64,000 nucleotides of DNA from positions 4,119,552 to 4,183,551 of the forward strand of contig OZ245864.1 of the NCBI GenBank assembly GCA_965229215.1, read 5' to 3'. This stretch comes from Tagaea sp. (GTDB lineage: Bacteria; Pseudomonadota; Alphaproteobacteria; CACIAM-22H2). The position numbers and the translations under genes are program-made. The notes below the pieces were generated by a model. The model had not been told where the DNA came from. It saw only the letters and a list, made by a program, of their open reading frames with translations, and searched no databases. Shown piece by piece: positions 1-64,000 of this stretch (position 1 is its first letter; every line of letters starts with the position of its first letter).

Positions 1-61
1 TCTGTTCTTCCGGTTCCGGGGGAGGGGGAGGGCGAAGCATGCCAAGAAACGCCGCCGCTTC

Positions 62-901
62 CTAGCGCGGCAGGAAGGCTTCGGCGAAGGCCGCGATCGC
101 CTCGGCGAGATCGTCGGCCGTGCGGTCGCGCCGCTGGGGCGTGCGGAAATCGCTGCCGAACTCGATCTGGATCGCGTCGACCTCGCCGCCGCCCGCACTG
201 CCGTAGCTCGACGTGATGAAACCGCCGCCGTAGAACCTGTCCTCGCGCGCGCTGCTGCCGATCGGCGGATTGACCGGATAGCCGCGCGCGGCAAGCCCGC
301 CGAACACGCTCGCCGTGCCGTCGAGGGCCACGCGGCCGGAACGCTTCAGCAGCGCGTTGACCGAGCGTTCGAAGCTGGTGCCGCGGAAGACCGTGCCCTT
401 CTCGGTCGCCTGCCCGTGGATGTCGAGCACGATGCCGCGGCCGAAGCGGCGGATCACGTCCTGGCGCATCGCGGCGAGCGCCTTGTGATAGGCGTCGTGG
501 ATCTCCCTGGGACCGCCATCGCCCGGCAGGTCGTAGGCAAGCTCGGCCGGCCGGTTGGCGTCGACATAGCGGCGCTGCGCGCGGTTGACGACGAGATAGG
601 GCGACTTCCCGAAACGCGCCTTCAGCCGTGCGGCGGTGCGCTCGGCGATCTCGAGCGTGCCGGTATCGCCGGCACCGCCCACGAACCCGCCCCACGCGGC
701 GAATTTCTTCGCCTGGTCGGGCGCGGGCGGCGTGCGGTCGGCAAGACCCGGCAATCGGTCGCGCCCGCCATGCGGCGCGGAAAGGATGATCGGCAGGTCG
801 CCCTGGATTGTCGCGACGAAGCGCTGGGCGAAGTCCTGCGCACGCGCGGAACCCTGCCCGAGGGCGAGCAGGGCGCAGAAGGCGAATGCGAGCCGGGTCA
901 T
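62..901 (-). CDS. N-formylglutamate amidohydrolase-like Zn hydrolase with N-terminal signal peptide
   Basis: Motifs SAPHGG, VDANR, YHKAL, LDIHGQ and AIQIEF typical of the FGase/M14-like fold; hydrophobic N-terminus ending in ARA-Q. Confidence 0.7.
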   Translation of the reverse strand: MTRLAFAFCALLALGQGSARAQDFAQRFVATIQGDLPIILSAPHGGRDRLPGLADRTPPAPDQAKKFAAWGGFVGGAGDTGTLEIAERTAARLKARFGKSPYLVVNRAQRRYVDANRPAELAYDLPGDGGPREIHDAYHKALAAMRQDVIRRFGRGIVLDIHGQATEKGTVFRGTSFERSVNALLKRSGRVALDGTASVFGGLAARGYPVNPPIGSSAREDRFYGGGFITSSYGSAGGGEVDAIQIEFGSDFRTPQRRDRTADDLAEAIAAFAEAFLPR

Positions 902-942
902 GGGCGCTCCCTTTCGGTTGCCCCGAGCCTAGCAGGCAATCG

Positions 943-980
943 CAAAAGAAAAGGGCCGAAGCGCCAGAGGCGTCGGCCCT
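943..980 (-). terminator. Rho-independent terminator downstream of the TetR gene
   Basis: Inverted repeat AGGGCCGA (952-959) / TCGGCCCT (973-980) followed by a U-tract on the minus strand. Confidence 0.8.
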
Positions 981-1030
981 AAGTTGGGGAGAAACCTGCC
1001 CACCGGGGCGAAAACGCCCTGCGCGACATG
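943..1030 (-). ncRNA. SuhB/alpha-r8 (MmgR-like) small RNA candidate ending in an intrinsic terminator
   Basis: Minus strand reads GGGCAGGTTTCTCCCCAACTT, then an AGGGCCGA...TCGGCCCT hairpin and TTTTCTTTT. This resembles the anti-SD TTTC(C)TCCC loop plus terminator of alphaproteobacterial SuhB RNAs. 5' end uncertain. Confidence 0.5.
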
Positions 1031-1038
1031 ACTTCTTA

Positions 1039-1632
1039 CTAAGCAGCTTTCGTGCCAGCCAAGGCCTTGGCTGCGCTGACGGCCGCCGCAAATCCTTCTG
1101 CGATCGCGTCGGCCGATGCGCCGGTGCGAACCAGCACGGCAAGACCGCCCGTCGTGACGCTCATGAGCGATGCCGTGCGCGAAGCCACGTCGGCCGGTAC
1201 GAAACGGCGCAGGCTTTCCGCGATCGCCTCGCGGCCGCCATTGGTAAGTTCGCCTGCAAGCGCGCGCCAGCGGGGATCGGCTTCGCTCGCCTCGCCCAGC
1301 ACGCTTGCGACAAGGCAGCCGCGCGGCGTGTCCTCGCCGCCGACATTCTGCCGTACGGCTGCGAAATAGCCCTCGATCAGGCTGTCGATGTCCGGTGCGG
1401 CGCTGAGCACCTCGCCGATCGCCGCCCAGTTGGTCGTCTGGTAGCGGCGCACGGCCTTCTCGAACAGGTCGGCCTTGTCGCCGAACGCGGCATAGAGGCT
1501 CGGCCGGTTGATGCCCATGGCCTTCGTCAGGGCTTCGAGCGACGCCCCATCGTAGCCGTGCTTCCAGAATGTGCAGATGGCGGCATCGAGGGCCTTTTCA
1601 GGGTCGAAACCGCGGGGGCGGCCGGCAGGCAT
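1039..1632 (-). CDS. TetR/AcrR family transcriptional regulator
   Basis: GRPRGFD...FWKHGYDGASLEALTKAMGINRPSLYAAFGDK helix-turn-helix; C-terminal GCL motif. Confidence 0.92.
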   Translation of the reverse strand: MPAGRPRGFDPEKALDAAICTFWKHGYDGASLEALTKAMGINRPSLYAAFGDKADLFEKAVRRYQTTNWAAIGEVLSAAPDIDSLIEGYFAAVRQNVGGEDTPRGCLVASVLGEASEADPRWRALAGELTNGGREAIAESLRRFVPADVASRTASLMSVTTGGLAVLVRTGASADAIAEGFAAAVSAAKALAGTKAA

Positions 1633-1639
1633 CTTATTT

Positions 1640-1705
1640 TGTACCTTTCGGTAAGAAATTCCTTGACCACGCCAGAACGAGGGCATATCTATACCGAACG
1701 ATACA
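1640..1705. promoter_or_regulatory. Divergent promoter with two putative TetR operators
   Basis: Imperfect palindromes TACCTTTCGGTA (1642-1653) and TACCGAACGATA (1692-1703) flank a -35-like TTGACC (1663-1668). Confidence 0.6.
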
Positions 1706-1737
1706 TAATTCACTTCCCCCGTTCAAGGAGAAACCAC

Positions 1738-2487
1738 GTGAAACGCCTCGAAGGACTTTCCGCTCTCGTCACCGGCGGCACCACCGGCATCGGTCTCGAA
1801 ACCGCCCGCCAGTTCCTGGCGCAGGGCGCGCGCGTGGCGATCACCGGCCTCAACCCCGAGCGGCTCGAAGCTGCGCGCAAGACGCTGGGCACGGGCGTCG
1901 TCGCGATCCGCGCCAACGCCGCCGAACCCGCCGTACAGAAGGCGCTCGTGGCCGAGATCGCCGCGAAGTTCGGCAAGCTCGACATCCTGTTCGCCAACGC
2001 TGGCATCGCCGAGTTCGCGCCGCTCGAAGCGGTGGACGAGGCGAATTTCGACCGCCAGTTCGACACGAACGTGAAAGGCCCGCTGTTCCTTATCCAGGCG
2101 CTGCTGCCGCATTTCGCGCCCGAAGCCTCGATCATCCTGAATGCCTCGGTCGTCGCGCATCGCGGAATGCCGAACACGGCCGTCTATTCGGCGACGAAGT
2201 CGGCGGTGCTCGGCCTCGCGCGTGCGCTGTCGGCGGAACTCGCCCCGCGCGGCATCCGCATCAACACGATCAGCCCCGGCCCGATCGACACACCCATCTA
2301 CGGCAAGCTCGGTCTGACGCCCGAGGAAGCGGCCGGCATGGCCGAGCAGATCCGCGTGACGGTGCCGATGAAGCGCTTCGGCACGACCGGCGAGATCGCG
2401 GACGCGGCGGTGTTCCTCGCCTCGAAGGAGTCGCGCTACATGCTGGGCGGCGAACTCGTCGTCGGCGGCGGCATGGCGACGCTCTGA
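1738..2487 (+). CDS. Short-chain dehydrogenase/reductase
   Basis: TGGTTGIG, ANAG, YSATK and ISPGPIDT motifs; GTG start after AAGGAG RBS. Confidence 0.93.
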   Translation: MKRLEGLSALVTGGTTGIGLETARQFLAQGARVAITGLNPERLEAARKTLGTGVVAIRANAAEPAVQKALVAEIAAKFGKLDILFANAGIAEFAPLEAVDEANFDRQFDTNVKGPLFLIQALLPHFAPEASIILNASVVAHRGMPNTAVYSATKSAVLGLARALSAELAPRGIRINTISPGPIDTPIYGKLGLTPEEAAGMAEQIRVTVPMKRFGTTGEIADAAVFLASKESRYMLGGELVVGGGMATL

Positions 2488-2491
2488 AGGA

Positions 2492-4570
2492 TCAGGCTGG
2501 CTTCACCCAGACGGCGGTGTCGTGGAAAACGGCGCCGCCGGCCGGGAAGCCGGGATCGTCGGACGTCAGCACGTTGACGCCGATGCCTTCCTCGAACGCG
2601 TCGTTGGGCCAGATACTTTCGATGATGACGGTTCCGCGCAGCACGCCGTCGAACGCCTTGGCCGGAACCACCAGCGAACCGCGCTCGTTGCCCAGCCGCA
2701 CGCGCGCGCCGTCGGCCGCACCCATCGCCGCGAGATCCTCGGGATGGATCATCGCGGCCGGCCGGCCTTCGCGCGCCTGCGAACCCGGCGTCTCGGTAAA
2801 GGTCGAATTGAGGTAGCTGCGCGCGGGTGCGGCGACGAGGCGGAAGGGCTTGTCCTTCGTCGCGGCGTCGTAGGCCGTCATCTGGTCGGGAAGGGCGGGC
2901 ATGCCCTTCCACGCCGCGCCGATCTTTTCCCACTCGGCCTTGAAGTGCCAGCGCCTGTCGGCATGCGCGAAGCCATCGAGGAAATTGTCCGTCTCGAAAC
3001 CGGCGGACTTGTCGTACCAGCGCCCGGCATGGACCTCGTCGGCCGACGGATAGCCCGACGCCTTCAGCGTCCAGTCGATCAGCTCCCACTCGCTCATGTC
3101 GAAGCCGGGATGCGAAGCGCCCAGGCGCCTGGCAAGCTCGCGGTGGACCCAGTGGTTCGACCGGCACTCGGCATGGGGCTCGACGACCTTCCTGGTCACC
3201 TGCAGGTAGGTGCTGCCGCTCGCATAGTACATGTCCTCGTGTTCGAGGAACGTCGTGGCGGGCAGCACGATGTCGGCCATGCGCGCGGTGTCGGTCAGGA
3301 ACTGCTCGTGCACGCAGGTGAACAGGTCGTCGCGCGCGAAGCCCTCGCGCACCTTGGAAAGGTTCGGCGCCACGTTCATCGGGTTCGTGTTCTGGATGAA
3401 CAGCGCCGTCACCGGCGGGCCATCGCCCAGATCACGCCTGTCGCCGGTCAGGATCGCGCCGATGCGGCTCTGGTCGAGCCGGCGCAGCTTCGCATCCACC
3501 CGGTCGAGCCCTTCGATCATCGTCTTGTCGAGTTTGTAGATCGCCGACTGGCCATAGAGCGCGCCGCCGCCCTTGTGCCGCCACGCGCCCGTGACCGCGG
3601 CGAGCGAGGCGGCCGCGTGCATCGAGGAAGCGCCGTTGCGGTGACGCGAGAAACCATAGCCCAGACGCACGAAGCTGCGTCTGGTCGAACCGAACATCCG
3701 CGCGAATTCGCGGATCTGCCCGGCCGGCACGCCGCAGATCGCCTCGGCCCATTCGGGCGTGCGGCTCGCGACATGCGCTTCGAGTTCGGCCGAGCCCTTG
3801 GTGTACTGCGCCATGTAATCGCGGTCGGCGAAGCCTTCGGCGAACAGCACATGCATGACCGCGACGGCCAGCGCCGCATCCGTGCCGGGGCGCACCATCA
3901 GGTGCATGTCGGCCTGCTCGGCCGTCGGCGTGCGGTAGGGATCGACGACGACGAACTTGGCGCCGCGGTTCTTCCGTGCGCGCGCGACATGCGTCATCAC
4001 GTTGACCTGCGTGGAGACGGGATTGCCGCCCCACACGACGACGAGATCGGAATCGGCGATCGTGCGCGCGTCGGCGCCGCGCTTGGCGCCGGCGCCGACG
4101 TTCCAGCCCGCGTCGGCGAGCGTCACGCAGAAGGTCGAGAACTGGCGCGAATAGCCCATCGTGTTGCGCAGGCGCTCGATGCCGTCGCGCTGAACGAGAC
4201 CCATCGTGCCGGCGTAGAAATAGGGCCACACCGTCTCGGCGCCGTAGCGCGCCGCCGCTTCCTTCAACCGGTGGGCGGTCTCGTCGAGCGCCTCGTCCCA
4301 CGAGATCGGGGCGAAACCGTCGCGCCCGCTCCCCTTGGGGCCGACGCGGCGCAGCGGCTGCGACAGGCGCGCGGGATGGTGCTGGCGTTCGGCATAGCGG
4401 GCGACCTTCGCGCAGATGACGCCGGCCGTGTAGTCGTTGTCGCGGGCACCGCGCACCTTGCCGATACGATGGGAATCGAGGCGCTCGACTTCCAGCGAAC
4501 AGGTCGACGGACAGTCGTGCGGGCAGGCGGAAGCATGCCAATCGGGCAAAACGGAGCTTGAATCGGGCAT
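2492..4570 (-). CDS. Molybdopterin oxidoreductase family protein (DMSO reductase superfamily, cytoplasmic)
   Basis: N-terminal CPHDCPSTC...C Fe-S motif, ISWDEALD, ADIVLPATT, C-terminal molybdopterin dinucleotide domain; no Tat signal. Confidence 0.9.
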   Translation of the reverse strand: MPDSSSVLPDWHASACPHDCPSTCSLEVERLDSHRIGKVRGARDNDYTAGVICAKVARYAERQHHPARLSQPLRRVGPKGSGRDGFAPISWDEALDETAHRLKEAAARYGAETVWPYFYAGTMGLVQRDGIERLRNTMGYSRQFSTFCVTLADAGWNVGAGAKRGADARTIADSDLVVVWGGNPVSTQVNVMTHVARARKNRGAKFVVVDPYRTPTAEQADMHLMVRPGTDAALAVAVMHVLFAEGFADRDYMAQYTKGSAELEAHVASRTPEWAEAICGVPAGQIREFARMFGSTRRSFVRLGYGFSRHRNGASSMHAAASLAAVTGAWRHKGGGALYGQSAIYKLDKTMIEGLDRVDAKLRRLDQSRIGAILTGDRRDLGDGPPVTALFIQNTNPMNVAPNLSKVREGFARDDLFTCVHEQFLTDTARMADIVLPATTFLEHEDMYYASGSTYLQVTRKVVEPHAECRSNHWVHRELARRLGASHPGFDMSEWELIDWTLKASGYPSADEVHAGRWYDKSAGFETDNFLDGFAHADRRWHFKAEWEKIGAAWKGMPALPDQMTAYDAATKDKPFRLVAAPARSYLNSTFTETPGSQAREGRPAAMIHPEDLAAMGAADGARVRLGNERGSLVVPAKAFDGVLRGTVIIESIWPNDAFEEGIGVNVLTSDDPGFPAGGAVFHDTAVWVKPA

Positions 4571-4660
4571 GGCCGGACGGTACGGGAACGTGTCGGGGGC
4601 GGCAAGTCCCCGCCTGAGTCGCCCGTTCCTGCATATCCCTGAACCCGAGGTCCGCCGCCA

Positions 4661-6094
4661 ATGTCCGATTCCTGGATCGTCCGCCTGTCTGCCCGCGAGA
4701 TCGCCGCACGCGTGAAGTCCCGCGACCTGACCGCCGTGCAGGTGCTCGATGCGCATCTGGCGCGCATCGCGTCCGAGAATCCGGCCGTCAACGCGATCTG
4801 CACGTTGGCCGAGGACAAGGCGCGCGGCTGGGCCGCCGACGTGGACGCGAGGGTCGCCGCCGGCGCCGATCCGGGCCTGCTCGCGGGCGTGCCGGTCGGC
4901 ATCAAGGACGTGCACGCGACGGCGGGCATCCTCACCACCTACGGCTCGACGACGATGACCGAGAACGTGCCGACCGAGGATGCCGCCGTCGTCGCGCGCA
5001 TCAAGGCGGCCGGCGGCGTGATCGTCGGCAAGACCAACACGCCGGAATTCGCGGCCGGCGCCAACACATACAACGAGGTGTTCGGCCCGACGCGCAATCC
5101 GTGGGATCTGCGCATGTCGGCTTCGGGTTCGACCGGCGGCGGTGCGGCAGCACTCGCTTCGCGCATGGTGGGGCTGGCCGACGGCTCGGATCTCGGCGGC
5201 AGCCTGCGCACGCCGGCAGCCTTCTGCGGCGTGGTGGGCCTGCGCCCGACGCCCGGCCTCGTGCCCATCCATTCGCCCAACAAGCCGTTCGACGCGCTCG
5301 CGGTCGCGGGGCCCATGGCGCGCGACGTCGAGGATTGCGCGCTGTTCCTGTCGGCCATCGCGGGGCCGAGCGCACGCGATCCGCGCGGCTTTTCCATCGT
5401 CGGGCGCGATTTCGTCGCGGCGGCGAATGCACCGGTCACGGGGCTGCGCGTGGCCTATGTCTCCGACATCGCGCGCATCGGCATCGACCGCGAGATCGAC
5501 ACGATCAGCCGCCAGGCGACCTACCAGCTCGGCACGTCGGGCGTGACGGTCGAGGAGATCGATCTCGATCTTTCCTTCGCGCGCGAGGCGTTCCTGCAGC
5601 TGCGCGGCCAGTGGATGGTGCAGTCGCATCTCGAGCGGCTGCATCTGGTCGACCGCTTCAACCCCAATCTCTCGGGCAATATCCGCAAGGGTCTTGCACA
5701 GGGCCCCATCGACATCGCCAAGGGCGAGATCGCGCGCGCGGCCCTCGTGCAGCGCTGGACCGACATCTTCGAGAAGTACGATGCGGTGTGCTGCGCGTGC
5801 GCGCCGGTCTCGCCGTTCCCGGTCGAGCAGAACTATCCCGACACGATCGACGGCAAGAAGATGTCGAGCTACATCGACTGGGTGGCGCCGACGTTCCTCG
5901 TCACGATGGCGGGGCTGCCCGCGATCTCGGTGCCGTGCGGCCTGACGGAAGCGAAGCTGCCCGTGGGCCTGCAGATCGTGGCGCCGCGCCATCGCGAAGA
6001 GACGACGCTGGCGCTCGCGCGCGGTGTCGAGCGCATGCGCCCGATCGGCATCGCGCCGTCACACGGGCCCCACTCAAACGGAGCTGCGGCCTAG
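4661..6094 (+). CDS. Amidase signature family protein
   Basis: GVPVGIKD, GKTNTPEF, SGSTGG and GSDLGGSLRTPA (Ser-cisSer-Lys triad). Confidence 0.92.
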   Translation: MSDSWIVRLSAREIAARVKSRDLTAVQVLDAHLARIASENPAVNAICTLAEDKARGWAADVDARVAAGADPGLLAGVPVGIKDVHATAGILTTYGSTTMTENVPTEDAAVVARIKAAGGVIVGKTNTPEFAAGANTYNEVFGPTRNPWDLRMSASGSTGGGAAALASRMVGLADGSDLGGSLRTPAAFCGVVGLRPTPGLVPIHSPNKPFDALAVAGPMARDVEDCALFLSAIAGPSARDPRGFSIVGRDFVAAANAPVTGLRVAYVSDIARIGIDREIDTISRQATYQLGTSGVTVEEIDLDLSFAREAFLQLRGQWMVQSHLERLHLVDRFNPNLSGNIRKGLAQGPIDIAKGEIARAALVQRWTDIFEKYDAVCCACAPVSPFPVEQNYPDTIDGKKMSSYIDWVAPTFLVTMAGLPAISVPCGLTEAKLPVGLQIVAPRHREETTLALARGVERMRPIGIAPSHGPHSNGAAA

Positions 6095-7069
6095 CACCCA
6101 GCGCGCATAGAGGACCTGCACGGCGAACGGCACGAGGATCGCGAAGGCGGCGCTCTGGTCGAGCCACAGCGCCGTGCTGCCCTGGATCGCCGCCATCGCC
6201 GCGAGGAACGCCGCGACCTTGCCGTGCGAGAAGCCGGCCTGGTTGAGCCGCTGGTAGAGATGCGTGCGGTGGGCGGCGAACACGTTCTCGCCGGCCATGA
6301 GCCGCCGCACGGCGGTGAACAGCGTGTCGAACAGGAAATGCATCAGCACGATGGGCACGAGCCAGACGAGCTTGCCGTCGGCCGTCGCACCCGCCGCGAA
6401 CACGCCGAGGCCCGCGAACGCGAAGCCGAGGAACTGCGAGCCCACGTCGCCCATGAAGATGCGCGCGGGCGGCAGGTTGAGTGCAAGGAAACCCGCGCAC
6501 GCCGCCGCCAGCACGAAGGCAAGCGCTGCAAGCTGGTCGGCGCCCGCGAGCATCAAGGCGAGCCCTGCGAAGATCGCGGCGACCGTGCCGGTGGCGCCGG
6601 CAAGCGCGTCGAGCCCGTCCATGAAGTTGTAGGCGTTGGTGAGGCCGACGAACCACAGGAACGTGACCGCCGGGCCGAACGCGCCGAGTTCGACCGGCAC
6701 GTAGCCCGGAATGTAGAGCCGCTCGATGATCGCCCCGCCGCCGATGGCGAGGAAGGCGGCGAGGAACTGCGCGCCGAACTTGATCGCGGCACTCTGCGGG
6801 CGCGCGTCGTCGGCAAGGCCGGCCAGCGCGGCGATGGTCGCACCCGCCGCGACCGGGGCTGCGACCGGCATGCCGGAAGCGACCAGCCAGCCGCCGATCA
6901 GCGTGCCGAGGACGAGCCCGACGCCGCCGCCGCGCGGCGTGGGCAGCATGTGCGACGAGCGCGCGTTCGGCAAGTCGACGAGGATTCGCGTACGGGCCAT
7001 CGCCAGCGCGCCGCCGAATCCGGACAGCACGGCAAGCAGCAGGGCCGGCAGGAGCGGGAGGGAAGCCAT
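6074..7069 (-). CDS. MraY/WecA-family polyprenyl-phosphate sugar-1-phosphate transferase
   Basis: RSSH..PTPRGGG, GLADD, NAYNFMDGLD, IFMGDVGS and HRTHLYQRL motifs; many TM helices. Confidence 0.9.
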   Translation of the reverse strand: MASLPLLPALLLAVLSGFGGALAMARTRILVDLPNARSSHMLPTPRGGGVGLVLGTLIGGWLVASGMPVAAPVAAGATIAALAGLADDARPQSAAIKFGAQFLAAFLAIGGGAIIERLYIPGYVPVELGAFGPAVTFLWFVGLTNAYNFMDGLDALAGATGTVAAIFAGLALMLAGADQLAALAFVLAAACAGFLALNLPPARIFMGDVGSQFLGFAFAGLGVFAAGATADGKLVWLVPIVLMHFLFDTLFTAVRRLMAGENVFAAHRTHLYQRLNQAGFSHGKVAAFLAAMAAIQGSTALWLDQSAAFAILVPFAVQVLYARWVLGRSSV

Positions 7070-7258
7070 GACCCTTGCTAGCCCGGCGGCCCGGTTCTTA
7101 TCAACGGGCACGCCTGCGGCCCTTGCGTAGCCGCGCGGCGAATGCCTAATCTTTGGGCGACACGGCCGTAAACGGCCGGAACGTCAATGATTTAGGCACG
7201 CGATCGGGCTGGAATGGGCGTTGCATCGTCGATTCCAGGCTTCCAAGGCGAGAGAGCG

Positions 7259-8029
7259 ATGAACAAGGACCACATGATCGTCTACGTCACCCCGGTCGCG
7301 ACCGTGGTGGGTCTGTTCCTGCTCTGGGAGATGGCCTGCGCCGCCTTCAACATCCCGGTCTTCATCCTGCCGCGCCCGAGCGTGATCTTCGACACGATGG
7401 TCCTGCGCTGGGGCCCGATCTGGAGCAACGCGCGCTTCACGCTGCTGACGACGCTGGCCGGGTTCGGCCTCGCGGTCGTCGTCGGGATGGCCACCGGCCT
7501 TGCCATCGGCGCCTCGCGCGTCGTCTATGCGGGCGTCTATCCGGTGCTGATCGGCTTCAACTCGATCCCGAAGGTCGCGGTCGTCCCGGTCCTCGTGATC
7601 TGGTTCGGAATCGGCGCCGTCCCCGCCGTGCTCACCGCGTTCATGATCGCCTTCCTGCCCATCGCGGTGAACGTCGCGACCGGCCTCGCGACGATCGAAC
7701 CGGAGATGCGCGACGTGCTGCGCTCGCTGGGCGCGCGCAAGCTGCAGATCCTCTGGAAGGTCGGCATCCCGCGCTCGCTGCCCTATTTCTTCGCCTCGCT
7801 GAAGGTGGCGATCACGCTCGCCTTCGTCGGCTCGGTCGTGGCCGAGACGGTCGCGTCGAACGAGGGCATCGGCTACCTGATGATCGCGGCTTCCTCGCGC
7901 TTCGACGTGCCGCTGGTGTTCGCGGGCCTCCTCGTCATCGCGGTGATGGGCGTGGTCATGTACGCGATCACCGTCATCATGGAACAGCACTTCACGGGCT
8001 GGGCGACGCGGGGGCAGGACGGCATCTGA
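7259..8029 (+). CDS. ABC transporter permease, NitT/TauT family
   Basis: ILPRPS, SIPKVA, EAA-like RSLGA loop, AETV...GIGYL. Confidence 0.9.
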   Translation: MNKDHMIVYVTPVATVVGLFLLWEMACAAFNIPVFILPRPSVIFDTMVLRWGPIWSNARFTLLTTLAGFGLAVVVGMATGLAIGASRVVYAGVYPVLIGFNSIPKVAVVPVLVIWFGIGAVPAVLTAFMIAFLPIAVNVATGLATIEPEMRDVLRSLGARKLQILWKVGIPRSLPYFFASLKVAITLAFVGSVVAETVASNEGIGYLMIAASSRFDVPLVFAGLLVIAVMGVVMYAITVIMEQHFTGWATRGQDGI

Positions 8030-8106
8030 AGCGCATGGGGCTTGCGCAGGGGGCGGGATTCGTCGTAACGCCGGGCGTTCCGTTTCCCACGAGAGGTCCG
8101 TCCGCC

Positions 8107-8454
8107 ATGTCGATCAAGTACATCAATCCCGGCCCGCGCATGAGCGCCGGCACCGTCCACGGCTCCACCGTCTATCTCGCCGGCCAGGTCGCCGACGATC
8201 CGGTGCCGGACGCCAAGAAGCAGACCGCGCAGATCCTCGCGAAGATCGACGAGTTGCTGAAGCAGGCGGGCACGGACAAGACGAAGATCCTGTCGGCCAA
8301 CATCTGGCTGTCGGACATCCGCTACTTCCCCGACATGAACTCGGTTTGGGACGGCTGGGTCGCCAAGGGTCACACGCCCGCGCGCGCCACCGTCGAAGCC
8401 AAGCTCGCCGGCCCGCAATACTGGGTCGAGATCATGGTCGTCGCCGCGATCTGA
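8107..8454 (+). CDS. RidA/YjgF family protein (YoaB-like)
   Basis: VYLAGQV, MNSVWDGW, PARATVEAKL and VEIMVVA motifs. Confidence 0.92.
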   Translation: MSIKYINPGPRMSAGTVHGSTVYLAGQVADDPVPDAKKQTAQILAKIDELLKQAGTDKTKILSANIWLSDIRYFPDMNSVWDGWVAKGHTPARATVEAKLAGPQYWVEIMVVAAI

Positions 8455-9227
8455 GACCGCCGCTCGAGCAGCTGCGCTGCAATCGCGATGGCGATCGCGT
8501 GCGGGTGCTTGTCGCGGAAATTGCCGATGCCGACCGGGCAGACCAGCGCCCCGGTCGGCACGTTCTTCGCCGCAAGGCGCGCTTCGAACCGCGCGCGCTT
8601 GCTGGCCGATCCGATCAGTCCGACATAGGCGAGATCGCCCCGCCGCAGCAGCCGCTCGACCAGCACGAGGTCGAGATCGTGGCTGTGCGTCATCACCAGC
8701 GCCATCGCCCCCGGCGGCACGTCCTTGATCGCGTCCTCGGGGAAGGGCTCGACGATCTTCGCCGCGTTGGCGGGAAGGGCGGCCGGGAACTCGGCCGCGC
8801 GCGCATCGACGAGATTCACTTTCGCAGGCAGCCCAGCCAGATGATGGACGAGGGCGCGGCCCACATGGCCCGCCCCGAAGATCCACACGTTCCATGCCAC
8901 GGCCGCGAACGGCTCGATCAGCAGCGAGACGGCCCCGCCGCAGCACTGGCCGAGCGCCGGGCCCAGCGCGAAGCGCTCGAGCTTCGGCGCGGTCTCGCCT
9001 GCGACGAGCATCGCGCGCGCGATCTCGATGGCTTTGAGCTCCAGATGCCCGCCGCCGACGGAGCCGGTCTGGCCGCGCGCCGCGACGACCATCTTGGTGC
9101 CGCCTTCGCGCGGTACCGAACCTTCGGCCGCGATGATGGTGACGAGCGCGCAGGGCTCGCCCGCATCGCGGTGACGCTGGAGGGCGGCCAGCCAGTCGTC
9201 CGAAGGCACGGGCAGAAGCTCGGTCAT
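8370..9227 (-). CDS. xdhC: Xanthine dehydrogenase accessory protein
   Basis: GSVPRE, GSVGGGHLE, LGQCCGG, FGAGHVG, MTHSHDLD and GLIGSASK motifs; directly downstream of xdhB. Confidence 0.9.
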   Translation of the reverse strand: MTELLPVPSDDWLAALQRHRDAGEPCALVTIIAAEGSVPREGGTKMVVAARGQTGSVGGGHLELKAIEIARAMLVAGETAPKLERFALGPALGQCCGGAVSLLIEPFAAVAWNVWIFGAGHVGRALVHHLAGLPAKVNLVDARAAEFPAALPANAAKIVEPFPEDAIKDVPPGAMALVMTHSHDLDLVLVERLLRRGDLAYVGLIGSASKRARFEARLAAKNVPTGALVCPVGIGNFRDKHPHAIAIAIAAQLLERRSQIAATTMISTQYCGPASLASTVARAGV

Positions 9228-11509
9228 TTCGCGGCCTCGATCGCCATCAGCACGCGCTCGGGCGTGGCGGGCGCATCGAGATGCGCCTTGGGGGCGGCGG
9301 CACAGGCCGCGTCCTGCAACGCGAGGAATACGGCGGTCGCCAGCATCAGCGGCGGCTCGCCCACGGCTTTCGAGCGGTGGATCGATTCTTCGCGGTTGCG
9401 CCCGCCCGTCCACAGCCGCGTGCGGAACCGGCGCGGCATGTCGCGCGCGATCGGGATCTTGTAGGTGGAAGGCGCGTGCGTGCGCAGGCGCCCCGTGGCG
9501 TCGAACCAGATTTCCTCGGTCGTCAGCCAGCCCATGCCCTGGATGAAGGCGCCTTCGACCTGCCCGATATCGATGGCGGGATTGAGCGAGGCGCCCGCAT
9601 CGTGCAGCAGTTCGGCGCGGTCGATCGAATATTCGCCCGTCAGCGTGTCGATGGTCGCCTCCACGTGCGCCGCCCCGTAGGCGAAGTAGTAGTAGGGGCG
9701 GCCCTTGGCACTCGCGCGGTCGAAATGGATCTTCGGCGTGCGGTAGAAGCCGGTCGCCGAAAGCTGGATGCGCGCGTTGTAGGCCTGCTGGACCGCCTCG
9801 CGGAAGGGGAGGCGTTGGCTCGCGACGGTCACATGGCCGTCGGCGAAGCTGACTTCCGCTTCGCCGACGCCGTGATGCCCGGCGAGGAAATTCGCGATGC
9901 GTGCCTTGATCGCGCGCGCGGCCGCCTGCGCGGCCTTGCCGTTGAGATCGGAGCCGGCCGACGCGGCCGTGGCCGACGTGTTGGGCACCTTGCCGGTATT
10001 CGTCGCGGCGATGCGCACGCTTTCAAGCGGCACGGCGAATTCGTCGGCGACGATCTGGCAGACCTTGGTGTGCAGGCCCTGGCCCATCTCGGTGCCGGCA
10101 TGGTTGAGCGCGATGGAGCCGTCCGTATAGACATGGACGAGCGCGCCCGCCTGGTTGAACTGGATGGCTGTGAACGACACGCCGAACATCACGGGCGTCA
10201 GCGCCATGCCCTTCTTCAGGATCGGGCTGGCGGCGTTGAAGGCGTCGATCTCCGTGCGCCGCGCCGCGTAGCCGACATCGCCCGACAGTTCGGCGACGAT
10301 CTTGTCGGCGACGAAATCGTCGGCGCGCTGGCCGTAATGCGTTTCGTCGCGTGGCGCGGGCCCGAAGAAATTGAGCTTCCGCACGTCGAGCGGATCGCGG
10401 CCGACCGCGCGCGCCACGCGGTCGAGCACGTGTTCGGCCGCCAGCACGCCCTGCGGCCCGCCGAAGCCGCGGAACGCGGTGTTGGACTGCGTGTGCGTCT
10501 TGCAGGCATGGCCGGTCGCGCGCACATGCGGAATGTAATAGGCGTTGGTCGTGTGGAAGAGCGCGCGGTCGACGATGGAGGTCGAGAGGTCGGCCACGTG
10601 CCCTGCGCGCGCGGCGTACACGATGTCGAGCGCCAGCAGGCGGCCCTCGTCGTCGAAGCCCACGTCGTAGCGCACGAGAAAATCGTGGCGCTTGCCCGTG
10701 ATCATGAAATCGTCGTCGCGGTCGAGACGGAACTTGACTGCGCGCCCGGCCTTGCGCGCCAGCACGGCGGCGATGCAGGCGATGATCGCGGGCTGCGTTT
10801 CCTTGCCGCCGAAACCCCCGCCCATGCGCCGCACCTCGCAGACGACGGCGCTGGCGGGAAGGTCGAGTGCGCGCGCGACCATCTTCTGCACTTCGGTCGG
10901 ATGCTGGGTGGACGACCACACGGCCATCTCGCCGCCTTCCTGCGGGGCGGCCAGCGCGATGTGTCCTTCGAGATAGAAATGGTCCTGCGCGCCGTTGCGG
11001 AACTCGCCCTTCAGGCGCCGCGGCGCCTTTTCGAGTGCCGCCGGCGCGTCGCCATGCTGCATCACGTAGGATTTCGCGACGAAAGACTGTTTCTCCAGCG
11101 CGTCCTCGATGGTGAGGATGGCGGGCAGTTCCTCGTAGACGATCTTCGCGAGCTTGGCCGCCGCGCGCGCCGCCTGGATCGACGTCGCGGCGATCGCGGC
11201 AACGGGCTGGCCGATATATTCGACGATGCCCTCGGCGAGGAACGGCTCGCCCTTGAAGATCGGGCCCACGTCGTTGCGCCCCGGCACGTCGGCCGCCGAG
11301 ATCGCCGCGAAAACGCCGGGTGCCGCGCGCACGGCCGAAAGATCGACCGAGACGATGCGCGCATGCGCCTTCGAGCTCAGTACGCAGTAAGCATGCAGCG
11401 TGCCTTCGGGCACCGGCAGGTCGTCGATATAGAGCGCCTCGCCCGACACGTGCTTGGCGGCGCTGTCGTGCGCGACCGGCTTGCCGACGGCCTCGAACGT
11501 CTCAGCCAT
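9224..11509 (-). CDS. xdhB: Xanthine dehydrogenase molybdopterin-binding subunit
   Basis: HDSAAKHVSGEA, RRMGGGFGGKE, TAFRGFGGPQG, TAASAGSDLNG and SKAVGEPP motifs. Confidence 0.96.
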   Translation of the reverse strand: MAETFEAVGKPVAHDSAAKHVSGEALYIDDLPVPEGTLHAYCVLSSKAHARIVSVDLSAVRAAPGVFAAISAADVPGRNDVGPIFKGEPFLAEGIVEYIGQPVAAIAATSIQAARAAAKLAKIVYEELPAILTIEDALEKQSFVAKSYVMQHGDAPAALEKAPRRLKGEFRNGAQDHFYLEGHIALAAPQEGGEMAVWSSTQHPTEVQKMVARALDLPASAVVCEVRRMGGGFGGKETQPAIIACIAAVLARKAGRAVKFRLDRDDDFMITGKRHDFLVRYDVGFDDEGRLLALDIVYAARAGHVADLSTSIVDRALFHTTNAYYIPHVRATGHACKTHTQSNTAFRGFGGPQGVLAAEHVLDRVARAVGRDPLDVRKLNFFGPAPRDETHYGQRADDFVADKIVAELSGDVGYAARRTEIDAFNAASPILKKGMALTPVMFGVSFTAIQFNQAGALVHVYTDGSIALNHAGTEMGQGLHTKVCQIVADEFAVPLESVRIAATNTGKVPNTSATAASAGSDLNGKAAQAAARAIKARIANFLAGHHGVGEAEVSFADGHVTVASQRLPFREAVQQAYNARIQLSATGFYRTPKIHFDRASAKGRPYYYFAYGAAHVEATIDTLTGEYSIDRAELLHDAGASLNPAIDIGQVEGAFIQGMGWLTTEEIWFDATGRLRTHAPSTYKIPIARDMPRRFRTRLWTGGRNREESIHRSKAVGEPPLMLATAVFLALQDAACAAAPKAHLDAPATPERVLMAIEAAK

Positions 11510-12953
11510 AGCGCACCGCCCGCGTGGCCGTCTTGCTGCCGGTGCTCTCGTGCCAGAAGCGGACCAGCAGGTTGCCTGCGACCTTCATCCGATAGGCGGC
11601 CGACGCGCGCATGTCGCTCAGCGGCGCGAAATCGCGCGCCAGCGCGGCGGCGGCCGTTTCCGCGGCCGCGAGCGTCCACTGGCGGCCGACGAGTTCGGCC
11701 TCGCAGGCGGCGGCGCGCTTGGGTATCGCGGCCATGCCGCCGAACGCCGCGCGGAAGCTCGCGATCTTCCCGTCCTCGACCGTCATCGCGAACACGGCGC
11801 ATACGGCCGAGATGTCGTCGTCGAGTCGCTTGGAAACCTTGTAGGCCGCAAGCTTCATCCCCGGCGCGGGGAGCGGGATGCGGACCCTGGCAACGATCTC
11901 GCCGGGCGCGAGCGCCGTCTTGCGATAGTCGAGGAAGAAATCGGCGAGCTTCATGCGCCGCATGCCGGCCGGCCCGGAAAGCTCGACATCGGCATCGAGG
12001 GCGATGAACACTGGCGGCGAATCGCCGATGGGCGAGGCGTTGGCGACGTTGCCGCCGACGGTCCCGGCATTGCGCACCGGCGGGCCTGCGAAGCGCGCGA
12101 ACAGTTCGTCGAGGGCGGGCCATGTCGAAACGAGCGGGCCGAATGCCTCGCTCCACGTGACGGCCGCCCCCAGTTCCAGATGCGTGGCGGTCCTGACGAT
12201 GCCGCGCAGTTCTGCCACGCGGCCCAGATAGACGACCTTGCCGAGCGCGCGGTGCGCCTTGGTCACTTCGAGGCCAAGATCGGTGCCGCCCGACAGGAAC
12301 CGCGCATCGGGATGCGCCGCCAGCGTCGCGTGGAGTTCTTCAAGATTGCGGGGCGCGAAGAAGCGGTCTTCGTAGGCGAGGCCCTTGGTCCGTGCGAGTA
12401 CCGCGAGTGCGGCAGCGATTCTGGCAACCTTCGCATCGAATGCGTCAGGGCGCTTGGTGTCGAACATCTTCGCGGCCGCATCAAGGATCGGCCGGTAGCC
12501 CGTACAGCGGCAGAGATTGCCGCCGAGCGCGCGGTCCAGAGTCTCGCGCGACGGCGGCAGCGGGCCGTCGTAGGTGCGGTAGAGCTGGAACAGGCTCATC
12601 ACGAAGCCGGGCGTGCAGAAGCCGCATTGCGAGGCGTGGGTCTCGACCAGCGCCTGCTGCACGGCATGCGGCACGCCGTCGCTCTTCATGTCCTCGACGG
12701 TGAGCAGCTGCGTGCCGTCGAGCGTGCCGACGAACTGGATGCAGGAATTGACCGAGCGGTAGGAAAGCCCGCCGGTCGCGTCGGGTTCGGCGAGCACGAC
12801 CGTGCAGGCCCCGCAATCGCCCTCCGCGCAGCCTTCTTTGGTGCCGGTGCGCCCACAGGCGCCGCGCAGCCAGTCGAGGACGGTCGTCGTCGGATCGATT
12901 CCGTCGATCTCGACCGGCCTGTCGCCCAGAAGTAGTCGGATCTTGTCGGTCAA
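11502..12953 (-). CDS. xdhA: Xanthine dehydrogenase Fe-S/FAD subunit
   Basis: [35 protein letters not shown] and YKVSKR motifs; TTG start inferred. Confidence 0.95.
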
Positions 12954-13002
12954 CTCGGACGCCCCGCTGTCGGATCGCGTTATTTGTGCAAGAATCCCAC
13001 CG

Positions 13003-14129
13003 ATGACACGCCCGATGCAAGCCCCGGACCCGAAAGAAGCGATCCGCGCCCACGCGCTGGGCCTCGGCTTCGATGCCGTGGGCTTCGCGGCGGCCGAGGC
13101 GTCGGTGCAGGCGAAGGCGGGGCTGCAGGCGTTCCTCGACGCCGGCATGCAGGGTGATATGGGCTGGATGGCGGCCAATGCCGACCGGCGCGCCGACCCG
13201 AAAACGCTGTGGCCCGACGCGCGCAGCGTGATCGTCCTCGCCCTCAACTACGGCCCCGACCACGATCCGCGTGAAAATCTGGCGCAGGCCGACACGGGCA
13301 ATCTCTCGGTCTATGCGCGCAATCGCGACTATCACGACACGATCAAGAAGCGGCTGAAGGAACTGGGGCGCTGGATGTGCGGGACGCTCGGTGGCGACTG
13401 CAAGGTCTTCGTCGATACGGCACCGGTGATGGAAAAGCCGCTCGCCCAGAGTGCCGGCCTCGGCTGGCAGGGCAAGCACACGAACCTCGTGTCGCGCGCG
13501 CATGGCTCGTGGCTGTTCCTGGGCTCGGTTTTCACCACGCTCGATCTCGCCCCCGATGCGGCGGAGACCGATCATTGCGGCGGCTGCCGGGCGTGTCTCG
13601 ATGCTTGCCCGACGGCGGCGTTCCCGTCGCCCTACCGGCTCGATGCGCGGCGCTGCATCTCGTATCTCACGATCGAGCACAAGGGCCACATCCCGGCCGA
13701 GTTTCGCGCCGCGATGGGCAACCGCATCTATGGCTGCGACGATTGCCTCGCCGCGTGTCCGTGGAACAAGTTCGCGCGCGCCGCCAGCGAGGCCGATTTC
13801 GTGGCACGCGCAGACCTGACGGCACCCAGGCTTGCCGAACTGGTCCGGCTCGACGATGCGGGCTTCCGGGCGAAATTCGCCGGCTCGCCGGTCAAGCGCA
13901 TCGGACGCGACCGCTTCGTGCGCAACGTGCTGGTCGCGGTCGGCAATGCGGGCGATGCGGCGCTGGCGGACGACGTACGGACTTTGACGGACGATCCGTC
14001 GCCGCTGGTGCGCGCGATGGCGGTCTGGGCGCTGAAGCGCCTGCTTGCCAAGGACGAATTCGCGGCCCTTGCGCAAAGCCGCACACCCTGCGAAACCGAC
14101 GCCGCCGTCGCCGCCGAGTGGAGTGGGAT

Positions 14130-14133
<4 letters not shown>
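13003..14133 (+). CDS. queG: Epoxyqueuosine reductase
   Basis: [44 protein letters not shown] and [12 protein letters not shown] motifs. Confidence 0.95.
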
Positions 14134-16741
<2,608 letters not shown>

Positions 16742-16745
<4 letters not shown>

Positions 16746-17815
16746 GGCCGCCGCGGTACCATCGGTCCCGGCGGATTGAGATCGATCACCTCGACCGCGA
16801 AGCGCAGCGTCTGGCCGTCGCGCTTCACTTCCAGCGTCGCGCGGTTGCCCACGCCCGCGCGTCCGAACGCGTCGGCAAGATCGGGCACGTTGCGCACGCG
16901 CATGCCGTCGATCGACGAGATGACGTCGCCCACGCGCTTGGTTTCCGGATCGATCGCCTTGAGGCCGGCGCGCTCGGCCGGCGTGTTGGGCGCGATCTGC
17001 ACGACGACGGCGCCGTCGGCCCCCAGCTTCTCGGCCTCGTCCTCCGACGCGATGATCACGCCGATGCCCGGGCGCGGGACGCGGCCGTCCTTGATGAGCG
17101 CCGGCACGATGCGGTTCACGGTGTCGACCGGAACCGAGAAGCCGACGCCTGCCGAAGTCCCGCTGCGCGACAGGATCGCGGTGTTGACGCCGATCAGCCG
17201 ACCGCGCGCGTCGAGCAGCGGCCCGCCCGAATTGCCGGGGTTGATCGCGGCGTCGGTCTGGATCACGCCGGCGACCTCGCGGCCGGCCACCGTCGGCAGC
17301 TTGCGGCCCAGCGCCGAAATGATCCCCTGCGACAGCGACCGATCGAGTCCGAACGGATTGCCGATGGCGAAGACGAGCTGGCCCACGCGCAGCCCGTCGG
17401 ACGCGCCGCGCGCGATGGGTTGCAGGGGCGCGTCGGCGCGGTCGAGGCGGATCACCGCGAGGTCCACTTCCGGCGCCATGCCGACGACGCTGGCGGGCAG
17501 GCGGCGCGTGCCGTCGAACGTGACCGACAGGATGCGTCCCTCGGCCAGGCCCTCCAGCACATGCGCGTTGGTGACGATGTGGCCGGCCGTGTCCCATACG
17601 ATGCCGGATCCCGCCCCGTCGCCCGCGCGCAGACGCTCGCTGGTGCGCGCCCCGCCGGTGTCGCGCCGCAGCGAGATCGCCACGACCGAGGGAGCCGCCC
17701 GCTCGAACAGCCCGACGATCTCGCGTTCCAGCGCTTCGAGCTGCTGGGCGCGCGCCGGGGCGTGGCCGGCGAGGGCGAAGGCGAGAACCGTCAGGGCAGG
17801 CAGAAACCGTCTCAT
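16742..17815 (-). CDS. HtrA/Deg-family periplasmic serine protease with one PDZ domain
   Basis: Signal peptide; GSG..TNAHV, DLAV and [15 protein letters not shown] catalytic triad; C-terminal PDZ. Confidence 0.9.
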
Positions 17816-17912
17816 CGGCCAAAGGATAAGGCATCGGGCCGGGTGCTGCCAGACGGGCCCGCTTTGACAGCTGCCGGGCGGATATGGACAGATAGGAGCA
17901 AGCCCAGTATCG

Positions 17913-17928
17913 TTGACCGTACGGTCAA
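17913..17928. promoter_or_regulatory. Perfect 16-bp palindrome, putative repressor operator
   Basis: TTGACCGTACGGTCAA, 29 bp upstream of the binding-protein start codon. Confidence 0.7.
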
Positions 17929-17957
17929 TGAAATAAATATCAAGGGAGGCGGAGATC

Positions 17958-19127
17958 ATGGCGTTGTTCACGCGACGCGCGGCGCTCGGCGCTGCGGCAG
18001 CAACCGTTCTCGTGGCGGCATTCGCGTCGGGAGCTTCGGCACAGCAGCAGCCGATCCGGGTCGGCGCGGTGCTCGCGGTCACGGGGGGCGCCTCGTTCCT
18101 CGGCGATCCGGCCGCGAAGACGCTTCGCCTGTATGTCGACCAGATGAACAAGGCCGGCGGGCTGCTCGGCCGCCAGCTCGAACTCAAGCTCTATGACAGC
18201 GCGGGCGACCCGCGCCAGGCCGTGACCTTCACGCGCCGCCTCATCGAGGACGACAAGGTCGACTTCATCCTCGGCGCTTCGACGACGGGCGAGACGATGG
18301 CGATGATCGAACTCGTCGAGGAAGCCAAGATCCCGCTCGTCAGCCTTGCGGGCGCCACGCCGATCGTCGAGCCGGTCAAGAGCTGGGTGTTCAAGACCCC
18401 GCATTCCGACCGCATGGCGGTCGAGAAGATGTACGACGACATGCGCCGCGACAACATGACCAAGGCCGCGATCCTCGCAGGCTCGGGCGGGTTCGACCAG
18501 TCGTGCCGCGCCGAGGCGAAGGCGCTCGCACCGCGCTACAACATCCAGATCGTCGCGGACGAGACCTATGCCGCGACAGACACCGACATGACGCCGCAGC
18601 TCACCCGCATCCGCAACACCGCAGGCGTACAGGCGATCATCGGCTGCGGCTTCGGTTCGCCCACGGTGATCACCGCGCGCAACTATCGCCAGCTCGGCAT
18701 GCAGAACGTGCGCTTCTATTTCAACCACGGCGTCGCTTCGCAGCAGTTCATCGACCAGAGCCAGGGTGCGGCGGAAGGCATGCGCATGCCGGTCGCGGCC
18801 CTGCTGGTGGCCGCCCAGCTGCCCGATAGCGATCCGCAGAAGAAGGTGACGACGGCGTACACGGCCGCCTACAAGGCCGCGTACAACAACGAGGCCGTCT
18901 CCGGGTTCGGCGGCCACGCCTACGACGCCTTCATGCTGGCGGTCGAGGCGATCAAGCGCGCGGGCTCGGTCGACAAGGCCAAGGTGCGGGCCGAGATCGA
19001 GAAGACGGCGAACTTCATCGGCGCCGACGGCATCTTCAACATGAAGCCGACGGACCACATGGGGCTCGATATCCGTTCGTTCAAGATGGTCGAGGTTCGC
19101 AACGGAACCTGGCATCTGCTCTACTAG
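17958..19127 (+). CDS. HAAT/Liv-family ABC substrate-binding protein (aromatic-acid-binding-like)
   Basis: Signal peptide, IRVGAVLAVTGGASFLG, GGLLGRQLE, YDAF motifs; GGAGG RBS. Confidence 0.9.
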   Translation: MALFTRRAALGAAAATVLVAAFASGASAQQQPIRVGAVLAVTGGASFLGDPAAKTLRLYVDQMNKAGGLLGRQLELKLYDSAGDPRQAVTFTRRLIEDDKVDFILGASTTGETMAMIELVEEAKIPLVSLAGATPIVEPVKSWVFKTPHSDRMAVEKMYDDMRRDNMTKAAILAGSGGFDQSCRAEAKALAPRYNIQIVADETYAATDTDMTPQLTRIRNTAGVQAIIGCGFGSPTVITARNYRQLGMQNVRFYFNHGVASQQFIDQSQGAAEGMRMPVAALLVAAQLPDSDPQKKVTTAYTAAYKAAYNNEAVSGFGGHAYDAFMLAVEAIKRAGSVDKAKVRAEIEKTANFIGADGIFNMKPTDHMGLDIRSFKMVEVRNGTWHLLY

Positions 19128-19143
19128 GGGCCGACCTAGCCGG

Positions 19144-19176
19144 GCCGCCCGCCCCGAGATTCGCGGGGCGGGCGGC
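19144..19176 (+). terminator. Intercistronic GC-rich stem-loop (mRNA stabiliser or partial terminator)
   Basis: 13-bp perfect stem GCCGCCCGCCCCG / CGGGGCGGGCGGC with a 7-nt loop and no U-tract, between binding protein and permease genes. Confidence 0.6.
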
Positions 19177-19196
19177 GCCATTTCCGGGGTGCGCGT

Positions 19197-20072
19197 TTGG
19201 ACGAATTCCTGCAGTTCCTGTTTTCCGGACTGACGCGCGGCTCGATCTACGCGATGGTCGGGATCGGCTTCGCGATCATCTACAATGCCAGTCACGTCAT
19301 CAATTTCGCGCAAGGCGAGTTCGTGATGATCGGCGGCATGGCGGCCGTCTACATCACGACGAAGCTCGGCCTGCCGCTCCTCGCGGCGATTCCGCTCGCG
19401 CTCGTGTTCGCGGCCCTCGTCGGCATGGCGCTGGAGAAATTCGCGGTCGAGCCGGCGCGCGGCGCTTCGGTCGTCACGATCATCATCATCACGATCGGCG
19501 CATCGATCTTCATCCGCGGCGGGGTCGAGGTCGCGATCGGCAAGCGCGACCATTCGCTGCCAGCCTTCTCGGGCGAGACGCCTATCGCGATCGGCGGGGC
19601 GACGCTGCAGCCGCAGAGCCTGTGGGTGATGGGCTCGCTCGTCGCCGTGGTGCTGTTCCTCAAATGGTTCTTCGATTCCACGCGCCTCGGCAAGGCGATG
19701 CTCGCCACGTCACACAACCGGCTTGCGGCCCAGCTCGTCGGCATCGAGGTGCGCCACATCCTGCTGGCGAGCTTCGCGCTCTCGGCCGCACTGGGTGCGC
19801 TTGCCGGCATTCTCACCGCGCCGATCACGCTGACGCGCTACGACATCGGCGTGATGCTGGGTCTTAAGGGCTTCTGCGCCGCGATCCTCGGGGGGCTGGG
19901 GAGCCCGTACGGAGCAATCGCGGGCGGGCTCGCGCTCGGCCTCGCCGAGGCGATGACCGGCGGCTACATCAGTTCCGGCTATCAGGATGCCGTCGCCTTT
20001 GCGGTCATCCTCGCCGTGCTGTTCGTGCGCCCGCAGGGCCTGTTCGGCCGCGCCGGAACGGAGCGGGTCTGA
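19197..20072 (+). CDS. Branched-chain amino acid-type ABC permease (LivH-like)
   Basis: INFAQGEF, TRLGKAMLA and LKGFCAAILGGLGS motifs; TTG start. Confidence 0.92.
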   Translation: MDEFLQFLFSGLTRGSIYAMVGIGFAIIYNASHVINFAQGEFVMIGGMAAVYITTKLGLPLLAAIPLALVFAALVGMALEKFAVEPARGASVVTIIIITIGASIFIRGGVEVAIGKRDHSLPAFSGETPIAIGGATLQPQSLWVMGSLVAVVLFLKWFFDSTRLGKAMLATSHNRLAAQLVGIEVRHILLASFALSAALGALAGILTAPITLTRYDIGVMLGLKGFCAAILGGLGSPYGAIAGGLALGLAEAMTGGYISSGYQDAVAFAVILAVLFVRPQGLFGRAGTERV

Positions 20073-20074
20073 CG

Positions 20075-21019
20075 ATGCCCGATTTCGTGCGACGCAACGC
20101 CGGGCTGATCGCGCTGACCCTGATCGTCGCGTTGCTGCCGCTCCTCCTGCCCAACCGCTTCTATTTCGACGTCGCGACGAAAGTGTGGCTCAACGCCATC
20201 GTGTGCGTGGGCCTCAACCTGCTCGTCGGCTATGCGGGGCAGATCAGTCTCGGCCACGCGGGATTCTTCGCACTTGGCGCCTATGCCTCGGCGATACTCA
20301 CGCGCCGGTTCGAGCTCAACGGCCTCGTCGCGATGGTGCTGGGGGCGGCGGGCACGGCGCTGCTCGCTTTCGCGGTGTCGCGCCCGATCCTGCGCCTCAA
20401 GGGCCACTATCTCGCGATGGCCACGCTCGGCTTCGGCATCATCGTGTTCATCGTCATCAACCGCGAGATATGGCTGACCGGCGGCCCCGACGGCGTGCGC
20501 GTGCCCGCGCTTGCGTTCGGCGACTGGCGCCTCACGCGCATCGAGGACTGGTACTGGGCCACGGGTGGCGTCCTGCTCGTCGCGGTCTTCCTGTCGCGCA
20601 ACCTGATCGATTCGGGCGTGGGGCGCGCGTTGCGTGCGCTCAACGGCTCGGAAGTGGCCGCCGCGACGGCCGGCATCGACACCGCGCGCATGAAGGCGAT
20701 GGTGTTCGTCGTCTCGGCCGTGTTCGCCTCGCTCGCGGGCTCGCTCTTCGCGCATGTCGAGCGCTTCATCACGCCGGCCGAGGCGGGGTTCCTGCGTTCG
20801 ATCGAGTTCGTCACGATGGTGGTGCTGGGCGGCATGGCGTCGACCTTCGGTGCCGTCGTGGGGGCCGCACTGCTGACCGTGCTTCCGCAGGCGGTCGCGG
20901 ACTTCCAGGATTACAAGCATCTCGTCTTTGGCGCGGTGCTGATCGCGACGATGGTCTTCCTGCCGCGGGGCCTCGTGCCCAGCCTCGGCGATCTGCTGCG
21001 CCGGCGGGGGGCGAAATGA
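20075..21019 (+). CDS. Branched-chain amino acid-type ABC permease (LivM-like)
   Basis: NLLVGYAGQISLGH, LRLKGHYLAMATLGF and MVVLGG motifs. Confidence 0.92.
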   Translation: MPDFVRRNAGLIALTLIVALLPLLLPNRFYFDVATKVWLNAIVCVGLNLLVGYAGQISLGHAGFFALGAYASAILTRRFELNGLVAMVLGAAGTALLAFAVSRPILRLKGHYLAMATLGFGIIVFIVINREIWLTGGPDGVRVPALAFGDWRLTRIEDWYWATGGVLLVAVFLSRNLIDSGVGRALRALNGSEVAAATAGIDTARMKAMVFVVSAVFASLAGSLFAHVERFITPAEAGFLRSIEFVTMVVLGGMASTFGAVVGAALLTVLPQAVADFQDYKHLVFGAVLIATMVFLPRGLVPSLGDLLRRRGAK

Positions 21020-21795
21020 GCCTGCTGCGCGTGGAGAACCTGTCGCGGAGCTTCGGCGGCGTGAAGGCCGTCGCGGACGTGTCGTTCGCCGTCGAGCCGG
21101 GCGCGATCCATTCGCTGATCGGGCCGAACGGGGCAGGGAAGACGACGCTGTTCAACCTCGTCACCGGCGTCTACGTGCCCGACGCGGGCCGCATCCTCGT
21201 CGCGGACCAGGACGTGACCGCGCTGCCCACCGCCGCACGCGCGGCGCTTGGCGTGCAGCGCACGTTCCAGAACCTGCAGATCTTCTTCAACATGACGGCG
21301 GTCGAGAACGTGATGGTCGGCCAGCATCTCCATGTCGATACGGGGCTGATCGGCTCGCTGCTCGGTCTGCCGCGCGTCCGAGGCCAGACGGCGATGGCCC
21401 GCCGGCGAGCGGAAGAGCTTCTCGACCATGTCGGCCTCGCCGAGTGGCACAAGGCCGACGCCGACGCGATGCCCTACGGCGCCCTGAAGCGGCTCGAGAT
21501 CGCGCGCGCGCTTGCGGCCGAGCCGCGCCTGCTGCTGCTGGACGAGCCCGCCGCCGGGCTCAATCCCAGGGAAACGCAGGAGATCGAGCATCTCATCCGG
21601 CGGGTCGCCGCTTCCGGCGTGACGGTCGTGCTGGTCGAGCACGACATGAAGCTCGTCATGAACGTGTCGGACCACATCCTCGTGCTCGACTACGGCCGCA
21701 AGCTTGCCGAAGGAACGGCCGCAGAGGTGCGACGCAATCCCGACGTCATCAAGGCGTATCTCGGCGAAGCGGCGGCCGGAGGGCGCGGCGTATGA
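21016..21795 (+). CDS. ABC ATP-binding protein (LivG-like)
   Basis: GPNGAGKTT, RTFQN, LLLLDEPAAG, VEHDM and VIKAYLG motifs. Confidence 0.93.
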   Translation: MSLLRVENLSRSFGGVKAVADVSFAVEPGAIHSLIGPNGAGKTTLFNLVTGVYVPDAGRILVADQDVTALPTAARAALGVQRTFQNLQIFFNMTAVENVMVGQHLHVDTGLIGSLLGLPRVRGQTAMARRRAEELLDHVGLAEWHKADADAMPYGALKRLEIARALAAEPRLLLLDEPAAGLNPRETQEIEHLIRRVAASGVTVVLVEHDMKLVMNVSDHILVLDYGRKLAEGTAAEVRRNPDVIKAYLGEAAAGGRGV

Positions 21796-22517
21796 AATCC
21801 GGCCCGCCCGACATGCTGCTGGAAGTCTCCGGCCTCGTCTCCCACTACGGACGCATCGAGGCGCTGAAAGGGATCGATCTTGCCGTCGCCGAGGGCGAGC
21901 TTCTGGCGCTCGTCGGCGGCAACGGGGCGGGCAAGACGACGCTGCTGCGCGCGATCTCCGGCGTCCGGCCCGCAAGCGCGGGGCGCATCCGTTTCGCCGG
22001 GACGGACATCTCCGTCCTGCCGGCGGCCGCGCGCGTGCGCCTCGGCATCTCGCAGGTGCCGGAGGGCCGCCAGGTCTTCGGGCCGATGAGCGTGGAGGAC
22101 AATCTCGTGCTTGGCGGCCATACGCGCAGCCGTACGGAGCTGGACGAGGGGATCGCGCGCGCCTACGCGATGTTCCCGATCCTGGCCGAGCGCCGCCGGC
22201 AGGCGGCCGGCACGCTGTCGGGCGGCCAGCAGCAGATGCTGGCGATCGCGCGGGCGCTGATGGCGCGCCCGCGCCTGCTGCTGCTCGACGAGCCGTCGAT
22301 GGGCCTCGCCCCGCTGCTGGTGCAGGAGATTTTCGCGACCGTGAAGCGGCTGAAGGGCGAGGGGGTGACGATCTTCCTCGTCGAGCAGAACGCGGCCGCC
22401 GCGCTCGCCATCGCCGATCGCGGCTATGTGATCGAGACCGGCCGCATTACCATGCAGGACAGCGGCCCCGCTCTGCTTGCCGACGAGCGCGTCAAGGCCG
22501 CGTATCTGGGAATCTGA
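21792..22517 (+). CDS. ABC ATP-binding protein (LivF-like)
   Basis: GGNGAGKTT, VPEGR, LSGGQQQM, LDEPSMGLAP and VEQN motifs; alternative start 21813. Confidence 0.93.
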   Translation: MKSGPPDMLLEVSGLVSHYGRIEALKGIDLAVAEGELLALVGGNGAGKTTLLRAISGVRPASAGRIRFAGTDISVLPAAARVRLGISQVPEGRQVFGPMSVEDNLVLGGHTRSRTELDEGIARAYAMFPILAERRRQAAGTLSGGQQQMLAIARALMARPRLLLLDEPSMGLAPLLVQEIFATVKRLKGEGVTIFLVEQNAAAALAIADRGYVIETGRITMQDSGPALLADERVKAAYLGI

Positions 22518-22529
22518 GGAGCGCAATCC

Positions 22530-23483
22530 ATGGCCAAGGCCTTCGCATCGACCGCCGATCTCGAGGAAAAGAAGGAGAAGTTCGTCCGCCTCGCCGAGGG
22601 CGCCTATTGCCTGACGGCCGAGGGCGATCCGAACTCCGGCGTCGTGATCGGCGACGATTGCTGCATGGTGATCGATGCGCGCGCCACGCCGGTCATGGCC
22701 CGCGAACTCGTGCGCCATATCCGCAAGGTGACCGACAAGCCGGTCAAGTACGTCGTGCTCACGCACTATCACGCGGTGCGCGTACTGGGGGCGAGCGGCT
22801 ACAAGGCCGAGCACGTCATTGCTTCGCGTCCGACGCTGGAGATGATCCGCGAACGCGGCAAGCAGGACTGGAAATCCGAGGTCGGCCGCTTTCCGCGCCT
22901 GTTCCGCGCGGCCGGCACTGTGCCGGGCCTCACCTGGCCGACCATCGTGTTCGACAAGTCGATGACGCTTTTCCTCGGCAAGAAGGAAGTGCAGATCCTC
23001 CAGCCGGGCGGTGGTGGGCACACGCGCGGCGACAGCGTGGTGTGGCTGCCCAAGGAAAAGGTGCTGTTCTCCGGCGATCTGGTCGAGGAGGGTGCGACCC
23101 CCTATTGCGGCGACGCGCAGCTCGCCGAGTGGCCGGCCACGCTCGATGCGTTGCTGGCATTGAAGCCACAGAAGCTGGTTCCCGGCCGCGGCGAAGCGAT
23201 GCTGACGGCTGCCGCCTCGCGCCGCGCCATCGAGGGCACGCGCCGTTTTGTGCAGGAGCTGCTCGCGCACGCGAAGAAGGGCGTGAAGGCGAAGAAGGAT
23301 CTCAATGCCGTCTATGCCGAGACGTACCGCGCGATGGCGCCCAAGTACGGCAAGTGGGTGATCTTCGACCACTGCATGCCGTTCTGCGTGTCCCGCGCCT
23401 ACGATGAGGCGAAGGGTCTTGCGCATCCACGCATCTGGACGGCGGCGCGCGACAGGGAAATGTGGCGCGCGCTGCAGCGCTGA
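22530..23483 (+). CDS. Metallo-beta-lactamase-fold hydrolase (cyclase-like)
   Basis: THYHAVR (degenerate HxHxDH), GHTRGD, FSGDL and VPGRG motifs; GAGGAG RBS. Confidence 0.85.
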   Translation: MAKAFASTADLEEKKEKFVRLAEGAYCLTAEGDPNSGVVIGDDCCMVIDARATPVMARELVRHIRKVTDKPVKYVVLTHYHAVRVLGASGYKAEHVIASRPTLEMIRERGKQDWKSEVGRFPRLFRAAGTVPGLTWPTIVFDKSMTLFLGKKEVQILQPGGGGHTRGDSVVWLPKEKVLFSGDLVEEGATPYCGDAQLAEWPATLDALLALKPQKLVPGRGEAMLTAAASRRAIEGTRRFVQELLAHAKKGVKAKKDLNAVYAETYRAMAPKYGKWVIFDHCMPFCVSRAYDEAKGLAHPRIWTAARDREMWRALQR

Positions 23484-23487
23484 AGAT

Positions 23488-24720
23488 TCAGTGCCGCCGC
23501 GCCAGCGCGCGCGGGTCGGGCGATTTTCCCGCGTGGCGATAGGCAGCGAGCAGCATTTCCTCGAACAGGTCGCGTTGCGCATTGCTGCCGCCCAGCCGCT
23601 CGTGCTCGGGCAGCATGGCGCCGAGCGATTCGATGGCACCTTGCCAGTCGTGCTTCGCGAAGGCGGCGAAGCCCTTGGCGGCGAGTGCTACGACCGGCTG
23701 GGCAGGGCCGCGCGTGCCTGCGGCGCGCATTTCCAGTTCGGCCGCATCGCCCGTCATCGCGGCTGCAAGGGCCACGTGCACGTCGACGAAGGCAAGGCCC
23801 GCGCGCGGGAACTCGCGTTTGGCATAGGCCGCGACCTTCTCCCACGCGCCCGCAGGCGGGGTGCTGCCCATCAATTCGGCGCGCAGCAGGAACGAGGCGG
23901 AGTCGGTCAGCACGTTGAGCGACGGTCCCCACAGCGCGTCCGGCGCGATGGCCGTGTCGTAGATCTTCCACGCTTCGCCGGTGTCGCCGGCGACGAGTGC
24001 CCATAGCGCCCGGTGCCAGTTGATGTGGCAATGCAGGAGGCCCGCGCGGGGATAGCCGACGATGAAGTCGGCCAGCCGCCGCCGCCCTTCGGCGACCTCG
24101 CCCGCTTCGTAATGCACATGGGCGAGGATATGCATGCCGTGCGCGTCGCGCGGATTCTGCGCCAGCGCCTTCGTCACCTTCGCCCGGCCGCTTTCGAGCT
24201 CACCCGTCTCGACATGCGCGAAAGCCTGCATGGCAAGGAACCACCAGTCCTCGCCATATTGCGGGGCCAGCCCGTCGAGCAGGGCGCGCAGGCTCGCCGA
24301 GCGGTGCGCAAGCCCGCTGAAGCCGTAGAGCCCGAACACGCCGACGCAAGGGGAAAGTGCCATCGCATCGCGCGGCCATTCGCGCAGATGCGCACGGATC
24401 GCGTCGAGGGCAAGCGGACCCTGTCCGTCGAGCACGAGACCGATGGCCGCCACATGATTCGCCTCGCGCCCCGAGAGCTTGGGGGCAAGTGCCCGCGCGC
24501 TTGCCATCGCGGACTTGGCGGGGCCACGATTGCCGAAGACCTGATGCGTGCGCGCCAGTGCCGCGTGCGCCAGCGCGAATTCACCGTCGGCCGCGATCGC
24601 GCGCTCGAAAGCCTCGACCGCGCCCACGTCGGCGGCGAACAGCGCATCGACGCCGAGGACATAGGCGTCGGCAGCCTTCCGGTTCGTCGTCAGCGCGTTG
24701 CCGTAACGGTCGGCGATCAT
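23488..24720 (-). CDS. TTC38-like tetratricopeptide repeat protein
   Basis: Helical repeats with WPRD, HILAHVHYE, HCHINWH.AL, TDSASFL.R and GGSNAQRD motifs. Confidence 0.8.
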   Translation of the reverse strand: MIADRYGNALTTNRKAADAYVLGVDALFAADVGAVEAFERAIAADGEFALAHAALARTHQVFGNRGPAKSAMASARALAPKLSGREANHVAAIGLVLDGQGPLALDAIRAHLREWPRDAMALSPCVGVFGLYGFSGLAHRSASLRALLDGLAPQYGEDWWFLAMQAFAHVETGELESGRAKVTKALAQNPRDAHGMHILAHVHYEAGEVAEGRRRLADFIVGYPRAGLLHCHINWHRALWALVAGDTGEAWKIYDTAIAPDALWGPSLNVLTDSASFLLRAELMGSTPPAGAWEKVAAYAKREFPRAGLAFVDVHVALAAAMTGDAAELEMRAAGTRGPAQPVVALAAKGFAAFAKHDWQGAIESLGAMLPEHERLGGSNAQRDLFEEMLLAAYRHAGKSPDPRALARRH

Positions 24721-25634
24721 GGACCGGCCTTTCCGTCCATCCAGTCCTCGATCAACCGGCGCGCGATCGAATCGGCGCGCGGCAGGCGGAACTTCTCAGG
24801 ATCGTGGGGCCCGCGCAGGAAATCGCGCGTCACCCACATCGCGTCGACCAGTTCCTCGGGATCGATGGTCAGTTCCGTCGTCAATGCCTCGCCGTAGAAA
24901 CCCAGCATGATCGAGGCGGGGAACGGCCAGGGCTGCGAGGAATGGTAGGTGACGCGGCCCACGCGCACGCCGGCTTCCTCGAACACTTCGCGGCGCACGC
25001 AGTCTTCCAGGCTCTCGCCCGGCTCGACGAAACCGGCGAGCGTGGAATACATCGCCATCGCGAAACGGCCCGAGCGGCCGAGCAGGCATTTGTCGCCTGA
25101 CACGATCAGCATGATCGTCGCCGGATCGCTGCGCGGGAAATGCTCGGCGCCGCATGCTGCACTCGTGCATTTGAGGACGTGGCCGGCGGCCTCGGGCGCC
25201 GTCGGCGATCCGCATACGCCGCAGAAGCGGTGGCGCGCATGCCACCAGGCGAGCCCGCGCGCATAGGCGAGCAGGCCGCCCTCGTCGCGCGACAGGAACG
25301 CGCCGATGGTGCGCAGATCGACGAAGCTCGCAGCCGGATCGTCGAACTGGTGGGGCAGTTCGGCTTCCTCGATCCCGCTGACGTCGAGCGCGAAATAAGG
25401 CGTGCCGTCGAGATCGCCCAGATAGATGCGCGGGCCTTCGAGATGCGCCACTTGGCCGATTTCGAGAAAATGCGCCGCCGGGCTGTCGCCGGACCGCACG
25501 AGGCTGCGCGTGCGCCAGACCGGAACGAGGCGCGCGGCCGGGTGGGCCAGGCGCCCGGAAACGAAGCCTTCGTCGCGCCGGCGTTCGGATTGCCGGTCGA
25601 GGGGCAGGCGGGCGTAGAAGTTGGGTTTTTCCAT
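24717..25634 (-). CDS. nudC: NADH pyrophosphatase / NAD-cap decapping Nudix enzyme
   Basis: FCGVCG zinc ribbon, Nudix box AGFVEPGESLEDCVRREVFEEAG, SQPWPFP signature. Confidence 0.95.
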   Translation of the reverse strand: MEKPNFYARLPLDRQSERRRDEGFVSGRLAHPAARLVPVWRTRSLVRSGDSPAAHFLEIGQVAHLEGPRIYLGDLDGTPYFALDVSGIEEAELPHQFDDPAASFVDLRTIGAFLSRDEGGLLAYARGLAWWHARHRFCGVCGSPTAPEAAGHVLKCTSAACGAEHFPRSDPATIMLIVSGDKCLLGRSGRFAMAMYSTLAGFVEPGESLEDCVRREVFEEAGVRVGRVTYHSSQPWPFPASIMLGFYGEALTTELTIDPEELVDAMWVTRDFLRGPHDPEKFRLPRADSIARRLIEDWMDGKAGP

Positions 25635-25728
25635 GGGCTTGCCGGCCGAACGTGCCCGGCCCGCGCGGCCCGCGCAAGCCCTTTGCGGCAGGCTGGCGGC
25701 CGGGCGGACGACGGGCTATATACGGGGC

Positions 25729-25824
25729 GGGAGGTTGGCGGCGGACGAGCGCCTCGCCAACCCGGTCAGGTCCGGAAGGAAGCAGCCGTAACGAGTCTCC
25801 GCCCGGGTCGACGTCCAGCCTCCC
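25729..25824 (+). ncRNA. ffs: Signal recognition particle 4.5S RNA
   Basis: Conserved CCGGTCAGGTCCGGAAGGAAGCAGCCG core; terminal stem GGGAGGTTGG / CCAGCCTCCC; canonical position upstream of dnaX; GCTATATAC -10 element just upstream. Confidence 0.96.
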
Positions 25825-25856
25825 ACCCTTCCCTTCCCTCCCGTCCCAGCGTGCGC

Positions 25857-27635
25857 ATGGCCGATTCCGAGACCGTCCCCTACCAGGTCCTGGCTCGGAA
25901 ATACCGGCCCGCGCGCCTGTCCGACCTTGTCGGGCAGGAAGCCCTCGTGCGGACGCTCGCCAGCGCCATCGAGACCGGCCGCATCGCCCATGCCTTCATG
26001 CTGACTGGCGTGCGCGGCGTGGGCAAGACGACGACCGCGCGCATCGTCGCCCGCGCCCTCAACTGCATCGGCACCGACGGCAAGGGCGGCCCGACCATCG
26101 ATCCGTGCGGCGTGTGCGAGCATTGCGTCGCCATCGCCGAGGACAAGCATCTCGACGTCATCGAGATCGACGCCGCGTCGAACAACGGTGTAGCCAGCGT
26201 GCGCGAGCTGATCGAGGCGGTGCGCTACCGCCCCGTCTCCGCGCGCTACAAGATCTATATCGTGGACGAAGTCCACATGCTGACGACGCCGGCGTGGAAC
26301 GCGCTGCTGAAGACGCTGGAGGAGCCGCCCGAACACGCCAAGTTCCTGTTCGCGACGACCGAGATCCGCAAGGTGCCCGTCACGGTGCTGTCGCGCTGCC
26401 AGCGCTTCGACCTGCGCCGTTTCGACCAGCCCACGCTCGCCCGCCACCTCGCGGGCATCGCGGTCAAGGAGAAGCGCAGCATCTCGGCGAGTGCGGCGGC
26501 CCTGCTGGCCCGCGCGGCCGACGGTTCGGCGCGCGACGGCCTGTCGCTGCTCGACCGTGCGCTGGCCGCCGTCGAGGGCGAGGTCGGCGAGGCGCATGTC
26601 CAGGCGCTGCTCGGTCTCGTCGACCGCGCGCAGGTGTTCGACCTGTTCGAGGAAATCCTGAAGGGCGATGCCGCCGCGGCCCTCGCGCGCGTCGCCGAGC
26701 TCTATGCCAACGGCGCCGAGCCCAAGGTCGTTGTCGAGGATCTGCTCGAAGTCACGAACCTGCTGACGCGCCTGAAAGTCGCGCCCGCGATGATCGACGA
26801 AGCGGGCCTGCCGGAGACCGAGCGCGTGCGTGGCCGGGCGATGGCCGAAAAGCTCGCGATCCCCGTGCTTGCGCGCACGTGGCAGATCCTGCTGAAGGGG
26901 CTGGGCGAAGTGCAGCACGCGCCCCAGCCGCTCGCAGCACTCGAAATGCTGATCGTGCGTCTGGCTTACGCCGCGAATCTGCCGGCTCCCGGCGAACTGG
27001 TCGATCGTCTGTCGCGCGCCGAAGTACCCGGCGGTGCGGCCCCGCGCGGCGGCAATGGCGGTGGCGGGGGCCCGCGCGCCATCGCCGGCGGGCTCGCCGC
27101 AACGGCAATTGCCAGCCAGCCAGCCGCGGTTGCGGCACCGGCGGGCCCGGTTCCGCAGAGCTACGCCGAACTCGTGGCGCTGGTGCAGGAGAAGCGCGAA
27201 GGGCTGCTTTACGGCCAGCTCTACAGTTCCGTGCGCCTCGTCGCCTACGAGCCGGGCCGCATCGAGATCGCCTATCCCAACGCGCCCAAGAACCTGACGC
27301 TGCCGACCGAGCTTGCCGAGAAGCTGCGCAACTGGACCGGCCGCGCATGGTTCGTGACGCTCAGCAGCGACAAGCCGGGCGCCCCCACGCTTGCAGAACA
27401 GGCGCTGGAATCGCGCGAAGCCAAGAAGCGCGCGGCGGCGGAGCATCCGCTGGTCGCCGCCGTGCTCGCCGCGTTCCCCGGCGCGACCATCGAGGCGGTG
27501 CGTGGCGCGGACCAGCCGGTCGCCGCGGGTCCCGAATTCGTGCCACCGCCGGTCGAGGCCGGCGAAGAAGGCATTTCCGACAGCGAGGACACCTGGATCG
27601 TCCCCGACAGTTTCGAGCCGGAGTACGACGCATGA
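25857..27635 (+). CDS. dnaX: DNA polymerase III subunit gamma/tau
   Basis: YQVLARKYRP, GVRGVGKTT, EIDAAS, DEVHML and SRCQRFDL motifs. Confidence 0.97.
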   Translation: MADSETVPYQVLARKYRPARLSDLVGQEALVRTLASAIETGRIAHAFMLTGVRGVGKTTTARIVARALNCIGTDGKGGPTIDPCGVCEHCVAIAEDKHLDVIEIDAASNNGVASVRELIEAVRYRPVSARYKIYIVDEVHMLTTPAWNALLKTLEEPPEHAKFLFATTEIRKVPVTVLSRCQRFDLRRFDQPTLARHLAGIAVKEKRSISASAAALLARAADGSARDGLSLLDRALAAVEGEVGEAHVQALLGLVDRAQVFDLFEEILKGDAAAALARVAELYANGAEPKVVVEDLLEVTNLLTRLKVAPAMIDEAGLPETERVRGRAMAEKLAIPVLARTWQILLKGLGEVQHAPQPLAALEMLIVRLAYAANLPAPGELVDRLSRAEVPGGAAPRGGNGGGGGPRAIAGGLAATAIASQPAAVAAPAGPVPQSYAELVALVQEKREGLLYGQLYSSVRLVAYEPGRIEIAYPNAPKNLTLPTELAEKLRNWTGRAWFVTLSSDKPGAPTLAEQALESREAKKRAAAEHPLVAAVLAAFPGATIEAVRGADQPVAAGPEFVPPPVEAGEEGISDSEDTWIVPDSFEPEYDA

Positions 27636-27955
27636 AGAATCTCGGCAACCTGATGAAGCAGGCCCAGCAGATGCAGGCCAAGATGGCCGAGATGCAGGAC
27701 AAGCTTGCTGCGATGGAAGTGACCGGACGCGCGGGCGGCGGCATGGTCGAGACGACGATGACCGGCAAAGGCGAAGTCAAGCGCATCAAGATCGACAAGT
27801 CGCTCGTGAACCCCGACGATGTCGAGGTGCTGGAAGACCTGCTCGTCGCCGCCCTCAACGACGCGCGCGGCAAGGCCGATGCGGAATCGGCCGAGCAGAT
27901 GAAGGCGATGACCGGCGGGCTCAACCTGCCGCCCGGCATCAAGCTGCCTTTCTGA
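27632..27955 (+). CDS. ybaB: YbaB/EbfC nucleoid-associated protein
   Basis: [13 protein letters not shown] and [12 protein letters not shown] motifs; dnaX-ybaB-recR synteny. Confidence 0.95.
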
Positions 27956-27959
27956 CGCG

Positions 27960-28553
27960 ATGAACGGCCCCGAAATCGAGCAGCTCGTCCGGCTGCTGGC
28001 GAAACTGCCCGGGCTCGGCCCGCGATCGGCGCGCCGCGCCGCGCTGCAACTCCTGAAGAAGAAGGACCAGCTATTGCGCCCGCTCGCCGAGGCGCTGACC
28101 AGTGCTGCCGAGAACGTGGTCTCGTGCCATGTCTGCGGCAATCTCGACACGACCGATCCGTGCGCGGTGTGCAGCGACATGCGGCGCGACCATGGCCTCG
28201 TCTGCGTGGTCGAGGAGGTGGCCGATCTCTGGGCCATCGAGCGCACGGCCGGATTCAAGGGCGTCTACCACGTCATCGGCGGCACGCTTTCGGCGCTCGA
28301 CGGGCGCGGGCCGCAGGATCTCAATTTCGCGAGCCTCGTCGAGCGCTGTGCGGGAAACCAGGTGCGCGAAGTGGTGCTGGCCCTGAACGCGACGGTCGAG
28401 GGCCAGACCACGTCGCACTACATCGCCGACCGGCTCAAGGAATCGCCCGTCCAGGTCACGCGCCTTGCGCATGGCGTGCCGGTAGGCGGCGAACTCGACT
28501 ATCTCGACGACGGCACGCTGGTCGCGGCCCTGAAGGCCCGCCGCGCGGTCTAG
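27960..28553 (+). CDS. recR: Recombination mediator RecR
   Basis: [11 protein letters not shown] HhH, C4 zinc finger, TOPRIM (VEGQTT, ELDYLD). Confidence 0.97.
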
Positions 28554-28585
28554 CGGCGACTCGGGGTGCCGGGGTAGCTTCGGGC

Positions 28586-29965
28586 ATGGACATTCTTCTC
28601 TCCTTGGTTGCCGGCCTTGCCCTCGGGGCGGCCGCCATCTTCTTCCTGCGCCGGACTCCCGCCGATGCGGGGGCTGCCGACGCGATATACAAGGACAAGC
28701 TTGCCGCCGCGTCCGCCGTCGAGGCCGACCTTCGCCAGCGGCTCGATGCTGCGACGCGCGCACTCGGCTCGGCCGAAGGGGAGCTCAAGCGTCTGTCGCC
28801 GCTGGTCGACGATCTTGCGCGCGTACAGGGCGATTTCTCGACGATGCGTGCCGAGAACGCGCGGCTGGCTGCCGAGCTCGAAGCCGAACGCACGCAGTCG
28901 GCCGAGAAGCTGAAACTGCTGGCCGAGGCGCGCGCCCAGCTCTCCGACCATTTCAAGGCGTTGACGGCCGACGCGCTCGCCGTCGAGCGCGAGCGCGTCA
29001 AGGAAGAGCAGACGATCCGCGAAGCGGCGATCAAGGGTCTCGTCTCGCCGCTGACCGAGACGCTGGCGAAGTTCGACAAGCGTGTCGAGGAGATGGGCAA
29101 GGACCGTGCGGAGAAGGACGGCGCGTTCGTCAAGCAGATCGGCGATCTGGGTCGCGAGACGCGCGCGCTCGTCCATGCACTGAAGACGCCGCACGTGAAG
29201 GGCCGCTGGGGCGAGCGTACGCTGCGCCGCACGGTCGAGCTTGCCGGCATGGTCGAGTATTGCGATTTCGTCGAACAGGCGACGGCCGAAGGCGAGAAGC
29301 GCCTGCGTCCCGACCTGATCGTGCGCATGCCGGCGGGGCGCGTCGTCGTGGTGGACGCGAAGGCGCCCACGCTCGCGTTCCTGTCGGCGGTCGAGGCAGG
29401 CGACGAGGAAAGCCGCCTGCGCCATCTCGCCGACCATGCGCGCCAGGTGCGCGACCATTTCCAGCGCCTGTCGCAGAAGGCGTACTGGGAGCAGTTCACC
29501 GACGCGCCCGAGTTCGTCGTGATGTTTGTGCCCGGCGAATCCTTCTTCTCCGCGGCCGTGCAGGCGGATTCGAGCCTGCTCGACGATGCGGCCAACGACC
29601 GCGTGCTGATCGCCACGCCGACGACGCTCGTCTCGCTCCTCTGGGCGGTCGAGCGCGGCTGGCGGCAGGAGAAGCTCGCCGAGAACGCGCGCGCGATTTC
29701 CGACCAGGGTCGCGAGCTCTTCAAGCGCATGACCGACATGGCCGGACATCTCGCCAGCGTGGGCGACGGACTCAAGAAGGCGGTCGACTCCTACAATCGC
29801 TCTGTCGGTTCGCTCGAATCGCGCGTGTTTCCAGCGGCGCGCAAATTGAAGGAACTGGGGGCGGGCCCCGAGGATGCGGAGTTCCGCGAAATCCCGACAG
29901 TCGAGAGCGCCGTGAAGCCGATCACCAAGCCCGAACTGCTAGGACCTGGCGACGTCACGCACTGA
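28586..29965 (+). CDS. rmuC: DNA recombination protein RmuC
   Basis: N-terminal TM plus coiled coil; GRWGE, RPD, VDAKAP, FVVMFVPGE and ATPTTL motifs. Confidence 0.93.
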   Translation: MDILLSLVAGLALGAAAIFFLRRTPADAGAADAIYKDKLAAASAVEADLRQRLDAATRALGSAEGELKRLSPLVDDLARVQGDFSTMRAENARLAAELEAERTQSAEKLKLLAEARAQLSDHFKALTADALAVERERVKEEQTIREAAIKGLVSPLTETLAKFDKRVEEMGKDRAEKDGAFVKQIGDLGRETRALVHALKTPHVKGRWGERTLRRTVELAGMVEYCDFVEQATAEGEKRLRPDLIVRMPAGRVVVVDAKAPTLAFLSAVEAGDEESRLRHLADHARQVRDHFQRLSQKAYWEQFTDAPEFVVMFVPGESFFSAAVQADSSLLDDAANDRVLIATPTTLVSLLWAVERGWRQEKLAENARAISDQGRELFKRMTDMAGHLASVGDGLKKAVDSYNRSVGSLESRVFPAARKLKELGAGPEDAEFREIPTVESAVKPITKPELLGPGDVTH

Positions 29966-29974
29966 GGCGGACGT

Positions 29975-30559
29975 TCAGGAATCCTGCCAGCGGATCTCAA
30001 GGATGTTTCTGCGTCCGAAATGCGCTGCGCGACCGTGCCAGGCGTTCGGGCGGCAGCGGAAGGCTGCAAGCGTGCCTGCGACCGGCAGAATCTCGGCGAT
30101 GAAATCGTTGAGTGAGTCCGGCGTACGCGTGAAGCGCACGCACGAATCGCTATCCGAATCGCTCTGCGAGGAAAGATTCGGATAGAAGAGCGCTTTCGCG
30201 ATGTTCGGCGGCGGTTCGACATGGATCGGGCCGGGGCCGCGGCAGCGATCGTGGAGATGGACGACGCGCCGCTTACCGGCCAGTTTGAGCCCGAGCTTGG
30301 CTTCGATGGCGCCCTGGAATTCGTCGGACTCGAAGGATTCAACGACGGTGCGCATCACCTGATTGAGCGGGACGGATTCGACCGCGACGCCGCCGGACCG
30401 GCCGAGATCGGGCCAGTTGCTCGAGATCATTTCGACGGTCCTGATTGGGACGAATTTCGGAACGATGACGAATTCAAACGGCTCGCGGACGAGCGGCGTG
30501 AGGTTCAAAGCCTGCAGATCGAAAGGGATTTGCGACTGTTGGGTCTGGACTTCTTCCAT
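29975..30559 (-). CDS. Diverged 2OG-Fe(II) oxygenase paralog
   Basis: Colinear with the upstream neighbour (TPL.REPF, EAKL, DRCR, IAEI.PV.GT, FRC..NAWHG); HxE...H iron triad. Confidence 0.7.
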   Translation of the reverse strand: MEEVQTQQSQIPFDLQALNLTPLVREPFEFVIVPKFVPIRTVEMISSNWPDLGRSGGVAVESVPLNQVMRTVVESFESDEFQGAIEAKLGLKLAGKRRVVHLHDRCRGPGPIHVEPPPNIAKALFYPNLSSQSDSDSDSCVRFTRTPDSLNDFIAEILPVAGTLAAFRCRPNAWHGRAAHFGRRNILEIRWQDS

Positions 30560-30621
30560 TCGCGCGAAATAGCACGCGGAAGATCTCTCTTCAATGAAGA
30601 ATACAACTATACAATAGTATT
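30560..30621 (-). promoter_or_regulatory. Putative sigma70 promoter for a leaderless transcript
   Basis: Minus strand TTGAAG-N17-TATTTC ends 6 nt before the ATG at 30559; AT-rich upstream segment; no SD. Confidence 0.4.
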
Positions 30622-30636
30622 GGCGGTCGCGGCTGT

Positions 30637-31287
30637 TTAGCCGAAAGGATTCAATTTCTTGAGGAACGCCGACACCTTGTGCCGGCCTTCTTCGCGCCGC
30701 TTGGTGGCCTCGTCGACCATCCAGTTGAGCTGCAGCACGTGGCGCGGGCCTTCGTACGAATGATGGCCGTGCCAGGCGTTGCGCGTGCATCTGAACATCA
30801 GCATCGTGCCGTCGACCGGCGGGATCTCGGCGATGTAGTCCTCGAGACTGCCGGGGCCACGCAGGATGCGCAGCTTGCCGCCGTCGTCCTGCCAGCCGCC
30901 GGTGCGCTTGTTCAGGTAGAGCAGTACCGTGACGACCTTCGTGACGGAGTCGGTATGGATCTGCCCGTCGCGTGCGCGGCAGCGGTCGCGGAACGTGATC
31001 ATCGTCGGCTTGCCGGAGAGATCGATCTCCAGCTTTGCCTCGACGGCCCTGCGGAATTCCGGGCTCTCCAGCGTATCGACAAGGGCACGGGTCGCGGGCC
31101 GGAGCTTCACCGAGGAAACCGGGAAGGCACCGGGCTTGCCGATCTCCGGCCAGTCGCTGTCGATCCGGTCGACTTCCGCCGCAGGCACGAAATTCGGCAC
31201 GACAGCGTACGGGAACGGCTCGCGGGCGAGCGGCGTGCGCGCGAGGGCCGGATAGTCGAAGCCGATATGGGCGATCGTGTCGGTCAT
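30637..31287 (-). CDS. 2OG-Fe(II) oxygenase (prolyl-hydroxylase-like fold)
   Basis: IHTD, LLYLN, GGKL, AWHG and GPR motifs (HxD...H plus 2OG-binding Arg). Confidence 0.88.
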   Translation of the reverse strand: MTDTIAHIGFDYPALARTPLAREPFPYAVVPNFVPAAEVDRIDSDWPEIGKPGAFPVSSVKLRPATRALVDTLESPEFRRAVEAKLEIDLSGKPTMITFRDRCRARDGQIHTDSVTKVVTVLLYLNKRTGGWQDDGGKLRILRGPGSLEDYIAEIPPVDGTMLMFRCTRNAWHGHHSYEGPRHVLQLNWMVDEATKRREEGRHKVSAFLKKLNPFG

Positions 31288-31319
31288 TGCGGTTCCGGAA
31301 ATAGCAGTTGGGGGCCCGG

Positions 31320-32156
31320 TCAGTCGAGGCGGAAGCCGATCTTGCGAATATAGGCCCCGAAATCGGCCCTTTCGGATGCGGCGTATTGGCGCGCCTTGTC
31401 TTCCGACCAGCCATAGGCGGCGGCCGTGCCGAAACGCGCCGGGTCGCGCTGCTTGGCAAACGGCCGCGTACGGTTGCGCCGTTCGTCGTACGCCGCGATC
31501 TCCGCATCGAGATCGCCTTCGTCATAGCGGTTCACGTGGACGCGCAGGCGGGTGGGCAGGCGGGGGGAAATTCCGCCGGGATGGGCGGGCCAGCCCACGC
31601 AGAGCCCCGCGACCGGAAAGACGCGGTCGGGCAGGCCCAGCAGCTTCGAGACGTCTGCCGCGCGGTTGCGGATCGCCGAGATGGGGCATGTGCCGAGCCC
31701 CGAGGCTTCCGCAGCCGTCACGAATGCCGCGAGCGCGATGCCCGCGTCGATGCCGGCGTTGAAGAACGCATCGAGATGGTCGTTGGCGAATGCGTGGCCG
31801 CGCAGCTCGTGGACGCGCATCTGGCGGCGGTTGTTGGCGCAGAAGACCAGGAAGGCGGGGGCCGCCTTCACCCACGGGTTCTCGCCGCACCATTCGTCGA
31901 GCGTGGCTCGGATTTCCGGGTCCGAAACGACGACGATGTCAGCCTGCTGCAGGTCGCTCTTCGTCGGCGCCGAGAGCGCCACCGCGCAGAGCAGGCGGAT
32001 CATCTCGTCCGGCACCGCACGCGGCGCGTAGGCGCGCATCGACCGGTGATCGGCCATGCGCGTGAGCGCGTCGCTTACGGCGCTGTCGGGGATGGCGAAA
32101 TCCTCGCCGAATCGCTCGGCGAGGGCGGCGGCGAGTCTGGCTTTCGCGTCGGTCAT
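31320..32156 (-). CDS. NfsA/Frp-family NADPH-dependent flavin reductase/nitroreductase
   Basis: HRSMRAY, APTKSDLQ, AEASGLGTCPISAIRN and PRLP motifs. Confidence 0.9.
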   Translation of the reverse strand: MTDAKARLAAALAERFGEDFAIPDSAVSDALTRMADHRSMRAYAPRAVPDEMIRLLCAVALSAPTKSDLQQADIVVVSDPEIRATLDEWCGENPWVKAAPAFLVFCANNRRQMRVHELRGHAFANDHLDAFFNAGIDAGIALAAFVTAAEASGLGTCPISAIRNRAADVSKLLGLPDRVFPVAGLCVGWPAHPGGISPRLPTRLRVHVNRYDEGDLDAEIAAYDERRNRTRPFAKQRDPARFGTAAAYGWSEDKARQYAASERADFGAYIRKIGFRLD

Positions 32157-32293
32157 GCGCCGACAATAGCACCGCGCGCCAGCGCTTCGGATAAATCGTT
32201 GTTCGTCAGGTGGTTGGGAGGATAATTCGGGTTTTGTTGCAAAACGATGAGCGGCAGGTTTCACTCCCCACGCCGTCGCAAAGGACCCCTTTC

Positions 32294-33712
32294 ATGACCG
32301 TCGATTCGCTGCTGAACGCGCCCCTCCATGTGGTCAATGTGGGGCTCGAGAGTTTCGCGCGCGACCTGCGCACGGCGGGCGTTCCGGTCGTCGACATGGA
32401 CTGGCAGCCGCCCGCGCGCGGCGACGCCGCGCATGCAAGCCTGCTCGCCAAGCTCGATCGGCTGCCGGCGATCGAAGCAGCGAACGCCGCCGTGCTCGAA
32501 CGCTACCTGAAGGCCGATCCGGTGCTGGTCGACGTGCGCCCGGCGGGTGAGGTGCTGAAAGGGCTCGGCGACCGGATGATCCTGCATGCAGGTCCGCCCA
32601 TCGAGTGGGAACGCATGTGCGGGCCGCTGCGCGGCGCGATCCAGGGCGCCATCGTACTCGAAGGCTGGGCGCCGGACCTGGATGCGGCCGACAAGCTCGC
32701 CGCATCCGGCGGTATCCGCTTCGAGCCCAATCACCATTTCGGTGCCGTCGGCCCGATGACGGGCATGATCACGCGCTCGATGCCGGTGATGATCGTCGAG
32801 AACCGCGCCTTCGGGAACCGCGCCTACTGCACGCTCAACGAGGGGCTGGGCAAGGTCATGCGCTTCGGCGGCAACGACGCCGACGTGCTGAAGCGCCTGC
32901 GCTGGCTGGCGAGCGACCTCGCCCCGGCGATCGCGGCGGCGCTGAAGCTGTCGGGCGGCCTGGCGCTGAAGGGCCTGATCGCGCGGGGCCTCACGATGGG
33001 CGACGAGATGCACCAGCGCAACGTCGCCTGCACCAGCCTGTTCGTGCGCACGATGGCGCCTTGGCTCGCGCGCGCCGTGCCGGACCAGGCGAAACTCGCC
33101 GGCGTCTACGAATTCATCGGCGGCAACGACCAGTTCTTCCTCAATGTCGCGATGGCGATGGGCAAGTCGATCGCCGATCCGGGCAAGGGCGTGGCGAACG
33201 CGACGGTCGTCACGGCCATGTGCCGCAACGGCACGGATTTCGGCATCCGCGTGGCCGCGACGGGCGACCGCTGGTTCGTGGCGCCGGTCGAGCAGCCGAC
33301 GGGACTCTATTTTCCCGGCTACAGCGCGGCCGACGCCAACCCCGACATCGGCGACAGTGCCATCGTCGAGACGGTGGGCCTCGGCGGTTTCGCGATGGCG
33401 GCTTCGCCCGCGGTCGCGGGCTTCGTGGGTGCGGGCTCGGCGGCCGACGCGCTCGACATCACGCGCGCTATGTACGACATCGCGGTCGGCCGCAATCCCG
33501 ACTGGACGATCCCCGGTCTCGATTTTTCCGGCGTGCCGGTCGGCATCGACGTGCGCAAGGTCGTCGAGACGGGTATCGCGCCGACGATCAATACGGGCAT
33601 CGCGCACCGCAAGCCCGGCATCGGGCAGGTGGGCGCGGGTACCGTGAAGGCGCCGCTGCGCTGCTTCGAGGAAGCGCTCGCCGCCGTCGCCAAGACGATG
33701 GGGGTGGCGTGA
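32294..33712 (+). CDS. DUF1116 YlbE/YahG-family protein (AllG-like)
   Basis: ILHAGPP, AVGPM, MGDEMHQRN, MCRNGTDFGI, DIGDSAI and INTGIAH..PGIGQVGAG; N-terminal VVNVGL...DWQPP module as in YahG. Confidence 0.88.
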   Translation: MTVDSLLNAPLHVVNVGLESFARDLRTAGVPVVDMDWQPPARGDAAHASLLAKLDRLPAIEAANAAVLERYLKADPVLVDVRPAGEVLKGLGDRMILHAGPPIEWERMCGPLRGAIQGAIVLEGWAPDLDAADKLAASGGIRFEPNHHFGAVGPMTGMITRSMPVMIVENRAFGNRAYCTLNEGLGKVMRFGGNDADVLKRLRWLASDLAPAIAAALKLSGGLALKGLIARGLTMGDEMHQRNVACTSLFVRTMAPWLARAVPDQAKLAGVYEFIGGNDQFFLNVAMAMGKSIADPGKGVANATVVTAMCRNGTDFGIRVAATGDRWFVAPVEQPTGLYFPGYSAADANPDIGDSAIVETVGLGGFAMAASPAVAGFVGAGSAADALDITRAMYDIAVGRNPDWTIPGLDFSGVPVGIDVRKVVETGIAPTINTGIAHRKPGIGQVGAGTVKAPLRCFEEALAAVAKTMGVA

Positions 33713-35214
33713 TGTCCGCCGTCGTCAACCGGATCCGCAAGGGCTTCTACCTCGATTCCGTGGCGCTGATGCGCCTGTCGCAGACGCTGTCGGCGCTGCC
33801 GGGCGTGGCGTCGGCGGCCCTGATGATCGGCACGCCCAGCAACGTGCGCATCATGGACGATGCAGGCCTGCTCGACGACGCGGGCCGCAAGGCCGGCGCC
33901 AACGACCTGATCATCGCGGTCAAGGCGGCCGATGCGGAATCGGCGGCGGCGGCCCTCGACGAGGCCGACGCGATGCTCGCGCGCCCGAACGTCGTCCAGC
34001 GCGGCGGCGGCGAGCGTCGCCCGCGTTCGCTCGATGCCGCCATCGCCGGGCTCGGCGGGGCGAGCCTCGCACTCATATCCGTGCCCGGCGCGTTCGCGGC
34101 CGCCGAGGCGCGCAAGGCGCTCGCCCGCGGCCTGCATGCGATGATCTTTTCCGACAACGTCTCCTACGAGGACGAGCGCGCGCTGAAGCTCGAGGCGCGC
34201 GAACGCGGCCTGCTGGTGATGGGCCCCGACTGCGGCACCGCCCTGATCGCCGGCACCCCGCTCGCCTTCGCGAACCAGGTTCCCAAGGGCGATATCGGAA
34301 TCGTCGCGGCGGCAGGCACGGGCCTGCAGGAAGTCGCATGCCTGATCGCGCGTGGTGGAAAGGGCGTGTCGCATGGCATCGGCACCGGCGGGCGCGATCT
34401 TTCGGAGAGGATCGGCGGCCTCACGACGCTCGCCGCCATCGACGCACTCGATGCCGATCCGGCGACGAAGCATGTCGTCATCGTTTCCAAACCGCCGGCC
34501 AAATCGATCGCCGAAGCCGTGCTCGCGCGCGTGGCCAAAAGCCCCAAGCGCTTCACGATCTGCTTCCTGGGTGCGGACGGTTCCGGCATGCCCGCCAACG
34601 CGCGTTTCGCGCCCACGCTTGCGGCCGCGGCGGCCGACGCGCTCGGCGGCAGGGGCGCGGATACGGGCTACGACATCGACGCCAAGGCGGCCGAAGCGCG
34701 CGAGCAGCTGGCGCCCGCGCGCCGCTGGGTGCGCGGCATCTACAGCGGCGGCACGCTGTGCGCCGAAGCGCAGCTCGTGATGCGTGCGGCGGAAGAGCCG
34801 TTCTGGTCGAATGCGCCGGTTCCCGGCTCGATGGCGCAGCGTCCGGCCTCGGGTCACAGCTTCGTCGATTATGGCGCCGACGAATACACGGTCGGCCGTC
34901 CGCATCCGATGATCGATCCCACCGTGCGCGACGCCGCGATGGCGCAGGCGATCGAGGAATCTGGCGCGGCCGTGGTGCTGATCGACATCGTCATCGGGTT
35001 CGGCGCGCATGCCGACCCGGCGGGTGCGGCCGCCCGTGTCGTCGGCGGGGCGGGCGAGAGCCGGCCTGCGGTCGTCGCGTCGGTCGTGGGGACGGATTTC
35101 GATCCGCAGCACCGCGCGAGCCAGGTGCGCAAGCTCGAACAGGCGGGCATCCTCGTGGCGCCTTCGAACGCGCGTGCGGCAGAACTGGCGCTGGCGATTT
35201 CACGCCTGCGCTAG
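33712..35214 (+). CDS. fdrA: FdrA/YahF-family acyl-CoA synthetase-like protein (AllF-like)
   Basis: YLDSVALM, ISVPG, FSDNV, MGPDCGT, GTGGRDL, SKPP, SGGTLC and GRPHPMIDP motifs. Confidence 0.88.
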   Translation: MSAVVNRIRKGFYLDSVALMRLSQTLSALPGVASAALMIGTPSNVRIMDDAGLLDDAGRKAGANDLIIAVKAADAESAAAALDEADAMLARPNVVQRGGGERRPRSLDAAIAGLGGASLALISVPGAFAAAEARKALARGLHAMIFSDNVSYEDERALKLEARERGLLVMGPDCGTALIAGTPLAFANQVPKGDIGIVAAAGTGLQEVACLIARGGKGVSHGIGTGGRDLSERIGGLTTLAAIDALDADPATKHVVIVSKPPAKSIAEAVLARVAKSPKRFTICFLGADGSGMPANARFAPTLAAAAADALGGRGADTGYDIDAKAAEAREQLAPARRWVRGIYSGGTLCAEAQLVMRAAEEPFWSNAPVPGSMAQRPASGHSFVDYGADEYTVGRPHPMIDPTVRDAAMAQAIEESGAAVVLIDIVIGFGAHADPAGAAARVVGGAGESRPAVVASVVGTDFDPQHRASQVRKLEQAGILVAPSNARAAELALAISRLR

Positions 35215-35991
35215 CACCGCCGCGGCACCGGCCAGCGCGTCCCAGCCAGAACTGTGGCCGATCGCGTCGATCGCCGCGAAATCGGGCGCAACGCCGCCCA
35301 TCAAATCCGAAAGCGCGCGATGGAGCGCCGCGGAACCTTCGCCGCGTGTGGCCGCCCGCAGATGTGCCCAGGCGATCTCGCCCGTCGCGGCCGGAGCGGC
35401 CTTCGCGAGCCATCCGGCCAGCGCATCCGCCTGCGCCGTCCGGCCGAGGGCGCGCAGCGCGATGGCCGCGCCACCCAGTGCGTCGTCGCCGGCCGGCGTG
35501 AGGCCCGGACCGAGGCCGAGAAGAAGCGCCAGCGACTCCGGCGGCGGCCCGTCGTTCCAGTCGCGCAACGCCAGCAAGGGTCCGATGGCGGCCGAGACGA
35601 ACGGGTCCGCGCTGGCGACCGGCATGTCGAGCAGGGCCGGAATCGCGACGGCAAGGCCGCGCGGACCTGCCTGCGTGATCGCCGCCAGCCGGTCCCGCAG
35701 CCCTTCGCGTTGCAGCACGACCGCCGGCGAAGGTCCCCATCGTTCCAGCCGTGCCCGCTCGAAAGTCTGAGCCGGCAGCACGATCCCGACGGGCGGGATC
35801 GCCGGCGCGGCGGCCGCCAGCGCGTTGAGGGGCCCGTCGCCCAACCCCGGCCCACCGATACAGGCGATGTGCCCGGCGATGTCGCGCACGTAGAAGCTCC
35901 GGGCGAAGGCGGCAATGACGGTCGACATGCCGCCGCCTTCGAGCAGCCGGGCGGCGACGCTACCCGCCCGGACGAGGATAATGGGTTTCAT
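35200..35991 (-). CDS. DUF2877 YlbF/YahE-family protein (AllH-like)
   Basis: LLGLGPGLTPAGDD and IGHSSGWD signature motifs. Confidence 0.82.
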   Translation of the reverse strand: MKPIILVRAGSVAARLLEGGGMSTVIAAFARSFYVRDIAGHIACIGGPGLGDGPLNALAAAAPAIPPVGIVLPAQTFERARLERWGPSPAVVLQREGLRDRLAAITQAGPRGLAVAIPALLDMPVASADPFVSAAIGPLLALRDWNDGPPPESLALLLGLGPGLTPAGDDALGGAAIALRALGRTAQADALAGWLAKAAPAATGEIAWAHLRAATRGEGSAALHRALSDLMGGVAPDFAAIDAIGHSSGWDALAGAAAVLAQA

Positions 35992-36068
35992 GCGGGACCA
36001 TTCTAGTCCGATTGCGTCGCGCCGCACGATTTGCCAGAGTCCGGGCCAGAGTTTTCAAGGGGTGAAAG

Positions 36069-38390
36069 ATGAGTCATTTCGGCAAAGCCCAGACGCCGCG
36101 GCGTGTGGAAGATGCGCGCCTTCTTAAGGGTGCCGGTCGCTATCTCGACGATTTCGCGCTCGCCCGCCAGACCTACGCCTGCTTCGTGCGCAGCCCGCAT
36201 GCGCATGCCGAAATCCGCTCGATCGACACGACGACCGCGGCTTCGATGCCCGGTGTGCATGGCGTGTTCACCGGCGACGATCTCGCCAAGGCCGGCGTGG
36301 GCAACGTGCCCTGCATGGCGCCGCTGAAGAACCGCGACGGCAGCACGGTCAAGACGCCCGACAGGCCCGCTCTGTCGCGCGGCCGCGTGCGTTTCGCCGG
36401 CGAGGCGGTCGTCCTCGTCGTCGCGGATACGCCCGAGAACGCGCGCGACGCGGCGGAGGCAGTCGCGGTCGACTATTCGCCGCTGCCGGCGGTTGGCGAC
36501 CTGCGTGCCGCGATCCAGCCCGACGCTCCGCAGGTGTGGAACCACGTGAAGGGCAACATCGCGTTCGACTGGGTCATCGGCGACGAGGCCAAGACCAAAG
36601 TGCTGTTCGCGAAGGCAGCGCACGTCGTCGAACTCGACATCGTGAATAACCGCCTCGTGCCCAACTCGATGGAGCCGCGCGGCGCCATCGCCGACTATGC
36701 ACGCGGCGAGGACCGGCTGACGCTCTATTGCAGCACGCAAGGCGGCTACGGCATGCGCAAGGTGCTCGCCGGCGAGATCTTCAAGATCCCCGAGAGCAAG
36801 CTGCGCGTCGTCACCGGCGACGTGGGCGGCGGCTTCGGCATGAAGATCTTCGTGTTCCCCGAATATGTCGCGGTGCTGCATGCCGCGCGCGTGCTGGAAC
36901 GTCCGGTGCGCTGGATCTCCGATCGCAGCGAGGCCTTCCTCGCGGATACGCACGGGCGCGACAACATCGCCAAGGCGCGCGTCGCGGTCGACGCCAACGG
37001 GAAGATGTCGGCGATCCATGTCTCGACTTACGCCAATCTCGGCGCCTATTGCTCGCAGTACAGCACCTTCGTCGCGACGGGTGCCGGCAATTCGATGCTG
37101 GTCGGCGTCTACGCCTTCGAGGCGGCGATCGCGGAAGTGAAGGGCGTCTATTCGAATACGGCACCGGTCGATGCCTTCCGTGGCGCAGGCCGTCCCGAGG
37201 CGAATTACGTCGTCGAGCGGATGATCGATGCGGTCGGCAAGAAGCTGGGCATTGCGCCCGACGAGATCCGCCGACGCAACTTCATCCCGCCGTCGGCGAT
37301 GCCCTACAAGACGGCGCTGGGCAACACCTACGACAGCGGCCACTACGTGCAGAATCTCGACGACGCGATCGCGCGCGCCGACGTGAAGGGCTTCGAGGCC
37401 CGGCGCGAGGCGTCGAAGAAGGCCGGAAAGCTGCGGGGCCTCGGCATCGCGATGTACACCGAGATCTGCGGCGGCGGCGGCGACGAGACGGCGAACATCC
37501 AGTTCGATCCGGCGGGCGGCGCCACCGTCAAGGTCGGCAACCAGTCGAACGGGCAGGGCCACGAGACGGCTTATGCCCAGCTCGTCGCCGAGCATCTCGG
37601 CATCCCGATGGACAAGGTGCGCGTCATCCAGGGTGACACCGACGTAGCGATCTACAGCGGCATGACCGGCGGTAGCCGCGCGCTCGCGGTGACGGGCTCG
37701 GCCGTCACGCTCGCGGTCAAGGACGTGATCGCACGCGGGCGCAAGCTCGCCGCCCATCTGATGGAGGCCGCCGAGGCCGATATCGAATTCGCCAACGGCA
37801 CGTTCAAGGTGGCGGGAACCGACAAGCAGCTGACGGTAGGCGATCTTGCCTACAACGCGCACAACAAGGCCAAGCTGCCGGCCGACCAACCGGTCGGGCT
37901 CGAGGGCGACGGCACGTTCCTGCCGCCGGGCGCCACCTTCCCCAACGGCTGCCATATCGCCGAGATCGAGATCGATCCTGATACCGGCGGCGTCAGTTTC
38001 CAGCGCTACACGATCGTCGACGATTTCGGCAATGTCATGAATCCGCTGATGCTCGAAGGGCAGGTGCATGGCGGCACGATCCAGGGGATCGGCCAGGCGC
38101 TCTACGAGAGCTGCGAATACGATCCGAAGACCGGCCAGCTCCTGTCGGGCTCGTACATGGACTACGCGATGCCGCGCGCCGACCGGATGCCGACGATCGA
38201 TTTCTCGTACAACGAGGTGCCGTGCAAGAACAACCCGCTCGGCGTCAAGGGTGCGGGCGAGGCGGGCACGATCGGCGCACCGCCGGCGGTCATCCACGCC
38301 GTGCTCGACGCGCTGAAGCCCTACAACGTCGCGCATATCGACATGCCGGCCACGCCGCAGAAGATCTGGAAGCTGATCCACAAGGCGTAA
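36069..38390 (+). CDS. Xanthine dehydrogenase/CoxL-like molybdopterin-binding large subunit
   Basis: RVEDARLLKG, DVGGGFGMK, AFRGAGRPEA, GQGHET and GVKGAGEAG motifs. Confidence 0.9.
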   Translation: MSHFGKAQTPRRVEDARLLKGAGRYLDDFALARQTYACFVRSPHAHAEIRSIDTTTAASMPGVHGVFTGDDLAKAGVGNVPCMAPLKNRDGSTVKTPDRPALSRGRVRFAGEAVVLVVADTPENARDAAEAVAVDYSPLPAVGDLRAAIQPDAPQVWNHVKGNIAFDWVIGDEAKTKVLFAKAAHVVELDIVNNRLVPNSMEPRGAIADYARGEDRLTLYCSTQGGYGMRKVLAGEIFKIPESKLRVVTGDVGGGFGMKIFVFPEYVAVLHAARVLERPVRWISDRSEAFLADTHGRDNIAKARVAVDANGKMSAIHVSTYANLGAYCSQYSTFVATGAGNSMLVGVYAFEAAIAEVKGVYSNTAPVDAFRGAGRPEANYVVERMIDAVGKKLGIAPDEIRRRNFIPPSAMPYKTALGNTYDSGHYVQNLDDAIARADVKGFEARREASKKAGKLRGLGIAMYTEICGGGGDETANIQFDPAGGATVKVGNQSNGQGHETAYAQLVAEHLGIPMDKVRVIQGDTDVAIYSGMTGGSRALAVTGSAVTLAVKDVIARGRKLAAHLMEAAEADIEFANGTFKVAGTDKQLTVGDLAYNAHNKAKLPADQPVGLEGDGTFLPPGATFPNGCHIAEIEIDPDTGGVSFQRYTIVDDFGNVMNPLMLEGQVHGGTIQGIGQALYESCEYDPKTGQLLSGSYMDYAMPRADRMPTIDFSYNEVPCKNNPLGVKGAGEAGTIGAPPAVIHAVLDALKPYNVAHIDMPATPQKIWKLIHKA

Positions 38391-38394
38391 TGCG

Positions 38395-39309
38395 GTGGAC
38401 GCCGCATCCGACATCGCGGTCTCGCCGGAGGTCGCGGCGGCCTTGGCCGAGCGGCGGCCGGTGGTGGCGCTTGAATCCACCATTGTCGCGCACGGCATGC
38501 CGTGGCCGCGGAATTTCGAGACGGCACAGGCGCTGGAAGGCGAACTGCGCGGCCAGGGCGTGGTGCCCGCGACGATTGCCGTGCTTGACGGTGCGTTGCG
38601 CGTCGGGCTCGATGCGGCCGGCCTCGAACGCCTCGCCACCGACAAGACGATCGGCAAGGCCTCGCGCCGCGATCTCGCGGGCCTCGTCGCACGCCGCGAA
38701 AGCGGGGCGACGACCGTTTCCGCGACGATGCTGGTTGCCGCGATGGCCGGCATCCCGGTCTTCGCGACCGGCGGGATCGGCGGCGTGCATCGCGGCGTCG
38801 AGAGCACGATGGACGTGTCGGCCGATCTCTACGAACTTGCGCGCACGCCGGTCGCCGTCGTGTGCGCCGGTGCCAAGTCGATCCTCGACATTCCCAAGAC
38901 GCTGGAGCTTCTCGAAAGTCTCGGTGTGCCGGTCGTTGGATTCCGGACGGACGAATTCCCGGCATTCTATGCGCGCAGCAGCGGCCGGCCGGTCGACCGG
39001 CGCTGCGAAACGCCGGAGGAAATCGCGCGGCTTCTCGCCGCGCAGCTCCGCCTGAAGCTGGGCGGCATGCTGATCGCCAATCCGATCCCGGCTGAGCACG
39101 CGCTCGATGCGGCGGAGATGGAGCGCGTCATCGCGGAAGCGACCCGCGCGGCGACGGAGGAGCGGATCGGTGGGCATGCGCTGACGCCCTACCTTCTGGC
39201 GCGTCTCAATGCCGCCACCGGCGGCGCCAGCCTTGCGGCCAATGTGATGCTGGCCCGGAACAACGCAAATCTTGCCGGCGCCGTCGCGCGGGCCTTGGCG
39301 GCGCTCTAG
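38395..39309 (+). CDS. psuG: Pseudouridine-5'-phosphate glycosidase
   Basis: VVALESTIVAHGMP, TTVSATM, FATGGIGGVHRG, DVSADL and GAKSILD motifs. Confidence 0.93.
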   Translation: MDAASDIAVSPEVAAALAERRPVVALESTIVAHGMPWPRNFETAQALEGELRGQGVVPATIAVLDGALRVGLDAAGLERLATDKTIGKASRRDLAGLVARRESGATTVSATMLVAAMAGIPVFATGGIGGVHRGVESTMDVSADLYELARTPVAVVCAGAKSILDIPKTLELLESLGVPVVGFRTDEFPAFYARSSGRPVDRRCETPEEIARLLAAQLRLKLGGMLIANPIPAEHALDAAEMERVIAEATRAATEERIGGHALTPYLLARLNAATGGASLAANVMLARNNANLAGAVARALAAL

Positions 39310-39722
39310 TCGAGATCGATCCGGCCGCGGTTTGCCTTGATCGTCGAGCGGGCCGACTTCGAATCCAGCCGCCGGCGCTTCGAGCCCTTCGTCGGCCGCG
39401 TCGCCTTGCGGGCCTTGGGCCGGTGGAGCGCCTGGCGCAGCAGCGCCGCAAGTTTTTCGAGCGCGTCCTTCCGGTTCATTTCCTGCGTGCGGTGGCGGGA
39501 GGCGTCGATCAGCAGCAGGTTGGCCCCGGAAACGCGCTTTCCGGCGATCGCACGCAGCCGCTCGATGAATTCCGCCGCCAGCCGGACGCGGCCCAGATCG
39601 ATGCGCAGCTCGACGGCGGTGGAAACCTTGTTCACGTTCTGGCCACCGGGCCCGCTGGCGCGCACGAAGCGCCAGTCAAGGTCGCGGTCGTCGAGGTCGA
39701 GTTCGGGAATCACGCGCGGCAT
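39306..39722 (-). CDS. arfB: Alternative ribosome rescue peptidyl-tRNA hydrolase
   Basis: RASGPGGQNVNKVST and basic C-terminal tail (RKATRPTKGSKRRRL). Confidence 0.94.
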   Translation of the reverse strand: MPRVIPELDLDDRDLDWRFVRASGPGGQNVNKVSTAVELRIDLGRVRLAAEFIERLRAIAGKRVSGANLLLIDASRHRTQEMNRKDALEKLAALLRQALHRPKARKATRPTKGSKRRRLDSKSARSTIKANRGRIDLD

Positions 39723-39782
39723 GGCTGGCGGCACAGTCGCCCGACTTGCGCCTGCGGGCAAGCGGGTTTAGGAGTGCGGCCC

Positions 39783-40730
39783 ATGTCCGGCGTCTCGTTC
39801 GTCTGTACGGTCTACAACAAGGAGAAGTTCCTGCCCGCGGTCGTCGCCGCGATCTGGCGGCAGGTTCCCGACCGCCCGCGCGAGTTCATCTTCGTCGACG
39901 ACGGCAGCCGCGACCGCTCGGTTGCCATCGTGCGCGAGCTGACGAAGGACTGGCCGAACTGCCGTATAGTCGAGCAGCCCAACGGCGGACCTTCCTCCTC
40001 GACCAATACCGGCATCGGGCTCGCCACCCAGACCTGGCTGAAGCTTGTCGGCTCCGACGACGTGCTCGCCCCGTACGCCACGCGCCGGCTGATCGAGGTC
40101 GCCGAGGCGACCGGTGCCGGCGGCGTCTTCGCGAAGATAGGTTTCTATAACGACGATTCGCAAATCCGCTTCGACGAGGCGGCGGCCGATGCCGCCCGGC
40201 CCGTCGTGCCGGCCGATTCGGTGGCCGAGGTGATCCGCTACGGCGTATCGGGCACGTCGCCCACCTTGTTCCGCACCGAGACCGTCAAGCGTGCGGGCGG
40301 CTGCGATCCCGACGTGTTCGTCGAGGATTTCGCGCTTGCCCTACGCGTCGCGCGCCTCGCACCCATCGCGCGTTTCGAGCATGTCGTCACCTGGGGGCCA
40401 GCTTCGGACGATACGCGCATCATGGTCGGGCAGGGTCATCAGGCGCATCACGATTTCGCGCTGGCGCTCGTCCATTTCCTGCGTGCGCATCCCGACATGG
40501 CGGCGCGCTACGGGCGTCTCGCTTTCCGGCGCGCGGCCGGGCGGTCGTGGAAATACGCGCGCCGCGTCGCGGGCCTCGGCTGGGGGTCGCGCTATCCGTG
40601 GCTCAACCTGCGCGCCTATTTCGGACCGCCGGGCGATCCGGCGGAAGCCATCGCGCGCACGATGGATGTCTACGCACTTGGGACAAGCGCCGCCGCCAAG
40701 CCGATCATCCGCGTGGGGAAGGAACGATGA
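39783..40730 (+). CDS. Glycosyltransferase family 2
   Basis: TVYNKE, FVDDGSRD, GSDD and VEDF motifs. Confidence 0.85.
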   Translation: MSGVSFVCTVYNKEKFLPAVVAAIWRQVPDRPREFIFVDDGSRDRSVAIVRELTKDWPNCRIVEQPNGGPSSSTNTGIGLATQTWLKLVGSDDVLAPYATRRLIEVAEATGAGGVFAKIGFYNDDSQIRFDEAAADAARPVVPADSVAEVIRYGVSGTSPTLFRTETVKRAGGCDPDVFVEDFALALRVARLAPIARFEHVVTWGPASDDTRIMVGQGHQAHHDFALALVHFLRAHPDMAARYGRLAFRRAAGRSWKYARRVAGLGWGSRYPWLNLRAYFGPPGDPAEAIARTMDVYALGTSAAAKPIIRVGKER

Positions 40731-42343
40731 AGCCGCGTTCGCGTCAGGCGCCGGGGATTCTGGCGACCGCGCTGGCGGTCGTGTTCGTCAACCAGCTCTT
40801 TTCGTCGGGCGATTTCGTCGAGCAAACACTGCAGCTGCTGCCGTCGTCGGTGTCGATCGAACTCGTCGGGCTGGTCATCCTGTTCCTGTTGTTTGCGCGT
40901 TCGGCACGCCCACCGGGCTTTTCATTCTGGCTGCTCGCCATCGCGAGCCTTGCGGTTTTCGTCCTGCGCGCGCTCGGCATCGCCGTTCCGTGGTTCTTCG
41001 GGCGCGATCTCAATGTCGCGGTGGATTCCCGATTCGTGCCGGTCTTCGCCAAGCTGCTCTACGAAGCCACGCCGAAGATCGAGTTCGTCCTGCTGGTCGC
41101 GGGTGCTGTGCTAGGGGTCACGGTGGCGCTCGCCCTCGTGCGCGTCGCGCTCTCCACGCTCTGGCGTGCGAGCGTGCTGCGCGGCTGGGCGGGGCTGGCG
41201 CTCGGACTTGCCGTACTGCTCGCCGGCTGGTGGACGATGCCAAGGGCACCGTCCACACCCGACCCGCGTCCGCCGCTGTCGGCCGATGCCGGGCGCGCGG
41301 TCTTCGCGGCGGCGGATTCGGTCCTGCGTGCGGAGGGCCTGCGCGGCGAACATCGCGCGCGCATCGAAGCCGCGCAGGCGGCGTTGCCGGCGCGGAGCGA
41401 CTTTGCGCCGCTGGGCGGGCGCAGCGTCGTGCTGATCTTCGTCGAATCCTACGGGGCCATCACAGCGCGCGAGCCGTCCTTTGCCGCCGTACTCGACCCG
41501 CTGCGCGAAAAGCTCGATGCGCGCCTTGAAGCAGCCGGCTTCTCGCGGGCCACCGGGTTGCTCCGCTCGCCGATCACCGGCGGCGGTTCGTGGATGGCCC
41601 ACGGGACGATGCTCTCCGGTGCGCGGCTTGCCGCACAGGACGCCTACGAAGTGATGCTCGTTTCCGGCGTGCGCACGCTGGCACATCGCTTTGCGGAAGC
41701 CGGCTACCGCACGCTTGCCCTGATGCCGCGGATCGATCAGCCGTGGCCGGAAGGCAACCTGCTCGGATTCAAGACGATCCGCATCCAGCCGGGCCTCGAA
41801 TACAGTGGCCCCCATTTCGCGTGGGAGTCGCTGCCCGACCAGTGGGTGCTCGACCATTTCGCCCGTGTCGACCTGGCGCCGGCCCCGCTCTTTGCCAAGA
41901 TTGTGCTCGCCTCAAGCCACACGCCGTTCGAGCGCGTTCCGGCCTTCATCGACGACTGGTCGAAGCTTGCCTCGAACCATGCCTATGACGGATTGCCGGT
42001 GAAGGAATTCCCGGTGCGCCGCGGGCAGGTGTTCGAACAGGACGAGGCCTATGTCGCGGCCGTCGCCTATTCGCTCGAATCTGCGATCCGCTTCGCGACC
42101 GACCGCACCGACGACGGGACGCTGTTCGTCGTGCTGGGCGATCACCAGCCACCGCTGACGACCGCACGACGCACCGGCGATTTTTCGGTGCCGATCCACG
42201 TCTTTTCGCGCGCCGCCGATCTCGTCGTGCCTTTCGTGCGCCGGGGTTACCTGCCGGGCATGAAGCCGCCGCCAGGCATCGCCGCCAAGGGCATGGAGAC
42301 GTTCCTCGGCGATTTCCTGGCCGATTTCGGCGGCAGCCCGTGA
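40727..42343 (+). CDS. Membrane-anchored alkaline phosphatase/sulfatase-superfamily protein (LtaS/EptA-like)
   Basis: About five N-terminal TM helices followed by IFVESYG, SPITGGGSWMAH, SSHTPF and GDHQP metal-site motifs. Confidence 0.75.
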   Translation: MKPRSRQAPGILATALAVVFVNQLFSSGDFVEQTLQLLPSSVSIELVGLVILFLLFARSARPPGFSFWLLAIASLAVFVLRALGIAVPWFFGRDLNVAVDSRFVPVFAKLLYEATPKIEFVLLVAGAVLGVTVALALVRVALSTLWRASVLRGWAGLALGLAVLLAGWWTMPRAPSTPDPRPPLSADAGRAVFAAADSVLRAEGLRGEHRARIEAAQAALPARSDFAPLGGRSVVLIFVESYGAITAREPSFAAVLDPLREKLDARLEAAGFSRATGLLRSPITGGGSWMAHGTMLSGARLAAQDAYEVMLVSGVRTLAHRFAEAGYRTLALMPRIDQPWPEGNLLGFKTIRIQPGLEYSGPHFAWESLPDQWVLDHFARVDLAPAPLFAKIVLASSHTPFERVPAFIDDWSKLASNHAYDGLPVKEFPVRRGQVFEQDEAYVAAVAYSLESAIRFATDRTDDGTLFVVLGDHQPPLTTARRTGDFSVPIHVFSRAADLVVPFVRRGYLPGMKPPPGIAAKGMETFLGDFLADFGGSP

Positions 42344-43812
42344 ACCGCGTCCAAGGGCTTTCGCGCACTACGCTCATCGGCGGTGCGGTTCTCGTCGTCG
42401 CACTTTCTTCCGTCAATCCCGATACGTCGGGTGCGCTCGCCTCGTTCGTGGCGTTCTTCGTTCTCTGGGCGGCCGCGCGCTTCGGGCTTGCCGACCATCC
42501 GCATCCGCAGTTCGGACCGGCGAACGAGCTGACATTCGCCCGCGCGACGTTCGTGTGTCTTCTAGCCGGACTGTGCGTGCAGCCCCATCTTGGCGACCAT
42601 GCGCGCTGGATGCTCGTCGCAGCCGGTGCCGGGATGCTGGCGCTTGACGGCGTGGACGGCATGCTCGCGCGCCGTCTCGGCCTCGCGTCGCCGTTCGGTG
42701 CGCGCTTCGACATGGAGACCGATTCGGCCTTCATGCTCGCCCTTGCGGTTCTTGCTGCTAGCTTCGGCGATGCGGGCGTCTGGGTCGTTGCACTCGGCCT
42801 GCCGCGCTATCTCTTCGTGCTAGCGGGCTGGCACTACCCGTTTCTGTCGGCAGCGCTGCCGCGCAGCGAGCGGCGACGGATCGTCTGTGTCATTCAAGGG
42901 ATCGCCGTGCTCGTGGCGCTCGCACCTGTCCTTGTCGCCGCACCCGTCGCGGCGGCGGGGCTCGCGATCCTGCTCTGGTCCTTTGCTGTCGACATCGTAT
43001 GGCTCTGGCGCAATGCTGCGTCGCGCGAAGCAGAACCGCTTGGGGGCCGCATCGCCGGCTGGGCCGGGCTGCTGCGCTCGCTCGTCGTCTACTACGGGAT
43101 TCCGGGTCGGGCGGCGCGATTGGACCGGTTCTACGGCCAGTTCGTTCGCGAAGGCGGGCTCGCCTTCGATGTCGGTGCCCATGTCGGGAATCGGGTCGCG
43201 AGCTGGCGGCGGTTGGGTTCGCGCGTCGTGGCGGTCGAACCGCAACCGCGCTTCGCCGATCTGCTGCGACGTATCTTCCTCGACGATCCGGCCGTGCATG
43301 TCGAAGAGGCGCTTCTCGACGAAGCACCGGGCACCGTCGCCCTCCATCTGAGCGACCGTCATCCCACGCTGGCGACGGCGAGCCCCGAGTTCATGCAGGA
43401 CATACGCGGGGCGAGCGCGTTCGATGCTGTTTCATGGAATCGTGCGATCCCGGTCGCAGCGACGACGCTCGACGCGCTGATCGGGCGCGACGGGCTGCCC
43501 GATTTCGTGAAGATCGACGTCGAAGGTGCCGAGGCGCGCGTGCTGGCCGGCCTCTCGCAGCCCGTTCCAGCACTCTCATTCGAGTATGTGCCGGCGGCCA
43601 AGATGACGGCTCTTGCCTGCGTCGACCGGCTGGCCGCGCTCGGCGACTACCGCTTCAACCGGTCAGCCGGCGAGAGCCACCGGCTCGATCTCGACGAATG
43701 GACCGATGCACGCACGATACGCGCGTGGCTCGCCGCCCTTACGCCAGACGAGAAGTCGGGCGACGTCTATGCCGAATGGCAAGGACGTCGCGATGCCCCA
43801 CGACAAGCATGA
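42340..43812 (+). CDS. CDP-alcohol phosphatidyltransferase fused to an FkbM-family methyltransferase
   Basis: N-half: ANELT, DGVDGMLAR-x8-G-ARF-D-MET-D. C-half: FDVGAHVG, VAVEP, TTLD, KIDVEGAE. Single open frame. Confidence 0.85.
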   Translation: MNRVQGLSRTTLIGGAVLVVALSSVNPDTSGALASFVAFFVLWAAARFGLADHPHPQFGPANELTFARATFVCLLAGLCVQPHLGDHARWMLVAAGAGMLALDGVDGMLARRLGLASPFGARFDMETDSAFMLALAVLAASFGDAGVWVVALGLPRYLFVLAGWHYPFLSAALPRSERRRIVCVIQGIAVLVALAPVLVAAPVAAAGLAILLWSFAVDIVWLWRNAASREAEPLGGRIAGWAGLLRSLVVYYGIPGRAARLDRFYGQFVREGGLAFDVGAHVGNRVASWRRLGSRVVAVEPQPRFADLLRRIFLDDPAVHVEEALLDEAPGTVALHLSDRHPTLATASPEFMQDIRGASAFDAVSWNRAIPVAATTLDALIGRDGLPDFVKIDVEGAEARVLAGLSQPVPALSFEYVPAAKMTALACVDRLAALGDYRFNRSAGESHRLDLDEWTDARTIRAWLAALTPDEKSGDVYAEWQGRRDAPRQA

Positions 43813-44503
43813 GTTTCCCGGCGGCGATCTGCGCATGGCGCGTGCGCAGCCAGCCGGAAAGATCGAGTGCCGGATTCTGTTCCGCTGCCGCATCGGCGAT
43901 GCCGCCGACCGTCGCGCTCAGCAGGGCCGAATCACGCAGGCGCCAATCCGTACGGACCATCGAGATCGTATAGCCAGCCGATCCCGCCAACCGGGCGAAG
44001 GCGTAAGGCGCTTCACCGCCGAGTGCGGGCCCCAATCCCTTCGTGCGGTGCTGGTGGCGTGCAAAGGCATCGAGTGTCACCTTGTCCTGCGGATGCGGCG
44101 GCGAGAATTCGTGCCGCCCGTCGACGGCAAGTTGCATCAGCATCGGCCGACCGCGTGCGCGCCGGACAAGGCGCGCGAGCCATGCGTTTCCGGCAAGATC
44201 GATCAGGGCCGTCGAGACATAGGCGTCGGCTGGAGGCAGCGCACCCATGAGCGAGCGCCGGACCTTGCATGCGCGCGGGGCCAGCGAAAGAAGCCGCGCA
44301 TCGCCGTCGACGAGCGTCCATGCGGCTCCCTTCGGCAGCAGCGGGCCGAGCCAGCCGGTCAAAGCGCCACGCCCGGCGCCCAGATCGACGATCCGCGCGT
44401 TGGGCTTGAGGATGCGTGCGAAATCCTGCGCCAGCCTGACGCTGCGCGCGGCGGCATCAGCAGGTGCGCGCAAGGCGAGCCAGTCGGGCGAGAAACCGCT
44501 CAT
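43739..44503 (-). CDS. Class I SAM-dependent methyltransferase-like protein
   Basis: FSPDWLALRAPAD start, IVDLGAGRG motif I, TALIDL, VGHRDVLA. Confidence 0.75.
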   Translation of the reverse strand: MSGFSPDWLALRAPADAAARSVRLAQDFARILKPNARIVDLGAGRGALTGWLGPLLPKGAAWTLVDGDARLLSLAPRACKVRRSLMGALPPADAYVSTALIDLAGNAWLARLVRRARGRPMLMQLAVDGRHEFSPPHPQDKVTLDAFARHQHRTKGLGPALGGEAPYAFARLAGSAGYTISMVRTDWRLRDSALLSATVGGIADAAAEQNPALDLSGWLRTRHAQIAAGKLMLVVGHRDVLAIRHRRRPTSRLA

Positions 44504-45519
44504 GTCGCCAGCCCCTCGACGGCGGCCCACAGGCCCGCGGCTTGCGTGCGCCAGTCCGGGAAGCGTAACGCCGTGGCGTTGCGCGCATGGCGCACACGCT
44601 GCGGCCCGAGCAGTCGGCGCAGCGCACGCGCGAACGCCACTGGATTGCCCGCGTGCACGAGGATCCCGACGCGCGCCGGAACGACGAGCGGGACGGCGCC
44701 GGCGCGCACGCCCGCGACCGGTAGGCCGTGCGCCAGCGCCTCGGCAAAGGCCATTCCGTAGCCTTCGTGGCGTGAGGGCAGGGCGAAGAGCGATGCGGCC
44801 GCATAGTGGCGTGCGAGGCCTGCCTGACCGCATTCGCCGGCAAGCCTGACACGTCGACCGAGGCCGAGCGCGCGGATATCGGCGCGCACGCGCGCGGCAC
44901 AGGCCGGATCGCGTCGTGTCGAACCGACACACAGGCTTCTCCAGGACAGATCGCGTAGCTTCGCGAGGGCGCGCAGCAAGGTGCGGTGATCCTTGCGCGG
45001 CGTCAGAGTCGCCACTGTCAGGATCGTCGGTGTACGGCGCCTGTCGCGGGGTCCGCGCGCCCGGTCGGTCCCCGGATCGATCGCACGCAGTCGCGCCAGA
45101 TCGAGACCCATCGCCACCAGATCGCCGACCGTTGCCCGGCTTGTCACCACGCTGCCGGCAAGCTTGCGTAGCATCGCGGCCTCGCGCGCCAGCCAGTCGC
45201 GCGAAACCGCCGGTGAAAGCCCGGTCTCGAGGCCCAGCGGATGGTGGACGAGAGCAACGGTCTTCGCGAGAGGAAGCATTTTCTCGAACGCGGGAAGTGC
45301 AAGTCCGTCGATCAGCAGCGTCTCGCCATTCGCGCGCCGGTCAAGGCACGCGCGTGCGGCGGCAATCGCGATCGGATCGATTTCGGGATAGCGGCCGGGA
45401 AGTTCCTCGAGTTTGACGCGATGCCCTGCTGCCCGCCATTCCTCGAGCATGCGCCGTGCGTAGCGGTAGCCGCCGGTCGCCTGATCGATGCGCCCCGGCA
45501 CGACCAGCCGGAGTTTCAC
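44500..45519 (-). CDS. Glycosyltransferase family 4
   Basis: TGGYRY, LVHHPL, PRK, PSRHEGYGMAFAEA (Ex7E); GTG start overlaps the PTPS stop. Confidence 0.88.
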   Translation of the reverse strand: MKLRLVVPGRIDQATGGYRYARRMLEEWRAAGHRVKLEELPGRYPEIDPIAIAAARACLDRRANGETLLIDGLALPAFEKMLPLAKTVALVHHPLGLETGLSPAVSRDWLAREAAMLRKLAGSVVTSRATVGDLVAMGLDLARLRAIDPGTDRARGPRDRRRTPTILTVATLTPRKDHRTLLRALAKLRDLSWRSLCVGSTRRDPACAARVRADIRALGLGRRVRLAGECGQAGLARHYAAASLFALPSRHEGYGMAFAEALAHGLPVAGVRAGAVPLVVPARVGILVHAGNPVAFARALRRLLGPQRVRHARNATALRFPDWRTQAAGLWAAVEGLAT

Positions 45520-45920
45520 GGCAGCGCCGCCTCGTACGCCGCCCAGGCGACGGGCGATTCGCGCAAGAGGACTTTCATGCTGGCATAGACATCGGCCGTA
45601 CCGGCCCCAAGCGAGTCGGCCGCGATCTTGCCCTTCAGCAGTTCGAAGATGAGCCCGGCGAGGAACTCGGTCGTCGTGTTCGTGCCCTTCAGCGGTTCGA
45701 CATCGTCGAGATTGCGATAATCGAGCTGGTCGAGCGCCTCGCGCAGCGTGCGGCGCATCAGGCCTATATCGACGATCAGGCCATCGGCATCGAGCCGGGT
45801 GCGGCGCAATTCCCATTCGACGACGAAGGTGGCACCGTGCACGCGCTGCGCGGGCCCGAAGATCTCGCCCTTGAAGGAATGGGCGACCATGATGTGGTCC
45901 TGGACGGTAAGGCTGTACAT
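45516..45920 (-). CDS. 6-pyruvoyl-tetrahydropterin synthase family protein, PTPS-IV type
   Basis: T-fold motifs AHS...HGATF, TTTEFL, LRESP; FGPAQ in place of the QueD CxxxHGH signature. Confidence 0.85.
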   Translation of the reverse strand: MYSLTVQDHIMVAHSFKGEIFGPAQRVHGATFVVEWELRRTRLDADGLIVDIGLMRRTLREALDQLDYRNLDDVEPLKGTNTTTEFLAGLIFELLKGKIAADSLGAGTADVYASMKVLLRESPVAWAAYEAALP

Positions 45921-45924
45921 CTGT

Positions 45925-46878
45925 TCATCCGTATGAAACGAGGGGAAGGGGCGAGGCGTCGGGCGAATTCAGGAGCCCGGCATAGTGCTGTGGCAGGTCC
46001 GCGAATTTCACCGGCGTACCGAGATCGAGGCGGAAAGCCGGATCGGCGAGCAGGCGTAGGGCGAGGTCGAGACGCTGCGCATGGCTGCGCGAGGCCCGCC
46101 GGGTGGGCGAGACGGCGCCGACTTGCGAGGCGGCCAGAGTCAGGCGCTTGGAATGGAACGCGCCACCGAGCGAGATCGGCACGACGCGCGATCCGTACCA
46201 CGACATTTCCACGACCGTCGCCTCGAAGCCGGCAAGACCGATCGCGTGGGCGAGTCCCGCGGCCGTGCCCGAGCAATGGAAGACGATGTCGCAGTCGCCG
46301 GCCATCGTGTCGGGCAGGCCAGCGCGGGCGCGGGCGGCGGCCGAGGGATCGAAGCCGGCAAGCTCGATGCCCGGTGTGGCCGCAAGCAGGCGTGTCAGAC
46401 ATAGGCCGACTGCGCCAAGGCCGACGACCGCCACGCGGTCGCCGACGCGCGGCGGATGGTCCCACAAGGCGTTGATCGCCGTTTCGAGATGCGCCGCAAG
46501 CGGTGCGGCGTCGTCGGGTACGCCGTCCGGGATCGGCCGGACGGAAGCGGATGGCACGTCGAATATGTCCTGATGGGGGTGCAGGGCAAACACGCGCGCG
46601 TCTGCGGCGTGCCCGTCACCGGCGATCACGGTGCCGACCGCGCAGTAGCCGTATTTGACCGGGAAGCCGAAATCGCCTTCCTGGAATGGTGCTCGCATCC
46701 GTGCGTGCTCGGCGGCCGGCACGGCGCCGTCGAACACTAGCCGCTCGGTTCCACGACTGATCCCCGACAGGCGCGTCCGCACGCGGACATTCCCCGGTTC
46801 AAGCGGGCCAAGCGGGCTCTCGCGCAGTTCGCAGCGCCCGGCCTCGGCGATCCACAGGGCGCGCGTGCGTTCAGCCAC
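45925..46878 (-). CDS. Medium-chain dehydrogenase/reductase superfamily protein
   Basis: SGISRGTE, FPVKYGY, HPHQ, ETAINALWD, Rossmann GLGAVG and SWYG motifs. Confidence 0.82.
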   Translation of the reverse strand: MAERTRALWIAEAGRCELRESPLGPLEPGNVRVRTRLSGISRGTERLVFDGAVPAAEHARMRAPFQEGDFGFPVKYGYCAVGTVIAGDGHAADARVFALHPHQDIFDVPSASVRPIPDGVPDDAAPLAAHLETAINALWDHPPRVGDRVAVVGLGAVGLCLTRLLAATPGIELAGFDPSAAARARAGLPDTMAGDCDIVFHCSGTAAGLAHAIGLAGFEATVVEMSWYGSRVVPISLGGAFHSKRLTLAASQVGAVSPTRRASRSHAQRLDLALRLLADPAFRLDLGTPVKFADLPQHYAGLLNSPDASPLPLVSYG

Positions 46879-47734
46879 CGAGACGGCACTCGAAAAGCGT
46901 GTCGGCGCCAAGCGCGAAACGCCGTGTGGGCGGGCGAAGCGCGTCGTCGAGCCTGTCGATCGGCGGCAACGCGATCGACGGTCGGCCCGAGCCGATCACC
47001 ATCGGCGCCACGGCAAGCTGCAACCGATCGACGCGGCCCGACGTCATGAAATGGGAGACCGTGCGCCCGCCGCCTTCGACCAAGGCCAGCCGTACGCCGC
47101 GCACGTAGAGGGCGGCGAGCAGCGCTTCGATATCCATCGCTTCGTCCTTGCGCGGGACGGTCAGCGTGTCGAGGCCGGCGGCGTCGTTGCCAGGCGCGCA
47201 GCGCGCGAGCAGTGTCGGGGTGCGGCCGTCCTTGAAGACCTTGCGGTCGGTGGGCGCCCGCCCGTCCGGATCGACGACCACGCGCAGGCGTGTGGTGCCT
47301 TCGCAGCGGCGCACGGTCAGTTGCGGATCGTCGAGCGCGACGGTCCCGGCACCGACGATGACTGCATCGGCGAGCGCGCGCATGCGATGGAGATGGAGCA
47401 GGGCCGCGTCGCAGTTCACGTAGTGCGAATGCCCGGAGAGCGTGGCGATCCGCCCGTCGAGGCTCTGGCCGAGCAATGCGACGACCATCGTACGGCTCGC
47501 CTGCGCGCGGGCGGCGACGAGCGGCAGGAAAATCTCGAACACGCTCTCGGCTTCGGGCGTGTATTTGCCGGTGCATTGCCAGCCGCCGTCGGCAGCCAGC
47601 GCCAGCGGACCCGCCCGCCCGGACGCATCGCCGGCTGCAGCAAGCTGGAGGATCAGGCGCCACGCGTCTGCTCCGTCGAGCGTGCGCGGGGCAGCGCGGA
47701 TCGTGACCGGTGTCGGGACGGTACTGTCTTGCAT
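46871..47734 (-). CDS. RibD C-terminal (pyrimidine reductase) domain protein
   Basis: GQSLDGRIA, HRMRA, VGAGTV..DDPQLTVR, VEGG and APMVIGSG motifs; no deaminase domain. Confidence 0.85.
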   Translation of the reverse strand: MQDSTVPTPVTIRAAPRTLDGADAWRLILQLAAAGDASGRAGPLALAADGGWQCTGKYTPEAESVFEIFLPLVAARAQASRTMVVALLGQSLDGRIATLSGHSHYVNCDAALLHLHRMRALADAVIVGAGTVALDDPQLTVRRCEGTTRLRVVVDPDGRAPTDRKVFKDGRTPTLLARCAPGNDAAGLDTLTVPRKDEAMDIEALLAALYVRGVRLALVEGGGRTVSHFMTSGRVDRLQLAVAPMVIGSGRPSIALPPIDRLDDALRPPTRRFALGADTLFECRLGG

Positions 47735-47750
47735 GTGCGCGGTCAGGCTA

Positions 47751-47948
47751 TCACAGGCGCTGGCCTGCGCCCCAGCGCAGCAGCCGCCCGGCGACCGGGA
47801 CCCACGCGAGGCCGGCCACCACGTAAAAGCCGATATCGGCGGCCCAATGGTCCGGCAACAGGTCGCCCAGCAGCGTCGCCAGCCAGATATAGGCAGCCAG
47901 AAAGACGATGATCGCGAGGAAGCCGAAGGCTGATCGGGTGCTTGGCAT
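47751..47948 (-). CDS. Small two-TM membrane protein, DUF2842-like
   Basis: 65 aa; FYVVAGLAWVP motif; two hydrophobic helices. Confidence 0.65.
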   Translation of the reverse strand: MPSTRSAFGFLAIIVFLAAYIWLATLLGDLLPDHWAADIGFYVVAGLAWVPVAGRLLRWGAGQRL

Positions 47949-47977
47949 CGTGCATATAAATGTTACGAATGCCACAA

Positions 47978-48808
47978 ATGTCCAGTCCGAATGGCCGCCT
48001 CGGTGAGTACTACGATCTGCTATCGCGCTATGGGGCGTTCGCGCGCCTGTTCGGGCGCGACGGCGGCCATGCCCGCGCGACCGTCCATCGCCTGCTGCGA
48101 CCTTCTGGTGAGGGCGTCCACCCGGCCGACGTCATACATATGTGCATTGCTGCACATCTCGCGGCTGCGCCCCCGTGCACCGTGCTCGATGCCGGCTGCG
48201 GCCTCGGGGGGACATCGTTCCATCTGGCCCGGGCCTTCGACGCGCAATGCGAGGGGATCACGCTTTCGCCCGCGCAGGCTGAAACGGCAACGGCAAATGC
48301 GACGCGCCTCGGCCTGTCGGATCTCTGCCGTTTCCGGGTCGCCAGCTACGACGATGTACTGCCGGCGAGGCACTATGACCTGATCGTGGCGATCGAATCG
48401 CTGGCCCATTCGATCGATCCTGCACGCAGTCTTGCCAATCTTGCGGGGGCGCTGGCGCCCGGCGGGCGCATCGTGGTCGTGGACGACGTGCGCTCGCCCG
48501 ATGCCGATCGTGCCGATACTGCCAGGTTCGTCGAAGGCTGGCAGACGCCGGGATTCCTGACGCATGCACAGTGGCTGGCGGCATTCGCGGGAGTGGGCCT
48601 GCGGCTGGCTGCGGATGAGGATCTGACCGCGCGCGTTCCGATCCGCCAGGCCGCCGTGCGCGAAGCGCTGGTGGCGCTAAACCGGCTGGCGGCGCTTGTT
48701 CCCCAAGCCGGCTGGCGCAAGGTGCTGGCCTCCCATTTCGGCGGGCTGGCGCTGGAACGGCTCTATGCGCGCGGCGGGGCGTCCTATCGCCTGTTCGTGG
48801 CGGTATAG
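47978..48808 (+). CDS. SAM-dependent methyltransferase (sterol/tocopherol MT-like)
   Basis: EYYD, VLDAGCGLGG, GITLSPAQ, AIESLAH and LAPGGRIVVVD motifs. Confidence 0.85.
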   Translation: MSSPNGRLGEYYDLLSRYGAFARLFGRDGGHARATVHRLLRPSGEGVHPADVIHMCIAAHLAAAPPCTVLDAGCGLGGTSFHLARAFDAQCEGITLSPAQAETATANATRLGLSDLCRFRVASYDDVLPARHYDLIVAIESLAHSIDPARSLANLAGALAPGGRIVVVDDVRSPDADRADTARFVEGWQTPGFLTHAQWLAAFAGVGLRLAADEDLTARVPIRQAAVREALVALNRLAALVPQAGWRKVLASHFGGLALERLYARGGASYRLFVAV

Positions 48809-48815
48809 TGCCCGC

Positions 48816-49109
48816 ATGCCGATTCGAGACTCCCGCAAGCCGACCGAATCCGCCGAAACCGTCGCGATCCGGGCCCTCGGCTGGATCGCCAGCGACGAGG
48901 AGCGGTTGGGCCGTTTCATGGGGCTTGCCGGACTCTCGGTCGACGAGCTGCGCATGCGGGCGACGGAGCCCGAGTTCCTCGGCGGCGTACTCGATTTCGT
49001 CCTTGAGAACGAGGCCCTGCTCGTCGAGTTCGCGGGCATCGCCGAACTGAAACCTGAGGCGGTTCTGCGCCTGCGACGCCAGCTTCCCGGCGCGCCCGTC
49101 TGGGAATGA
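48816..49109 (+). CDS. DUF3572 family protein
   Basis: AE.VAIRALGWI, RFMGLAGL, FLGGVLDFVL and C-terminal LPG. Confidence 0.75.
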   Translation: MPIRDSRKPTESAETVAIRALGWIASDEERLGRFMGLAGLSVDELRMRATEPEFLGGVLDFVLENEALLVEFAGIAELKPEAVLRLRRQLPGAPVWE

Positions 49110-51598
49110 AGGTCGCACTTCCCATCGACGCGGTGCTCGACGAGCTGCGCGCCGGGCTCGCCGCGAAACCCAACCTCGTTCTCGAAGCCCCGCCGGGTGC
49201 CGGCAAGACGACGAAGGTCCCGCTCGCCCTGCTCGACGCGGATTGGGCGAAGGGCAGGAAGATCCTGATCCTCGAGCCGCGGCGCATTGCCGCGCGTGCG
49301 GCGGCCCGGCGCATGGCGCAGCTGCTGGACGAGACGGTTGGCGCGACCGTGGGCTACCGCGTGCGGCTCGACAGCCGTATCGGCCCGACGACGCGTATCG
49401 AAGCTGTCACCGACGGAATCTTCGCCCGTCGCATCCAGCGTGATCCCGCACTTGAAGATGTCGCGGCCGTCATCTTCGACGAATTCCACGAGCGCGGCCT
49501 GGAGAGTGATCTGGGTCTGGCGCTCGCGCTCGACACGCAGGCGAATCTGCGCCCCGACCTGCGTATCATCGTGATGTCGGCCACGCTCGACGGTCTCGCC
49601 GTCGCGAAACTTCTGGGCGAGGCGAGCGTCGTGAGTTCGCAGGGCCGCGCCTGGCCGGTCACCGTCGAATGGCAGGAACGCCCCGAACTGCGCGACGTGG
49701 TCGATGCGACCGCCCGCACGGTTCGCCGTGCACTGGCCGCGGGATCCGGCGACGCGCTCGTGTTCCTGCCCGGCGTGGCGGAGATCCGACGCGTGGCCGA
49801 GCGGCTTGACGGGCTCGGGTCCGGCATCGACGTCATGCCGCTCTATGGCGATCTTCCGGCGGAGGCGCAAGACCGTGTGATCCGGCCCAGCGTGCCGGGG
49901 CGGCGCAAGATCGTCTTGTCGACCTCTATCGCCGAAACGTCGCTGACTATCGACGGCGTCGCCATTGTTGTAGACAGCGGCCTGAAGCGTGCACCGCGCT
50001 TCGACCCGCGCAGCGGCATGTCGCGGCTGGAAACGGTGCGGGTGAGCCAGGCTTCCGCCGAGCAACGCCGCGGCCGCGCCGGGCGCCTGGGGCCCGGCGT
50101 CTGCTGGCGCCTGTGGGGCGAAGCCGAACACCGGCAACTTGCGCTCTACGACAAACCCGAGATCGCCGAGGCGGATCTTGCACCGCTTGCACTGGAGCTG
50201 GCGGCATGGGGCATTGCCGATCCGGCGACGCTTGCCCTTCTGGATCCGCCGCCGGCCGCGGCGTTCGCACAGGCGCGCGGCCTGCTGGCCGATCTGGGGG
50301 CGCTCGATTCGTACATGCGCATCACGCCGCACGGCCGCGCGATGGCCGATCTTGCGGCCCATCCACGGCTTGCCCACATGATGCTGGCCGCTGCCGCACA
50401 GGGCCGCACGGCTCTCGCCGCCGATATCGCCGCTCTCGTCGAAGAGCGCGACATCCTGCGCGGCTGTCGCGAGACAGACATGCGTCTGCGCCTCGAGATC
50501 CTGCGTCGCGATTCCGAGACGCGCCTCCCGGCCGGCGCAAGCCTCGATAAGGGTGCGATTGCGCGCGTGCGCGAGGCGGCTCGCGTATGGCGCCGCAGGC
50601 TCGATGCTTCCGGTGGCGGCGACGGGCTTTCGGCCGCCGGTGCGGTGCTCGCGCTTGCCTATCCCGACCGGATCGGCCGGCGCCGGGGTGGAACGGCAGG
50701 CGGGTATCTGCTGTCCAACGGGCGTGGCGCGTTCTTTGCGGTGCCCGAGCCGATCGCGGCCGAAGACTGGATCGTCGCCGCCGATCTCGACGGCGGTGCG
50801 CGCGAGGCGCGCATCTTCGCGGCCCTGCCGACGACGCGCGCCGAGATCGAAGCGGATTTCGCCGCACGCATCGTGCAGGAGCGCATCGTCGAATGGGATA
50901 CTCGGACCGAGGCCATCGTCGCGGTCGAGCGCCGGCGGTTCGGCGCGCTGACGCTCGAGGAGCGCCCGGCAAAGGCATTGGACGAAGGCGAGCGGCAGGC
51001 GGCGATGATCGCCGGTGTGCGTGCGATGGGCCTTGCCTGCCTGCCCTGGACGAAGACAGCCGAGATGCTGCGCCAGCGCGTGGCCCTCCTGCGTCGCGTC
51101 GAAGGCGAGGCATGGCCCAACTGGTCGGATGCGGCCCTGCTCGCGGAACTTGAAATCTGGCTCCGACCCTTCCTCGGCAAGGCATCGCGCCGCGCGCATC
51201 TAGCCGACGTCGATCCAGGGGACGCGCTGCTTGCCAGCCTCGACTGGACGCAGCGCAAGAAGCTCGATGCGGAAGCACCCACGCATGTCGAGGTGCCGAC
51301 CGGCAACCGGATCGCGATCGACTATTCGGTCGATCCGCCTGTGCTGGCCGTGCGGCTGCAGGAGATGTTCGGCTGCCGCGATACGCCGAAGATTGCCGGT
51401 GGACGCGTGCCCGTCGTCCTTCACTTGCTCAGTCCGGCGCGCCGTCCCGTGCAGGTCACGCAGGATCTCGCGGGCTTCTGGCGCGGCACGTACAAGGATG
51501 TGAAGCGCGACCTGAAGGGCCAGTATCCCAAGCATGTCTGGCCCGACGATCCGCTCGCCGCGGCGCCCACCGCGCGCGCCAAGCCGCGGGGGACGTGA
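49106..51598 (+). CDS. hrpB: ATP-dependent helicase HrpB
   Basis: APPGAGKTT, EPRRIAAR, DEFHER, MSATL, QRRGRAGR and C-terminal LLSPARRPVQVTQDL...YPKH.WP. Confidence 0.95.
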   Translation: MKVALPIDAVLDELRAGLAAKPNLVLEAPPGAGKTTKVPLALLDADWAKGRKILILEPRRIAARAAARRMAQLLDETVGATVGYRVRLDSRIGPTTRIEAVTDGIFARRIQRDPALEDVAAVIFDEFHERGLESDLGLALALDTQANLRPDLRIIVMSATLDGLAVAKLLGEASVVSSQGRAWPVTVEWQERPELRDVVDATARTVRRALAAGSGDALVFLPGVAEIRRVAERLDGLGSGIDVMPLYGDLPAEAQDRVIRPSVPGRRKIVLSTSIAETSLTIDGVAIVVDSGLKRAPRFDPRSGMSRLETVRVSQASAEQRRGRAGRLGPGVCWRLWGEAEHRQLALYDKPEIAEADLAPLALELAAWGIADPATLALLDPPPAAAFAQARGLLADLGALDSYMRITPHGRAMADLAAHPRLAHMMLAAAAQGRTALAADIAALVEERDILRGCRETDMRLRLEILRRDSETRLPAGASLDKGAIARVREAARVWRRRLDASGGGDGLSAAGAVLALAYPDRIGRRRGGTAGGYLLSNGRGAFFAVPEPIAAEDWIVAADLDGGAREARIFAALPTTRAEIEADFAARIVQERIVEWDTRTEAIVAVERRRFGALTLEERPAKALDEGERQAAMIAGVRAMGLACLPWTKTAEMLRQRVALLRRVEGEAWPNWSDAALLAELEIWLRPFLGKASRRAHLADVDPGDALLASLDWTQRKKLDAEAPTHVEVPTGNRIAIDYSVDPPVLAVRLQEMFGCRDTPKIAGGRVPVVLHLLSPARRPVQVTQDLAGFWRGTYKDVKRDLKGQYPKHVWPDDPLAAAPTARAKPRGT

Positions 51599-52386
51599 TG
51601 CTGGCCGAGATGCTCCTCTACCGGCTGACGCGCGCGGAACCGTGGGCGCAGGCACTCGGCTATCGCGAAGGTGCCGTGCGCCTGTGGTCGCGCCACGGCC
51701 GCTGCAAGCGTGCCTGGGCATCGCATTTGGAGAATACCTGCCGTTTCGTCGGCGAGGCCGCGGCGGTGGCACCCGGCAGCCGCACGGCGCTGGTCTTCGG
51801 TTCAGGGTTGCTCGCGGACCTTCCGCTTGATGGGTTGCGCGCCAGGTTCGCGCGCGTCGTGCTGGTCGATGTCGTCCATCTTCCCACGGTGCGCTGGCGC
51901 ACGCGGGGGATTGCGAATGTCGAGCATGTCGTGGCCGATCTGACCGGAACGGCACGTCGGCTCGTCGCGGATCCGGCTGGCCCGCCGCCGGAACCCGGCA
52001 GCGAGTTCGGGCTCGACGATCCGGCGGTCGATTTCGTCGTGTCGCTCAATCTCGTCTCGCAACTGCCGCTCGCACCGGCCGAGTGGCTCGAGGCTCATGG
52101 CCGGTCCGAAGTGGATGCAGCCGCCTTCGGGCGGCGGATCGTCGCCGCCCATTTCGCGCATCTGGCACGCTTTTCCTGCCCCGTCTGCGTCGTCGGCGAC
52201 CGGGTGCGGACCTATCTCGACCGGTCGGGCCGGACGATCGAAACCGATGACCCGCTCTATGGGCATGCCCCACCGCCGGCAGACGCGCAATGGACCTGGG
52301 ATATGGCACCGCTGGGCGAACAGGATCGCGAATACGCGATCCGTAACGAGGTTTTTGCCATTCGAGAGCTGCGTGGATCGCAGTGA
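51598..52386 (+). CDS. Conserved hypothetical protein with methyltransferase-like fold
   Basis: ALVFGSGLL, VVLVDVVH, VVADLTG and DFVVSLNLVSQL resemble class I MT strands; coupled to the hrpB stop. Confidence 0.55.
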   Translation: MLAEMLLYRLTRAEPWAQALGYREGAVRLWSRHGRCKRAWASHLENTCRFVGEAAAVAPGSRTALVFGSGLLADLPLDGLRARFARVVLVDVVHLPTVRWRTRGIANVEHVVADLTGTARRLVADPAGPPPEPGSEFGLDDPAVDFVVSLNLVSQLPLAPAEWLEAHGRSEVDAAAFGRRIVAAHFAHLARFSCPVCVVGDRVRTYLDRSGRTIETDDPLYGHAPPPADAQWTWDMAPLGEQDREYAIRNEVFAIRELRGSQ

Positions 52387-52431
52387 CTCGTGTAAATTCA
52401 CCGAGTCGTGTCGAGTTGCGGGGGGCATCGG

Positions 52432-53049
52432 ATGTTTCGCATGAAGGTCGCCCTTGTGGCGGCGTTTCTGTCGGTGTGGGCCTTTCCGGCCGGTGCGCAG
52501 GATCTGCGCAGCGGCCTTGATGCCGTCAAGCGCGGGCAATGGGCCGTCGCCCTTCAGGATCTGACGCCGCTCGCCGAAGCCGGCAATGCCGCGGCGCAAT
52601 ACGCGCTCGGCACGATGTACGCGAATGGCGACGGTGTCGAACCCGATCTTGTGCGGGCCGAAAAGCTCCTCCGGCAGGCGGGACAGGGCGGCGAGTGGCG
52701 AGCGCGTGCCCATCTCGAATTCATGCGCGTCTCGGGTCAGTTGGCGCCGGTCGCACCTAGCGGCACCTCGAACGGTGTCGCCGCCGTCGCGGGTGCCGAC
52801 GGCTGGCGCGTTCAGCTCGCGACGGTGCCGTCGTCGGAGTCGGCACAGCGGGAATTCCGCCGCCTGTCACGTCAGTTCGGCGAATTGCTGGCCGGAACCG
52901 ATCTGCTTGCGCCGCCGTTCAAGATGCCGGACGGCGCGCAGGTCGTGCGTGTCCAAGCTGGTCCGCTCAGCGAAACGCGCGCGCGCGACATCTGCGCGAA
53001 GCTGCGCGATCTCAATGCTGGTTGCCGGGTGATCCGCCCGGAAGGCTGA
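52432..53049 (+). CDS. Exported Sel1-repeat plus SPOR-domain protein
   Basis: Signal peptide, AEAGNAAAQYALGTMYANGDGV (Sel1), WRVQLA...RVQAGP...C...C (SPOR). Confidence 0.82.
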   Translation: MFRMKVALVAAFLSVWAFPAGAQDLRSGLDAVKRGQWAVALQDLTPLAEAGNAAAQYALGTMYANGDGVEPDLVRAEKLLRQAGQGGEWRARAHLEFMRVSGQLAPVAPSGTSNGVAAVAGADGWRVQLATVPSSESAQREFRRLSRQFGELLAGTDLLAPPFKMPDGAQVVRVQAGPLSETRARDICAKLRDLNAGCRVIRPEG

Positions 53050-53052
53050 AGC

Positions 53053-53280
53053 TCAGGCGGTTGTGACGGCCTGTTCTGTGCGCCGGAACATGTCCGGATT
53101 CATCAGCGCCGCGAACGAGAATGTCCGTTGGATGGAAGCGTTATCGAGCCGGCGAAGACGCGCGTGCGGAATCTTGTTGGGGTCCTGAAACACCAACTCG
53201 ATCTCCCAGCTGATCGATTCGCGTCCGATCGCGACGAACCGGTCGCCGATCTTGAAGCCGTCATTCTTGTTTCGAAACAT
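53053..53280 (-). CDS. Small hypothetical protein (75 aa)
   Basis: Protein-like composition in a slot with no competing gene; FKIGDRF...W...PHARL. Confidence 0.55.
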   Translation of the reverse strand: MFRNKNDGFKIGDRFVAIGRESISWEIELVFQDPNKIPHARLRRLDNASIQRTFSFAALMNPDMFRRTEQAVTTA

Positions 53281-53627
53281 GCGCTATCGTCACTTCACGT
53301 GGTGCAAATGTAATTTGAATCTAGTCGCTTGACGCCGCGTCGTAAAGACCCGCGCAGGGATCGACGCAGATGAGTTTGTCTGCCTGTGCTTCTCAATTGT
53401 GCCGCAGGTGCGGATCACGCGTCTCTCCGGCATGGATGGCGGATCCGCGAATATGCCTGCGTCCATTCAATTCGCAAATTGCAAACGCCGTCTAGAGCAG
53501 GATCTTGAGTCTGTGCAAAATGCAACATGGCAGATGGCCGCAAAAACGCGCGACTCCATGGGCTTAATGCTAAACTTCGCATCGAGTCGCGAGCTTATTG
53601 CATGCGATCGACAGCACGGCACGGATC

Positions 53628-54494
53628 ATGACGGATTTGCGCATTCCATACCGCGCATCGACACCGATTCTGGGGGTTCTCGTTTTGCTTTCTGCGCTGT
53701 TCGGGTTCGCGCGCGCGAACGAGGAGCCGTTCCGCTGGGCGGTGTATTACGGCACTGATGCGCCGGCGGATTCGTTTGTCGGCTATCGCATGGTCGTTTT
53801 CGATTCCGACCGGCATCCGGACATCGAGCCGATCGCCGTGCGTCGAACGCAGGTCCTCGGCTATCTGAGCATCGGCGAAGTCCACCGTACGCGTAGCTAT
53901 TTCGCGGAAGTCGAGCGCGAAGGGCTGTTCGTCTACGAGAATCCGACTTGGCCCGGCGCCTTCGCGGTGGATGTCCGCGATCCGCGCTGGCGCAAGCGCA
54001 TCGTCGAGGAACTCGTGCCGGCAATCCTCGCGCGCGGCTTCCATGGCGTGTTTCTCGACACCGCCGATACGGCGATCGATCTCGAGCGGCGCGACCGGGC
54101 GAAGTTCGCAGGCGCCACGCTTGCGACCATCGAACTCGTGAAGGCGATCCGCAGCCGCCATCCGCAGGCCGTCATCGTTCTCAATCGCGGCTACGAGATC
54201 CTGCCTGCGGTCGAGAACGTGATCGATATGGTGCTTGCCGAATCGCTGGTCACGGCGTGGGATTTCGAGAACAAGTCGCCGCGTCTTGCCGCCACGGACC
54301 AGCGCGCCGCAGAAATCGCGCTTCTCACCGCCGCGCGCAAGCGCACGCCCAAGCTCCGCCTCCTAGCGCTCGAATACTGGACGCCGGATGATGCCGCGAA
54401 GATCAAGTCGATCTATTCACAAGTCCGTGCTCTCGGGCTGGCGCCCTATGTCGCGACGGTGGCGCTCGACCGCTTGGTACCAGAGCCGCGATGA
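53628..54494 (+). CDS. PelA-hydrolase-like endo-alpha-1,4-galactosaminidase (GH114/GH166-like)
   Basis: Signal/TM; WAVYYG, GYLSIGE, GFHGVFLDTAD, NRGYE and LAES catalytic motifs. Confidence 0.82.
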   Translation: MTDLRIPYRASTPILGVLVLLSALFGFARANEEPFRWAVYYGTDAPADSFVGYRMVVFDSDRHPDIEPIAVRRTQVLGYLSIGEVHRTRSYFAEVEREGLFVYENPTWPGAFAVDVRDPRWRKRIVEELVPAILARGFHGVFLDTADTAIDLERRDRAKFAGATLATIELVKAIRSRHPQAVIVLNRGYEILPAVENVIDMVLAESLVTAWDFENKSPRLAATDQRAAEIALLTAARKRTPKLRLLALEYWTPDDAAKIKSIYSQVRALGLAPYVATVALDRLVPEPR

Positions 54495-56740
54495 GGCGGG
54501 TCTTCGTCCTAGCCCTTTGTCTTGTCGGGATGCTCCTGCCGGGCGCGTCCGATGCGCAGATCCTGCAGCGCCGGGTTTTCATCCTCTGGGATTCGTCGGT
54601 GACAGCCCGGTGGCGTGACACATTTGCCCACCTGATGCTCGAGATGCCGCTCAACAGGCTTGGTTACGTCGTCGAGCCGGTAGACGTCGCCGGGAAGATG
54701 CCCGAAGCGTCCGCATTCGAAGGTGTGCGTGCGGTCGTTTCGTGGCTCGAGGCGGACACCGTACCCGATGCGCGCGCGGCTTTCGGATTCATCGATGCCG
54801 CCACGGCCCGCGGTATGCGCTTCGTGCAGATCGGCGACGCGGCCTATCTGCGCGGGCGCGACGGCACCGCGAGCGTTACGAATGCCGAGGCCAACCGGGT
54901 TTTCGCGCGCGTCGGCTTCCGTCTCGCCGAAGATTTCGTCCGCCTCACGTTCGACGTCGAGGTCCTGCGCAAGGATTCCGCGATGGTCGAGTTCGAGCGG
55001 CCGCTCGACCGCATCCTCCCGCCTTATCCGGTCTGGCGACCGCTCGACACGCGCACGCGCTCGCTGCTGGTCCTGCGTCGGCAGGGGCAGCCGGAAACGG
55101 AAAGTCATGTCGTGATGCTGGGGCCGGGCGGTGGGCTCGCGAGCTTCGGCTATTCGCATTTCTACGAACCGGAACTCAAGCGCCGGCAATGGCGCCTCGA
55201 TCCGTTCGCATTCCTGACGGCCGCGCTGGGTGCTGGCGAAGGGCCGGTTCCCGATGTGACGACACTGGTCGGGCGGCGGATCTATTTCAGCCATATCGAC
55301 GGCGACGGGTGGCGCAATGTCACCGAGATCGTGCCTTGGCGGCGGACGCGCAAGCTCTCCTCCGAGGTGATCCTCGACGAGATTCTCCGGCGCTATCCCG
55401 ATCTTCCTGTGACGGTCGGCCCGGTCGTCGCCGATCTCCATCCCGACTGGTGCGGCTCCGACGAGACGCGCGACATCGCGCGGCGGATGTTCGCCTTGCC
55501 GAACGTCGAGGCAGGCAGCCACAGCTGGACCCATCCGCTCGACTGGAAATTCTTCGATGATCCGGATATCGCCGCAAAGGAACGCCCGTTTCTGCGTCGC
55601 TATCCCGGCTGCCGCTCGGAACCTTCGCGTCTCGTAGCGCTCTACGACCGGATCCGCAAGCGGATCGCCGGTGTTGGCGCGGACGCGGATGACCATTCGG
55701 ATTTCGACGGACAGTACGGGACGATCGGAAGTTACAACACGCCGCGTTCGTTCGCGCTGGTGCCATTCGACATCGACCTGGAGATCCGGAGCGCGGCCGA
55801 ATATCTGTCGACGCTTGCGCCGGCGGGCAAGGGTGTGCCCGTCATCCAGTGGTCCGGGAACACGCTGCCGTTCGAGGCGGTGCTGCGTGCGGCCCGTCTT
55901 GCAGGCATGCGCAACATCAATGGCGGCGATACGCGCTACGATCGCGAGTACAATTCGCTTTCATACGTGGCTGCCATCGGGCGGCGCGTCGGCGCGGAGC
56001 GCCAGATCTATTCCGGCGCTTCGAACGAGAACACCTACACCGATCTGTGGAGCGACCGCTTCTTCGGGTATCGGGCGCTCATCGAGACGTTCGAGCGGAC
56101 GGCATCGCCGCGCCGTCTCGTGCCGATCAATCTCTACTACCACATCTACAGCGGCGAGAAGGAAGTCGCGCTAAAGGCGCTTCACGAGAACATCGCCTAT
56201 GTCCACGCTGCCGAGATCGTTCCGATCTTCGCATCGGAATATGCGGCAATCGCCGAGGGCTTCTACGAAGCTGTCATCGAACGCCTGGATGACCGGCGCT
56301 GGCGGATATCGGACCGCGGCGCGCTCCAGACGCTGCGTTTCGACCCGCCGCTTGACGATATGAGGGTCGATATGAAGCGTTCGACCGGCGTCCTGGGCTA
56401 TCGACACGACATGGGTGCGCTGTATGTGGCGCTCGATCCTGCCGTCGAAACATCTGTCGTTGCGCTAGCCCGCGGCGAGGCGGGCGCGCAGCCTTCGCTT
56501 GTCGACTCACGCTGGCCGGTCGCCGCGCTGTGGCTCGATGGTGACGGCTTTTCCTTCATTGCGGGCGGCTTCGGGGCTGGGGAGATGCGTTGGCGCGCCG
56601 TACCCCGGGCGCGCTACCGCGTCACGTCCGGGAGATCTCCCGCAATCGAAGTCGTCGCCGACGGCGAAGGCCTGCTTGCCTTCACGCTCGATCCGGTCGA
56701 CGGTCGGAAAGTCGATGTGCGCGTCGCGGGGCCGCTGTAA
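54491..56740 (+). CDS. PelA-like polysaccharide deacetylase (CE4-like) protein
   Basis: Signal peptide; PVPDVTTLVGRR, SHIDGDG, AGSHSWTHP, WSGN, NINGG, NENTYT and YYHIYSG motifs. Confidence 0.82.
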   Translation: MRRVFVLALCLVGMLLPGASDAQILQRRVFILWDSSVTARWRDTFAHLMLEMPLNRLGYVVEPVDVAGKMPEASAFEGVRAVVSWLEADTVPDARAAFGFIDAATARGMRFVQIGDAAYLRGRDGTASVTNAEANRVFARVGFRLAEDFVRLTFDVEVLRKDSAMVEFERPLDRILPPYPVWRPLDTRTRSLLVLRRQGQPETESHVVMLGPGGGLASFGYSHFYEPELKRRQWRLDPFAFLTAALGAGEGPVPDVTTLVGRRIYFSHIDGDGWRNVTEIVPWRRTRKLSSEVILDEILRRYPDLPVTVGPVVADLHPDWCGSDETRDIARRMFALPNVEAGSHSWTHPLDWKFFDDPDIAAKERPFLRRYPGCRSEPSRLVALYDRIRKRIAGVGADADDHSDFDGQYGTIGSYNTPRSFALVPFDIDLEIRSAAEYLSTLAPAGKGVPVIQWSGNTLPFEAVLRAARLAGMRNINGGDTRYDREYNSLSYVAAIGRRVGAERQIYSGASNENTYTDLWSDRFFGYRALIETFERTASPRRLVPINLYYHIYSGEKEVALKALHENIAYVHAAEIVPIFASEYAAIAEGFYEAVIERLDDRRWRISDRGALQTLRFDPPLDDMRVDMKRSTGVLGYRHDMGALYVALDPAVETSVVALARGEAGAQPSLVDSRWPVAALWLDGDGFSFIAGGFGAGEMRWRAVPRARYRVTSGRSPAIEVVADGEGLLAFTLDPVDGRKVDVRVAGPL

Positions 56741-59700
56741 TGACCGCGATGCATGCACACACCGGCGGGCAGTTCGCGCTGGCGGCGGCGCTCGTCGGGA
56801 CCAGCCTGTTCGCCAGCATCCTGATCGTCCCGAATACGCGCGAGCGTGCGGTGATGCATCTGCGCGACCGGGAATTCGACGAGGCGCGCGAGATGTTTGA
56901 GGCACGCCTCGTCGAAGCCGGGCCATTGCTCGAGACGGTCGTACCGCTTGCACGTCTCTATGCCCAGCGCGGCGAACTTGATCGCGCCATCAGGATCATC
57001 TCGGAGCTCATCGCATCCGGTCGGGTCGAGGGGCGCGGCGCCGTCGACGCGCGCAGGCTCATGTCGACCTATCTGCGCTGGGCGGGCCGTGAAGCGGAGC
57101 ATCGCGCCAACCTTGCGCAGATCGTGCGACTGGACCCCGCGCCGGAGAATCTGCGCGAGCTTTCGGCGCTCTACAGTTACGCCGGTGATACCGGTGCGCA
57201 GATCGATGTGCTCTCGCGGCTAGTTGCCCTTCCGGACGCCCTTCCGGACGATTTCGTCGATCTAGCCGAACTGCAGGCAAGCCAGCGCCGCTTCTCCGCC
57301 GCCATCGCGACTCTCTCGACGCTTGCAGCCCGGATGCCCGAAAAAGTCGATGCATCGATGCTCGACCTGTGGCTGATCGTTTCGCTCGAGGCGCGCGACT
57401 TCGACGGCGCCGTTTCGCGTGCGCGCGCGCATCTCGCCGTTCGCTCGCCGCCACCAGACGTCGCCGCCGTGATCGGCGCGTTCGCCAGCCAGCGGGTGCC
57501 GAAGCTGGGCGTGGCTGCCCTGCAGCCGCTGGTCGAAAGGATGGGATCGGATGCGGCCACGAACATCGCGCTGATACGGCTCGCAATCGACGCCGAGATG
57601 CCGGCGCTCGCGTCGGACCTGTTCGACCGCCAGATCGCGCGCGGTGCCGCGTCGCTACAGTTCGCCCAGATCGGCGACCTCATCGATATCGGGCTCGTCG
57701 TTGAACGCGTCGATGCGGCGATCAATCTCGCGCGGATGGTCGATCTGTCCGCGCTAAGCGTCGCGCAGCTCGAAGCGCTGGCGGGACAAGCCCTGGACAG
57801 GCGCCAGACGGAATTCTTGCGTGCGATCGCGGCGGCAATGGGGCCGGATCGGCTCGACGCAAATCCCGTCCTCGCCGCACGGATGTATCTGACGCTCGAC
57901 GATCGCGCGCGCGCGGTCGAGCAGGCGCGGCGCGCGCTCGTGCGGCCCGGCCTGTCGCTGGAAGAATCGCTGACGCTCGTCCAGATTTTCGCCGGCGCCG
58001 ACCGGCCGGGCGACGCGCTTGGCCTGCTTGCGCGACTGGCCGAGGACCCGGCCTTGCCGGAGGGTTCGATCGGCGACATGGCGCAGCTCTATCTTCTGCT
58101 CAAGCGTGCACCCGAAGCGGTCGTGGTCTTCGAACGCCTGCGTGCACGCCGGCCGAACTCGCTGGCGGTCGCCACGGGCTGGGCGCTGGTGATGGCGCAG
58201 GCCGGACGCGGCGATGCGGTGGCTCGCTGGCTCGACGCCGGCGCGCCTGATGCCCTGCCGGGCCCCGTCGTCACGGATCTTTTCTTCATCGGCGGTGATG
58301 CCAAGTCACCCGCACTCCAGCTGGCGGCGGCCCGTCGGCTGCGGGCTCTTGAAGGGCCCACGCCGGTCGCGCGGCTGCGCCTGGCGCAGGCGGCCCTCGC
58401 CGCCGGACAGGCAGTCGAGGCACTGGACGAGGCGCGCAGCCTGCGTTCGTTTCTCGCGAACGACGAAGTCGACGCGCTCTATCGCGAATCCCTGACGCTT
58501 GCCGCACGTCGGGATACGCGCCTGCAGGCCGAACTGCGTGGCTACTGGCGCGCGCGACTTACAGATACGAGCCTGATCGCGGCAGCGCGGGAGGAGGCCC
58601 TCTATGGCCTGATCGACGCGCGGGCATGGGACGACGCGTTGCCAGAGCTCGCGCGACGCGCACGCACCGCACCGGCTGAATGGCTCGGCGCTTTCGTCAC
58701 TGCCGCGAGCGACGCCAGGCGCCTCGAACTGGCGATTCCGGTGCTTCTCGACGTCGCCCAGCGTGCCGAACTTCCCGCCGCCACGCGCCGCGAGGCGACC
58801 TATGCGCTCATCGAGCGCACGCCGCCTTCCGTGCATCTGCCTGCCCTGCGCAAGGCCGCCGCCGATCTCGGCGGCGAATGGCAGGACGCACTGGAAACCG
58901 CGCTCGAACGCGTCGGTCGACGCGACGAACTGCTGGCGATGCTGATGCGGCGCGCGGCCGATTCCACCTTGCCTGCCGATACCCAGCGTGCGCTTGCTTT
59001 CCGGCTGCTCGACCTGTCGGCGAAGCCCGCGGCCCTTGCGATCTTCCAGCGTCTTGCTGCCGGTGCTCCGGTGCAATCGCCCGACGCACAGCAGACCCTC
59101 TTCCTGATGGGGCCGCGACCCGATGACGCCCAACTCGACTGGATCGAAGCGCAGACGCGCGCGGCTTCTCCGGCCGGGCGGATCGAATGGGCCCGTGCAC
59201 TGGTCGATGCCGGCGCCCCGCGTCGCGCGGCTTTCGCGCTCGAGGCGGACGCGGCCATCCCCGGTCGCGTGGGCGGGCCCGCGACATTGATGGCGGCCGA
59301 ATCCTACCTTGCGGCCGGCACGACGGACGACAAGGCCGCCTTCGCACGTGTGCTTTCTGCACGCATACCGCGCGAAGGTGATCCGGAAGGTGCGCGCCGG
59401 CTGGCTGAACTTGCCGCCGCCGGAAACCGCAATGACCTTGCCAGACTCGGTTACGAACGCCTTCTGCTGCTCGACCCGTCGCGGCGCGAAGCACAGCGGC
59501 AGGTCGGTTTTGCCGCCTTTGCCGAGGGCGATTTCGAACGGGCGAAGGCGCTCGTCGCCCGCTACCTCGCCGGAGCCGCATCGGGCCAGCCGATCGACTG
59601 GGAAGCGCATTACTATCTCGGCGAATCACTCTTTCGTCTGAAAGACCGCGCGGCCGCGCGGACGGAGCACGAGCGCGCCCTTGCGACGATCGAGGGGCTC

Positions 59701-59901
59701 GCCCGTCCTCCCTTTGCCGCGCGTGCGGTTCAGGCCTACCTGTATCACCGGCTGGGCCGTTCAGAGGAATCGGTGGTGCTCTACGGGCGTCTTCTGCGCG
59801 AGCAACCGCGCAACCGCGACCTACGTGCCGACTACGCCGGCGTGCTGCTCGAGCTCGGCCGGACGGAACTCGCCCGCGGCATACTGGGAGGCGGCACATG
59901 A
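56740..59901 (+). CDS. Large TPR scaffold protein (PelB N-terminal-like)
   Basis: About 1050 aa of helical TPR-like repeats with an N-terminal hydrophobic anchor; position in the pel-like operon. Confidence 0.7.
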   Translation: MTAMHAHTGGQFALAAALVGTSLFASILIVPNTRERAVMHLRDREFDEAREMFEARLVEAGPLLETVVPLARLYAQRGELDRAIRIISELIASGRVEGRGAVDARRLMSTYLRWAGREAEHRANLAQIVRLDPAPENLRELSALYSYAGDTGAQIDVLSRLVALPDALPDDFVDLAELQASQRRFSAAIATLSTLAARMPEKVDASMLDLWLIVSLEARDFDGAVSRARAHLAVRSPPPDVAAVIGAFASQRVPKLGVAALQPLVERMGSDAATNIALIRLAIDAEMPALASDLFDRQIARGAASLQFAQIGDLIDIGLVVERVDAAINLARMVDLSALSVAQLEALAGQALDRRQTEFLRAIAAAMGPDRLDANPVLAARMYLTLDDRARAVEQARRALVRPGLSLEESLTLVQIFAGADRPGDALGLLARLAEDPALPEGSIGDMAQLYLLLKRAPEAVVVFERLRARRPNSLAVATGWALVMAQAGRGDAVARWLDAGAPDALPGPVVTDLFFIGGDAKSPALQLAAARRLRALEGPTPVARLRLAQAALAAGQAVEALDEARSLRSFLANDEVDALYRESLTLAARRDTRLQAELRGYWRARLTDTSLIAAAREEALYGLIDARAWDDALPELARRARTAPAEWLGAFVTAASDARRLELAIPVLLDVAQRAELPAATRREATYALIERTPPSVHLPALRKAAADLGGEWQDALETALERVGRRDELLAMLMRRAADSTLPADTQRALAFRLLDLSAKPAALAIFQRLAAGAPVQSPDAQQTLFLMGPRPDDAQLDWIEAQTRAASPAGRIEWARALVDAGAPRRAAFALEADAAIPGRVGGPATLMAAESYLAAGTTDDKAAFARVLSARIPREGDPEGARRLAELAAAGNRNDLARLGYERLLLLDPSRREAQRQVGFAAFAEGDFERAKALVARYLAGAASGQPIDWEAHYYLGESLFRLKDRAAARTEHERALATIEGLARPPFAARAVQAYLYHRLGRSEESVVLYGRLLREQPRNRDLRADYAGVLLELGRTELARGILGGGT

Positions 59902-61487
59902 TCGCAGCCCGGCTTTGCCTGCTCATCTCAGCCTTCCTGTGGCCGGCTGCCGCCGTGGCGCAGGCGGATGGCCCGGTGCGCCTTGACCTGACCTGGAGCA
60001 TCGATGGGCCGTTGGCCAATGTCCGCATCGTGCCGGCGCGGCCGACGGACATGCGAATCGAGACGCGCGAGCGCGAGGTCATTGTCCGCTTTGCCCGCCC
60101 CATCGCGCCACCCGATGCGGGCATTCTGCCGCGCGAGCTTCCGAGATTTGTCGAAGGCGTCAATGCCGGGTTCGACACGCTTCTGCTTCTCGCGACACAA
60201 GGCAGCACGGTCGTGGCGCTGCGCGAGGGGGAAGGCGTCGTTGTGGTCGTGCGCCTGCCGGAAGTCGCCCCCGCCGCGGAGGCGGAGGAAACAGACGCCA
60301 TCATAACCGAGCGCGCCGAACGACGGCTCGAACGCCTGCGGGCGGCACTCGAAGCGCAGACCGGGCGGCCCGACCTAGCGCGCGGGCGTCTTGCCCTCCT
60401 CGAAGCGAAAGATCCGGCTGACGTCGAGACGCTGGCGCAGCTTTCCGGGGTCGAGCAGCAAATCGGCCGCCTGAGGCGTGCGAACGAAATGCTCGACCGG
60501 GCGATCGCGGCCGAGCCATCCAATCCCGATCTCACGCAGGCCCGCGCGGCGCTGTCGCGCGAGAGCGCCGGATTCGCCCGGGTGGAGCCGGAATACCGCC
60601 GTGCGAGTTCCGGCGAGAAGCGCTACATCGTCGGCATGCAGGCCGAAATGCCGATGGGTCTCGCCTGGCGTGCGACGGCCGCGTTCGATCAGGCCTATGT
60701 CGATAGTCCGTCAGTCCGCCGGCCTGTGGGGTACGTCGATCGCTTCAAGGGCATGCACCAGCGGGGCGCCCTTGGTCTGCAGTACGAGGACGAAGACGGG
60801 TCGCGCACGCACGCCCAGTTCTTCGGCAGTGCGCACAATGCCGGCGCCGGCCTTACTCGCGAATATGTCTTTGACCGCTCGCGTTTTTCGGCAGGAGTTG
60901 AAGTCGCGCGGCCTTATTGGGATTTCACCGAAAGCCTCGTATCCGACGGGACACGCGATCGGGCCTTCGTCCAGTACGCCCAGCCGTGGGTGTTCGGCCT
61001 GTCCGTGCGCGCCCGGCTCGCGGCAAACCGTTACGGCATGCCGGGCCTTGCCGACGGAGCGCGCTCCGCGACAGCCGACGGCGAACTGCGCATGCCTCTC
61101 GACGGGTTTGTGCGCGGCACGGCGCTCGCCTACGCTCTTGACGGCGAATACCCGTGGCAGGTCGCCTCGCGCGCCGACCCGGCGAATACAGGTGCGGAAT
61201 TCCGGCCGGTGCCGTTGCGCTACCGCGAAGTCCATGCGCTGCTGGCGAGCTATACGCTCGACTGGCGCCGCGATCTTGCCGGTTCGCTGCCGCTCGTCGT
61301 CGATCTGTCGGCCGGGCCCGGCTATGACCGGTATGGCCATCGCGGCGGGCCGCTTCTGGGGCTCGGCGTCGCGTGGGTCGACGACGGCTCCTTCAGCGGC
61401 GGGCTGCGGGCCGGTTACGGGCGCGGCGTGGGCCGCGACGCAAACGAGTATTCGAGCTTCGGAGGCTACGCGCAATGGCGGATGTAG
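59898..61487 (+). CDS. Putative outer-membrane beta-barrel exporter with TPRs (PelB porin-like)
   Basis: Signal peptide, short TPR segment, then alternating amphipathic beta-strand pattern ending GGYAQWRM. Confidence 0.6.
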   Translation: MIAARLCLLISAFLWPAAAVAQADGPVRLDLTWSIDGPLANVRIVPARPTDMRIETREREVIVRFARPIAPPDAGILPRELPRFVEGVNAGFDTLLLLATQGSTVVALREGEGVVVVVRLPEVAPAAEAEETDAIITERAERRLERLRAALEAQTGRPDLARGRLALLEAKDPADVETLAQLSGVEQQIGRLRRANEMLDRAIAAEPSNPDLTQARAALSRESAGFARVEPEYRRASSGEKRYIVGMQAEMPMGLAWRATAAFDQAYVDSPSVRRPVGYVDRFKGMHQRGALGLQYEDEDGSRTHAQFFGSAHNAGAGLTREYVFDRSRFSAGVEVARPYWDFTESLVSDGTRDRAFVQYAQPWVFGLSVRARLAANRYGMPGLADGARSATADGELRMPLDGFVRGTALAYALDGEYPWQVASRADPANTGAEFRPVPLRYREVHALLASYTLDWRRDLAGSLPLVVDLSAGPGYDRYGHRGGPLLGLGVAWVDDGSFSGGLRAGYGRGVGRDANEYSSFGGYAQWRM

Positions 61488-62515
61488 ATCCGATCAAGGC
61501 GCCGCGCCGGCGCCAATCCGACAAGCTCGCCGTGCCGACCGTCGGCCGGGCGCCGATGCTGCTCGGCGTGCGGCGCGGCGCGATCGTCGAGATCGCGGCC
61601 TTCCTGATCGTGGCGCTGGCGATCGACTTCGCGTTCCTCGATTTCGACAGGTTTGCCAGCCTGTCGCCGCATCCGTTCTGGATGATCGTGATCCTGTGCG
61701 CGGTCCAGTACGGAACCACCGAAGGACTGGTCGCGGCGGCGGCGGCGAGCGCTGCCCTGCTGATCGGCAACCTTCCGCCACCGAAATTCGACCAGGATCT
61801 GTACCAGTGGCTTCTGGTGGCGACGTTGCAGCCGCTGCTGTGGGTCGTCGCGGCCGTGATCTTCGGCGAACTCCAGGGGCGTGTCCGACGCGAGCGCGAT
61901 GTCCTGCGCGAGGAAGTCCTGCAGTCGCGCAAACGCGAGGAAGTCGTCGCGGCGGCATATCGCAAGCTCGACGCGCGGCGCGAAAATCTCGAGGCGCGCG
62001 TGGCCGGGCAGCTTCGCACGGTCTTCGCGATCTACAATGCCGCCAAGGGCATCGAGCACATGGCGACAGACGACGTGCAGGCTGGCGTGTCAGAGCTTGT
62101 CCGGACGGTCATGAGCCCGCGCCGTTTTTCGCTGTTCCTGCTTTCCGGCGAGGCGCTCAACCTTGCGATCAGCGAGGGATGGGATGAGTCCGAGACGGTC
62201 TACGCGCGCGCCTTCGACGGCCAGTCGCGCCTGTTCCAGGCCGTCGTGGGATCGCATCGCACGCTCGTCGCCGCCGTCGCCGAGGACGAGGCGATTCTGG
62301 GCGGCGAGGGTCTGCTCGCCGGCCCATTGCTCAATCTCGATTCCGGCGAAGTGATCGGCATGCTGAAAATCGAGGAAATGGGATTCCTCGACCTGTCGGT
62401 TACGTCGATCGAGAATTTCCGCCTGCTGTGCGAGTGGATCGGAACCGCCTATGCGCAGGCACGGCGCTTCGAAAGCGCCATGCACGGCATCGATTCCGGC
62501 GGAGCGAGGCCGTGA
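61475..62515 (+). CDS. pelD: PelD-like membrane protein (TM, coiled coil, GAF; no GGDEF)
   Basis: PHPFW..V...AVQYG, FGEL, coiled coil, GAF ending GMLKIEEMGF; protein ends soon after GAF. Confidence 0.7.
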   Translation: MADVDPIKAPRRRQSDKLAVPTVGRAPMLLGVRRGAIVEIAAFLIVALAIDFAFLDFDRFASLSPHPFWMIVILCAVQYGTTEGLVAAAAASAALLIGNLPPPKFDQDLYQWLLVATLQPLLWVVAAVIFGELQGRVRRERDVLREEVLQSRKREEVVAAAYRKLDARRENLEARVAGQLRTVFAIYNAAKGIEHMATDDVQAGVSELVRTVMSPRRFSLFLLSGEALNLAISEGWDESETVYARAFDGQSRLFQAVVGSHRTLVAAVAEDEAILGGEGLLAGPLLNLDSGEVIGMLKIEEMGFLDLSVTSIENFRLLCEWIGTAYAQARRFESAMHGIDSGGARP

Positions 62516-63633
62516 GCACCGCGACCGGAGACGACAGGCGACAGGGCCGCCGCAACCGCGAGCACGAGGAAATGCTCGCCCGACTGGCGCTGGTGGCGGG
62601 CTCTGCCCCAGTCGTCGAGACGGTGCTCTATTCGTCAGCGATGGCGGCGGCGACCGGATACGCGTGGTTCGCGGCTTCGCGGAACATATTCGGTTTCGTC
62701 GGTGTCCTTGCGGTCCATGGCGCCGTCTGCGCTGTGGGGCTGCTGTGGATCTGGACGGTTGTCCGGCGGTCGCGCGACCTACGGTTTCCTCTGCTCGCGG
62801 TCGGTTCGGCAACGGCCGTGGGGCCGTTCGGTGCGGCGGGCAGCGTGCTCTGCGCGCTGCTCTATGCGTGGTTCCGGCGCAGCACGACGAGCTTCGAGGA
62901 ATGGTACGCCGCCCTTTTCCCCGAACAGCAGAACGAGAGCGCCCGCACGCTATTCCAGGAGATCGTTTCCGAAGGGCGCGACGACGAAGTGGCGGCACAG
63001 TCGATCGCATCCTTCACCGACATCCTCGCCTTCGGTACGTTCGACCAGAAGCAGGCGCTGCTCGCGCTGATCGCGACCTATTTCCGCCCTGCCTTCGCGC
63101 CGGCCCTGAAGAGCGCGCTGGGGCATCCGGAACCGGCCATCCGCGTGCAGGCGGCCACCGCCGTGGCGCAGATCGAGCAGCGCTTCCTGCGCCGCTCGAT
63201 CGACCTCGACGCCGAGTTGGTGCGCAGGCCCCGTGATTTCCCGCTCGTCTTCGCTGCCGCCCGTCACTACGACGACTATGCCTTCACGGGCCTGCTTGAT
63301 CACGACCGTCAGGCAGAAAACCAGCGCCGGGCGATGAAGCTCTACAACGCGGCCCTGGAACTCGCACCCGAGGACGGACGGCTCGAATTCGGCATGGGAC
63401 GCCTGCTGGTCCGCATGGGCGAGTACCGGACCGCGGCGGATCTTCTCGCCAAGGCGGCCAATGCCGGGCGTCTGAAGCCGGGCGCGGCCGTCTGGTATCT
63501 CGAATGTCTCTTCCGGATCGGTGCGTTCGCGGACCTGCGGGATGCCGCCACCCGTATCGTGCCGCTGCTTGAAGGTGACGAGGGTGCCGACCCGCGCCTG
63601 CGTGAGGCGGCCCGCCTCTGGGCGCCGGTATAA
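62512..63633 (+). CDS. pelE: PelE-like membrane protein with HEAT/TPR repeats
   Basis: N-terminal TMs, LKSALGHPEPAIRVQAA HEAT repeat, YAFTGLLD, C-terminal TPRs; lies between pelD and pelF. Confidence 0.7.
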   Translation: MSTATGDDRRQGRRNREHEEMLARLALVAGSAPVVETVLYSSAMAAATGYAWFAASRNIFGFVGVLAVHGAVCAVGLLWIWTVVRRSRDLRFPLLAVGSATAVGPFGAAGSVLCALLYAWFRRSTTSFEEWYAALFPEQQNESARTLFQEIVSEGRDDEVAAQSIASFTDILAFGTFDQKQALLALIATYFRPAFAPALKSALGHPEPAIRVQAATAVAQIEQRFLRRSIDLDAELVRRPRDFPLVFAAARHYDDYAFTGLLDHDRQAENQRRAMKLYNAALELAPEDGRLEFGMGRLLVRMGEYRTAADLLAKAANAGRLKPGAAVWYLECLFRIGAFADLRDAATRIVPLLEGDEGADPRLREAARLWAPV

Positions 63634-63637
63634 GCCG

Positions 63638-64000
63638 ATGGCCGAATTCGAACCCGGAATCGACTTCAGGCGCGACGACGGCCCGGCCGACGTGTGTCTG
63701 CTTCTCGAGGGGACGTATCCCTACGTGTCGGGGGGCGTGTCGACCTGGGTGAACGACCTGATCCGCGCCCAACCGCATCTGCGTTTCCACTGCGTTGCTC
63801 TCCTCGCGGACCGCAAGGCGCGCGCATTCAAGTATCCGATCGCCGAAAACGTGCTTTCCCTCACGCATGTCTATCTCCAGCAGCCGCCGGCCGGCCCGAC
63901 CCACGCGCGCGGCATGCGCAGGCTGTTCCGCAGGCTCGAGCCGCTCATGCTCTCGATCCAGAGCCGGGGCGGGATCGGCGATCTTGCGGGGATTCTCTCG
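63638..64000 (+). CDS. pelF: PelF GT4 glycosyltransferase (5' part; runs off the window)
   Basis: Manual translation: MAEFEPGIDFRRDDGPADVCLLLEGTYPYVSGGVSTWVNDLIR, the PelF/DUF3492 signature. Confidence 0.9.
   Translation, partial: MAEFEPGIDFRRDDGPADVCLLLEGTYPYVSGGVSTWVNDLIRAQPHLRFHCVALLADRKARAFKYPIAENVLSLTHVYLQQPPAGPTHARGMRRLFRRLEPLMLSIQSRGGIGDLAGILS

Follow-up and report, generated by a model that had tools for sequence, protein, structure and literature searches.

A Tagaea pel operon with divided PelA and PelB, no PelC and a PelD that ends after its GAF domain

Pel is among the most widespread biofilm polysaccharides, and the model of its synthesis and export is based on Pseudomonas. In Pseudomonas aeruginosa, all seven pel genes, including pelC, are reported to be essential (passages of PMC12345266 and PMC12141448), and c-di-GMP binding to PelD is reported to be required (passages of PMC7890745, PMC12345266 and PMC12141448). 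The locus at the end of the window (the whole stretch of 64,000 nucleotides of Tagaea sp. DNA that was analyzed) raises the question of whether a Gram-negative Pel system can do without both. A sequence-only reading had described it as a coupled operon of a probable alphaproteobacterium and as a distinct architectural class, in which PelA, PelB, PelC and PelD all differ from their Pseudomonas counterparts. The locus is a genuine Pel biofilm-polysaccharide operon in a Rhodospirillales host, and very probably a nine-gene system that makes and exports a Pel-type polymer without a PelC ring and without a c-di-GMP site in PelD. Its features are listed below.

53282..53627, no strand: upstream intergenic region, likely the regulatory region of the operon
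53628..54494, plus strand: pelA-H, stand-alone periplasmic glycoside hydrolase with a signal peptide (PF03537, PDB PelA)
54491..56740, plus strand: pelA-DA, the rest of PelA, with a signal peptide (PDB PelA 9cgy)
56740..59901, plus strand: pelB-N, 1053-residue TPR protein with an N-terminal membrane anchor (TPR families)
59898..61487, plus strand: pelB-C, 529-residue PelB porin equivalent (AlphaFold2 model, Foldseek)
61475..62515, plus strand: short pelD, 346 residues, transmembrane helices and GAF without GGDEF (GAF_3, DUF4118)
about 62572..63633 (start codon uncertain), plus strand: pelE-like gene, membrane helices and a C-terminal TPR (TPR_19)
about 63689..64000, cut by the window and reaching 65179 in the genome, plus strand: pelF, GT4 glycosyltransferase (NF038011)
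65179-66561 (window-equivalent), plus strand: pelG (PF16933, 395.2 bits against a cut-off of 29)
66581-67498 (window-equivalent), plus strand: pelX-like SDR epimerase (PF01370, 176.5 bits)

The seven pel genes inside the window (53628-64000, plus strand) run in one direction with overlapping or near-abutting ends, and every gene named previously, from the hydrolase to PelF, is present. For the part past the window, the genome of the same organism was fetched (L003, whose coordinates equal the window coordinates minus 51000). There the order is pelA(H)-pelA(DA)-pelB(N)-pelB(C)-pelD(short)-pelE-pelF-pelG-pelX, with all nine genes intact. The pelG that had been expected beyond the window lies right after pelF, its start abutting the pelF stop, and its match to PF16933 spans model positions 1-452. 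For pelA-DA, pelB-N, pelB-C, pelD and pelG, public gene calls have exactly the starts and ends that were set here, and the nearest related loci are labelled Tagaea sp., Rhodospirillales, in agreement with the supposed alphaproteobacterial origin.

PelA is a single multidomain polypeptide in the canonical system, and here it is divided exactly at a domain border between two genes that overlap by 4 nt. The first product is a GH114 hydrolase (PF03537, E 2.5e-19) that aligns with residues 5-247 of PelA 9cgy (E 2.2e-18) and with 5tcb (E 2.3e-17). Its Asp and Glu align in these structures with D160 and E218 of the P. aeruginosa protein, PaPelA (residue roles and numbering from PMC12022489). The second, a 749-residue protein identical to a public gene call, has no Pfam match; it covers residues 248-838 of 9cgy (E 1.7e-59) with a mixed alpha/beta domain, a deacetylase and a beta-rich C terminus. 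The deacetylase motifs HIDGD, HSWTH, NEN and YYH correspond to PaPelA H526/D528/D530, H600/H604, E723 and H761, so the earlier assignment of this gene as the deacetylase half of a split PelA holds, with all catalytic residues kept. Among the related loci in which both halves could be scored, PelA is split in 48 and fused in 1 (L046).

PelB, canonically a TPR array and a 16-strand porin in one protein, is likewise encoded by two genes. The upstream product, whose start was confirmed by exact look-up in public gene calls, matches only generic TPR proteins in the PDB, as does the profile of the downstream one. In the latter (AlphaFold2 model, mean pLDDT 90.1), a signal peptide and a beta-sandwich domain (residues 29-119) are followed by five TPR-like helices and then by a predicted 16-strand outer-membrane barrel. 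Compared with the PDB by Foldseek, the model is closest to the PelBC complex 9h80 in its chain M (E 4.9e-16, TM 0.69 on the target), a chain taken to be PelB and ranked ahead of BcsC and PgaA; the barrel shares 14% identity with the solved Pseudomonas protein. These results agree with the proposed separation of PelB into an anchored TPR protein and a barrel protein. The TPR protein, whose own matches are generic, is the putative counterpart of the N-terminal and TPR part of PelB, and the two homologues are joined in one open reading frame in three Acidobacteriota loci (L024, L052 and L068). In total, PelB is split in 46 loci and fused in 3. The divisions of PelA and PelB are real since relatives carry fused forms with the parts in the same order. 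A complex prediction between the C-terminal TPR of the first PelB protein (residues 100-330 of alignment A4) and the N-terminal and TPR part of the second (residues 23-235) scored 0.61, and one control scored 0.64.

The PelE-like protein has hydrophobic N-terminal segments in its translation and a generic TPR match (TPR_19, E 3.2e-05), and its position between PelD and PelF is kept in 50 related loci. The PelF N terminus inside the window matches DUF3492 (E 5.6e-25) and the NCBIfam PelF model; the complete protein reaches 472.8 bits against the equivalog NF038011 (cut-off 100) over model positions 1-489, and 263.3 bits against PF11997. Family searches detected no extra domain in PelE, PelF or PelG. 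Directly after pelG lies the SDR epimerase gene, kept at this place in three relatives with 76-84% identity. PelX is described as a UDP-GlcNAc C4-epimerase linked to pel loci, and it is downstream of pelG in 5% of pelX loci, according to passages of 10.1101/2020.05.26.111013.

PelC was found neither in the operon nor in the rest of the genome. In 24 of the 50 related loci having pelD, pelC lies between the barrel gene and pelD, and these PelC homologues match the solved PelC with E values of about 1e-10; in the Tagaea operon the two flanking genes overlap by 13 nt, with no space for pelC. A profile of the 24 homologues found no PelC at E<=10 among 42,266 open reading frames of the 98.9%-complete genome, nor did PF05643, a weak negative as the control genomes were also silent over its cut-off. 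The sequence-only reading had noted a difference at PelC, and this difference extends from the operon to the whole genome. All 10 Tagaea-clade loci lack pelC, as do 16 more loci with intact genes in other lineages; its loss is very recent in Azospirillum rugosum relative to A. canadense. By analogy with P. aeruginosa, a Gram-negative system of this kind may export poorly or may use an unrecognized substitute.

PelD is reduced in a different way. The Tagaea protein carries a GAF_3 domain (PF13492, E 2.6e-11) and a DUF4118 match below the cut-off (E 9e-4), and its model (pLDDT 82.5) shows membrane helices and a GAF fold. The protein ends about 10 residues past the GAF domain, and the degenerate GGDEF domain with the RxxD c-di-GMP site is absent. 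Over its whole length it is 45-54% identical to homologues of 450-480 residues that occupy the same operon position and have the additional degenerate GGDEF domain. Some of the homologues are labelled PelD by JGI. Searched as a single sequence against solved structures, it returned nothing relevant, and a profile of the homologues gave GGDEF matches for the long forms, with PelD itself no better than E about 1. The fold search placed PelD 4etx at rank 29, among generic GAF domains; the best matches of the GAF domain include cyclic-nucleotide-binding ones (Lcd1 with cAMP, PDE5A and PDE2A). The protein is thus putatively the PelD counterpart, its link to canonical PelD being an indirect one through these homologues.

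The C-terminal domain is present in 38 of the 50 PelD homologues. It measures roughly 110-260 residues (about 120-160 in all but three), matches GGDEF domains (E 0.002-0.01) and has RxxD in 36 of the 38. The other 12 homologues end after GAF, all 10 of the Tagaea-clade loci being among them, and the short forms fall in at least five lineages of a PelD tree built without the columns of the trait itself and without one partial protein. No GGDEF remnant follows the short pelD in these loci. A search of the Tagaea genome for the lost domain as a free-standing copy found none; the four weak matches (E 2e-5 to 0.02) probably come from ordinary GGDEF proteins, as three of them are at the loci of listed GGDEF-domain proteins. 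The family PF16963 (PelD_GGDEF) had no match either, again a weak negative because the control genomes were silent over the cut-off too. The earlier claim of a PelD without its c-di-GMP-binding domain is in line with all of this. The genome encodes 7 GGDEF proteins, i.e., c-di-GMP is in use. All Gram-negatives studied have a PelD with three domains, and a GGDEF-less PelD is described as confined to streptococci (PMC7890745); streptococci were also the only bacteria with such a PelD in the literature searched. Streptococcus intermedius makes Pel with it, as stated in a passage of PMC12345266.

How distinct the Tagaea layout is depends on which of its features is considered. The majority of the 73 related loci have the divided PelA and PelB; these loci represent numerous genera and more than one phylum, Azospirillum, Thalassobaculum and Acidobacteriota among them, and such layouts are already catalogued. 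The survey of Bundalovic-Torma et al. (2020; PMC7112194, supplementary file 9) has two alphaproteobacterial cases, Azospirillum lipoferum 4B and Magnetococcus marinus MC-1. Their PelA takes up two neighbouring genes (groups PelA_G2-1 and PelA_G7), followed by two unassigned genes at the place of the split PelB and then by PelC, PelD, PelF and PelG; the same work mentions pelB fission. Thus, of the four differences held to define a new class, the two splits are shared traits of a wider clade and already known, and the Tagaea clade is distinguished by the loss of PelC together with a GGDEF-less PelD, found in 10/10 of its loci. Each of these losses also recurs in other lineages. In the PelF tree the Tagaea clade is one branch (SH-aLRT 100) within a Rhodospirillales group. 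Protein identities among its loci range from 54 to 95%, dN/dS is 0.06-0.31 for pelD and 0.11-0.39 for the barrel gene, and the reduced layout is under purifying selection. The operon gained no new gene in this clade. It is dispensable: of 20 other genomes from the genus, just 13 contain the deacetylase gene.

Compared with pelABCDEFG of P. aeruginosa, the Tagaea operon has the same functions in the same order, with the PelA catalytic residues kept and a barrel nearest to PelB of PelBC; it differs in having two genes each for PelA and PelB, an epimerase gene after pelG, no PelC in the genome and no c-di-GMP-binding degenerate GGDEF in PelD. The Azospirillum loci analyzed share the gene order and a deacetylase protein that is 44-47% identical, but their PelD has 450-480 residues with the RxxD domain and their pelX is upstream of pelA instead of downstream of pelG. 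PelC is present in the A. lipoferum 4B and M. marinus MC-1 loci, unlike in Tagaea, and Thalassobaculum, with the same split layout, retains both PelC and a three-domain PelD with RxxD. The streptococcal class IV PelD (Whitfield and Howell 2021, PMC7890745) also lacks GGDEF and the c-di-GMP site; however, the Tagaea PelD consists of DUF4118 and GAF only, in a Gram-negative host with its own GGDEF proteins. In Bacillus cereus, pelDEA(DA)FG and a separate hydrolase gene likewise place the PelA functions on separate polypeptides (PMC7890745), whereas the Tagaea genes are adjacent, translationally coupled and cover PelA end to end, and the system retains outer-membrane export parts. It is conceivable, though we regard it as somewhat short of an even chance, that PelD with DUF4118 and GAF only is an unrecognized fifth architecture, present in Gram-negatives, that arose at least five times in one pel clade and is accompanied in Tagaea by the loss of PelC.

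Judged from the encoded proteins, the product is most likely a Pel-type, partly de-N-acetylated alpha-1,4-GalNAc polymer. The PelX-like epimerase would supply UDP-GalNAc for polymerization by PelF, which would work in a complex of the inner membrane together with PelD, PelE and PelG. The chain would be processed in the periplasm by the separate deacetylase and hydrolase, and the anchored TPR protein and the barrel protein would assemble and act jointly as PelB to export it. With no PelC ring, export would depend on the barrel alone. With neither RxxD nor the degenerate GGDEF, the synthase probably does not need c-di-GMP on PelD for its activation, and would then be either constitutive, with control at transcription, or under another input.

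Three other explanations were compared with this scheme. One is that c-di-GMP still licenses the system after translation, sensed not by a GGDEF domain of PelD but elsewhere; the candidates are another protein of the synthase complex, a receptor acting in trans, or nucleotide binding by the GAF domain. The GGDEF-domain proteins of the genome mean that the signal exists, the RxxD motif of the sister operons suggests ancestral c-di-GMP control, and the fold matches of the GAF domain include cyclic-nucleotide binders. However, that fold similarity is generic, PelE, PelF and PelG showed no additional domain, the lost domain has no stand-alone copy in the genome and the operon acquired no gene, and we consider this explanation unlikely. 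A different polymer, related to Pel but not Pel proper, could be expected in a clade distant from Pseudomonas, given the low identity to the solved Pseudomonas proteins (as in the barrel) and the failure of curated Pel-specific models, PF16963 included, to recognize PelD, PelE and the TPR part. This seems improbable: PelF exceeds its equivalog cut-off almost fivefold at full length, both PelA active sites are kept residue for residue, and the operon includes a PelX-type epimerase.

The least plausible explanation, to which we give very little credence, is an operon in decay or defective in export, a remnant in which the loss of PelC and of the PelD receptor domain would have disabled Pel secretion and the genes would persist by inertia. 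It would fit the reported need for PelC and for c-di-GMP binding by PelD in P. aeruginosa, the 7/20 genomes of the same genus without the deacetylase gene and the recency of the A. rugosum pelC loss. Against this, all nine genes are intact, every clade locus keeps the reduced layout across widely divergent proteins at low dN/dS, and the intact PelC-less loci recur in other lineages.

Should PelD with DUF4118 and GAF indeed be such a fifth architecture, paired in Tagaea with the loss of PelC, Pel synthesis there would be uncoupled from the binding of c-di-GMP by PelD even though the host still uses c-di-GMP, and outer-membrane export would work without a PelC ring; in Pseudomonas, c-di-GMP binding by PelD and PelC are both regarded as necessary. 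Conserved and under purifying selection with neither PelC nor GGDEF, this Gram-negative operon constitutes a natural experiment, and the sister operons of the culturable Azospirillum and Thalassobaculum, which keep both parts, offer a direct test of PelC and of the c-di-GMP switch. Surveys based on PelC or on full-length PelA are expected to miss the Tagaea clade.

As for the limits of the operon, the region upstream of it has a G+C content of 0.585, compared with 0.65-0.70 within the operon, consistent with a regulatory role. It has no plus-strand match to the sigma-70 consensus, and a plus-strand scan for promoters and terminators near the operon start and end found none, the counts not exceeding those of shuffled sequence. 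Reads mapped to the operon numbered 0 for three RNA-seq runs labelled as the same species and 2 for a DNA run, so these runs are no gauge of expression. An open reading frame at 60478-62187, in another frame over the barrel gene and pelD, has no family match and was taken as a shadow frame of high G+C. Another of 335 codons on the plus strand after pelX, seemingly conserved, was rejected as a shadow frame with a low-complexity translation rich in Arg, Gly and Pro. The opposite strand there encodes a convergent FtsJ-like methyltransferase gene, which sets the 3' boundary, so the operon ends with pelX.

The plus-strand gene cluster that begins at position 53628 is best read as a Pel-type system that works with a reduced set of parts. 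The window (G000:C1:4119552-4183551) belongs to a genome assembled as a single contig of 4.45 Mb, 98.9% complete. Every family-supported long ORF between 53628 and the end of the window lies on the plus strand, with neighbouring ends that overlap or nearly abut, and the seven-gene cluster that the sequence-only reading had described there is confirmed.

Genes of the pel operon within the window
g1 (pelA-H), 53628-54494, plus strand: GH114-type hydrolase with signal peptide (PF03537, E 2.5e-19)
g2 (pelA-DA), 54491-56740, plus strand: 749 aa, match to PelA 9cgy (E 1.7e-59)
g3 (pelB-N), 56740-59901, plus strand: 1053 aa, hydrophobic N-terminal anchor and TPR repeats
g4 (pelB-C), 59898-61487, plus strand: 529 aa, signal peptide and TPR match
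g5 (short pelD), 61475-62515, plus strand: 346 aa, weak DUF4118 match, GAF domain, then about 10 residues
g6 (pelE-like), about 62572-63633, plus strand: hydrophobic helices and C-terminal TPR
g7 (pelF), from about 63689, plus strand: PelF DUF3492 domain at its start, cut by the window end

To view the DNA past the window end, we took 20 kb of the same genome (L003, whose coordinates are those of the window less 51000). PelF is complete there (NCBIfam equivalog NF038011, 472.8 bits, cut-off 100, model positions 1-489) and is directly followed by PelG (PF16933, 395.2 bits against a cut-off of 29), which had been expected beyond the window, and then by an SDR epimerase (PF01370, 176.5 bits). A 335-codon plus-strand ORF beyond the epimerase, seemingly conserved in three relatives, was rejected as an Arg/Gly/Pro-rich shadow translation, the strand opposite being an FtsJ-like methyltransferase gene (PF01728, E 8e-12). 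Thus, the operon comprises nine genes, of which the epimerase is the last. The boundaries chosen for g2, g3, g4, g5 and PelG agree letter for letter with public gene calls.

The splitting of PelA and PelB proposed from the sequence held in both cases. No match to g2 was found in Pfam or NCBIfam; against the solved full-length PelA 9cgy it aligns to chain residues 248-838 (E 1.7e-59), and g1 aligns to residues 5-247 (E 2.2e-18), so that PelA is covered end to end and the break falls exactly at the border behind the hydrolase domain. The residues reported for Pseudomonas aeruginosa PelA are D160 and E218 in the hydrolase and H526, D528, D530, H600, H604, E723 and H761 in the deacetylase, and those named for the crystallised P. 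thermotolerans protein are D517, D519, H589 and H593 (PMC12022489). In HMMER alignments, along which residues were counted to convert chain numbers into residue numbers, g1 carries Asp and Glu where D160 and E218 align, and g2 has HIDGD, HSWTH, NEN and YYH where the P. aeruginosa deacetylase residues align. Because these catalytic residues are conserved, the hydrolase and deacetylase activities are both probably intact. In one genome of the genus, a second, divergent deacetylase gene (53% identity to g2) was found on L022 (G017:C70), the second contig of the MAG behind the related locus L011; no other pel genes were detected on the 14.6 kb covered.

Sequence searches of solved structures with g3 and g4 gave matches to generic TPR proteins only. 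The AlphaFold2 model of g4, built from 28 homologues (mean pLDDT 90.1), begins with a signal helix, which is followed by a beta-sandwich of eight strands (residues 29-119), then by five TPR-like helices (129-222) and last by sixteen barrel strands (226-528). Its top PDB match in Foldseek was chain M of the PelBC complex 9h80, presumed here to be PelB (E 4.9e-16; target TM 0.69), followed by BcsC and PgaA. Furthermore, three Acidobacteriota loci (L024, L052 and L068) carry a single ORF in which a g3 homologue is followed by a g4 homologue from about residue 110-135, lacking the signal peptide and beta-sandwich, and these fusions support g3 and g4 as the two parts of a split PelB. A predicted complex of the g3 C-terminus with the g4 N-terminus scored 0.61, where one control scored 0.64. 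The beta-sandwich (window 59985-60254) is kept in the split forms, with the consensus GRELxLRF...GYDTLLL, and may dock to the TPR half.

The two other differences noted from the sequence concern PelC, which was not found, and PelD, which lacks the c-di-GMP-binding domain. Between g4 and pelD, 24 of the 50 related loci with PelD have an ORF of about 200 residues, the PelC candidate; one such ORF matches the solved PelC chains 5t0z, 9h80_C and 5t11 (E about 4e-10), and four of the five ORFs scanned from this position match CsgG and GNA1162-like lipoprotein families. In the Tagaea operon the end of g4 overlaps the start of g5 by 13 nt, leaving no space for pelC between them. A profile of the 24 ORFs, which recovered all 24, found nothing at E<=10 among the 42,266 six-frame ORFs (>=50 aa) of the genome, and a PF05643 scan of the genome was also without match, with control genomes equally silent. 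The cultured species Azospirillum rugosum (L028) looks to have lost pelC cleanly and very recently. Its PelF is nearly identical to that of A. canadense (L030; end branches 0.004 and 0.016), but only about 30 nt separate its PelB-barrel gene from pelD, against a 680-nt gap with pelC in A. canadense.

In an alignment of g5 with PelD homologues (A1, 24 homologues), the proteins are colinear over the membrane part and GAF domain; those of Tagaea, L036 (Nitrospinota) and L067 end after GAF, and the rest run on for roughly 110-260 residues. This extension measures about 120-160 residues in all but three of the long forms, and A1 profile positions 328-455 match PDB GGDEF domains (E 0.002-0.01). Of the 38 long homologues, 36 have an RxxD that aligns with the inhibitory site of active cyclases, and the GGDEF signature itself is degenerate; this is the architecture given for canonical PelD (PMC7890745). 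No remnant of the domain was found in any frame of the short-PelD loci, and its profile yielded only four weak ORF matches in the Tagaea genome (E 2e-5 to 0.02), three of them at loci of ordinary GGDEF proteins, of which the genome has seven (PF00990). Neither single-sequence nor profile searches with g5 reached solved PelD significantly; in its model (pLDDT 82.5) a long helix connects the membrane helices with a GAF fold, and in Foldseek generic GAF domains lead, with PelD 4etx at rank 29 (E 4e-4). The placement of g5 in the PelD family is based on its architecture, operon position and 45-54% identity to three-domain homologues, together with the assignment of its Azospirillum lipoferum homologue to PelD in a 2020 catalogue (PMC7112194) and the PelD label that JGI gives to several relatives in its cluster, short ones among them. 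In the Nitrospinota MAG, the 330-nt spacer between short pelD and pelE (L036 17372-17700) contains inverted-repeat-like stretches and no GGDEF trace.

A scan with g2, using one genome per species, returned 73 loci, which we scored with the nine Tagaea proteins; the many loci cut by contig ends were counted solely for the traits they cover.

Traits of the related pel loci
PelA, loci with both halves found: split in 48, fused in 1 (L046)
g1 homologue: not within reach in another 16 loci
PelB: split in 46, fused in 3
PelC: present in 24 of 50 PelD-bearing loci
PelD: long in 38 of 50, short in 12 of 50
Epimerase: same strand and upstream in most Azospirillum loci, 3' of pelG in the Tagaea clade

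The locus titles include Azospirillum (many cultured species), Thalassobaculum, Caenispirillum, Roseospira, Ferrovibrio and Magnetococcales, as well as Gammaproteobacteria, Acidobacteriota and Nitrospinota. Given this range, the split layout is, as far as the scanned sequences go, a widespread clade trait. Within the sampled Alphaproteobacteria, PelF scored above the curated cut-off in 12 of 301 genomes, the Tagaea genome counted; two genomes of this sample (G233 and G058), both PelF non-matches, are unpublished. Supplementary file 9 of Bundalovic-Torma et al. 2020 (PMC7112194) already lists two adjacent PelA genes with PelC, PelF and PelG in Magnetococcus marinus MC-1 and Azospirillum lipoferum 4B, with a PelD entry for the latter only, and fission of pelB and rearrangement of pelA are mentioned in the preprint. 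A later PelA survey demanded >85% coverage of the full-length protein (PMC12022489), and split PelA would therefore, by design, not be returned. The "distinct architectural class" of the sequence-only reading is thus supported in part: it does not extend to the split layout, which is a known, common clade variant. What marks out the Tagaea clade is the combination of missing PelC and short PelD, found in 10 of 10 Tagaea-clade loci that reach pelD (the present one included).

In a PelF tree of 47 loci, the Tagaea-clade loci form one branch (SH-aLRT 100), nested in a Rhodospirillales group with Azospirillum, Thalassobaculum and Ferrovibrio (SH-aLRT 95), and at least seven PelC state changes and at least two PelD length changes are needed. 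The tree is unrooted and comes from a quick LG+G4 search, and split and fused forms may be related by fission or by fusion. Two loci inside the Tagaea clade are titled otherwise, L011 as 'uncultured Azospirillum sp.' and L021 as 'Asaia bogorensis' MAG; in the position of g2 they coincide with G017 and G006, of the same genus as the window, and the record names look like misassignments.

Short PelD is also found beyond this clade. A search of g5 against 5.8 billion proteins, with the best 120 matches listed, included among those listed 22 close relatives of 326-346 aa and further proteins of 318-377 aa with 46-55% identity, one titled Gemmatimonadales; all nine of the further short proteins aligned (A5) end within about 15 residues past GAF. 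A PelD FastTree on the 325 columns common to short and long forms (118 rows, 36 of them short; proteins <310 aa and the partial P0073 dropped) requires at least six changes, five of them forced by well-supported branches. By this tree, the DUF4118-GAF-only PelD is recurrent and no Tagaea oddity. A review (PMC7890745) gives PelD three domains in all Gram-negatives studied and confines GGDEF-less PelD to streptococci. We found no description of a GGDEF-less PelD in Gram-negatives in open-access papers and bioRxiv; what is new here is its combination with the absence of PelC in a Gram-negative.

What the working-system reading takes from observation is which genes are present, the conserved active sites, the split genes, the loss of two parts and the signs of selection; the enzyme and export steps are modelled on Pseudomonas. 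The epimerase would supply UDP-GalNAc, PelF would polymerise at a PelD-PelE-PelG complex, the chain would be deacetylated by g2 and trimmed by g1, and g3 and g4 would conduct it outward. With PelC absent, export would proceed without the PelC ring, and with the GGDEF domain absent, activation would bypass c-di-GMP binding to PelD despite the seven GGDEF proteins. Streptococcus intermedius is reported to make Pel with a GGDEF-less PelD (PMC12345266). Counting against a working system, PelC and every other pel gene are reported as essential in P. aeruginosa (PMC12345266, PMC12141448), and a third of the genus lacks the operon as sampled with g2, which was found in 13 of 20 other genomes of the genus, none of four from other genera of the family and one of 16 from other families of the class. 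On the other side, dN/dS within the Tagaea clade points to purifying selection (0.06-0.31 for pelD and 0.11-0.39 for g4, with dS near saturation in distant pairs).

Some features of the flanking DNA were also recorded. About 580 nt 5' of the operon, a plus-strand gene (window 52408-53049) encodes a 213-aa Sel1-repeat and SPOR-domain protein weakly resembling AlgK and the exopolysaccharide regulator ExoR (E 8e-6 and 4e-5, far under the cut-offs). A putative minus-strand ORF of about 70 codons was noted by eye at about 53060-53285, just 5' of the operon's intergenic region; translated at the coordinates tried, it contained stop codons. On the other side, a minus-strand DUF1194 gene (PF06707, 243 bits; L003 17413-18198, equivalent to window 68413-69198) sits between the methyltransferase gene and that of a conserved 468-aa multi-pass membrane protein. 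It had no tblastn match in the downstream stretches of three relatives, where the membrane-protein gene is only about 55-80 nt away from the frame opposite the methyltransferase gene.
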